Source of the DNA: Candidatus Hadarchaeales archaeon
GTDB lineage: Archaea > Hadarchaeota > Hadarchaeia > Hadarchaeales > Hadarchaeaceae
Direction: 5' to 3'
DNA length: 32,000 nt
Assembly: GCA_038823825.1 (NCBI GenBank)
Contig: JAWBCC010000002.1
Coordinates: forward strand, 60,001-92,000
Shown here: positions 1 to 32,000 of the stretch, in pieces
Position numbering within the stretch: the stretch's first letter is position 1
Layout: every line of letters begins with the position of its first letter
Notes under the pieces: generated by a model
Seen by the model: the letters and a program-made list of their open reading frames with translations, nothing else
The model's database searches: none
Told to the model about the DNA's origin: nothing
Position numbers and translations under genes: made by a program

Positions 1-88
1 CAACCTCTTTCGCTATTTCGTTCAGAGTTATTCTCGAATTTTTTGCAAGCATTCTCAGAATTCTCAAATCTACACTGTCTAACGTCAT
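1..88 (-). CDS. Lrp/AsnC-family transcriptional regulator, N-terminal HTH fragment (continues beyond window start)
   Basis: Not in the ORF track. The reverse complement of 1-88 reads MTLDSVDLRILRMLAKNSRITLNEIAKEV, the typical Lrp/AsnC HTH opening. The ATG at 88..86 lies 5 nt after the gltX stop. Confidence 0.6.
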   Translation of the reverse strand, partial: MTLDSVDLRILRMLAKNSRITLNEIAKEV

Positions 89-93
89 CCAAA

Positions 94-1791
94 TCACCTG
101 TGAGTGAAAATAGCCAAGGGTCTCGGAGTGACTCTTTCTAGTCTTACGAATCCAAACCTCTCAAATTGAATTACCGCGCCAGGAGTAAGAGAAAGAACAG
201 ACGGTTCTACAAATCCCGTTAGAATAGAGCCGTCCGGCATCAGAACGTCTAGCTCGGGTGCCCCTGCCGGGACCCAGTGAATTTTTTGAATTTCCGCCAC
301 CTCCATTCCGGCAAAGTCTCCGACCAAACCCGATGGTTTCTTCTCGATCAATCGAACATTCATCAAATCCTTAAGTCTAAAAATCTCGCCTTCACGCATT
401 TTTTCCACGTCTTCTCCGCAAACGAAGAAAACCATTCCTTCTTCTTCAATTCTGAGAGGGATTACTCTTTCACCTGCCTCTTCCCTGCTTGGATGTAGCC
501 TGAGTCTTACTTCCCTTAGCTTCGGAGCTTCTCTAACAGTAAGCTTTACCGGATCATGGACAAAGAAGTATCTGTCGGAGATTTCGTCGACAAGCTTCCT
601 GTTCGCAGCATAAAGCGTCTCCCAGCTCAGCTGAGAGTCGACAAGGGTGAGTCCTACATCGAGAATTATCCTCTTTATCGCCTCAGGTAGGAAGCCTCTT
701 CTCCTAAGAGCCGCCAGTGTTGCCAGTCTCACATCATCATAACCCGAGAGTTTTCCTTCCCTAACTGCAAGAACGATTTGGGTTTTGCTCAACATCGTTC
801 CTGGCATATTCAGTCTTCCATATTGGACGGCGGTTGGATAGCTCCAGCCGAGGTGTTCGTAAAGAGTTCTCTGACATTGCTCGTTCACTTCATGCTCCTT
901 TCCGCGAAAGATATGTGTGATTCCCATCTCGTGATCGTCAATTGCAGCTGCAAAGTTGTAAAGCGGCCAAACCTTCCACTTTTCTCCAACCCTTGGATGA
1001 GGGATATCGACTATTCGGCATGCGGGCCAATCTCTCACAGCCGGATTTGGATGGGAAAGATCCGTTTTTATTCTGAGCACGGCGTCTCCTTCTTTTAGAT
1101 CGCCGGAAATCATCCTTTCCCAGAGCCTAAAGTTCCCCTCCGGACTTCGACCACGGCAGGAACATGCTCTCCCCGCATCTCTGAGTTTTTTGAAATCCTC
1201 CGGTCTGCACGTGCATACGTAGGCTTTTCCCTCTCCGATCAACTTCTCTGCGTAATCATAATACAGCGGAAGTCTATCGGACTGTATGTATTCTTCATCC
1301 CATCTCAGTCCGAGCCATCTCAAGTCATTCCTTATGAAATCGTACATATCGAGCTGAACTTTTTCAGGATTCGTGTCCTCAAACCTCAGTATGAATTTTC
1401 CATCATACTTCCTCGCATACTCGTAACTCAAAATGGCTGCTCGGGCATTTCCTAAGTGAAGAGGACCATTTGGATTGGGCGCAAACCTGGTTGTAACTTT
1501 GCCCTTCTCCGCCAAGGGTAACTCGGGAAGCTCCTTTTTCTTCTCCCTTTTCTCTTCTGGTGGTTTTATCTCGCCAAGCTTGCTCTTCTGTTCATCTAGA
1601 GAGAGAAAATTCACTTCCGTGACGACTTCCCTGACAACCTCTAATACTTCTCTCACTTTAGATTTCAGCTCCGGGAATTCCGCAAGTGCTTTTTTTATAA
1701 CTGCGGAAACGTCGGCTTTTCCACCATGTTCAACTGCGTTGAGCAGGGCGAGATTGAATATTTTGTCTCTAAGGTTTTCCATCTGCACCAT
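94..1791 (-). CDS. gltX: Glutamyl-tRNA synthetase, archaeal/eukaryal type
   Basis: 565 aa. Class I HIGH motif in RFAPNPNGPLHLGNARAA, followed by ILRFEDTNPEK. The N-terminal helical extension is typical of archaeal GluRS. Confidence 0.9.
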   Translation of the reverse strand: MVQMENLRDKIFNLALLNAVEHGGKADVSAVIKKALAEFPELKSKVREVLEVVREVVTEVNFLSLDEQKSKLGEIKPPEEKREKKKELPELPLAEKGKVTTRFAPNPNGPLHLGNARAAILSYEYARKYDGKFILRFEDTNPEKVQLDMYDFIRNDLRWLGLRWDEEYIQSDRLPLYYDYAEKLIGEGKAYVCTCRPEDFKKLRDAGRACSCRGRSPEGNFRLWERMISGDLKEGDAVLRIKTDLSHPNPAVRDWPACRIVDIPHPRVGEKWKVWPLYNFAAAIDDHEMGITHIFRGKEHEVNEQCQRTLYEHLGWSYPTAVQYGRLNMPGTMLSKTQIVLAVREGKLSGYDDVRLATLAALRRRGFLPEAIKRIILDVGLTLVDSQLSWETLYAANRKLVDEISDRYFFVHDPVKLTVREAPKLREVRLRLHPSREEAGERVIPLRIEEEGMVFFVCGEDVEKMREGEIFRLKDLMNVRLIEKKPSGLVGDFAGMEVAEIQKIHWVPAGAPELDVLMPDGSILTGFVEPSVLSLTPGAVIQFERFGFVRLERVTPRPLAIFTHR

Positions 1792-1829
1792 AATGAATGA
1801 GTTTTCTTAAGGAAAAGACCTTTTTCTGC

Positions 1830-2828
1830 TCAGATCGAGCGTGTTATAACGAAATCTGCAAGTGCGAGCAACGTTTCTTTTGCCCGACTATCGCGGATGA
1901 CCGAGAGCTCCTTTTTAGCCTCATCGACAAGCTCAAGCGCGAGCTTCGATGAATATTCGATCGCTCCACATTCTTCGAGCAGATTGATCACTTTCTCTAA
2001 TTTTTTTCTCGAAATTTTTCCCTCGCCCAGAACCTCTTCAACCATCTTTTTCTTCTCTAGCGGCAGATGTCTGAGAGCATAAATAATCGGTAGAGTACGC
2101 TTTCCTTCCCTAATGTCGCTTCCTATCGGTTTCCCAAACTTTGATTCCTCACCGATTATCCCAAGAACATCATCTCTTATCTGAAACGCTATTCCAATTT
2201 TTCTGCCGAAAGTTGAGAGAGCGGAGATTTCTTTTTCTTTACCTCCTCCGATGATCGCCCCTATCTTCATTGAAGCATCCAACAGCGCTCCAGTCTTCCC
2301 AGAAACCATCTTGAGGTATTCCTCCTCTGAAACTCTATCTTTCTGAACCATCAACACATCCATCGCCTGTCCCCGACATATCTCGAAACTTGCAACACTT
2401 ATTGTTCGAAAGATTTCCACGGCTTTCTCCGCAGATAACCGCAATCTCCTGACGTTCTCCGAAAGAGCCTCAAAAACTTTCGCAAAGAGCGCATCTCCGG
2501 CAATGATTGCCATCGGAATTCCCCATAAAACGTGAACCGTTTTCACGCCTCTCCTCAGCTCATCTCTATCCATAACATCGTCGTGAATGAGCGTGAAAGT
2601 GTGAAGAATTTCGACCGCGGCCGCGGCCTCTAAAGCATCCTCCACTTTTCCGCCAACAGCCTCACAGGAGAGCAAGAGAAGACAAGGACGAAGCCTCTTT
2701 CCACCCGCCGAGAAAAGGTGACGCATCGAATTTCCCAGAGGCTCCGGCTTGATCGATCGCGGGGCCCATCTTTCGATTTCTCTCTCAACAAGCTCTATCT
2801 TTTCCTTTAGATTCTCCAAAACATCCAT
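1830..2828 (-). CDS. idsA: Geranylgeranyl diphosphate synthase (trans-polyprenyl synthetase)
   Basis: 332 aa. First Asp-rich motif IHDDVMDRDELRRG and second motif FQIRDDVLG. Sits at the end of the isoprenoid gene string. Confidence 0.85.
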   Translation of the reverse strand: MDVLENLKEKIELVEREIERWAPRSIKPEPLGNSMRHLFSAGGKRLRPCLLLLSCEAVGGKVEDALEAAAAVEILHTFTLIHDDVMDRDELRRGVKTVHVLWGIPMAIIAGDALFAKVFEALSENVRRLRLSAEKAVEIFRTISVASFEICRGQAMDVLMVQKDRVSEEEYLKMVSGKTGALLDASMKIGAIIGGGKEKEISALSTFGRKIGIAFQIRDDVLGIIGEESKFGKPIGSDIREGKRTLPIIYALRHLPLEKKKMVEEVLGEGKISRKKLEKVINLLEECGAIEYSSKLALELVDEAKKELSVIRDSRAKETLLALADFVITRSI

Positions 2829-2829
2829 C

Positions 2830-4140
2830 TCAATCGCCCAGCCTCAAAGTCATCCCATTCTTAAGAAGGTGCAAGAATCTAGAATCATAGCCGAGCTCCG
2901 AAGAGATGTCGATGACCGCCCGAAGCTTCTCAGGAGTTCCATGACATGGGATCACATGCTCTGGTTTTATCATATCTATGAAATCTTTTGTGTCTTCCCT
3001 TCTGGCGTGACCTGACACGTGCACATCTCTACGTATCCTCGCCCCTAGCGCTTCGAGCTTTGCTTCCAAGATTTCTCTGTTGGCCCGGTTTATCGGAGTT
3101 GGTATAACACTTGCAGAAAAAATCACATGATCTCCCTGCTCTACCCTCGGCGGCAACCTACCATCTGCGATTCTGGAAAGAACCGAGGTTGGCTCCCCCT
3201 GATGTCCCGTGCATATCACCACGTAGTCGCGCCTGTTGAATTCTATGTCGCGCAGCTCGCTCCTGACGGTGTTCGGCCTGCCGTATATCGTCAATTCTGG
3301 CGGAAATCTGACCAGACCGAGCTCCGTGGCTATGGAACAGTAGCTGTGCAGAGATCTTCCAACCATGACTGGGGTACGGCCAAGGTCGAAAGCTATGTCG
3401 ACGATCGATGATAGTCTTTCCATGTGGGAAGAAAAAGTTGTCACATATATCAAATGACTCGAATCGTTTACGTCTTCCATGACTTCCCTCAGCATTTCCT
3501 TTGCTTTACTTTCTGGCGGAGTTCGACCGGGTTCATCTGCTCTTACGGAGCCCACAAGACTAACAGAGACCCCATTAACATCAGAGCGTTCTATTAAATC
3601 GCGCTCTTTTCCTCCGTCGTCGAATTTGAAATCGCTTGCAAAGAGAACCGATTCACTTTTGCCCTCCAATTTTATGGCCACAGTCTGAGGTATGCTGTGT
3701 TTCACCGGGATGAACCTCACCGCTAAATTTCCTAGACGAATGATAGAGTCCGGAGGAACTGCCCGCAACATCCTTTCAGAAGTCTTATGAACACCTTCTT
3801 CCTTCATCAGACGCTTTACAATTCCAACCGTGTATGGTGTTCCGAAGACTGGTACGGAATAGCTAGAGATCATCTTGCTAAGAGCACCGACGTGGTCAAG
3901 ATGTCCGTGCGTTAAAAGAACAGCAAGAAATCTTTTTCCACGGATTATAGAATCGTCTGGAATCGCATTCATCCTGACAAGCTCGTCTCTGCTCGCTTCT
4001 GAAAGTTCAAACTCGTCAAAAGAAAGAATGCTCTCGAGATTTATTCCCATGTCTATTATCACATATTCTCCGTCGATTCCTACAGCGGTCATGTTTTTTC
4101 CAACCTCGTTCATTCCGCCCACGGGTGTTATTTCTATCAT
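2830..4140 (-). CDS. rnj: beta-CASP metallo-beta-lactamase ribonuclease, archaeal RNase J-like
   Basis: HxHxDH motif (LLTHGHLDHVG) and C-terminal HVSGHA motif. The ORF track starts at 4176, but the internal ATG at 4140 (MIEITPVGG...) forms an ATGA overlap with the fni stop, so it is preferred. Confidence 0.75.
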   Translation of the reverse strand: MIEITPVGGMNEVGKNMTAVGIDGEYVIIDMGINLESILSFDEFELSEASRDELVRMNAIPDDSIIRGKRFLAVLLTHGHLDHVGALSKMISSYSVPVFGTPYTVGIVKRLMKEEGVHKTSERMLRAVPPDSIIRLGNLAVRFIPVKHSIPQTVAIKLEGKSESVLFASDFKFDDGGKERDLIERSDVNGVSVSLVGSVRADEPGRTPPESKAKEMLREVMEDVNDSSHLIYVTTFSSHMERLSSIVDIAFDLGRTPVMVGRSLHSYCSIATELGLVRFPPELTIYGRPNTVRSELRDIEFNRRDYVVICTGHQGEPTSVLSRIADGRLPPRVEQGDHVIFSASVIPTPINRANREILEAKLEALGARIRRDVHVSGHARREDTKDFIDMIKPEHVIPCHGTPEKLRAVIDISSELGYDSRFLHLLKNGMTLRLGD

Positions 4141-5189
4141 CCTTTTCCCCACCTTACTCCTAGAGCTTCCAGCCACTCTCTCGTTCTTCCCATAACGATT
4201 ATCTTACCTTTCCTCAATTCTTCCAATTTCCGCGCGCCCGTCAAAAACATCGCCACCCTGAGCTCTTGAATGAACCTCTGGAGATATCTCTTGACCGCTC
4301 TTTCACCTCTTTTTGAAGCTCGCAAAACGGGGAGAGCTAGACCGACTAAACTCGCTCCGAGAGCAATCGCTTTCGCAGCATCAATTCCCGATCTTATCCC
4401 CCCGCTCGATATGACCGGAATTTTCACTCTCCTCGAGACCTCTGCTGTGCATACCGCCGTCGGAATTCCCCAATCCCAGAAAGTCAGACAAATCGGGTTT
4501 CTTTTTCTGTAAAATTCCACGGCAGACCAAGAGGTTCCTCCGGCCCCGCTCACATCTATTGCTGAGGCTCCAGCCTTTTCTATCTCGATGGCGATGGCAC
4601 CCGAAATCCCGGCTCCTGTTTCTTTGACTATCACGGGAAAATCAACCCCTCTACAAATTGTGGATATCGTGGAAAGTCCGCGGGAGTAGGCCGGCTCCCC
4701 CTCCAGCTGTACCGCTTCCTGAAGTGTGTTGAGATGGATGGAAAGAGCATCGGCGTCAATCATCTCAACGGCTTTCACAGCTAGCTGCGGACCACCCTTG
4801 GTTAACTGCTGAAGTCCTATATTCGCAACCAGAAAAACATGCGGAGCCACATCCCTAACCTGATAGGTTTTAACCATTGAAGAGTTTTCGAATGCTGATC
4901 TGAGACTCCCCACGGCAAAAACGAGACCCATTTCTTCGGCAACACTCGCAAGCATTCTGTTTATCTTTAGAGAGGCCGGATGTCCACCGGTCATCGGAAG
5001 TATCATCACTGGGGCTTTCAAGTCAAACCCCAGAAATCTCGTGGATACATCTACATCCTTCAGGTCCATCTCTGGTAAAGCTCTATGAAGAAGCTCGATA
5101 TCCTCAAAGCCTGAGGTTTTCAGTAATCCTTCCACATCTTCATTCATGCATATCCGGAGGTGCTCCTCTTTTCTGGATTTCGTGCTCAT
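4137..5189 (-). CDS. fni: Isopentenyl-diphosphate delta-isomerase type 2 (FMN-dependent)
   Basis: 350 aa with N-terminal RKEEHL, TIM-barrel FMN-type Gly-rich segments (SGGIRSG), and position next to ipk. ATGA overlap with ipk at 5186-5189. Confidence 0.85.
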   Translation of the reverse strand: MSTKSRKEEHLRICMNEDVEGLLKTSGFEDIELLHRALPEMDLKDVDVSTRFLGFDLKAPVMILPMTGGHPASLKINRMLASVAEEMGLVFAVGSLRSAFENSSMVKTYQVRDVAPHVFLVANIGLQQLTKGGPQLAVKAVEMIDADALSIHLNTLQEAVQLEGEPAYSRGLSTISTICRGVDFPVIVKETGAGISGAIAIEIEKAGASAIDVSGAGGTSWSAVEFYRKRNPICLTFWDWGIPTAVCTAEVSRRVKIPVISSGGIRSGIDAAKAIALGASLVGLALPVLRASKRGERAVKRYLQRFIQELRVAMFLTGARKLEELRKGKIIVMGRTREWLEALGVRWGKG

Positions 5190-5965
5190 CTCGCCTTCAC
5201 CACTGTACCAAGATTTGTTTCTCCCTTTATTGCCCTTGCCAAAATTCCGGGTTTCATGGCATTGACGATCTGAACATTTATTCCTTTCTTAGCAGGTAAG
5301 AAAAGCTCTGAAACTTTTGCGTACATCCCACCTGTTACGTCTGTTGAACTTTCGCCAAAACTCATTCTTTTCAAATCTGCCGGCGCGATTTCTTTCAGAA
5401 GCTCTGCGCTTTTGCTGATTTTTGGATTGGCGGTGTAAACACCATCGACGTCCACACCGACTACTACCCTCTTCGCCTTCAAAGAAATCGCCAAGAATGA
5501 AACGATTTGGTCTCCCGAAAGTATGGTGAAACCCCTTCTCTCATCCGGCACCACATCTCCAAAAAGAACGGGAAGCAAACCTAGAGAAAGCATGTTCCTG
5601 AGAGGTCTTAGTTCCGCCTCGACGATTCTGCCGTCACTGACCACCATGCAGGCTGATGGTTGAACCGGAACAGCTGGGATACCTTTAAACGCGAATGTCT
5701 TCACAATCTCTTGATTTAGCTTTACCATTGCGAGATGGGTGAGCACAAAACCTTTGAGCTGCCTCTCATTTTTGAACCCCTCAGTCAGACCATACTCTTT
5801 GGCAACCGGATGACCGAAAGATCCGCCACCGTGAACAACTATGAGCTCCTCTCCACATTCAGCTATTTCGTCGGCAATTCTTTCCAAGATTCTCCTTCTC
5901 ACTCTAAATTTTCGAGACTTGTCCGTTATGACGCTACCGCCAAGCTTTACGATAACCGGACGCAT
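5186..5965 (-). CDS. ipk: Isopentenyl phosphate kinase (amino-acid-kinase fold)
   Basis: 259 aa. N-terminal VKLGGSVITDK and HGGGSFGH motifs. Sits in mevalonate-pathway context. Confidence 0.8.
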   Translation of the reverse strand: MRPVIVKLGGSVITDKSRKFRVRRRILERIADEIAECGEELIVVHGGGSFGHPVAKEYGLTEGFKNERQLKGFVLTHLAMVKLNQEIVKTFAFKGIPAVPVQPSACMVVSDGRIVEAELRPLRNMLSLGLLPVLFGDVVPDERRGFTILSGDQIVSFLAISLKAKRVVVGVDVDGVYTANPKISKSAELLKEIAPADLKRMSFGESSTDVTGGMYAKVSELFLPAKKGINVQIVNAMKPGILARAIKGETNLGTVVKAR

Positions 5966-5969
5966 TCGA

Positions 5970-6809
5970 TCACCTCAAAATCGCTATGGAGGCATAACCG
6001 ACGACTTCAGCCATCCAACCGGCCACATCTCCACTTGTCGCGTACTTGAGTAGCTCCGCATTTTTCGCTCCCATCTTCTCACATGCGACCAGCATGGCGG
6101 CAACCGGGCCGCTCCCGCACATGGTTATGTTATTCTCCTCAACACACTTTAGAAGACCTCTCGCATCCAATTTGAGAATTCTCTCGATAGCCATTCTATC
6201 TTTCCTCACGGCAGACTCCTGAGACTCGTAATGAGTGAAATCTGTGGAAGCAATCACCACAACATCTGAGCCTGAGCAGGCTTTGGCGATTGCTTCTCCA
6301 ACCTCGAGACTCGTTCGCTCGTCTTGAAACATCATGCATATTGGAACGAACTTGATCTGGCTTCCGAAGATATGTTGTATGAAGGGTAACTGTACTTCTA
6401 TAGAATGTTCATAAATGTGCGCTTCCTCGTCGACATCGATTATATCTGACTCCTTCGCTATTCTGCTTGCGAGCTTTTCATCAATTCCAATTCTTCCCAG
6501 CGGGGTTTCCCACTCACCAGATGTCACAATTGAAACTCCGCTTCCCATTCCAGTATGGTTTGGTCCGATTATCACAAAGCTCTCTGGAGTGCCCTCAGAG
6601 GCTAACCTAAAAAATCCATGAGCGGCAATCGGTCCAGAATACATGTAGCCCGCGTGTGGAGAAACCAGACCTACAATTTTCCTTTTTTCTTTTTTCAGAC
6701 TCGGGAGCTTGCCGGGGCCCAAGCGGTGCAGATAGCAATCTTCTATTTGTTTAATTAGGGCCTTCTGGGAACCCGCATAAAACTGACCAGCAACCGCCGG
6801 ATGTCTCAC
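5970..6809 (-). CDS. Memo1-family protein (AmmeMemoRadiSam system protein B-like)
   Basis: 279 aa. RHPAVAGQFY opening and SPHAGYMYSGPIAAHGF motif. GTG start overlapping the rps2 stop (GTGA, 6806-6809). Confidence 0.75.
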   Translation of the reverse strand: MRHPAVAGQFYAGSQKALIKQIEDCYLHRLGPGKLPSLKKEKRKIVGLVSPHAGYMYSGPIAAHGFFRLASEGTPESFVIIGPNHTGMGSGVSIVTSGEWETPLGRIGIDEKLASRIAKESDIIDVDEEAHIYEHSIEVQLPFIQHIFGSQIKFVPICMMFQDERTSLEVGEAIAKACSGSDVVVIASTDFTHYESQESAVRKDRMAIERILKLDARGLLKCVEENNITMCGSGPVAAMLVACEKMGAKNAELLKYATSGDVAGWMAEVVGYASIAILR

Positions 6810-7426
6810 TTCTTCTCACCAATCTTGGGCTCGAAATCCTCGACTTTTATGGTGAACGGTTTATCCTTAGTGACATCACCTCTTTCGATCAGAAACTGTC
6901 TTGCTAGCAACAAATATACCAGTGCGAGAGATTTTCGGCTCTTGTTGTTTGCCGGAATTATCAAATCAATATCCGAAGTTTCGTTGTCAGAATCACATAT
7001 TCCAACTGTTGGGATCATTATCTCGGCAGCTTCTCTAAGGGGCTGCTCGTCTGCGAGGGGATCCGTTATAACTAACACTTCGGGCTCTATGAAGAACTTC
7101 AAGCTCGGATTCGTGAAAGTTCCTGGGATGAATCTTCCGACGATAGTTCTGGCGCCAGTCACCTCCCCAAATTTCATCACAGGATATTGACCATACTGCC
7201 TGGCCGAAACCACAACGATGTCCTTTGGCTCATATCTCGCCAAGAATCGCGAAGCGATCGCTATTCTTTCATCGGTTTTTTCAATATCCAGTATGTTCAC
7301 GCCTTGCTTTACTTTATAAATGAACTTCTTCATGCTTCCCGTCCTATGTCTGGTTCCTATGTGTACGCCGTGCGACACATAGGTTTCCATGCTCGCCAGC
7401 GCAAAGTTCGTGAGTTTTTGAGCCAT
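6806..7426 (-). CDS. rps2: 30S ribosomal protein S2 (uS2)
   Basis: 206 aa. VHIGTRHRT... and ICDSDN motifs typical of archaeal uS2. Adjacent to eno, as in many archaea. Confidence 0.9.
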   Translation of the reverse strand: MAQKLTNFALASMETYVSHGVHIGTRHRTGSMKKFIYKVKQGVNILDIEKTDERIAIASRFLARYEPKDIVVVSARQYGQYPVMKFGEVTGARTIVGRFIPGTFTNPSLKFFIEPEVLVITDPLADEQPLREAAEIMIPTVGICDSDNETSDIDLIIPANNKSRKSLALVYLLLARQFLIERGDVTKDKPFTIKVEDFEPKIGEKK

Positions 7427-7470
7427 TCCAAATCCCTTTTAAAATACACGCTTGTAACAAATAAATTAGC

Positions 7471-8748
7471 TTATTTTATGGGAAGACTCGCCATTTTCGC
7501 CTTCCCACCAATCATTTCCCATATTCTTATTAGTTCATTGAGTTTTGCTATTCTCTCTCCACCGACCACACCTGTTTTTATCATCGGACAACCCCAAGCA
7601 ACGGCTAGATGAGCAATCGTCTCATCCGTCGTCTCTCCGGATCTATGCGAGATGACAGGTACACAACCGTGTGATTTCGTGAGCTTTACTGCTTCAAGGG
7701 TGTCAGAAAGAGTTCCTATCTGGTTTGGTTTTATCAGGACAGCGTTCACGGATTTCTTCTCCAGTCCGATCTTTATTCTTGAAACATTTGTGACGAGCAG
7801 ATCATCTCCGCAAACGATGCATTTATCTCCAATTTTTCTCGTGAGCTCAGCAAAACCGTCAAAATCTTCCTCGTGCAGGGGGTCCTCCACGTAAACGAGT
7901 TTGAATGTTTTCACTAAATCCACTATGAAATCTATCTGCTCTCCGCCCGTCTTCTCTACCCCTTCCCGTTTGTAAATATACTTGTCGGATTTCTCATCGT
8001 AAAAGCTGCTTGCCGCGACGTCTAAACCCGGTCGCACCGTGACCCCGGTCTCTGTGGAAATTTCTTCGCAAGCCCTCGAAACGATTTCTAGGGCCTCTCT
8101 GTTACCGAGATTAGGAGCCCAAGCACCCTCATCCCCTTTTCCACCGGTGAACGTTGGATCCACTTGCTCTATCAGCTTCCGGACGCGCTTATGAACGGAA
8201 GAATTCGTAAAAATTGCCTCCGAAACTGTTTTTGCCCCCACTGAAACCACAAGAAACTCTTGAATGTCTGGGGCTTTCTTTCCAGCATGTTTGCCTCCTC
8301 CCAAAACATTCCCTAGCGGAAATGGGAATTCTCTCGCCTTTTGATTCAAACTTTTGAATAGAGGAATACCTTTGGCTGCTGCCAGAGCCTTCGCCACAGC
8401 CATCGATATAGCAACCGCCGTGTTTCCGCCTATTGAAGAGAAATTCTGTGTCCCATCGATTTCGTGAAGAAGGGTGTCCACGGAAGAGATGTCCAGCTTT
8501 TTGAGTTTTTTCATTTCCCTTTCAATTTTTGAAATCTTTTTTATGGCAGCATCAACCCCTCCTTCCGGGAAGTCTACTACCTCATATTTCCCACGGCTGG
8601 CACCGCTTGGGGCCGCTGCCCTTCCAAGAAACTTTTTACCTGCGCTGGAAACTAAGACTTCCACCTCGATCGTCGGGTTCCCGCGACTGTCCGAAATCTT
8701 TCTCGCATTTAGGGATAACAGCTTCATCTGAAAATGATGAATATCCAA
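7471..8748 (-). CDS. eno: Enolase (phosphopyruvate hydratase)
   Basis: 425 aa with SDSRGNPTIEVEV and SHRSGETTD signatures. The true start may be the internal Met at 8727 (MKLLSLNARKI). Confidence 0.9.
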   Translation of the reverse strand: MDIHHFQMKLLSLNARKISDSRGNPTIEVEVLVSSAGKKFLGRAAAPSGASRGKYEVVDFPEGGVDAAIKKISKIEREMKKLKKLDISSVDTLLHEIDGTQNFSSIGGNTAVAISMAVAKALAAAKGIPLFKSLNQKAREFPFPLGNVLGGGKHAGKKAPDIQEFLVVSVGAKTVSEAIFTNSSVHKRVRKLIEQVDPTFTGGKGDEGAWAPNLGNREALEIVSRACEEISTETGVTVRPGLDVAASSFYDEKSDKYIYKREGVEKTGGEQIDFIVDLVKTFKLVYVEDPLHEEDFDGFAELTRKIGDKCIVCGDDLLVTNVSRIKIGLEKKSVNAVLIKPNQIGTLSDTLEAVKLTKSHGCVPVISHRSGETTDETIAHLAVAWGCPMIKTGVVGGERIAKLNELIRIWEMIGGKAKMASLPIK

Positions 8749-8770
8749 TCTTTTAAAGATAGCGGATTAC

Positions 8771-9844
8771 TCAACGTTTTTTAAGAATGATTGCGACGGC
8801 TGCCAAAACCACAACGATGATCGCTGCGGCAACACCAATCATTATCACGTTCGGCTTCGGTTTTGATGGAACATATGAAATGCTTGCCTGACTCTGACCG
8901 CCCAACATGGAAAGAAGAGCATTTTGCGCTGCCGAACCGGACCATTCAAACGTGTTACCATCGCTTGTTGTATAGCCGGATGGTAAACTTTCAACAGACG
9001 CTCCTTCCGGTACTTTGAGTTTGAGGGAGATGTCCGCCGAAGATAGGACATTCTCGAGAGTTTCCAATATTATGGCATATTCGGGCGGTAGGGCGAACGA
9101 CCAGCTGACCTTATCCGCTTCTATCGGCAAGTCAAAAATCGCCGAAAGCGAGAATTCAAGCTTTCCAGTAGATGGACGCCCTTTAAATGTCACATTCACG
9201 TTTCCATCCTCCCCGCTTACGCTTACGTTTATCTCGATCAAAGATTCGCTTATCTCAAGCTGAATTTTCATCTCAAGAGGAAGTCCTTCCCGAACATTCT
9301 CGGGAATTGATCCAGAAAATTCGGCCACGAAATCTGCTCCCATTTTCTTACCGCTGACGGAGAACCTCGTACACTCAAGTTTGGTTATCGTAATCTCGTA
9401 GACCTCCGGGGGGTACTCAGCATAGGGAATTTCTAGTTCGGACTGACTCAGGAGTTCTCCAAGCGATTTTCCAACGATTCCGCTGAGAACGATGAGTGCG
9501 TTTATGCTCTCTTTGGAAAGTCCAGCGACTTCGCTCGGAAGCTCCGTGAAGTCTATAGAAGCAGAAATGTTCGCGCGAAGGACAGAAGGAGATGGCGACG
9601 ATAGCTTCAAGCCAATATCGGCCTTACTAATTGGAACATCAGTTGGTATTTCTGATGGTTCCGTAAATGCTGAACCGGTGATTTCCAGCTTACAGCGCCC
9701 ATCTGTCGTTAATTCGACATTTATATTGGCACTAACATTTCTAAGTTCTGAAAATGGTCCGAGATCCTGAGCAGAAGCCAAAGTAACAGATAACATCAGT
9801 AAAACAGAGAGAATGATTATTGCCGGCGGTTTACTATGTAACAT
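8771..9844 (-). CDS. Secreted, C-terminally membrane-anchored protein of unknown function
   Basis: N-terminal signal peptide (IIILSVLLMLSVTLASA|QD). A single C-terminal TM helix followed by KKR (VIMIGVAAAIIVVVLAAVAIILKKR). No recognisable catalytic motif. The first ATG is at 9844; the track's start at 9847 is TTG. Confidence 0.6.
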   Translation of the reverse strand: MLHSKPPAIIILSVLLMLSVTLASAQDLGPFSELRNVSANINVELTTDGRCKLEITGSAFTEPSEIPTDVPISKADIGLKLSSPSPSVLRANISASIDFTELPSEVAGLSKESINALIVLSGIVGKSLGELLSQSELEIPYAEYPPEVYEITITKLECTRFSVSGKKMGADFVAEFSGSIPENVREGLPLEMKIQLEISESLIEINVSVSGEDGNVNVTFKGRPSTGKLEFSLSAIFDLPIEADKVSWSFALPPEYAIILETLENVLSSADISLKLKVPEGASVESLPSGYTTSDGNTFEWSGSAAQNALLSMLGGQSQASISYVPSKPKPNVIMIGVAAAIIVVVLAAVAIILKKR

Positions 9845-9908
9845 CAAATCATTCCTAATCTATGCCTAGTATAAATACCATAGTTCCTCCCGGTTTTCTG
9901 CCCAAAAC

Positions 9909-9986
9909 TGGTGGGGTCGCCGGGATTTGAACCCAGGTCACCGGCTCCCGAAGCCGGCAGGATAGACCAGGCTACCCCACGACCCC
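9909..9986 (-). tRNA. tRNA-Pro (anticodon CGG), CCA encoded
   Basis: Reverse complement is GGGGTCGTGGGGTAGCCTGGTCTATCCTGCCGGCTTCGGGAGCCGGTGACCTGGGTTCAAATCCCGGCGACCCCACCA. It has a 7-bp acceptor stem, anticodon stem CCGGC/GCCGG, loop TTCGGGA (U33, CGG, G37) and T-loop TTCAAAT. Confidence 0.9.
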
Positions 9987-10011
9987 ATAGATTTCCTCAT
10001 AACAAGAAAGC

Positions 10012-10020
10012 ATTAAATTT
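10012..10020 (-). promoter_or_regulatory. TATA box for tRNA-Pro
   Basis: AAATTTAAT on the minus strand, centred about 26-34 nt upstream of the tRNA 5' end. The same AAATTTAA core is seen upstream of tRNA-Ser. Confidence 0.5.
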
Positions 10021-10052
10021 GTGGGTCATCCCTTCCAATAAACAGATGTGCA

Positions 10053-11243
10053 TCAACGTTGTTTGGAAAGAAGTTTCTCTATCTCTTTCTCTAACCAGAT
10101 AACAGAGACATCCGGGATGCTGACTTTCGAGCTTCTCCCTCTATGGCCTGCACCAGAAGGTTTGACATCGATAATCCCTAAAGAAGCAAGCCTTCTCATA
10201 CATTCCCAGACTTTGCTCGGCGCTTTTGGCTTTTCTCCGTATTCCTCGCAGACAACCTTGTAACTTTCTCTCACATCACCGGTCAAAACATAGACGCTGC
10301 CGGAGATCTTCAGTTTTCTGGCAATCGCTAAAAGGAGAAGCTTCTCGTGAACACCCAGCTGCTCAATCGCTTCTCTTCTAACCTCAGGATAGACGTCTGA
10401 CTTTGCCTCCCTGACATGCTCAGGAAGCACAGCTTTGGATCCGCTTGCGTCCGCGATGTGCCCCGCTCTCCAAAGAAGCTCTAGTGCAAATCTCGCGTTT
10501 CCATACCTAGCGGCGATCTCTGCCACCATCTCCACTACTTCCTCGGCAACCGCACCCGGTTTGAACGCAAGCTCTAGTCTCTGGTTTATGATATCTTTTA
10601 ACTCTTCGGCATTGTATCCGCTCAGCCTGAGCATGTTGTGTATAAAGGTGCTCCTAGTCGGCTGATCGAGTTTATCTATAAACCCCGGATCTCTCGCTAT
10701 TCCGATCATGCTTATTCTGCTTTTCTTTCCCCTTTCCTCTGCCGCTCTCGTAAGAGCATATATGAGTTCGGAACCGTTTATCTTGATGAAATAATCCAGC
10801 TCGTCAAGGGCGAGCAGCAAATATCTGTCGTGCGTCTCCAGATACATGAGCACCATGTCAAGCAATTTCTCAGGAGGAAGACCATGATATGGCCACCTTG
10901 GATTGTACTTTTGTACAAGCTTTCCGTAAATCGCATGAATCGTTTTATCGAGCCTACAGTTTATGTGCACAAAATCTACGTTCCTTCCCTTTCCGCGTGC
11001 GATTTCCTCGAAAGCTGTACCGAACTTGATCGCAAGAACAGTCTTTCCGACCCCGATTTCTCCGACTATCAAAGTGTGTTGACAAGTACCGTGGGTCAAA
11101 AGGGGGCGGTAAACTCTTGCCAGCCATCTCTGCTCCTCTTCTCTGTGCACGATTGATGGCGGGATGTAATCTGGCAAAAGAACATTTGGATCTCTGAAGA
11201 CTGTCGGCCTACGTAATTCTTCTTCCAAAATCTTTGATGACAT
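10053..11243 (-). CDS. cdc6: Orc1/Cdc6 replication initiator paralog (divergent)
   Basis: 396 aa. N-terminal VFRDPNVLLPDYIPPSIVHREEE, Walker A GEIGVGKTV, Walker B LLALDELD, and a C-terminal winged-helix-like region. Confidence 0.85.
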   Translation of the reverse strand: MSSKILEEELRRPTVFRDPNVLLPDYIPPSIVHREEEQRWLARVYRPLLTHGTCQHTLIVGEIGVGKTVLAIKFGTAFEEIARGKGRNVDFVHINCRLDKTIHAIYGKLVQKYNPRWPYHGLPPEKLLDMVLMYLETHDRYLLLALDELDYFIKINGSELIYALTRAAEERGKKSRISMIGIARDPGFIDKLDQPTRSTFIHNMLRLSGYNAEELKDIINQRLELAFKPGAVAEEVVEMVAEIAARYGNARFALELLWRAGHIADASGSKAVLPEHVREAKSDVYPEVRREAIEQLGVHEKLLLLAIARKLKISGSVYVLTGDVRESYKVVCEEYGEKPKAPSKVWECMRRLASLGIIDVKPSGAGHRGRSSKVSIPDVSVIWLEKEIEKLLSKQR

Positions 11244-11308
11244 CCAAAAAGATATTCTCGGGAGTTCATAAGAATTAGTTATTAGATATTGAAGACAATC
11301 TTGGCTGG

Positions 11309-11845
11309 ATGCTACTCAGACTTCTCCCTGTCGGCGATGTTAAAGTTGAAATAAACCGACTTGGCAATCTACTCATCGGGAGATTTACCCACTTTTCCAA
11401 GCTGAAAGTTGAGAAACCCTTAAACATTCCCGAAAGTGCTTACGTCGCTGAAAGGAGACAACACGACGCCGGAAGTATTCTCGATCTCCTATCTGGCATT
11501 TCAAGGCCAGGTGAAAAAATTCTTGGAATCACCGGCGTCGATCTCTGCGTAAGGGGAAGCAATCTCAATTTTGTCTTTGGATTGGCCCATTGTCCGGGGA
11601 GAGCCGCTGTTGTCTCCGTCTTCAGGCTGAATCCGGAGCTCTATGGACAAAAGAACGGAGATTTATTTTTTGAGAGAGTGGTAAAGGAATGCGTTCACGA
11701 GCTTGGTCATACATTCGGTCTGAGGCATTGCAGATCTTCACTCTGTGTGATGAATTTTTCGAATTCCATAATCGATGTTGATAGGAAGAGAGATGACTTC
11801 TGCGAGAGTTGCAGACGTTTTCTGAGCGCCGGGGAGGGGATTTGA
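11309..11845 (+). CDS. amzA: Archaemetzincin (zinc metalloprotease)
   Basis: 178 aa with HELGHTFGLRHCRSSLCVMNFS...CESC. This is the archaemetzincin HExxHxxGxxxC...C.M...CxxC signature. Confidence 0.85.
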   Translation: MLLRLLPVGDVKVEINRLGNLLIGRFTHFSKLKVEKPLNIPESAYVAERRQHDAGSILDLLSGISRPGEKILGITGVDLCVRGSNLNFVFGLAHCPGRAAVVSVFRLNPELYGQKNGDLFFERVVKECVHELGHTFGLRHCRSSLCVMNFSNSIIDVDRKRDDFCESCRRFLSAGEGI

Positions 11846-11912
11846 ACCCCTGCGACCCACAAGGGTCACCAGATCTCGAGTCTGGCGCCTTACCTGGCTT
11901 GGCTACCCCGGC
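11827..11912 (-). tRNA. tRNA-Ser (anticodon CGA), class II with long variable arm, no encoded CCA
   Basis: Reverse complement is GCCGGGGTAGCCAAGCCAGGTAAGGCGCCAGACTCGAGATCTGGTGACCCTTGTGGGTCGCAGGGGTTCAAATCCCCTCCCCGGCG. It has anticodon stem CCAGA/TCTGG, loop CTCGAGA, variable arm GACCC-TTGT-GGGTC and discriminator G. Confidence 0.9.
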
Positions 11913-11940
11913 ACTCAATCAAATATTTGAGTAGGAAAAG

Positions 11941-11948
11941 TTAAATTT
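11941..11948 (-). promoter_or_regulatory. TATA box for tRNA-Ser
   Basis: AAATTTAA on the minus strand about 29-36 nt upstream of the tRNA 5' end, abutting the PolD large-subunit stop codon. Confidence 0.45.
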
Positions 11949-14900
11949 TACAGAAAGTCTGCTAAACTGACCTGCTTTATCTCATCACTTTCGAAGATGG
12001 ATTCTATTTCCTTCTTCATCAGCATCAGTCTCTGTTTGGTATATTCGCTCACAGAGTACTTCTTCGCGATCTGCCATGCCATCTGCATGTATTTCTCTAT
12101 GTTTCCACGTGAGACGGTGAGAACCAGCTTACCACCACAATCGCAAATACCCTTAAGCGGGATTCTTCTGTATTTTTTGTTACACACAATGCATCTGACT
12201 TTCTGTGAACCAAATGTTCTCATATTTCCCTTCATGTCTCTCAAGAAGTGATGCTCAACGATTATCTCTGCAACTGTCCTTTCATCGACAGATCTTATAA
12301 CTTTGCCAAGCTCTAGCTGCAACTTCACTTTCTCCTCCATTGTTTCCAAAACTGAATACGCGGACTCTTTTGGTCCGCCTGCGATGTCGCTCGTGTCAAG
12401 GGTGAATCCGAATCTCTCATATTGCTTCTCCGTTCCAAGTCTCTTAGCAACGGTTTCCATAAATTGCAAAACCTCTGATAGACTTTTTCCTTCCCAAGTT
12501 GCTTCATAGAACTCCAGCGGATATCTCCACATGATATCCATGTTGTGAACTTCCTTGTCGACCTCTTCGGGATCTACAAACGGATTAAGAACCAGTGGGG
12601 CATCCATTCTTCCGCCCCTGCCGGCCGGAAGGAACCTTCTGCTGAAGTTTATCAATGGATCCAAGAGAAGCATCACGCAATCTTCGTCCCCATCACAATC
12701 TCTCCTCTTCGCCGCATGGAAATATGGGTGTGCGTAATAAACGTTTGCGTCGACAAAGCCGATTATTCTACCGACAACCCCAACCGACGTGTGAGGGGCA
12801 AGAGCAAGAACAAGATGACCGACGAGATCTTCCTGCGACTTCAGATTGTAGAAGGGTTCAAGCTCGTAAAACTTGACTAGCAGTTCATCGAGAAACTTTG
12901 AAACGCGCAGGAGGTAATCCGCTGCTTTCTTAGATATCACCAAATCCTGAACCTTAAGCTCGAGCAGCTGGTCATCCCTTTCGAGCTGATTCCCATAGAT
13001 GTCTTTCTCATAACCAAGTTTTCTCAACATTTCAACAGAGACGCCTATCTCCTTGGGTCTAAAGTGGGTGAGCGGAACATTTGTTGCATCAAACCTGATT
13101 GTTCCATCCTTGAAGATAAACACCCTGTGTTTGGCTCGAAGAATTCCCTTCTCGAGAGGCTCGGGAATTTTACACTCACTCGTCAATCCCTGAACTCCTT
13201 TCAGAAGAGATGGCTTTTCCTCGCCTATTTTCTCCAAGGCTTTTTTAAGAAGTTCTCTGACGTCAATCGTTATCTTTGCGAACGGAGAAGATGATTTTTT
13301 GTGAATGGTGCAGCGGCCTTCACCGGTCTGACCACATTCGGGACATCCGGTCTTGTATTCCCCCTCGCCGCCGCAAAAATCGCACTTTCTTCCTATGAGT
13401 CTCTTCCCGCACTTTTTGCAGGTTATTATCGCGATCTCTGTTGAAACTTTCTCCGCCTCTACTATGTTTCTTTCTTTTCCACCCTCCTGACCAACAGGAA
13501 ACAAGACATGAACCGGAGGTTTCATCATCCTTTCCTTTGCTTTTTCCGGTCTTCCCATTCTGACCCCTATGAATGTTCCTCCTTTCCTGCGCACCGGAAA
13601 TGGTGCCAGTTTGGAAATTAAATCAAAAGATTCCGCAGGACTCGTGCTCTGGTATATCTGTGTGAATCTTTCAACTGTTAAATTTTGTCCATCCAGAAGC
13701 CCAAGAGTTTTGCACAGAGGAAGAGCATGCTCCTCGATTATGACTTTGTTGTTTTCCACTTTGTGTGGAACTCCTATTTCCTCCAAAAATCTCTTGCAAT
13801 ATTCATCCATCGGAACTTCGAGTTTTTCCAATCCTGACGGACCAAACGAAGCTATTCCGCTGGACAGCCATTTGGCAAGATCAAACAACTCTCCCGGATC
13901 CAAGTCTTCGTAGAAGTATGTATAAGAGGGATGAAGCGGAATTTTGTGTTTTTCGCTTAATTCCACAGCCAGCTGAGGGGAAGGTCTCGGATATGGCGGT
14001 TTTATGTATCTCTGTAAATCTTCTGGGACATCACCGAGCGCTTTTTCAACCTCCTGTGCCCACCACTCCTCGCAATATCCGGCTGGCATCAACTTATGAT
14101 TGTTCTCGAGGAATTCGCCAAAACCGATAAGGATGTCTCCCAAGAAGAGGATCTCGGCGATGTCGTTCTTTACTCTCCTTGCTTCTTCAGCGGAGGACAG
14201 CTGCACAACAGATCCATCTTTCAGTCTCACAATCGGACCTTCAATCGAATCAACTGGTGTGGCCGCTCCTCCTTTTCCAGGTCTCTCCGTCTTCAACTGC
14301 GTTCCGATGGCGATGAAATCTCTGCATATCACCATAGTCGCCGGATGAATTCCGACAGCCGCAATACCTGTTGTTCGCGACCTTCCATATCTCAGCCTGA
14401 AACCTCCACGCGCCCCGGAGCTTCTGGGGAGAGCAAGAACTGGTCGTCCACCTATCGTCTCCTCAAGATATTGATTTGGCTGTCTGAAGGCCTCCTCGAC
14501 CTTTTCCGATCCGACAACCTCCGACAGCCATTCCCATCCGTCGAGGTTGAGTTCTCTCACATATTTCAGAATTTTTGCAGACTTCTGCATTACCCCTTCA
14601 ACGAGAACTAGAATAGCGCCTCCTCGAATCCCGTTGTGTTCGACCCTCGGAAGATTTCTAAAGGAAAAAACCTCGATTTCTTCCGTTGCCTCACCGGTTA
14701 TCTCGATCGGCAAATTCCAAACGTACTTTCTTATTTCTTCCGAAGATGGGACATACTGGCCCGGTGCAACGAACGTTTTATATAGTTCGACCTCCTCGAC
14801 GTACCTTTCAACTTCTTGCTCCGTAGGTTTGTAAGGAGAAAGATAGAGTTTGCGTCTGATGAAATCCGCGAGCAAAACGGAAAGCGCTGCTGGTGTCCCT

Positions 14901-15352
14901 CCGGCTGCTCTTATCGGCCCAGCATAGTAGATTGCTAGATAATTTGTTCTGTCACTGTTTTCCTTTATTTTTACCTCAACGATCCCCTCCAGTGGTGCCA
15001 CGACTACCCCCTCGGTGAGAATCGCAAGCGCGGTCCTAAGGGCCTGTTCAGCTAGTTTTTCTTTGTTTTCTTCCTCCCCAAACTTTCCTTCGACAATCAT
15101 TTCAGCAACTGTAAAGGCAACTCTTTCCTTCTGCTTCAATTTTTCTAGAAGTTCTTTAATGACCTTAGCCACTCCGGGTGGCCCGACTAACTCTTCAACC
15201 CTTTCAGCCATGCTCCCGGCAATCGGTATCTCAACGTACGGCTCTGGATCCAAACCTTTTGATCTGGCTTTCCTCGCGACCTCATAGGCCTTGTCTATCC
15301 CATTTTTAATTTCTTCGAAATATTTCATCATCTCAGGCGAAGCTTGCATCAT
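11948..15352 (-). CDS. dp2: DNA polymerase D (Pol II) large catalytic subunit DP2, no intein
   Basis: About 1134 aa, collinear by eye with Pyrococcus DP2. Shared segments include PEMMKYFEEI..IDKAYEVARKAR, GGFRLRYGRSR, GTQLKTERPGKG, MGRPEKAKER, HPYFHAAKRRDCDGDED and a C-terminal CxxC zinc cluster. The track's start at 15358 is TTG. The first ATG at 15352 overlaps the HAD gene's 3' end by 20 nt; another ATG at 15331 lies 1 nt after the HAD stop. Confidence 0.92.
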   Translation of the reverse strand: MMQASPEMMKYFEEIKNGIDKAYEVARKARSKGLDPEPYVEIPIAGSMAERVEELVGPPGVAKVIKELLEKLKQKERVAFTVAEMIVEGKFGEEENKEKLAEQALRTALAILTEGVVVAPLEGIVEVKIKENSDRTNYLAIYYAGPIRAAGGTPAALSVLLADFIRRKLYLSPYKPTEQEVERYVEEVELYKTFVAPGQYVPSSEEIRKYVWNLPIEITGEATEEIEVFSFRNLPRVEHNGIRGGAILVLVEGVMQKSAKILKYVRELNLDGWEWLSEVVGSEKVEEAFRQPNQYLEETIGGRPVLALPRSSGARGGFRLRYGRSRTTGIAAVGIHPATMVICRDFIAIGTQLKTERPGKGGAATPVDSIEGPIVRLKDGSVVQLSSAEEARRVKNDIAEILFLGDILIGFGEFLENNHKLMPAGYCEEWWAQEVEKALGDVPEDLQRYIKPPYPRPSPQLAVELSEKHKIPLHPSYTYFYEDLDPGELFDLAKWLSSGIASFGPSGLEKLEVPMDEYCKRFLEEIGVPHKVENNKVIIEEHALPLCKTLGLLDGQNLTVERFTQIYQSTSPAESFDLISKLAPFPVRRKGGTFIGVRMGRPEKAKERMMKPPVHVLFPVGQEGGKERNIVEAEKVSTEIAIITCKKCGKRLIGRKCDFCGGEGEYKTGCPECGQTGEGRCTIHKKSSSPFAKITIDVRELLKKALEKIGEEKPSLLKGVQGLTSECKIPEPLEKGILRAKHRVFIFKDGTIRFDATNVPLTHFRPKEIGVSVEMLRKLGYEKDIYGNQLERDDQLLELKVQDLVISKKAADYLLRVSKFLDELLVKFYELEPFYNLKSQEDLVGHLVLALAPHTSVGVVGRIIGFVDANVYYAHPYFHAAKRRDCDGDEDCVMLLLDPLINFSRRFLPAGRGGRMDAPLVLNPFVDPEEVDKEVHNMDIMWRYPLEFYEATWEGKSLSEVLQFMETVAKRLGTEKQYERFGFTLDTSDIAGGPKESAYSVLETMEEKVKLQLELGKVIRSVDERTVAEIIVEHHFLRDMKGNMRTFGSQKVRCIVCNKKYRRIPLKGICDCGGKLVLTVSRGNIEKYMQMAWQIAKKYSVSEYTKQRLMLMKKEIESIFESDEIKQVSLADFL

Positions 15353-16109
15353 CAACAACCTCTCTCAGCGAGTTAAAAACGAAATCCGGCTGTGGAAGAG
15401 TTTGAGATATCTCCTTTGTCACTCCGGTCAAGACTAGAACAGTTGACAATCCTGCAGCCTTGCCGACCACAACATCCACATCTTGCCTGTCCCCGACAAT
15501 CACAGCTTTTTCTTTTGGTACTTTAGTCATTTTGAGACCAAGCTCGAGCATGAAAGTGGATGGCTTTCCAACAATCTCAGGTTTTTTACCACTACTCGCA
15601 GAGAGAGCGGCTACTATTGCTCCAGCTCCCGGAGCCAGACCGCGATCGGTCGGATATGTTGGGTCTGCATTCGTTGCAACGATTTCTGCTCCGGAAAGTA
15701 AAGCCGAAGTCGCCTCTGCTAGCTTCCTGTACGTGAGTTTGCGATCGAGACCCACCACGACATGCGTCGCTTGCCGAGCATTTTTAACAATCTTCAATTT
15801 AGCCGCATTCAATTCTTCTCGTAAACCAGTTTCTCCCACAACAAAAACCTTTGCTTCAGGACATTTTTCTTTCAAATATGCAGCCGTGGCATAGCCAGAT
15901 GTTATTATTTGGGAAGGTTTCACATCTATCCCGAACTTTGCAAATTTTCTCGCATAACCTTCTCTAGAAAGAGTCGAGTTGTTCGTTAGAAAAATCACTT
16001 TCTTTTTCCTCATTTCCAGCTTTTTAATCGCTTCTTTAGCCCCAGAAATGAGCTTCTCTCCCAGAAAAACTACGCCATCCAAATCGATGAAGAAGAGATC
16101 AAACCTCAT
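15333..16109 (-). CDS. HAD-superfamily hydrolase, subfamily IIA (NagD/p-nitrophenyl-phosphatase-like)
   Basis: 258 aa. Motif I FIDLDGVV, FLTNNS (motif II region), C-terminal GDRQDVDV. ATGA overlap with the PolD small-subunit stop (16106-16109). Confidence 0.75.
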   Translation of the reverse strand: MRFDLFFIDLDGVVFLGEKLISGAKEAIKKLEMRKKKVIFLTNNSTLSREGYARKFAKFGIDVKPSQIITSGYATAAYLKEKCPEAKVFVVGETGLREELNAAKLKIVKNARQATHVVVGLDRKLTYRKLAEATSALLSGAEIVATNADPTYPTDRGLAPGAGAIVAALSASSGKKPEIVGKPSTFMLELGLKMTKVPKEKAVIVGDRQDVDVVVGKAAGLSTVLVLTGVTKEISQTLPQPDFVFNSLREVVDDASFA

Positions 16110-17653
16110 ATGAATTTCACCACATCAAGTTGATGTGACATTAGATTAAGAATTGGCACTATACCAGGCGTAGGTGTTACGCCCAGCTTTTTCATGTACT
16201 CTGTTCTCTCTTGGAAGGTTCCGGAATTCACAAGAAAGACTTCTTTGTATTTCTTCTTTCCAAATATATGTAAGTGTCCTGTGTGGAAAACATCGGGGAT
16301 CTCATCTATGACCAACAGATCCTCGCGTTCCGGAGCAAACATAACTTTTCCACCGTAAATCGGTGCCAGATGTCTCTTCTCCAACATCAGTTCCATCAAA
16401 CCTGTCGGCTCTTCCCTTCTTAATCCAGGGACCGAGCAAACTATGTCGTCAAAACTTCGTCCATGATATATCTGAAAATGAACCCCTTCTATGGAAACCA
16501 AGGCCGGATTCCCAACCATGACTGCTTTAAGATCATTATAGAGCTCGGGGCATACATCCTTCTGGATTGCCGGTTGGGGCTCAGCGGATCTAACAGCATC
16601 GTGGTTTCCCGGCGAGATTATGAGCAAGATGTGCTCAGGCAGCTCGGAGAGAATTTTCGCAGCAACCGCATACTGCTTGAATACATCTGGAACCAAAAGT
16701 TCATCATATTGCTCGGGATAAACTCCTATTCCATCCACCAGATCTCCTGCGATTATGATATATTTGACGTTTCCTGCTATTTCTCTCTCTTTCTCCGTCT
16801 CTCCTCCTTCCTTGAGCCACCTGACGAACTTCATGAAGACATTCTCTAGGAACTTGTCGCTTCCTACGTGTAAATCTGAGAGCATGGCTACAGAGACCGG
16901 AATTTCCGCTTTTCTTACTTCTCTTTTAACCGGAACTCCTGGCCACTCGATATCGTCCGCAAAAATTCTAAGCTTATTATAATCGAAATTTACTCTCCCT
17001 TCAACACCAATCACTTCATCGGGAACAACCTTTTCGGCCTTCTCAAGAACCTGCCTATTTCTGGACACAAAAACCATTACGCTGCCCGTTGGATCTTCAA
17101 TCTCTATTGCGATTGTTCCACCCTTTAGAACTTTTTTATCTTTCACCATTCCTATCACGGCAACTTTTTCTCCATTGAAGCTGCGTAAAGATGATATCGA
17201 AAGAGCCCGCTCAAATCTTGGTCTTTCTCTAAGAATCTTCGATAGCTTCTCGAACCTGCTCATGAAAATCCTGTGGAAATCTTCGATTGTGCCCTTTCCT
17301 AGACTCTTCCCCGTAACATCCTTCAGAACCTTCACCTTATGCTCATATTCGGCGGAGATTGGTCTGAATTTCTTATGCGTCAGCTCCCCAACGATCGGTT
17401 CAGGTTCGGGTTTAGCCTCTTCCACTGGTTTTGACGGTTCAAGCAGTGGTTTTACCTCTGGCTGAAGTATTTCCTTAACGATTTCCGCGCCGACCATCAC
17501 GAGAGCCCCATGTTTATCCTTCAAACCCTGAATGACTTTTTCAACAGCCATCTCGACATTCTCAGACGAGAGAATGAGATTTAGCGCTTCTTCAGTCAGC
17601 AGGAGACTCTCTCGAGCAAATTTCCTCGCAATCTCCGCAGTTTCCAAAATCAT
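16106..17653 (-). CDS. dp1: DNA polymerase D small subunit DP1 (3'-5' exonuclease, calcineurin-like phosphoesterase)
   Basis: Phosphoesterase motifs LSDLHVGS, GDLVDG, GNHD and GHLH. The track's start at 17710 would overlap cdc6. The ATG at 17653 (MILETAEIARKF) lies 4 nt after the cdc6 stop and is preferred. Confidence 0.9.
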   Translation of the reverse strand: MILETAEIARKFARESLLLTEEALNLILSSENVEMAVEKVIQGLKDKHGALVMVGAEIVKEILQPEVKPLLEPSKPVEEAKPEPEPIVGELTHKKFRPISAEYEHKVKVLKDVTGKSLGKGTIEDFHRIFMSRFEKLSKILRERPRFERALSISSLRSFNGEKVAVIGMVKDKKVLKGGTIAIEIEDPTGSVMVFVSRNRQVLEKAEKVVPDEVIGVEGRVNFDYNKLRIFADDIEWPGVPVKREVRKAEIPVSVAMLSDLHVGSDKFLENVFMKFVRWLKEGGETEKEREIAGNVKYIIIAGDLVDGIGVYPEQYDELLVPDVFKQYAVAAKILSELPEHILLIISPGNHDAVRSAEPQPAIQKDVCPELYNDLKAVMVGNPALVSIEGVHFQIYHGRSFDDIVCSVPGLRREEPTGLMELMLEKRHLAPIYGGKVMFAPEREDLLVIDEIPDVFHTGHLHIFGKKKYKEVFLVNSGTFQERTEYMKKLGVTPTPGIVPILNLMSHQLDVVKFI

Positions 17654-17657
17654 CACC

Positions 17658-18914
17658 TCAAGGAGAAAGAGAAGCAAAAATTTCCGGACCAACCAGAGAA
17701 AGAATCGCATCTTCTTGAACCAGTGCCTGAACCTGCAGCGGATGAATATTGAGTTTTATTTCCTTTGTTCGTCCGTATCTCCCTCTGTTAACAAGTCTGG
17801 CGCAAATTATTCCTAAAAGGTCTAACTCTGCAATCAAATCTTGTACTCTTCTGCTCGTGAGCACATCCGTTCCGCTCTTGTGGCATATCATCTTGTAGTA
17901 CTCGTAAACTTCACCTGTTGTAACAGGCCTTGGTTTTCTTTGTGCTAGAATGGAAATTGCAAGGAGCACGAGTTTTGATTGCAGCGGAAGAGTTTTTATT
18001 ACCTCGACTATATGATCCTGTTCTATCGTTTCATGAGCTTTCCTGACATGCTCAACCGTAACCGTCTCCGCGCCTTCCTCTTCGGCGATTTCTCCCGCAA
18101 CCCTGAGAAGATCAAGAGCTCTTCTAGCATCTCCGTGTTCCCTTGCCGCGTACGCCGCACAAAGCGGAATAACACCTTCCGCAAGCACACCATCACAGAA
18201 ACTCATCCTCGCTCTCTCTTCCAGAATGTCTCTCAACTGATTGGCATTATATGGTGGAAAAACAACTTCTTCACCGCTAAGACTGCTTCTGACCCTCGCA
18301 TCAAGCATGTTTATAAAACTCAGATTGTTCGATATACCTATGATGCAAGTTCTGGCTTTTTTAAGCTCTAGGTTTACTCTGGTGAGACTGTATAGAACGT
18401 CATCCCCTTCTTTTCTGACCAGCTTGTCTATCTCGTCAAGAACAATGACAACCTGCCTGTTCTCCGCATCCAATGTTTTGACGAAGGCCCGATAGACTTC
18501 ATCCAAGGGCCACCCAGTCCTCGGAATTCTGGGGAGATTTTTTACAACTTCCGATTCCTTCATCTGATCTAGCAGCGTTTCGGCGAGAGATGCGAGAACG
18601 CGATAATGTGTGTTCACGATTTCACAATTGAGATAAAGGACATTCACTTTCATTTGCGAGTTTTTGCTCGCTTCTTCCAATTCTTTTCCCACATATCTGA
18701 CCGTGGCCGTTTTGCCCGTCCCAGGCTTGCCGTAGATCAAAACATTTGAAGGTGTTTCACCTCTTAGAGGAGCCGCAAGTATTCTAGCCAGTTGTTTAAC
18801 CTGCTCATCTCTATGGAGAAGCCTGTCCGGAATGTATGTATGTCGTAAAAATTCTCGGTTTTTGAATATCGGTTTCGTCCTCATGATATCCTCAAACAGG
18901 TTCTTTTGAATCAA
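17658..18914 (-). CDS. cdc6: Orc1/Cdc6 replication initiator (canonical, Pyrococcus-like)
   Basis: 418 aa. LFEDIMRTKPIFKNREFLRHTYIPDRLLHRDEQ, Walker A GKPGTGKT, Walker B VLDEID. The TTG start at 18914 overlaps the upstream gene by 23 nt. The alternative ATG is at 18884. Confidence 0.9.
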   Translation of the reverse strand: MIQKNLFEDIMRTKPIFKNREFLRHTYIPDRLLHRDEQVKQLARILAAPLRGETPSNVLIYGKPGTGKTATVRYVGKELEEASKNSQMKVNVLYLNCEIVNTHYRVLASLAETLLDQMKESEVVKNLPRIPRTGWPLDEVYRAFVKTLDAENRQVVIVLDEIDKLVRKEGDDVLYSLTRVNLELKKARTCIIGISNNLSFINMLDARVRSSLSGEEVVFPPYNANQLRDILEERARMSFCDGVLAEGVIPLCAAYAAREHGDARRALDLLRVAGEIAEEEGAETVTVEHVRKAHETIEQDHIVEVIKTLPLQSKLVLLAISILAQRKPRPVTTGEVYEYYKMICHKSGTDVLTSRRVQDLIAELDLLGIICARLVNRGRYGRTKEIKLNIHPLQVQALVQEDAILSLVGPEIFASLSP

Positions 18915-19395
18915 TTCCAGACACCTCCTCTCCAGCTGGGATTTCCCCCAGCTCGTTCATCCAGCCCTCAACGAACAACGAAAGCTGATTGATGAGAAAT
19001 CTCTCCTCCAACAAAATGTTTTGGTCCTCCTCGGGCGAAAGCACGAATTTCAAAAGTTTAGTTAGCCTGCGATTGAGCAAAATTTTGAATAGGGATGATA
19101 TGGATTTTGCCATGTCCGTATTTCCTTTCTTGATGAGACTGGTTATTGTTCGGCGAACGTTCTCGTAAAAATTCTCCGGAAGCTGCTGCAGAGAATCGCT
19201 CATCTCCTCTGCGAGTATTTTCTTTTTGATCTCGGTCACTGTTATTGTCTCCACCTCGGCAAGACCTTTCTCCTCAAAAACTTCTGCCTCCCAGCGCCAT
19301 AGTTCTGCCCTTTCTCCAGCCTCAAACGGTCCAAGAGTCTTTCCGCCGACCTCCACCTGATCAACATCTTGAAGAAACTTTACCACTAATTTCAT
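18892..19395 (-). CDS. gins23: GINS subunit, Gins23-like (B-domain then A-domain order)
   Basis: 167 aa. A beta-rich N-terminal ~60 aa is followed by a helical region with LPENFYENVRR and RRLTKLL. It is wedged between mcm and cdc6 with zero intergenic distance to the mcm stop. I recall mcm-gins23 adjacency in Pyrococcus. Confidence 0.5.
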   Translation of the reverse strand: MKLVVKFLQDVDQVEVGGKTLGPFEAGERAELWRWEAEVFEEKGLAEVETITVTEIKKKILAEEMSDSLQQLPENFYENVRRTITSLIKKGNTDMAKSISSLFKILLNRRLTKLLKFVLSPEEDQNILLEERFLINQLSLFVEGWMNELGEIPAGEEVSGIDSKEPV

Positions 19396-21405
19396 TCATT
19401 TCACCCTGGCGATAAGCCCTTCTTTCGGAGCGTACAATGTCCCCCTCTTTTTTTCTTCCTCTATGACATACTCCACAAAGTCCTCGTCTATTCTTTTTTC
19501 AAGCGCGATACGTTTGACCTGTTCTACTGGTGCCGCGCCACCGTACTCCTTTTCGAGTTCCTCTATTATTTGAAGAACAGTCATCAACTTTTCTCTTTGA
19601 CTCCTTGGCATTCCAGTCATCACCGTGTCGATATCCACGACACCAGCTTCGACATCCAGACCAACCTGTTTCAGACAGTAGTCGACGAGCTGTATCGCCT
19701 TTCTCGCGTCCTCGACTGTCACTTTTTGGCTGAATCTCATTCTGGCATGCGCTTTTGCCAGTCTGATTATCGACTCCAGCTGCCTCGCCGTTATCGGGAG
19801 TGGATGTCCTTTCTGGCTGGCTATTCTTCTCTGTTTAGTGTAGAAGTCTTGGATGAGCTGCTGCGCTTCTTTATCCGTGAACGCCGGATGTACGTTCTTT
19901 TTGGCGTATATCACCATTTTTCTGAGAAGATCAGGCGGAATTGGCGCCTTCAGCGATCTTGGTTTAGAATGAATTGAAATGATGTGCTTGGTAAGTCTGG
20001 CGTCGTCTACCTCTTTTGGGTCATCCCGAAGGATGAATATTAGATCAAACCTTGAGAGAAGAACTGGGTCCAGCGGGATCTGACTTGCAAAGTTCATGTT
20101 CGGATCGAATCTCCCGCCTTTTGGGTTTGTTGCAGCGAGAACGGCGGCTCTTGTGTTCAACCTAGCGACTATGCCTGCCTTAGCTATGCTTATCGTCTGT
20201 TGCTCCATGCTCTCTAGAATCGCCGCGGAATCCTCTTTATCCATCTTTTCGAATTCGTCAATTGCCGCAAGCCCCCCATCGGCAATCACAAGGGCGCCAG
20301 CTTCGAGCGTCCACCCGCTTCCTATTTCATCCCTCACAGCGGTTGCTGTAAGACCCGCTCCAGTCGATTTCATCCCAGATGTATAGACCCCCCGAGGAGC
20401 AACGCTCGCAACCCAATTGAGGAGCTGGCTTTTAGCCGTTCCTGGGTCTCCACTGAGCAATATGTGAATATCTCCACGCACCCTTGACCCATCTGGCAAC
20501 TCTACCGGATCACTTCCGAAGAGCTGAAGAGCAACCGCCTCCTTTATGATCTCGTGACCACTGATCGCCGGAGCTATCGATTTGATGATCTTATCTGTTA
20601 GCTCTGGATCTTTTATCAATTCTTTTATTTTTTCCTCGTCTTCGGGGGTTAACTCAGCTTCCTCTGCGCCCTTCTTTGGAACCTCAATGTGGTTGACTAT
20701 GAAAACCATCTTCAAAATCTTTTCCTTCTTTCCGAATTTTTGAAAAGGCTGAACGTATCCGGTAGCGATCACGTAATCTCCGGGAACGGCACGATCAACA
20801 AAATCATCCCTGACTATTCCATCGAGATGTCTAGGCATCCGCCCGCCTTTCAGCTTTGAGGGAAGATCCTGAAAGCCCAGACTCTGCCAGTCGCAGAACT
20901 CTGTGTTCTCAAGAACCAGTTCAAACGCGTTAGCCCCCCTTGCTTTGCAGTTTGGATTTTCACAAACTAGGGGTTCTATCAGATAATCCCCGATCTGCTC
21001 CCTGCGGTACTCCTCACCACACCTCTTGCATCTGAAGGTGGCAATCTTTATTTCCGGCCTTATCTCGCTTGCCCTGAGAAGAATTCCCTCAATCTGGATG
21101 AACTTCCCCATGTCTTTCGCTCTGATGTCCTTTATGTCCACGGACTTGTCAAGCGACTTTACCCTGAGCTTCATGCCTGGGATTTTCGTGATGCCTTCCA
21201 AGAGAGAGTCCGACAAACGGAAGAATTCTTTCGGATTCTCTAGCAAAAACTTCGCGAGTTTCTCATCGGATTCGACTATCTCATCGTAGGTAACCACTAC
21301 GGATTTCTGACCAGATGCGACGGCTTTTCTTATTTTCTTTTCAAAACTCGAGCTGTACAAGAAATTTTCGAGTATCTCACGTAGATCGCTGTTAGTCAAC
21401 GCCAT
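19396..21405 (-). CDS. mcm: MCM replicative helicase
   Basis: About 669 aa. Zn finger CKRCGEEY...CENPNC, Walker A LLSGDPGTAKSQ, Walker B IDEFEKM, arginine finger SRFDLIF. The ATG at 21405 is directly preceded by GAGAGGTG; the track's start at 21408 is GTG. Confidence 0.92.
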   Translation of the reverse strand: MALTNSDLREILENFLYSSSFEKKIRKAVASGQKSVVVTYDEIVESDEKLAKFLLENPKEFFRLSDSLLEGITKIPGMKLRVKSLDKSVDIKDIRAKDMGKFIQIEGILLRASEIRPEIKIATFRCKRCGEEYRREQIGDYLIEPLVCENPNCKARGANAFELVLENTEFCDWQSLGFQDLPSKLKGGRMPRHLDGIVRDDFVDRAVPGDYVIATGYVQPFQKFGKKEKILKMVFIVNHIEVPKKGAEEAELTPEDEEKIKELIKDPELTDKIIKSIAPAISGHEIIKEAVALQLFGSDPVELPDGSRVRGDIHILLSGDPGTAKSQLLNWVASVAPRGVYTSGMKSTGAGLTATAVRDEIGSGWTLEAGALVIADGGLAAIDEFEKMDKEDSAAILESMEQQTISIAKAGIVARLNTRAAVLAATNPKGGRFDPNMNFASQIPLDPVLLSRFDLIFILRDDPKEVDDARLTKHIISIHSKPRSLKAPIPPDLLRKMVIYAKKNVHPAFTDKEAQQLIQDFYTKQRRIASQKGHPLPITARQLESIIRLAKAHARMRFSQKVTVEDARKAIQLVDYCLKQVGLDVEAGVVDIDTVMTGMPRSQREKLMTVLQIIEELEKEYGGAAPVEQVKRIALEKRIDEDFVEYVIEEEKKRGTLYAPKEGLIARVK

Positions 21406-21459
21406 CACCTCTCGGGTCTGGAAAAATGATTGTGTAAGGGTATTTATTTCTTGTAGTTA

Positions 21460-21530
21460 AAATTTTGTATTCAGCTAAAATATTCTTGTATAAAAACGTT
21501 ATCCTATTTTCAAGTATGAATACAAAATTT
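21460..21530. repeat. 14-bp perfect inverted repeat in an AT-rich tract upstream of mcm
   Basis: AAATTTTGTATTCA at 21460-21473 and its reverse complement TGAATACAAAATTT at 21517-21530, 43 bp apart. Both lie inside the very AT-rich stretch at about 21441-21535. Confidence 0.7.
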
Positions 21531-21724
21531 AAACCAGTTGAATAGCCAAGGTGTTTAGAGAATGATCGCGAGACTCTTACCGCCATACTCTCCCCGATTA
21601 AAACTATTTCAAGAAGAATAGAGGTGTTTTCAGGGAGAGGGGTGCTGGAATGTATTCTTTTATAAGAAACGATTTTTAATTTTCAGAAAAATTTGAAAGA
21701 GTCGAGAACTTTTCTCCTCCTTTC

Positions 21725-21756
21725 TTCCAGTGGAATCAGTGGAAATCAGTGGAAAG
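21725..21756 (+). repeat. Three phased half-ORB (mini-ORB-like) repeats
   Basis: TTCCAGTGGAAT CAGTGGAAAT CAGTGGAAAG. The first unit carries the palindromic ORB core TTCCAGTGGAA. Units are spaced 9-10 bp apart. The array lies 6 bp beyond the glyA stop and about 320-350 bp upstream of the mcm start. Confidence 0.6.
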
Positions 21757-21762
21757 AATGGG

Positions 21763-23061
21763 TTAAGCGAATCTTATGAACTCGTATGCCTCGACAGCAG
21801 ATTCAAATCCATAGTGAACTTTCTGATAGTCTTTTCTGAAATCCGCAACCTCGATGGCGATTTTTTCTTCCGGCTCGCCGTCGATGACAACTCTCCTTAT
21901 AAATCTCGCGATTTCTCTCATCTCCGATTCCTTCATGCCGAGCCTAGTGACTTCTGCGGTACCCATCCGTATACCTCCGGGATTCTTATAATGTCGACCG
22001 TGCCTCGGATCCCAAGGTAAAAGATTCCGGTTGAGGATTATGTTCGCTCTCTCGAGTTTGGCCTCTATCGTTCCCCCGTCTCCGATGTCCGAAACATCCA
22101 CAAGCACTGTATGGGATTTTGTGAAACCCAGTTCTGGGCATAACACCTTAAACCCTTCTCCATAAAGCGCCTTGGCCAAAGTTTGAGCGTTTCGGATTAT
22201 CTGAGTAGCATAATCTTTTCCAAATTCCATCATCTCGGCAAGTGCAACGACGAGCGCCGCTACTGCGTGAAGGTGGTGATTGCTGACCACCCCGGGGAAA
22301 ACCGCCCTGTTTATAGCATTTGCCAGCTCGGCCGTGCAGAGGATCATCCCATGCTGCGGTCCAGGAAGGGTCTTGTGAGTGCTACAGGTCATTACCTCTG
22401 CTCCCTCCCGCAGAGGATCTTGGAACTGGCCGCCTGCGATCAAGCCGGCCACATGCGCGGCGTCATACATCACTCTTGCTCCAACGTCCTTGGCAACCCT
22501 CGACAATCGTCTTACAGGGTGTGGGAAAAGAAACACACTTCCTCCAAAGACGACAAGCTTGGGCTTGGCTTCCTTTATCTTCTCCTCCGCAGCATCCTCA
22601 TCTATGTTCATTCGTTTTTCGTCGAACGGAAGATATTCGATCTCCAAACCGTGAACACTTCCTGCAGTCCCTCCAAACTGTTTTTTCCCCATACTTATGT
22701 GGCCGCCATCCGCTATCGACAAACACATCATCTTGTCTCCGGGCTCCGTTAGCGCGGTGTATGCCGCAAGATTCGCGGTGACTCCAGATATTGGCTGAAC
22801 ATTTGCATGTTCCGCCCTAAAGAGTTCTTTCGCCAGTTCTATCGCAATGAGCTCAACTTTATCTATGAACACACAGCCCGCGTAGACCCTTTCCCCAGGC
22901 CACCCCTCCGCATACCTGTGCTGGAAGTCGCAAATGAGCATCTCTCGAACCGCCGGGCTCGTTATATTTTCGCTCGCAACAAGTGGGATGCTCCTCTTTA
23001 ACCATTCGTGATGCTTTTGCACAAATTCCAATGTTTTCCTGTACGCCTCTCTTCCGTTCAT
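21763..23061 (-). CDS. glyA: Serine hydroxymethyltransferase
   Basis: 432 aa. PLP-lysine motif STHKTLPGPQHG and the VASENITSPAV opening. ATGA overlap with the thrC stop. Confidence 0.9.
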   Translation of the reverse strand: MNGREAYRKTLEFVQKHHEWLKRSIPLVASENITSPAVREMLICDFQHRYAEGWPGERVYAGCVFIDKVELIAIELAKELFRAEHANVQPISGVTANLAAYTALTEPGDKMMCLSIADGGHISMGKKQFGGTAGSVHGLEIEYLPFDEKRMNIDEDAAEEKIKEAKPKLVVFGGSVFLFPHPVRRLSRVAKDVGARVMYDAAHVAGLIAGGQFQDPLREGAEVMTCSTHKTLPGPQHGMILCTAELANAINRAVFPGVVSNHHLHAVAALVVALAEMMEFGKDYATQIIRNAQTLAKALYGEGFKVLCPELGFTKSHTVLVDVSDIGDGGTIEAKLERANIILNRNLLPWDPRHGRHYKNPGGIRMGTAEVTRLGMKESEMREIARFIRRVVIDGEPEEKIAIEVADFRKDYQKVHYGFESAVEAYEFIRFA

Positions 23062-24272
23062 CCGATCAGCTCCTCTATCGCTTTTCTGCTCACCGGCGCC
23101 TCCATGGGTTTTGCGGATATTTCGATCGCCTCCTCAGGATCCTTCAAGACGTGACCTGTCGCAACACACACTATCATCTCATCTTTATTTATTTCCTCCG
23201 CCTCCAAAAGCTTCTTCAGACCAGCAACCGAAGCCGCACTAGCTGGCTCTATCCCTATTCCTTCCAGTCTAGCAACCATCTTCTGCGCCTCAACTATCTC
23301 TACATCCGAAACCGCTTCAGCCGTTCCACCCGATGCCCTTATCGCATGCAATGCCTTGGGACCATTAACTGGATTTCCGATTCTTATCGCCGTCGCTATC
23401 GTTTCTGGATTTTTAACGGGAACAAATTTCTTCAAATTTTTCTTAAAAGCGTCGACGATCGGCTTTGCCCCTTCCGCCTGTATGCCAGTCATCTTTGGGA
23501 TCTTTTTGATAAGTCCAGCCATCTTGAACTCCACGAACCCCTTATAAATCGCCCAAATGTTTGCACAGTTGCCCATCGGGACGATAACGCGATCTGGAAC
23601 CGACATCCTGAGCTGTTCAACTATTTCAAAGCCTATCGTTTTCTGCCCCTGCGGCCTAAACGGATTTATCGAATTGAGTAGGTAGATATCTTTCCTCTCA
23701 GCACATAGCTGTCTGAGAATGTCAAGCGCCTCATCAAAATTTCCTCTTACAGCCACTACTTGCGCTCCATGGACGAGCGTCTGCGTAAGCTTACCAAGTG
23801 CAACTTTTCCCTTTGGTAAGAGAACTAGACATTTGAGGCCTGCTCTAGCGGCATAAGCTGCGAGCGAAGCGGAGGTGTTCCCCGTAGAAGCGCACGCAAC
23901 CGTCTTCACTCCGAACTCAAGAGCCTTCGTGACACCTACAGTCATCCCTCGATCCTTGAAAGACCCGGTCGGATTCGCTCCCTCAAACTTCAAATAAAAT
24001 TCCTCGATGCCGAGCTCTCGGGCGAGCCTCACACATTTTATGAGAGGTGTCCCACCCTCGCCTATTGAAACTATCTTCGAGTCATCGATTATCGGTAGAA
24101 AAGCCCTATATCTCCACACCCTTAGGTCGCCGCTCATTGGATATTTTTTCAGATTTTTCCTCAGCTCTTCTTTTGTGAACTCCACTTCTAAGAGACCGCC
24201 GCATTTCGGGCATTCGTATATCCGCTCGTCTACGTCGAACTTTGCATGACACTCGAAACACTCCAATCTCAT
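23058..24272 (-). CDS. thrC: Threonine synthase with N-terminal zinc ribbon
   Basis: 404 aa. CFECHAKF...CPKCGG ribbon and PLP motif NPTGSFKDRG. Confidence 0.88.
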   Translation of the reverse strand: MRLECFECHAKFDVDERIYECPKCGGLLEVEFTKEELRKNLKKYPMSGDLRVWRYRAFLPIIDDSKIVSIGEGGTPLIKCVRLARELGIEEFYLKFEGANPTGSFKDRGMTVGVTKALEFGVKTVACASTGNTSASLAAYAARAGLKCLVLLPKGKVALGKLTQTLVHGAQVVAVRGNFDEALDILRQLCAERKDIYLLNSINPFRPQGQKTIGFEIVEQLRMSVPDRVIVPMGNCANIWAIYKGFVEFKMAGLIKKIPKMTGIQAEGAKPIVDAFKKNLKKFVPVKNPETIATAIRIGNPVNGPKALHAIRASGGTAEAVSDVEIVEAQKMVARLEGIGIEPASAASVAGLKKLLEAEEINKDEMIVCVATGHVLKDPEEAIEISAKPMEAPVSRKAIEELIG

Positions 24273-24318
24273 TCGCTTCCCCTTCTCCTTTCAACGTCCG
24301 GAGGATAAATAATGAACC

Positions 24319-25329
24319 TCATCCGAGTGAGCGATGAATTTCCAAGATATCTGCGAGTATCGAACTAACCGTCTCCATCGGTCCCGCCCCAAAGCCCGCA
24401 ATCGATATCTCGCGGGCGAGATCTAGCTTAAACGTGATCGCGTTAAGAGTTCCGCCTACTGAAAGTGGATGGCCGAGCGGAACGAGTTTCGGTGAAACCT
24501 CAAGTTCTCCTCTTCTTGCCACGCCCACCAGCTTTAACGCATATCCTGCCTCCTTCGCCAGCCTTATCGCTTCTGGCGTCACCTTACGGATTCCCGTAAT
24601 TTCAACATCGCTCAGTTTCAAATCACCACCAAGAACCGCATTGTGGAGAATCAACAGCTTGGCTGCAGTGTCTATCCCGTCGATGTCCAGGCTTGGATCC
24701 TTTTCCGCAATTCCTAGTTCTTGGGCTTCTCTAACCACCATTTCGAGCGGAACGTTCTCCTCCTCCATTCTCGTGAGTATGTAGTTTGTCGTTCCATTGA
24801 GTATTCCCCTGATCTCCAGAATCTCGTTTGAAGACATCAGACGTCTAGCCAAAGATATGACCGGAATTGCCCCACCAACCGATGCCGAATATCTAAACTC
24901 GACGCCTTTTTTTCTGGCTAGACTGTCGAGCTCTTTGAAGGCTACGACGAGCGGTCCTTTGTTTGACGTGACGACGTGTCTTCCGGCTTCCATCGCCTTC
25001 CTTATGTGACTCAGCCCGGGCTCTCCAGTTTTTATATTTGTGGGAGTCAACTCAACAACCAAGTCGGCATCAACTGACTCTATCACTTCTAAGGCACTTC
25101 TTCCCGCCTTTGCCCCTGGATACTTCTCGATTTTTTCTCTTCTTTTCGCAAGATTCACGAGCGTCTTCATATCCAATCCTCTTGCCTCGACGGCTGCCCC
25201 GCTGTCATCCACAGCTGCAATGATTTTCGGAGCAAATCCTTCATGCTCACGCAGGATTTCTGCTTTCTCAGCGAAAACCTGAACGAGCGCCCTGCCCAAA
25301 TTCCCAAAACCTATGAGTACTATCCTCAT
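24319..25329 (-). CDS. hom: Homoserine dehydrogenase
   Basis: 336 aa. Rossmann opening MRIVLIGFGNLG and the homoserine-dehydrogenase-like central region GILNGTTNYILT. ATGA overlap with the upstream ACT gene. Confidence 0.85.
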   Translation of the reverse strand: MRIVLIGFGNLGRALVQVFAEKAEILREHEGFAPKIIAAVDDSGAAVEARGLDMKTLVNLAKRREKIEKYPGAKAGRSALEVIESVDADLVVELTPTNIKTGEPGLSHIRKAMEAGRHVVTSNKGPLVVAFKELDSLARKKGVEFRYSASVGGAIPVISLARRLMSSNEILEIRGILNGTTNYILTRMEEENVPLEMVVREAQELGIAEKDPSLDIDGIDTAAKLLILHNAVLGGDLKLSDVEITGIRKVTPEAIRLAKEAGYALKLVGVARRGELEVSPKLVPLGHPLSVGGTLNAITFKLDLAREISIAGFGAGPMETVSSILADILEIHRSLG

Positions 25330-25832
25330 CCTGCGCCCTCCACCGATTTTATCAGAAGAAGATCTTTCTTTCTGCAGAAGTCTTCGAGCTCCACAAGAGC
25401 CCTCTGCAGGCTTTCGAGATCTTCTGCTGCAACCGTTATTCTGGCTGAAGATTCTTTACCAAACTCGCCCATCAGAAGGCTGAGGTCGGAGACGCTCAAT
25501 CCCGATATCCTGTTTAACCTATCTATCAGCAATCTTATGTCCGCGTGGACGACGTGCCCAATCAGAACGACCGTAGACCTAAGTGTGTATACTTTTTCTC
25601 CAACCTCTCTCACCATTATTTTCCTGGATTTGAGCTCTTCCAGGACCCTATTCAATCTGACCTTATCTCCTATCTCGAAAACGAGCATCACCGGGACCCT
25701 TCCGGTTGGTGTTTTCTTTGTTCTTTGGTGAATGATGCTCTGGATGTTTCCACCAAACTTCGCTATCGGCTCGAGTGCTCTCAAAAGCTGTCCTGGGACG
25801 TCCTCAAGCTCCAAGACCATTCTGACTATCAT
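25326..25832 (-). CDS. ACT-domain regulatory protein
   Basis: 168 aa. LELEDVPGQLLRALEPIAKFGGNI is an ACT-like beta-alpha-beta opening. Coupled to hom, as in many archaeal thr operons. Confidence 0.6.
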   Translation of the reverse strand: MIVRMVLELEDVPGQLLRALEPIAKFGGNIQSIIHQRTKKTPTGRVPVMLVFEIGDKVRLNRVLEELKSRKIMVREVGEKVYTLRSTVVLIGHVVHADIRLLIDRLNRISGLSVSDLSLLMGEFGKESSARITVAAEDLESLQRALVELEDFCRKKDLLLIKSVEGAG

Positions 25833-25861
25833 CGCTCTCCGGCTAACCCTTGCAACGCTTT

Positions 25862-25999
25862 TTATTTAACTTTGCCTGAAATCTCGTCAAGAATATCCCT
25901 GCTCTTCAGAGCGCACCTTCCATTCTCGAAAAAATCGCATTCCTCGCAGCATTCTCCTTTTTGATCACATTCCTCAAACAAATAACAGTTCGGACAACA
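25862..25999 (-). CDS. Unannotated small Cys-rich ORF (45 aa), hypothetical
   Basis: Hand translation gives MLSELLLFEECDQKGECCEECDFFENGRCALKSRDILDEISGKVK, with C-x6-CC-x2-C-x8-C spacing. It lies 29 nt upstream of the ACT gene on the same strand and is below the ORF-track size cutoff. No homolog recognised. Confidence 0.3.
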   Translation of the reverse strand, partial: CCPNCYLFEECDQKGECCEECDFFENGRCALKSRDILDEISGKVK

Positions 26000-26047
26000 T
26001 CTTGGCATCCCAACCACCAAAATTCAATTTTCTTTTTTGTTATCCCC

Positions 26048-26057
26048 TTATTTAAAT
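26048..26057. promoter_or_regulatory. Palindromic TATA-like element in a divergent intergenic region
   Basis: TTATTTAAAT lies 41 nt upstream of the radical SAM ATG (26098) and about 49 nt upstream of the small minus-strand ORF ATG (25999). Confidence 0.4.
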
Positions 26058-26097
26058 CTTTGATTTAGAGTTTCATCGGAAGCAGAGTCGATTTGGT

Positions 26098-26976
26098 ATG
26101 GACGTTCTCAAGAAATTTGATCCGTGGGGAGACCCTCTCTGCACCTGCCCCCCAAAATATGGGCTAAACCCATATACCGGATGCGAACATCGGTGCGTTT
26201 ACTGCTACATCACATCATACATCCCTCATGCGTTCAAATGTCGACCGAAAAAAGATCTCATCAAAAGACTTGAGAAGGATCTCGCAGTGGCAGACAAAAG
26301 AATGTTTGTTAGCATGTCGAACAGTTCCGACCCATATCCTCCCCAAGAGAGAAGGTTATTCCTTACGCGAAAGTGCTTAGAGATCCTCCTTAAGCATGGA
26401 ATGAACGTTCAAATCATAACGAAGTCGGACCTCGTCGTTCGAGATTGTGACATCCTTTCAGAGGTACCTTCGGTTGTTAGCTTCACGATAACAACGCTTG
26501 ACGAGAGGGTTGCGAAAAAGCTCGAGCCTGGAGCGCCCTCGCCGAAGAGTAGACTAAAAGCCATGCAAAAGCTCTCCGCGGCCGGGATCCCCGTCACTTT
26601 GAGATTAGATCCCATCATCCCTGGTTTGAACGATGATGAAATCGAGAAAATCGTTTGGGCAGCCGTAGAAGCCGGAGCAAAACATGTAACCTCTTCGACG
26701 TTCAAGCCTAGACCAGACAGTTGGAGCAGATTCTCGCTGGCTTTTCCGGAAGAGGCAAAAAATCTCCACGCGTACTTCTTCGAACACGGCTGGAAACATC
26801 ACAACGCCCGTTATCTGCCGAGAAAGTTAAGGAAGAGCTTGATGGAAAGGGTGGAGAAAATTTGCGTTGAAGAAGGAGTGACATTCGCCAGCTGCAGAGA
26901 GGGATTTTCCTTCAAGGCTCCAACTTGTGACGGCTCACATCTTCTCAAAAGCTGGCGGCCTGTGCATGTTTGCTGA
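26098..26976 (+). CDS. Radical SAM protein, SplB/COG1533-like
   Basis: 292 aa. NPYTGCEHRCVYCY contains the CxxxCxxC cluster in the context typical of SplB-like radical SAM enzymes. Confidence 0.75.
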   Translation: MDVLKKFDPWGDPLCTCPPKYGLNPYTGCEHRCVYCYITSYIPHAFKCRPKKDLIKRLEKDLAVADKRMFVSMSNSSDPYPPQERRLFLTRKCLEILLKHGMNVQIITKSDLVVRDCDILSEVPSVVSFTITTLDERVAKKLEPGAPSPKSRLKAMQKLSAAGIPVTLRLDPIIPGLNDDEIEKIVWAAVEAGAKHVTSSTFKPRPDSWSRFSLAFPEEAKNLHAYFFEHGWKHHNARYLPRKLRKSLMERVEKICVEEGVTFASCREGFSFKAPTCDGSHLLKSWRPVHVC

Positions 26977-27877
26977 CGAACAGCTTTTGGAGCACGTAGA
27001 AAGGAGCAGTTGGAATCCTCCATTCTGTCGCTTTTACGAAATCGGTTGTCGCATCGATTGGCAGGAATCTATTAACTTCATCTGGATTTAGGGGTAGGGA
27101 AACCAGCCCGGTGCTGGGGTTCAGGCTCATCGGCGCCAAAAGAAGGCCTCGCCTGATCCTCAGCTCGGAGAGGAGGCTTTCGCCCGATTCTCTGACGATT
27201 TTTACTTTTGATCCCTGCCAAACGATTTCTGCGTCCGGAAGGCGCTCGCGAAGATAGCCCACCACAGCCACCGTAAGCTTCTGGTGAAGCTCGTCGAGAG
27301 CGGACGGATTTCCCATCCAGATTTCCTGCGGAATTCCCTCAAGGGGAAGCACAAGATCAAAGCCGAGATTTCCATCGTATTTCAGCCAGAGGTCTACGCC
27401 AATTTCTTTGAAGCCCTCCAGAACATTTGTGGTTATCTCTTTGGCTTCAGATATACCTCCTTTGACGGCACGAACTGCCCAGACGAGATCTCTCCCGACA
27501 GGTTCCAGTCCGGGCGCGTCGTACCGCCAGTATGTGCCGTAGAAAGCAATCGCTCCCTGTTTTAGAAGAAAGTCCAGAGCTGTGCTGTCTATCTTCATGG
27601 GAATTCTCTGATCTCCCACAGTGATGTATCTCTGGATAGACTTCACTCTTCTGTTGTATACTGCTCCCTCTCGCACCAAGCCATCGGAAGGACTCATGTA
27701 GTTTGCGAGCGCCCTCCGAACGTCCGTCCGCAGGTAGTATCGCATGCGATTCCCGATTTTAAATTGTACGTCAGAAGCCCGGTTCTTTTTGGAGAGAGGG
27801 GTAGAGGAACATATTCCCACCATCCACACGAGTTTGAATCCGAACCGATTTTTATCTTCGGAACCAGACCCCTTCAT
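26945..27877 (-). CDS. PriS-like archaeo-eukaryotic primase homolog with substituted catalytic residues (predicted inactive)
   Basis: Collinear by eye with Pyrococcus PriS (residue numbers follow the 312-aa track ORF that starts at the GTG at 27883). AIAFYGTYWRYDAP matches APYAVYSSVALYEKP. LVWAVRAV (aa 133-140) matches LVFDIDAK. AKEI is shared. YDGNLGFDLVL (aa 169-179) matches YSGRGYHIRVL. ELRIRRGLLLAPMSLNPSTGL matches DLKRILRLPSTLHSKVGL. The ATG at 27877 is used here. The true start is uncertain; internal Mets exist at aa 21 and 47. Confidence 0.55.
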   Translation of the reverse strand: MKGSGSEDKNRFGFKLVWMVGICSSTPLSKKNRASDVQFKIGNRMRYYLRTDVRRALANYMSPSDGLVREGAVYNRRVKSIQRYITVGDQRIPMKIDSTALDFLLKQGAIAFYGTYWRYDAPGLEPVGRDLVWAVRAVKGGISEAKEITTNVLEGFKEIGVDLWLKYDGNLGFDLVLPLEGIPQEIWMGNPSALDELHQKLTVAVVGYLRERLPDAEIVWQGSKVKIVRESGESLLSELRIRRGLLLAPMSLNPSTGLVSLPLNPDEVNRFLPIDATTDFVKATEWRIPTAPFYVLQKLFVSKHAQAASF

Positions 27878-27888
27878 TTCCACTGGAG
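27868..27888 (-). promoter_or_regulatory. ORB-like origin recognition box A (full length)
   Basis: The minus strand reads CTCCAGTGGAAATGAAGGGGT, that is dyad core TCCAGTGGAAA + 4 nt + GGGGT. It overlaps the first codons of the PriS-like ORF. Confidence 0.65.
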
Positions 27889-27943
27889 ATTTATCCTATT
27901 TTTTGGCAAAGTATTTATGATAATAAAATATCATAACATTAGA
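27889..27943. other. AT-rich tract (candidate DNA unwinding element and/or divergent promoter)
   Basis: 55 bp containing 10 G/C (18% GC) against a roughly 50% background. It lies immediately inside ORB-A. Confidence 0.5.
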
Positions 27944-28297
27944 ATGAACGAATTCGATCTGGGCTGGATAATCGGCTTCATAGAGTGTGCGGGAAGCTTT
28001 ACAAAAAACACAATCATCATAGCGAAGAATGGAAAGAAATACATCTACGTGACACCACAATTTTTCCTAACGTTAAGTGACCCTTCCGCAGTGGAAACCG
28101 TTCAGAGACTTTTGAGGATGGGGAAAATAACCCTCGGCGGAAGGAGACTCGAAATAAGAAGGAAAGAAGAGCTTTTGAGGTTCGCGGAGCTCCTTTCTGG
28201 CCGGCTCAAAACAGACAGGCGGCAGAGAGAGTTTGAAAGCTGGGTCAGGCTTCTGCTCCAGTGGAAAGAGAGGGGTAGTAGGCATACATCAGAATAA
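27944..28297 (+). CDS. Small single-domain LAGLIDADG-like protein, catalytic Asp replaced
   Basis: 117 aa from the ATG at 27944: MNEFDLGWIIGFIECAGSF.... The IGFIECAGS motif aligns to LAGFVDGDGS. Downstream, FFLTLSDPSAVETVQRLLRMGKI and LEIRRKEELLRFAELL fit the LAGLIDADG fold pattern. The track's upstream extension to 27764 crosses the AT-rich tract and the PriS-like gene, so it was not used. Confidence 0.55.
   Translation: MNEFDLGWIIGFIECAGSFTKNTIIIAKNGKKYIYVTPQFFLTLSDPSAVETVQRLLRMGKITLGGRRLEIRRKEELLRFAELLSGRLKTDRRQREFESWVRLLLQWKERGSRHTSE
28084..28098 (+). promoter_or_regulatory. Mini-ORB-like half site
   Basis: TTCCGCAGTGGAAAC contains the CAGTGGAAA 9-mer shared with both ORB boxes and with the repeats upstream of mcm. 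It lies inside the LAGLIDADG-like ORF. Confidence 0.35.
28256..28276 (+). promoter_or_regulatory. ORB-like origin recognition box B (full length)
   Basis: The plus strand reads CTCCAGTGGAAAGAGAGGGGT. It is 18/21 identical to box A, in inverted orientation, 367 bp away, and 50 bp upstream of the tyrS GTG. Confidence 0.65.
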
Positions 28298-28325
28298 AAA
28301 TAAAAGACGAGGGAGAGTAAAACCT

Positions 28326-29288
28326 GTGGAGGAAAAACTCAGATTGGCGTTAAGGGGAACGCAGGAAGTAGTCACGGAGGGAGAGCTTCGTCAAGTTATC
28401 TCCAGAGGAAGATTCTCGGCATACTGCGGTTATGAGCCATCTGGAAAGATACACTTCGGGCATTGGTTGACCGTGAAGAAACTTCGAGATCTGCAAGAGA
28501 TTGGAGCCAGAGTGGTGGTTTTACTCGCGGACCTTCACGCATATCTCAACCACAAAGGAACGCTGGAGGAAGTGAGAAAAATCGCCGAGTATAACAGGGA
28601 ATGCTTTATCGCTCTCGGTTTGAATCCAAATAAAACAGAGTTCAAACTCGGGTCGGAGTTCCAACTCACGCCGGAATTCATGTTCGACGTTCTCAGAATG
28701 GCAACCGGCACGACTCTTTTGAGAGCGAGAAGGTCGATGACGGAAATAGCTAGAAAACTTGAAGATCCAGACGTTGCGCAAGTTCTCTATCCTCTCATGC
28801 AGGCGTTAGATATCGCGCATCTCAAAATAGATGTAGCGGTCGGAGGAATGGATCAGCGGAAGGTTCACATGATCGCCCGCGAAAAACTGCCGGATCTCGG
28901 ATATCAAAAACCAGTCTGCCTCCATACACCGCTTCTCCATGGGCTCGATGGCGCGGACAAAATGTCCTCAAGCAAACAAAACTTTGTGGCTGTTGATGAT
29001 CCACCGGATGAGATAAGGCGGAAAATACAGAAAGCATACTGCCCACCGAAGATCGTGGATGGAAATCCAGTGGTAGAATACGCCGAGCACATAGTTTTGG
29101 CAGAGCTCGGAAAACTTGAGATAGAGAGGCCGGAGAAATACGGGGGGAGACTCGTCATTCAAGATGTTTCAGAGTTACGCAAACTTTATTCTGGAGGAAA
29201 ATTACATCCGGCAGATCTGAAGTCGGCTGTCGCGGAAGCCGTTGTTGAGATTTTAGAGCCGGTCAGACGGCATTTTGGAATCTATTGA
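28326..29288 (+). CDS. tyrS: Tyrosyl-tRNA synthetase (archaeal type)
   Basis: YEPSGKIHFGH (HIGH) and KMSSS (KMSKS). The GTG at 28326 gives about 320 aa, with the same N-terminal spacing to the HIGH motif as M. jannaschii TyrRS, and GGGAGAG lies 8 nt upstream. The track's start at 28233 adds a low-complexity extension overlapping the previous gene. Confidence 0.9.
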   Translation: MEEKLRLALRGTQEVVTEGELRQVISRGRFSAYCGYEPSGKIHFGHWLTVKKLRDLQEIGARVVVLLADLHAYLNHKGTLEEVRKIAEYNRECFIALGLNPNKTEFKLGSEFQLTPEFMFDVLRMATGTTLLRARRSMTEIARKLEDPDVAQVLYPLMQALDIAHLKIDVAVGGMDQRKVHMIAREKLPDLGYQKPVCLHTPLLHGLDGADKMSSSKQNFVAVDDPPDEIRRKIQKAYCPPKIVDGNPVVEYAEHIVLAELGKLEIERPEKYGGRLVIQDVSELRKLYSGGKLHPADLKSAVAEAVVEILEPVRRHFGIY

Positions 29289-29344
29289 CCAAGGATAAAC
29301 TATAAAAACACCACAAGCCTGTTTTTGAAGAAAGAGGTGAGAAG

Positions 29345-29872
29345 TTGGCCGAAACGAACGCGGCACCGTTGGGCTTAATGGGGTTTGGTCTGACCACGGT
29401 TCTGCTCAACCTCCATAATGTGGGGCTTATTCCCCTCACGTCTATGATTTTGGGAATGGGAATTTTTTACGGTGGTCTGGCTCAGCTTATCGCCGGAGTG
29501 ATAGAGTCGAGAAAGGGAAACACGTTCGGAACTGTTGCCTTTTGCTCATATGGTCTTTTCTGGCTTTCGTTTGTGGCGTTGCTCATTCTGCCAAAAATGG
29601 GGCTGGCTGATGCGGCGAACTCGCATTCGATTGGAGCCTATCTGATTATGTGGGGGATTTTTACGCTCATAATGTCTGTCGGAAGTCTCAAAATGAGAAA
29701 AAGCGTTCAGGTGATTTTCTTTTCGCTAGCGATCTTGTTTTTCCTTTTGGCGGCGGCAGAGTTTGCTGGGAGCGAGATTTTGAAAAGGATTGCCGGAATT
29801 GAAGGCATTTTCTGCGGGCTGAGCGCGATCTATACCTCGGCAGGGGAAATTCTCAGCGAGGTTTATGGTTAA
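29345..29872 (+). CDS. satP: GPR1/FUN34/YaaH-family acetate/succinate channel
   Basis: 175 aa, six predicted TM segments, N-terminal [14 protein letters not shown] signature (NPAPLGL-type). TTG start with GAGGTGA 5 nt upstream. Confidence 0.8.
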
Positions 29873-29985
29873 AAACATTACCACAAGAAACGCAGGCTAA
29901 TTTAATCTTCTCAACTGGAATTATTTGGTGGCTGGTTATCGAAAATTGAGTTCTGGATTTTAAATAACCTTCATCAAACAATGTT

Positions 29986-30219
29986 GTGAGTATGTCGAAC
30001 GATCACGAAGAAATTCAACTTGATGAGGGAATAATTCTTCCATTCTTTATAAAGAAACTTGGAGAGGGAGCCCAGTGGGAGATTTTTCTTGTTCGAGGGA
30101 TTTTTACTTCAGAAAACGGAGATTTTTCTAAAAATGGATGGTTTTTAATAGAAGTTGGAGCAAACAGCAACAGACAGTACGCTACGATTATTGCGGAATT
30201 GGAAGATACTCTTTTATAG
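29986..30219 (+). CDS. Hypothetical protein (77 aa), first gene of the low-GC island
   Basis: ORF only; no motif recognised. The AT-rich codon usage matches the downstream RHH/methyltransferase genes. Confidence 0.35.
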   Translation: MSMSNDHEEIQLDEGIILPFFIKKLGEGAQWEIFLVRGIFTSENGDFSKNGWFLIEVGANSNRQYATIIAELEDTLL

Positions 30220-30246
30220 TAATTTGTAGTAAATTGTAGTGATGGT
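30217..30246 (+). promoter_or_regulatory. Three phased 10-bp direct repeats / small palindrome at the RHH gene start (candidate operator)
   Basis: TAGTAATTTG TAGTAAATTG TAGTGATGGT. It embeds the inverted repeat AATTT-N5-AAATT (30221-30235) and spans the upstream stop codon and the RHH ATG. Confidence 0.4.
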
Positions 30247-30397
30247 AAAATACACAATCGAAGTAGACGACAAGATTTGGAAAGAATTTAAAAAAATTAT
30301 TACCAAAGACAAAACAATCAATCAAGCAATAGTAGAGCTAATTGTGGAAAGGGTGAAAAAACACAATAAAGAGGTGTTTTCACATGACGGAGAATAA
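30242..30397 (+). CDS. Ribbon-helix-helix (CopG/Arc-like) DNA-binding protein, 51 aa
   Basis: Hand translation gives MVKYTIEVDDKIWKEFKKIITKDKTINQAIVELIVERVKKHNKEVFSHDGE. The pattern is beta-strand, helix, turn, helix. Not in the ORF track. It overlaps the methyltransferase start by 14 nt. Confidence 0.55.
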   Translation: MVKYTIEVDDKIWKEFKKIITKDKTINQAIVELIVERVKKHNKEVFSHDGE

Positions 30398-31295
30398 AAT
30401 CATTTTTGGCGACAGCAGATGCATGAAAGAGTTAGCGAATTGTTCAATTCATTTAGTGGTTACTTCGCCCCCTTATTTTAACGCACCTTTTGATTATCCT
30501 GGCCTGTTCAGAGATTATAATGAGTTTTTAGACATGATACAAGGTGTTGCGAAAGAGCTCAAAAGAGTCATGGCTCCTGGTAGAATAGCTTGCTTCGTTA
30601 CACAGGATGTTAGGATAGATGGAAAACTGTATCCGGTGCCAGCTGACATAACTCGAATAATGTGTGAAGAAGGATTCTTATATCGGGACAGAATTATTTG
30701 GAAGAAACCAGAAGGATACATTCGTATAAGTCGAAGAAGCGGGGTCCTGATTCAACATCCTTACCCGATGTATTTTTATCCCGACAATATTTATGAGGAA
30801 ATAATAATCCTTCAAAATGGAGAGTACGATTATTCAAAAGTGGAAAAAGAGAAATTGGTCGACTCTCGTATAAATCTTCAGGAATTTCAGAATGAAAAAT
30901 GGTATCTTTCTGTCTGGGAAATAACCAATGTTCTTCCCTTGAAAAATAGGTTAGAAGAAGGAATAGCTGCATTCCCAGAGGAAATTCCGTATCGTCTCAT
31001 AAAGCTTTTTAGTTTTAAGGGAGAAAAGGTTTTGGATCCGTTTTTGGGATCTGGAACCACGATGAAAGTGGCACTAGAATTGGGCAGAAAGGCTGTGGGT
31101 TATGAAATAGATTTGGAACTTCTCGATGTTATTAAGAAAAAACTACGGATAGGACAGAAAAGATTGGTTGACAGCGAGCCGGTTGAAATAATCATAAGAG
31201 AAGATGCAAAACATTTGAGGAAAAAATTACAGAACAAAGTTAAAAACCAGCGATCCGTAGCCGATGCTTTAGAGGCAAATTCTAAAGCTTATTAA
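30384..31295 (+). CDS. DNA methyltransferase, beta-class N4/N6 family (SPPY motif, likely m4C)
   Basis: 303 aa. Motif IV VVTSPPYF lies near the N-terminus and motif I VLDPFLGSGTT near the C-terminus, which is the beta-class order. GAGGTG lies 8 nt upstream of the ATG. Confidence 0.85.
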   Translation: MTENKIIFGDSRCMKELANCSIHLVVTSPPYFNAPFDYPGLFRDYNEFLDMIQGVAKELKRVMAPGRIACFVTQDVRIDGKLYPVPADITRIMCEEGFLYRDRIIWKKPEGYIRISRRSGVLIQHPYPMYFYPDNIYEEIIILQNGEYDYSKVEKEKLVDSRINLQEFQNEKWYLSVWEITNVLPLKNRLEEGIAAFPEEIPYRLIKLFSFKGEKVLDPFLGSGTTMKVALELGRKAVGYEIDLELLDVIKKKLRIGQKRLVDSEPVEIIIREDAKHLRKKLQNKVKNQRSVADALEANSKAY

Positions 31296-32000
31296 GGTAG
31301 GGTTTAGTGGTTTCAATAGCGCCGAGTACATCCTCTGCCCAAACGCTAATCATCTGGTGCTTGGTCGTGTGATCACAGAAGCACAGTTTACCTCTAGCTT
31401 TTCCTTCGATTGTTTCTTTAAGAATTCCCTTAATCCTGATTGGAGTTTCTGAGCATAACTTGAACATCAATTGTTTTTCTTTTCCTTCAATTCTTGCAAT
31501 TCCTATTTTCATACCAGCTTTTATAGAGGGGTGATACTCGATTCTTAGTCGAAGTTTTTCAACGATATTTGGTGCTAGTCCGTTTTCTATAGCTTTATTT
31601 CTAAGATATATGGCGGAAAGATCAAAGCAACCAAGACATAAACTATATCCCACAACAGGAATACCCAAGCTTTTCCCCTTTATTGGTGAGGCATAATACG
31701 TTCTTTCTTTACCTCCTTGTTGATTTTCAGAAACTGGATAAAACTGTCTCTTCTCTTGGCAAATGCTCGTCAGTGCTTCAACGATTTTATTTAGTTCTTC
31801 GATGTTTATGTAAAACATGGCCCAGTTTCTCCATTTGGCAGGATCCATCACACGAATCGAGGTCCTCTCGAGATGATATCTCTGGATATCAAAGTAGAAA
31901 AAAATTCTTTTTTCCTCGTCAGCTCCAATCCTAACATAAACTTCTTCTTTCGGTAAACAGTACGCTTTTGCTCCTTTTTTGTCTTTATGAATTGCAGGTT
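31282..32000 (-). CDS. Hypothetical protein, 5'-truncated by the window edge; candidate cognate restriction endonuclease
   Basis: The track's 189-aa ORF (GTG start at 31851) stays open in frame up to position 32000 (...PAIHKDKKGAKAYCLPKEEVYVRIGADEEKRIFFYFDIQRYHLERTSIRVMDPAKW...). It is convergent with the methyltransferase with a 14-nt overlap. No nuclease motif was confidently recognised. Confidence 0.4.
   Translation of the reverse strand, partial: PAIHKDKKGAKAYCLPKEEVYVRIGADEEKRIFFYFDIQRYHLERTSIRVMDPAKWRNWAMFYINIEELNKIVEALTSICQEKRQFYPVSENQQGGKERTYYASPIKGKSLGIPVVGYSLCLGCFDLSAIYLRNKAIENGLAPNIVEKLRLRIEYHPSIKAGMKIGIARIEGKEKQLMFKLCSETPIRIKGILKETIEGKARGKLCFCDHTTKHQMISVWAEDVLGAIETTKPYLNKL

Follow-up and report, generated by a model that had tools for sequence, protein, structure and literature searches.

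The gap between glyA and mcm in this Hadarchaeales genome carries three tandem repeats resembling the ORB core, which raises the question of whether the gap is a second origin of replication, a part of one extended origin region, or an operator through which Orc1/Cdc6 controls the replisome genes. These three readings were offered by an original prediction for the window, i.e., the whole stretch of 32,000 nucleotides analysed here (C2:60001-92000), which belongs to a 1.05-Mb assembly of nine contigs. All genes around the gap lie on the minus strand (Table 1), and mcm is followed, in order, by a weak GINS match, orc1/cdc6, and the genes of the PolD small subunit, a HAD hydrolase, and the PolD large subunit. 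Along the window, the island runs dp2, HAD, dp1, orc1, GINS, mcm, gap, glyA, thrC, hom, and ACT; further on, beyond ACT, lie rSAM, a primase-like gene, ORB A, a small ORF, ORB B, and tyrS. This replication island is syntenic in six genera, and the order thrC-glyA-gap-mcm spans the family and is also present in other families of the order. The MCM matches of the relatives L168 (G004), L172 (G019), and L063 are interrupted by inserts of ~1.1-1.4 kb, forming open frames of 1060-1200 aa, which suggests inteins in the MCM of some genera; the MCM of the window has no such insert.

Table 1. Positions of the features discussed, in window coordinates (the third box copy lies on contig C3 of the same assembly)
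Feature	Position	Strand	Remarks
orc1/cdc6 paralogue b, divergent	10053-11243	minus	Pfam matches
orc1/cdc6 paralogue a, Orc1-1 type	17658-18914	minus	Pfam matches; inside the mcm operon
mcm	19396-21408	minus	product of 670 aa
Leader ORF, 64 codons	21392-21586	minus	ATG 46 nt after the box; stop overlaps the mcm start
glyA-mcm gap, 354 bp	21409-21762		from glyA stop to mcm start
AT-rich block, 21% G+C	21434-21534	unstranded	holds the inverted repeat
TATA-like element, mcm-proximal, AAATAAATAC	21449-21440	minus	~45 nt before mcm; putative function
Palindromic element, CAAAATTTT	21469-21456	minus	just upstream of the TATA-like element; putative function
Inverted repeat, perfect 14-bp arm, AAATTTTGTATTCA	21460-21473		within the 18-nt arm 21456-21473
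Inverted repeat, perfect 14-bp arm, TGAATACAAAATTT	21517-21530		within the 18-nt arm 21517-21534
Upstream promoter box, 24 nt, DDRE-like, GAATACATTCCAGCACCCCTCTCCC	21633-21657	minus	putative promoter module
Phased array, three ORB-core units	21725-21756	unstranded	period of 9-10 bp
Array piece, TTCCAGTGGAAT	21725-21736		includes the dyad TTCCAGTGGAA, 21725-21735
Array piece, CAGTGGAAAT	21737-21746
Array piece, CAGTGGAAAG	21747-21756
glyA	21763-23061	minus
thrC	23058-24272	minus
Second box copy, GAATATGTTCCTCTACCCCTCTCTC	27792-27816	minus	between ORB A and the primase-like gene
ORB A, canonical, CTCCAGTGGAAATGAAGGGGT	27868-27890	minus
Small conserved ORF, 117 aa	27944-28297	plus	between ORB A and ORB B; no Pfam match
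Third ORB core	28087-28099		between ORB A and ORB B
ORB B, canonical, CTCCAGTGGAAAGAGAGGGGT	28255-28277	plus	inverted relative to ORB A
Third box copy, GAATATGTTCACCCACCCCTCTCTC	C3:109755-109779	plus	44 nt upstream of nurA-herA (Pfam NurA, HerA)

The mcm-proximal unit of the array is a dyad, which is followed by two CAGTGGAAA half units, and the whole array reads TTTCCACTGATTTCCACTGATTCCACTGGAA on the minus strand. Three ORB-core half-sites at helical-turn spacing, the first of them palindromic, had been predicted at this place, and both points are borne out to the nucleotide. Copies of CAGTGGAA number 31 in the genome; a 6.6-kb stretch here has six of them, and three are packed into 29 bp, so the triple array is beyond chance.

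Related genomes were searched with the pattern TTTCCNCTGNTTTCNNNTGNTTCNNNTNGAA, allowing up to two mismatches, and with the reversed pattern as a control. The 31-nt pattern is found exactly once per genome in 36 of the 61 genomes of the order (31 of the 41 in the family), and every match adjoins mcm on its upstream side; the reversed pattern gave no match in the genomes of the order. The original prediction had proposed looking at relatives, and there the array is indeed kept. It stays beside mcm in G038, where the neighbouring gene is one other than glyA, and was not found in families f2 and f5. The array of G012 is identical to that of this genome over the 31 nt. This genus (g1) and g10 carry three CCACTG units, all equal to the ORB core; on the mcm strand, the sequence of most other genera is TTTCCACTG-TTTTCTTGTG-TTTCCACTCGAA. 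A TTTAAA-type AT palindrome precedes the array by ~37 nt in most genera (L052-type gaps, e.g., L177, L190, and L185) and is followed by a conserved AAGCTTTTAGACCTAYA; this genus and g2 have lost the ~50-nt part with the palindrome, and there the array directly adjoins the glyA stop.

Between the array and mcm lies a 24-nt box, whose consensus in most relatives is GAATACTTTCGGYGACCYCTCYCC. The 9-mer GAGAGGGGT (plus strand, 21635-21643) is located where it had been predicted, but its proposed kinship to the G-string of ORB box B does not hold, since the 9-mer falls inside this multicopy box on the other strand. The box was found in 36 of the 41 family genomes with up to 16 copies, while the control search of these genomes returned none. 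Among 76 distinct copies, a gene start lies within 200 nt for 49, in 27 of which the start codon follows 44-54 nt after the end of the box (the modal distance), and the most frequent start of a TATA-like hexamer is 12 nt past the box. The copies precede many unrelated genes; in this genome, they precede the mcm leader, the primase-like gene, and nurA-herA, and in relatives a copy directly abuts ORB A. Positioned ahead of genes, the box appears to behave as a promoter module. It matches the 20-bp Sulfolobus DDRE consensus AATAGTTTCRGWDTACTCWS, which was footprinted by Orc1-2 (PMC6061795). The three copies of this genome have ACATTC or ATGTTC (an ANNTTC variant), not ACTTTC, so all of them miss the strict ANTTTC hexamer that is present in the family consensus AATACTTTCGG. 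In relatives (e.g., L138, L156-L160, and L163 (G023)), the box is also found in IS200/IS605 elements, where it follows directly on the hairpin of the left end and precedes tnpA or tnpB, indicating that mobile elements of the family carry a promoter module of host replication and repair genes. A hairpin between the CT tract of the box and a downstream GGGG or SD was considered and dropped, as it fits some copies only (I10).

Array and box are 87-92 nt apart (dyad unit end to box start) in the genera g3, g4, g7, g8, g9, g11, and g12 of the family and also in family f3, and family f4 has 95-96 nt. For this genus and G004, the value is 67-71 nt (67 nt in this genome), two helical turns shorter. 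The distance from box to mcm is constrained as well (217-245 nt), and the spacer sequences between the elements have diverged across genera. The fixed spacing and the constrained box-mcm distance argue that the array is coupled to the promoter module rather than to the 3' end of glyA.

Across 15 diverse array sequences, the invariant columns are TTTC...TG, TTTC...TG, and TTC, which read on the opposite strand as CA-N3-GAAA with a 9-10 bp period and a TTCC-N3-GGAA-like dyad at the end; CA-N3-GAAA is also the frame of ORB and mini-ORB cores. The dyad core of ORB and mini-ORB sites, TTCC plus GAA (PMC1904270), is present in the mcm-proximal unit, and the array shows the clustered, repeated copies conserved among relatives that are expected of such sites. 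No G-string (GGGG at ORB spacing) follows any array unit, so none amounts to a full ORB and the array would be of mini-ORB type at most; the AATGGGT after the third unit is not conserved, even within the genus. Two Orc1/Cdc6 paralogues are encoded in the window, and 30 of 31 genomes from the order have both. Paralogue a matches 2qby_A (E = 6.5e-109) and 2v1u_A (E = 1.1e-100) in the PDB, and the best PDB match of paralogue b is 1fnn_A (E = 8.1e-53); the latter paralogue is a candidate binder of the DDRE-like box. The likeness to the ORB core, the Orc1-1 orthologue encoded by the operon, and two precedents, namely the second ORB cluster of Pyrococcus (PMC1904270) and the mORB/C3 site of Sulfolobus oriC2 (PMC3089459), make an Orc1/Cdc6 array the best explanation. 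On balance, we consider it somewhat probable that the repeats form a putative Orc1/Cdc6 binding array, serving as an operator or accessory site of the mcm-gins-orc1-polD operon. Among the readings originally offered, that of an operator appears to fit best an array that is single-copy and order-wide, travels with mcm, and keeps a fixed phased distance to the promoter module.

A serious rival, although on the whole an unlikely one, is that a DNA-binding protein other than Orc1/Cdc6 controls the mcm operon through the array, its likeness to ORBs being partial and incidental. Only TTTC...TG / CA...GAAA and the phasing are invariant, and the fixed array-box spacing would suit any upstream regulator. 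The GTGGAAA heptamer, invariant in true ORBs, drifts in many array-bearing genera, being missing from the middle unit (TTTTCTTGTG) in most genera and from all units in g12, and no co-variation between the ORB core and the array units of each genome was seen across genera; it is this drift without co-variation that gives a different regulator its weight. However, nearly all genera retain a TTCC-N3-GGAA-like dyad as the mcm-proximal unit, g1 and g10 match the ORB core in all three units, and the locus contains no candidate regulator gene. Orc1 proteins make few base-specific contacts (PMC3089459), so degenerate array units are compatible with Orc1. Against an Orc1/Cdc6 array, in turn, count the lack of a G-string, the weak binding of a single mini-ORB by Pyrococcus Cdc6 (PMC1904270), the two families (f2 and f5) in which the array was not found, and the strict ANTTTC hexamer missed by the box of this genome.

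It is quite improbable that the array works at the RNA level, be it in the glyA 3' UTR or in a small RNA made from the TTTAAA palindrome. Such a role could account for the conserved stretch of ~85 nt from the AT palindrome to the array and for the oligo-T tracts that follow the array in several genera, but RNAalifold gave no consensus pair over 15 array regions, Rfam scans of the gap and 13 related loci returned nothing above noise, and neither C/D nor H/ACA boxes are present. Moreover, g1 and g2 have lost the palindrome and the upstream part and kept the array and its phase to the box. With no pairing and no Rfam match, protein binding at the DNA level is the simplest reading of the array.

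The mcm-proximal half of the gap contains the AT-rich block, whose duplex stability is the lowest of any 100-bp stretch in the window (z = 4.2) and comparable to that of the AT tract at the ORB pair; the block overlaps promoter-like motifs and an open frame. The perfect 14-bp inverted repeat that had been predicted in this block exists, its 14-mer arm occurs in the genome at these two sites only, and its arms can be extended to 18 nt, of which 17 match. The idea of a conserved repeat was rejected: the 17/18 repeat is specific to this genome, and relatives keep only copies of a AAAATTTT-type motif. The mcm-proximal TATA-like element is conserved in position, with variants TAAATAC, TTTAAG, TATAAG, and TTAAAAA across genera, and it is these motif copies and this element that are conserved inside the leader.

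The original prediction took the gap to be non-coding; its 354-bp size is correct, but the mcm-proximal 195 nt hold a 64-codon frame that runs through the AT-rich block. Its start is preceded by GGGGAG, a GGGG-type ribosome site, and an open frame of ~60 codons reaching the mcm start is found in nearly all relatives, an openness that is improbable by shuffling (P = 0.004-0.04 each in 12 of 17 sequences). However, substitutions among four g8 genomes are spread evenly over the codon positions (72/89/80), with 22 synonymous versus 144 non-synonymous codon differences, so that purifying selection on the peptide is not evident. No codon periodicity was detected in the leader ORF, the alignments show discrete DNA footprints with some non-triplet gaps, and no homologue of the peptide was found among 5.8 billion proteins. 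Because of the even substitutions, the few synonymous changes, and the lack of homologues, a small-protein gene was rejected and the leader was not annotated as one. It is probably translated without constraint on the peptide, and the translated leader may couple expression to mcm.

The ORB pair named by the original prediction is real. The full-ORB pattern TCCAGTGGAAANNNNGGGG gave one to two matches per genome in 25 of the 41 family genomes, with almost no control matches, and these share a contig with the gap at a distance of 6-10 kb in relatives and 6.1 kb here. The pair, syntenic in six genera, consists of inverted ORBs flanking an AT-rich element and is likely the origin. The GC skew follows gene orientation on the window and contigs C1-C3 and does not locate an origin, and our literature search found no paper on Hadarchaeota origins. 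In several genera, the third ORB core lies inside the coding sequence of the 117-aa ORF. A single ORB-core-like CCAGTGGAAG (17420-17429, minus strand) was also identified in the dp1 linker region of the PolD small subunit gene; as a counterpart of the Pyrococcus ORB cluster, it was rejected since it is not conserved in the relatives examined.

An independent second origin in the gap, with initiator recruitment to the array and melting in the AT-rich block 190 bp from it, is highly improbable. The easily melted block and ORB-core repeats are there, and orc1 lies 2.5 kb downstream; however, the repeats are direct and one-sided, the gap lacks a full ORB, the AT-rich block is not flanked by an inverted partner site, the G-string-like 9-mer is part of the promoter box, and the long inverted repeat is unconserved. 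In addition, the block falls within a frame kept open into mcm and carries TATA/operator-like motifs, and a canonical, conserved inverted ORB pair is located 6.1 kb away. The second-origin reading is thus not supported; the extended-origin reading may hold and has a published precedent, the Pyrococcus dp1 ORB cluster (PMC1904270). The gap cautions that an ORB-like cluster with AT-rich DNA nearby is not always an origin. The notion that the array is a functionless product of neutral slippage deserves hardly any credence, for although the three units look homogenised in this genus, position, phase, and spacing are kept across at least 14 genera with MCM identities of only ~50-60% and with diverged flanking spacers.

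Returning to the Orc1/Cdc6 array, we propose that the 354-bp gap would be the control region of the mcm-gins-orc1-polD operon. From glyA to mcm, the elements fit a composite region consisting of the array, the DDRE-like module, and the leader with a second TATA/operator-like element. The array would form a mini-ORB-type site cluster, in which a TTCC-N3-GGAA dyad and two half units face the same side of the helix; the operon-encoded Orc1-1-type initiator would bind it cooperatively, possibly together with the second paralogue. With the array in helical register ~90 bp (68 bp in this genus) upstream of the DDRE-like module, initiator occupancy and the resulting DNA bending would tune transcription of the replisome genes, closing an autoregulatory loop. 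The nearby origin might also use the array as an accessory cluster for initiator binding, in the manner of Pyrococcus. Which protein binds the array, in which direction regulation works, and where transcription starts are inferences. More tentatively still, and rather doubtfully, the replisome operon of Hadarchaeales might be wired to both paralogues, with the mini-ORB array (Orc1-1) phased upstream of the DDRE-like box (second paralogue) as an initiator-sensing transcription switch by which the synthesis of MCM, GINS, Orc1, and PolD responds to origin occupancy and the state of DNA damage, while the translated, sequence-free 64-codon leader passes expression to mcm. With 31 bp at a fixed distance from the promoter box, the array is a compact object for testing, and its description sharpens the annotation of the replication island in an uncultured phylum.

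The proposed loop resembles that of bacteria, where DnaA boxes in the dnaA promoter mediate autoregulation of the initiator. Common to both are initiator sites upstream of the initiator-encoding operon and separate from the origin; the likeness is a functional analogy only, as the protein family and the domain of life differ and the regulation in the present case is a proposed one. If the initiator binds the array, archaea would have in it a clear counterpart to DnaA autoregulation.

The Sulfolobales DDRE, comprising ANTTTC and AATAGTTTCRGWDTACTCWS, is bound by Orc1-2 (Sun et al. 2018, PMC6061795). The family consensus of the box, GAATACTTTCGGYGACCYCTC, agrees with it almost exactly over the first 11 positions and matches most of the rest; the position upstream of start codons and the presence of a second Orc1/Cdc6 paralogue are also shared. 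This likeness concerns the 24-nt box and not the array. Unlike the DDRE, the box also heads IS200/IS605 genes, its copies here lack the ANTTTC hexamer, and it lies farther from the ATG (-47 to -71) than the Sulfolobales DDRE (-23 to -55).

For the array itself, one parallel is the mORB/C3 composite of S. solfataricus oriC2, occupied by Orc1-1 and Orc1-3 (PDB 2QBY; Dueber et al. 2011, PMC3089459), in which the tandem units mORB (CAGATGAAAC) and C3 (GTAGGAAAT) are bound side by side by Orc1 paralogues. Both CAGATGAAAC-GTAGGAAAT and the present array consist of C(A/G)-N3-GAAA tandem units with a 9-10 bp period, and the operon-encoded Orc1 is closest to 2qby_A of that complex. The Sulfolobus composite lies inside a mapped origin by the DUE, whereas the array here has three units and lies upstream of a promoter.

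In Thermococcales, a second ORB/mini-ORB cluster was reported in dp1, next to oriC and cdc6 and a few kb from oriC, and is bound in vivo by Cdc6/Orc1 (Matsunaga et al. 2007, PMC1904270). Both clusters consist of ORB-core repeats with the same core, TTTCCACTGGA, lie a few kb from an inverted ORB pair in a replication gene island, and are conserved order-wide. Unlike the cluster within dp1, the putative initiator array described here is intergenic and upstream of mcm, and it forms a tight 31-nt tandem with no longer ORB, at a fixed phased distance from the promoter box. If the initiator binds this array, the 'second ORB cluster' that was first described for Pyrococcus in 2007 would gain a function.

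Follow-up and report, generated by a model that had tools for sequence, protein, structure and literature searches.

A small open reading frame lies between two inverted ORB boxes in the genome of a Candidatus Hadarchaeales archaeon and resembles a LAGLIDADG protein. The locus raises the question of whether this frame is a genuine gene and, if so, whether its product is a homing endonuclease, the remnant of one, or a protein that the host retains at its replication origin. The window, which is the whole 32,000-nucleotide stretch of DNA that was analysed, contains the frame at 27944-28297 on the plus strand. It has 117 codons and its translation starts with MNEFDLGWIIGFIECAGSF, exactly as in a preliminary description of this DNA made from the letters and their open reading frames. 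The frame is referred to below as the mini gene and its product as the mini protein.

Conservation of the mini gene and its neighbourhood

In a six-frame search over 60 relatives, uninterrupted homologs of the mini gene are found in at least 22 other Hadarchaeota genomes (E ≤ 1e-16, 33–64% identity). The 22 carriers belong to seven genera and two families of one order. No frameshift or stop codon is present in any ortholog examined. Across orthologs the mini protein is 108–141 amino acids long, and it is strongly basic in 20 of 20 (pI 9.7–11.0, with 10.2 for the window protein). Gene order is kept along with the frame: a divergent primase-like gene, the mini gene, and the gene for tyrosyl-tRNA synthetase (TyrRS). 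The preliminary description had named conservation and synteny in relatives as a check on the gene, and both are found. An Rfam search of window positions 27500-28500 gives no match. The frame encodes a real protein with a single LAGLIDADG_1 domain, and the gene is conserved across the order.

The left-hand neighbour (26945..27745, minus strand) encodes a 266-aa primase-like (AEP) protein that starts with MRYYLRTDV and is assigned from synteny, alignment and weak similarity to Prim1/PriS and LigD Prim-Pol. This protein is conserved, and its catalytic motifs are substituted: the DxD motif is replaced by DLVWTVRA and SGxRGxH by SGxLGFD. A canonical PriS is encoded elsewhere in the genome (C1:433501-434091). 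The conserved right-hand flank is the TyrRS gene (28326..29288, plus strand), identified by synteny and by its match to Pfam tRNA-synt_1b (5e-53).

Among six close pairs of orthologs, dN/dS of the mini gene is 0.08–0.27 at dS values of 0.6–2.3. Low dN together with high dS indicates selection on the protein, beyond any selection on the DNA alone. The preliminary description had offered a decayed homing endonuclease as one reading of the frame. The intact frames in all orthologs examined and the low dN/dS do not support this reading and indicate that the mini protein is maintained, not decayed.

Many genera of the same order among the 60 relatives lack the mini gene, which is therefore not essential for origin function. 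Within genera, its presence is uniform. In the mini-protein tree the split between the two families has 100/99 support, and no genus is divided by a well-supported branch. At the 20 or more loci examined, which span both families, the mini gene always lies inside the spacer between the ORB boxes. We infer that it has been inherited vertically since its fixation.

A weak mini-gene-like match (29% identity, E 2e-6) is present in the genome of relative G052 (G052:C8:12831-13121), which has the 187-aa gene described below on another contig. This match could stem from a LAGLIDADG_1 paralog that lies away from the origin. The mini gene and the primase-like gene also occur in the Hadarchaeota arrangement on a 3.7-kb contig labelled Bathyarchaeota (L030, JBBIVD010000178.1); the label is probably a binning or labelling issue.

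Family, fold and catalytic position

The window protein searched alone has no Pfam or NCBIfam match. Its family membership emerges from the orthologs, 22 of 28 of which match PF00961 (LAGLIDADG_1) in Pfam, with a best value of 3.3e-14. The ortholog profile matches the solved structures of I-AabMI (2.6e-15), I-TnaI (5e-12) and I-Vdi141I (2e-11), and a whole-library phmmer search reaches two-domain LAGLIDADG proteins. No second LAGLIDADG_1 match is present anywhere in this genome. The WhiA domain is matched faintly by only one of the 28 orthologs (0.067), and the mini protein has no HTH match.

The AlphaFold2 model built from the ortholog alignment (pLDDT 91.5) predicts an alpha-beta-beta-alpha-beta-beta-alpha core. 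It consists of a helix at residues 3–16, strands at 17–28 and 31–43, a helix at 47–57, strands at 61–63 and 68–71, and a helix at 74–84, followed by an extra long C-terminal helix at 91–112. The fold assignment rests on this alignment-based model; structure prediction from the single sequence is poor (pLDDT 44.6). The top Foldseek ranks are I-TnaI (TM 0.77, probability 1.00), I-Vdi141I, I-CeuI and I-CreI-derived enzymes, with TM values of 0.63–0.77. These profile and structure searches, which the preliminary description had named as a check, confirm the single LAGLIDADG domain of this topology that it had proposed.

In the profile alignment, the family motif IEAKG aligns onto VDGEG of I-TnaI. 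This places the first acidic residue at E14 of the window protein and the catalytic position at A16, and so confirms the Ala that had been reported in place of the catalytic acidic residue. The first acidic residue is nearly invariant among orthologs, and the Gly of the motif is also conserved. The catalytic position, which we take to be that of D20 in I-CreI, is Lys in 11 of 20 orthologs, Glu in five, Ala in two, Arg in one and Cys in one; it is thus non-acidic in 15 of the 20. LAGLIDADG enzymes require an acidic residue at this position for cleavage. The five orthologs that keep Glu may include some that still cut.

The similarity to the LAGLIDADG_1 profile and the core fold are both present, while an acidic catalytic residue, mobility, and residence in an intron or intein are not. 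Judged from sequence and predicted structure, the window protein is a LAGLIDADG_1 member by descent and by fold, not as an active enzyme. The mini gene is free-standing, with its own AT-rich upstream region and no host ORF around it, which bears out its earlier placement outside an intron or intein.

The residues at the catalytic position bear on a rival explanation, in which the mini gene remains a selfish element, a homing endonuclease gene that is active in the Glu lineages and freshly inactivated elsewhere, including this genome, with purifying selection arising from continuing homing. Glu in five of 20 orthologs is as expected under this explanation. However, none of the 15 orthologs without the acidic residue is frameshifted or stopped. 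The dN/dS of Lys-type pairs (0.08–0.09) is as low as that of Glu-type pairs (0.12), so the function that is maintained is independent of cleavage.

ORB boxes and the DNA between them

ORB box A (27868..27888, minus strand) and ORB box B (28256..28276, plus strand) enclose the mini gene, in keeping with the preliminary description. They are the arms of a 21-nt inverted repeat, 86% complementary and 367 nt apart. In both arms CTCCAGTGGAAA occurs without mismatch and is followed by a GGGGT tail. In ORB A, the dyad and this G-string are on the minus strand, and the G-string is directed away from the mini gene. The two boxes are the sole zero-mismatch matches to the ORB core in the 1.05-Mb genome. 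ORB A is conserved about 60 bp 5' of the start codon at nearly all orthologous loci, and it is present also at loci without the gene. ORB B is conserved across both families.

The DNA between ORB A and the start codon (27889..27943) is AT-rich, with about 30% GC, and by its composition is a candidate unwinding element. It contains a TTATG(A/T)TA element at 27914-27923, the centre of which is about 26 nt before the ATG and about 25 bp from ORB A. This element is BRE/TATA-like, and its position is that expected of a TATA box from which a leaderless mRNA would be made. It is conserved, and its spacing from ORB A is constant across loci. As it is present also in spacers without the gene, it is either older than the mini gene or of use to the origin itself.

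A perfect 22-bp palindrome (27915-27936, TTATGATA-N6-TATCATAA) overlaps the TATA-like element. Its size and symmetry would fit the site of a homodimeric LAGLIDADG protein. The palindrome is limited to this genus, where it is common to the window's genome and its closest relative (L002). It was considered as a conserved target and rejected because only these two closest genomes share it, and no palindromic target in the spacer is common to all genera compared.

ORB B is also coding sequence. It corresponds to codons 105–111 of the mini gene (L-Q-W-K-E-R-G), and the preliminary description had placed it correctly within the last codons. A mini-ORB-like site, CCGCAGTGGAAA, lies in the middle of the gene (28086..28097, plus strand; codons S-A-V-E) and has 2 mismatches in 12. 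The same codons have 0–2 mismatches in 15 of 17 orthologs of one family (f1), and the site is absent from the other (f2). The mid-gene mini-ORB of the preliminary description is therefore borne out only in part, as a family-level site with raised synonymous conservation that is weaker in the window itself.

Codon use is constrained at both sites. At the mid-gene site, TCT is used in 10 of 13 orthologs, CTG in 10 of 13 and GAA in 16 of 17, clearly more often than in the remaining Ser, Leu and Glu columns; at ORB B, all 17 same-family orthologs use AGG for Arg110, against a top-codon share of 33–41% at other Arg columns; all of these counts overstate independence, as the genomes are mutual relatives. 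The AGG of Arg110 forms the first letters of the ORB B G-string. In two genera, ORB B has the variant YTSGAGTGGAAATCAAGGGC, which encodes LEWKSRAW. The same variant is at the same place in relatives G027 and G009, both of which lack the mini gene. Its persistence without the gene indicates that the DNA element dictates the C-terminal peptide and not the reverse.

The constraint on ORB B and the mini-ORB inside the frame is what would be seen if the frame encoded no functional protein and were open only through conservation of the origin DNA. This explanation is extremely improbable. It is largely refuted by low non-synonymous divergence at high dS. Moreover, synonymous codons vary freely outside the two ORB-like sites, the translation is confidently predicted to adopt a known protein fold, and an 80-bp spacer is enough for the origins of relatives.

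Assignment of the probable chromosomal origin

The ORB boxes and the DNA between them very probably make up the chromosomal origin in Hadarchaeales archaea. This assignment is well supported but not proven. Inverted ORB boxes, each with dyad and G-string, flank an AT-rich region, and this arrangement is kept in relatives. A replication island on the minus strand of the window encodes MCM (19396-21408), a GINS-like protein, Orc1/Cdc6 (17658-18914), PolD DP1, PolD DP2 and a second Orc1/Cdc6 (10053-11243). The genes for MCM, GINS, Orc1, PolD and the second Orc1 are 6–18 kb from the ORB pair. No initiator gene is adjacent to the boxes; the nearest orc1/cdc6 gene is that at 17658-18914, within the replication island and about 9 kb away.

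GC skew was compared in three genomes. In relative G010, which lacks the mini gene, the orthologous ORB is at 791,087 of a 1,030,738-bp contig and the global minimum of cumulative GC skew is at 791,000. In the mini-gene carrier G037, the locus (326.4–326.7 kb) is a local skew minimum and the global minimum of the contig is 39 kb away; the ORB pair is again the sole perfect pair. On the window's own contig, the skew minimum at 87 kb is only local, and at 250 kb this contig is too short for its skew to be informative.

Further elements occur in the vicinity of the replication genes. A 354-bp AT-rich intergenic region 5' of the MCM gene (21409-21762) contains three tandem CAGTGGAA(A)T half-ORB repeats at 21725-21757. 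A G-rich element, GGAGAGRGGT-N-GGAA-N-TATTC, is present 5' of the primase-like gene (27785-27815) and 5' of the MCM gene (21630-21660). Similar G-rich copies precede the primase-like gene in relatives G005 and G010 and the LAGLIDADG_3 gene of G027 described below (L043:1285-1320). The element might serve replication genes in common, as a promoter or a regulatory box.

Spacer states in related genomes

In G005 and G010, the spacers between the ORB boxes are empty. They measure about 75–90 bp around an AT-rich stretch, which is the textbook layout of an origin. In genera without the mini gene, the primase-like gene and ORB A are separated by a gene for a 187-aa protein (for example L039:1857-2423, minus strand, and L038:4115-4678, plus strand); this gene is not found in the window's genome. 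The 187-aa protein has no Pfam or NCBIfam match, and its Atlas cluster is named 'hypothetical protein'. Among the 60 relatives, 22 have the mini gene, 26 have the 187-aa gene and one has weak matches to both, so that the two genes are almost perfectly complementary. This complementarity was considered as evidence for functional replacement and set aside, because the states are clustered on the TyrRS tree (1–4 changes) and thus allow no claim of independent correlation.

In G027, the inter-ORB spacer contains a different LAGLIDADG gene. It encodes a 206-aa protein with two motifs (LAGLIDADG_3, Pfam 7.5e-20) and lies on the opposite strand (L043:631-1251, minus strand). This gene and the mini gene are at best very distant kin (hhalign probability 8.5%). 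Genomes with a TyrRS almost identical to that of G027, which form a near-identical species cluster, lack the LAGLIDADG_3 gene. In G009, which belongs to another genus, a decayed LAGLIDADG_3 fragment is present at the same place (L053:1504-1617; 74% identity over 38 residues). From these comparisons, the LAGLIDADG_3 gene behaves as a selfish element of the gain-and-decay type, with an active or recent cycle at the origin.

The presence of a second LAGLIDADG gene and of a decayed fragment indicates that LAGLIDADG genes land in this spacer repeatedly. The preliminary description had suggested that a homing endonuclease once invaded the origin, and this suggestion gains support from the empty inter-ORB spacers and from the different LAGLIDADG gene in one relative. 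The mini gene itself is unlike a gain-and-decay element because its tree follows families and genera.

The spacer states also bear on whether the mini gene is still a selfish element. Its presence is patchy at the level of genera, about three state changes are needed on the best TyrRS tree, and another LAGLIDADG gene in the same spacer shows the gain-and-decay pattern, all of which is compatible with continued homing. Uniform presence within genera and a protein tree that follows families and genera argue against it, as do the intact frames and low dN/dS of the orthologs without the acidic residue. A still-selfish mini gene is accordingly regarded as quite improbable.

Proposed history and function

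The favoured reading, which we hold to be somewhat probable, is that the gene of a homing endonuclease entered the spacer of the origin, became fixed, and was then domesticated as a basic, non-cleaving DNA-binding dimer, a function that is predicted from the sequence. It accords with the origin-associated DNA-binding factor that the preliminary description had put forward as one possibility. In the ancestor of the two families, a gene for a homodimer-type homing endonuclease would have entered the short AT-rich spacer between the ORB boxes. It would have read through into ORB B and become fixed. The mini protein, no longer cutting, would be a basic homodimer that recognises a specific DNA sequence with its LAGLIDADG beta-sheet saddle.

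LAGLIDADG proteins bind DNA close to where their genes inserted. Given this behaviour, and since the mini gene is never found outside the spacer, origin DNA would be the most plausible target, in particular the region that the ancestor once targeted, within the AT-rich spacer or beside it. The position of the promoter-like element in the spacer near ORB A suggests that Orc1 occupancy and transcription of the mini gene are probably coupled and likely to interfere with one another. Transcription of the gene would run across both the mini-ORB and ORB B.

A domesticated protein could have a host function away from the origin, such as maturase-type RNA binding or the regulation of a distant gene, in which case the position of its gene would be a historical accident. 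Known nuclease-dead LAGLIDADG derivatives do act on other substrates, origins without the mini gene exist, and no conserved candidate site specific to gene-bearing origins was found in the comparison. Yet in at least 20 loci from two families the gene never leaves the spacer, the promoter-like element lies near ORB A, and the coding sequence contains ORB B and the mini-ORB under synonymous constraint. A function away from the origin is therefore rather unlikely.

Domestication at the origin may also be given a more specific form, which is offered tentatively as a possible but doubtful extension. The homing endonuclease would have become a dedicated origin factor, a nuclease-dead dimer that binds and bends the AT-rich spacer of oriC and modulates how Orc1 is loaded or how the DNA opens. 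Orc1 at ORB A would in turn control expression of the mini gene, and the 187-aa protein would fill the same role in sister lineages. If this were true, the origin would encode its own accessory protein.

The spacer states (empty, with a different LAGLIDADG gene, or with a decayed fragment) form, together with the mini gene, a natural series from selfish element to retained host gene. If the mini protein binds origin DNA, it would represent a new class of archaeal origin accessory factor and a clean case of endonuclease domestication in archaea.

Comparison with known systems

The closest likeness is to the homodimeric homing endonucleases of archaea and organelles, including I-TnaI (5gkk), I-Vdi141I (3e54), I-CeuI and I-CreI. 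The mini protein has a single LAGLIDADG domain with, by prediction, the same fold, and it keeps the first acidic residue and the motif Gly of the I-TnaI/I-CreI type. It is shorter (108–141 aa, compared with about 150–170 in the homodimeric enzymes) and is encoded outside an rRNA intron or intein. Unlike these enzymes, it has Ala in place of the catalytic acidic residue here and mostly Lys in orthologs. Its gene is stably inherited under purifying selection inside an origin, and its C-terminus is encoded by an ORB box.

WhiA and the organellar intron maturases are established examples in which the LAGLIDADG scaffold is kept for a host function after catalysis is lost; the maturases act on RNA, and WhiA acts through its HTH (a review is PMC3384342). 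The maturases sit in introns, and WhiA consists of two degenerate LAGLIDADG domains and a C-terminal HTH. The mini protein, by contrast, has one domain only, is free-standing, measures 117 aa and has no HTH. The likeness of the mini protein to WhiA and the maturases is thus one of analogy only.

A non-initiator protein that binds a specific motif at archaeal origins is known from Sulfolobus, where UBP binds the ucm motif (PMC12141716). UBP differs from the mini protein in that it has an unrelated fold, is a genome-wide nucleoid protein and is encoded outside the origin; binding by the mini protein is only predicted. A literature search returned no paper that places a LAGLIDADG gene inside an archaeal origin, nor any on Hadarchaeota origins.

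In the canonical archaeal oriC, inverted ORB boxes flank an AT-rich unwinding element beside orc1/cdc6 (PMC4010727). The locus described here shares with it the inverted ORB boxes with dyad and G-string, AT-rich DNA next to ORB A, an island of replication genes in the vicinity and, at the orthologous site of a relative, the GC-skew minimum. It differs in the distance of 367 bp between the boxes and in that of 9 kb to orc1. Archaeal origins are portrayed as a short unwinding element enclosed by ORB boxes; at this locus, a conserved coding gene fills most of the space between the boxes, and one ORB box is read in two ways, as a candidate initiator site and as codons.
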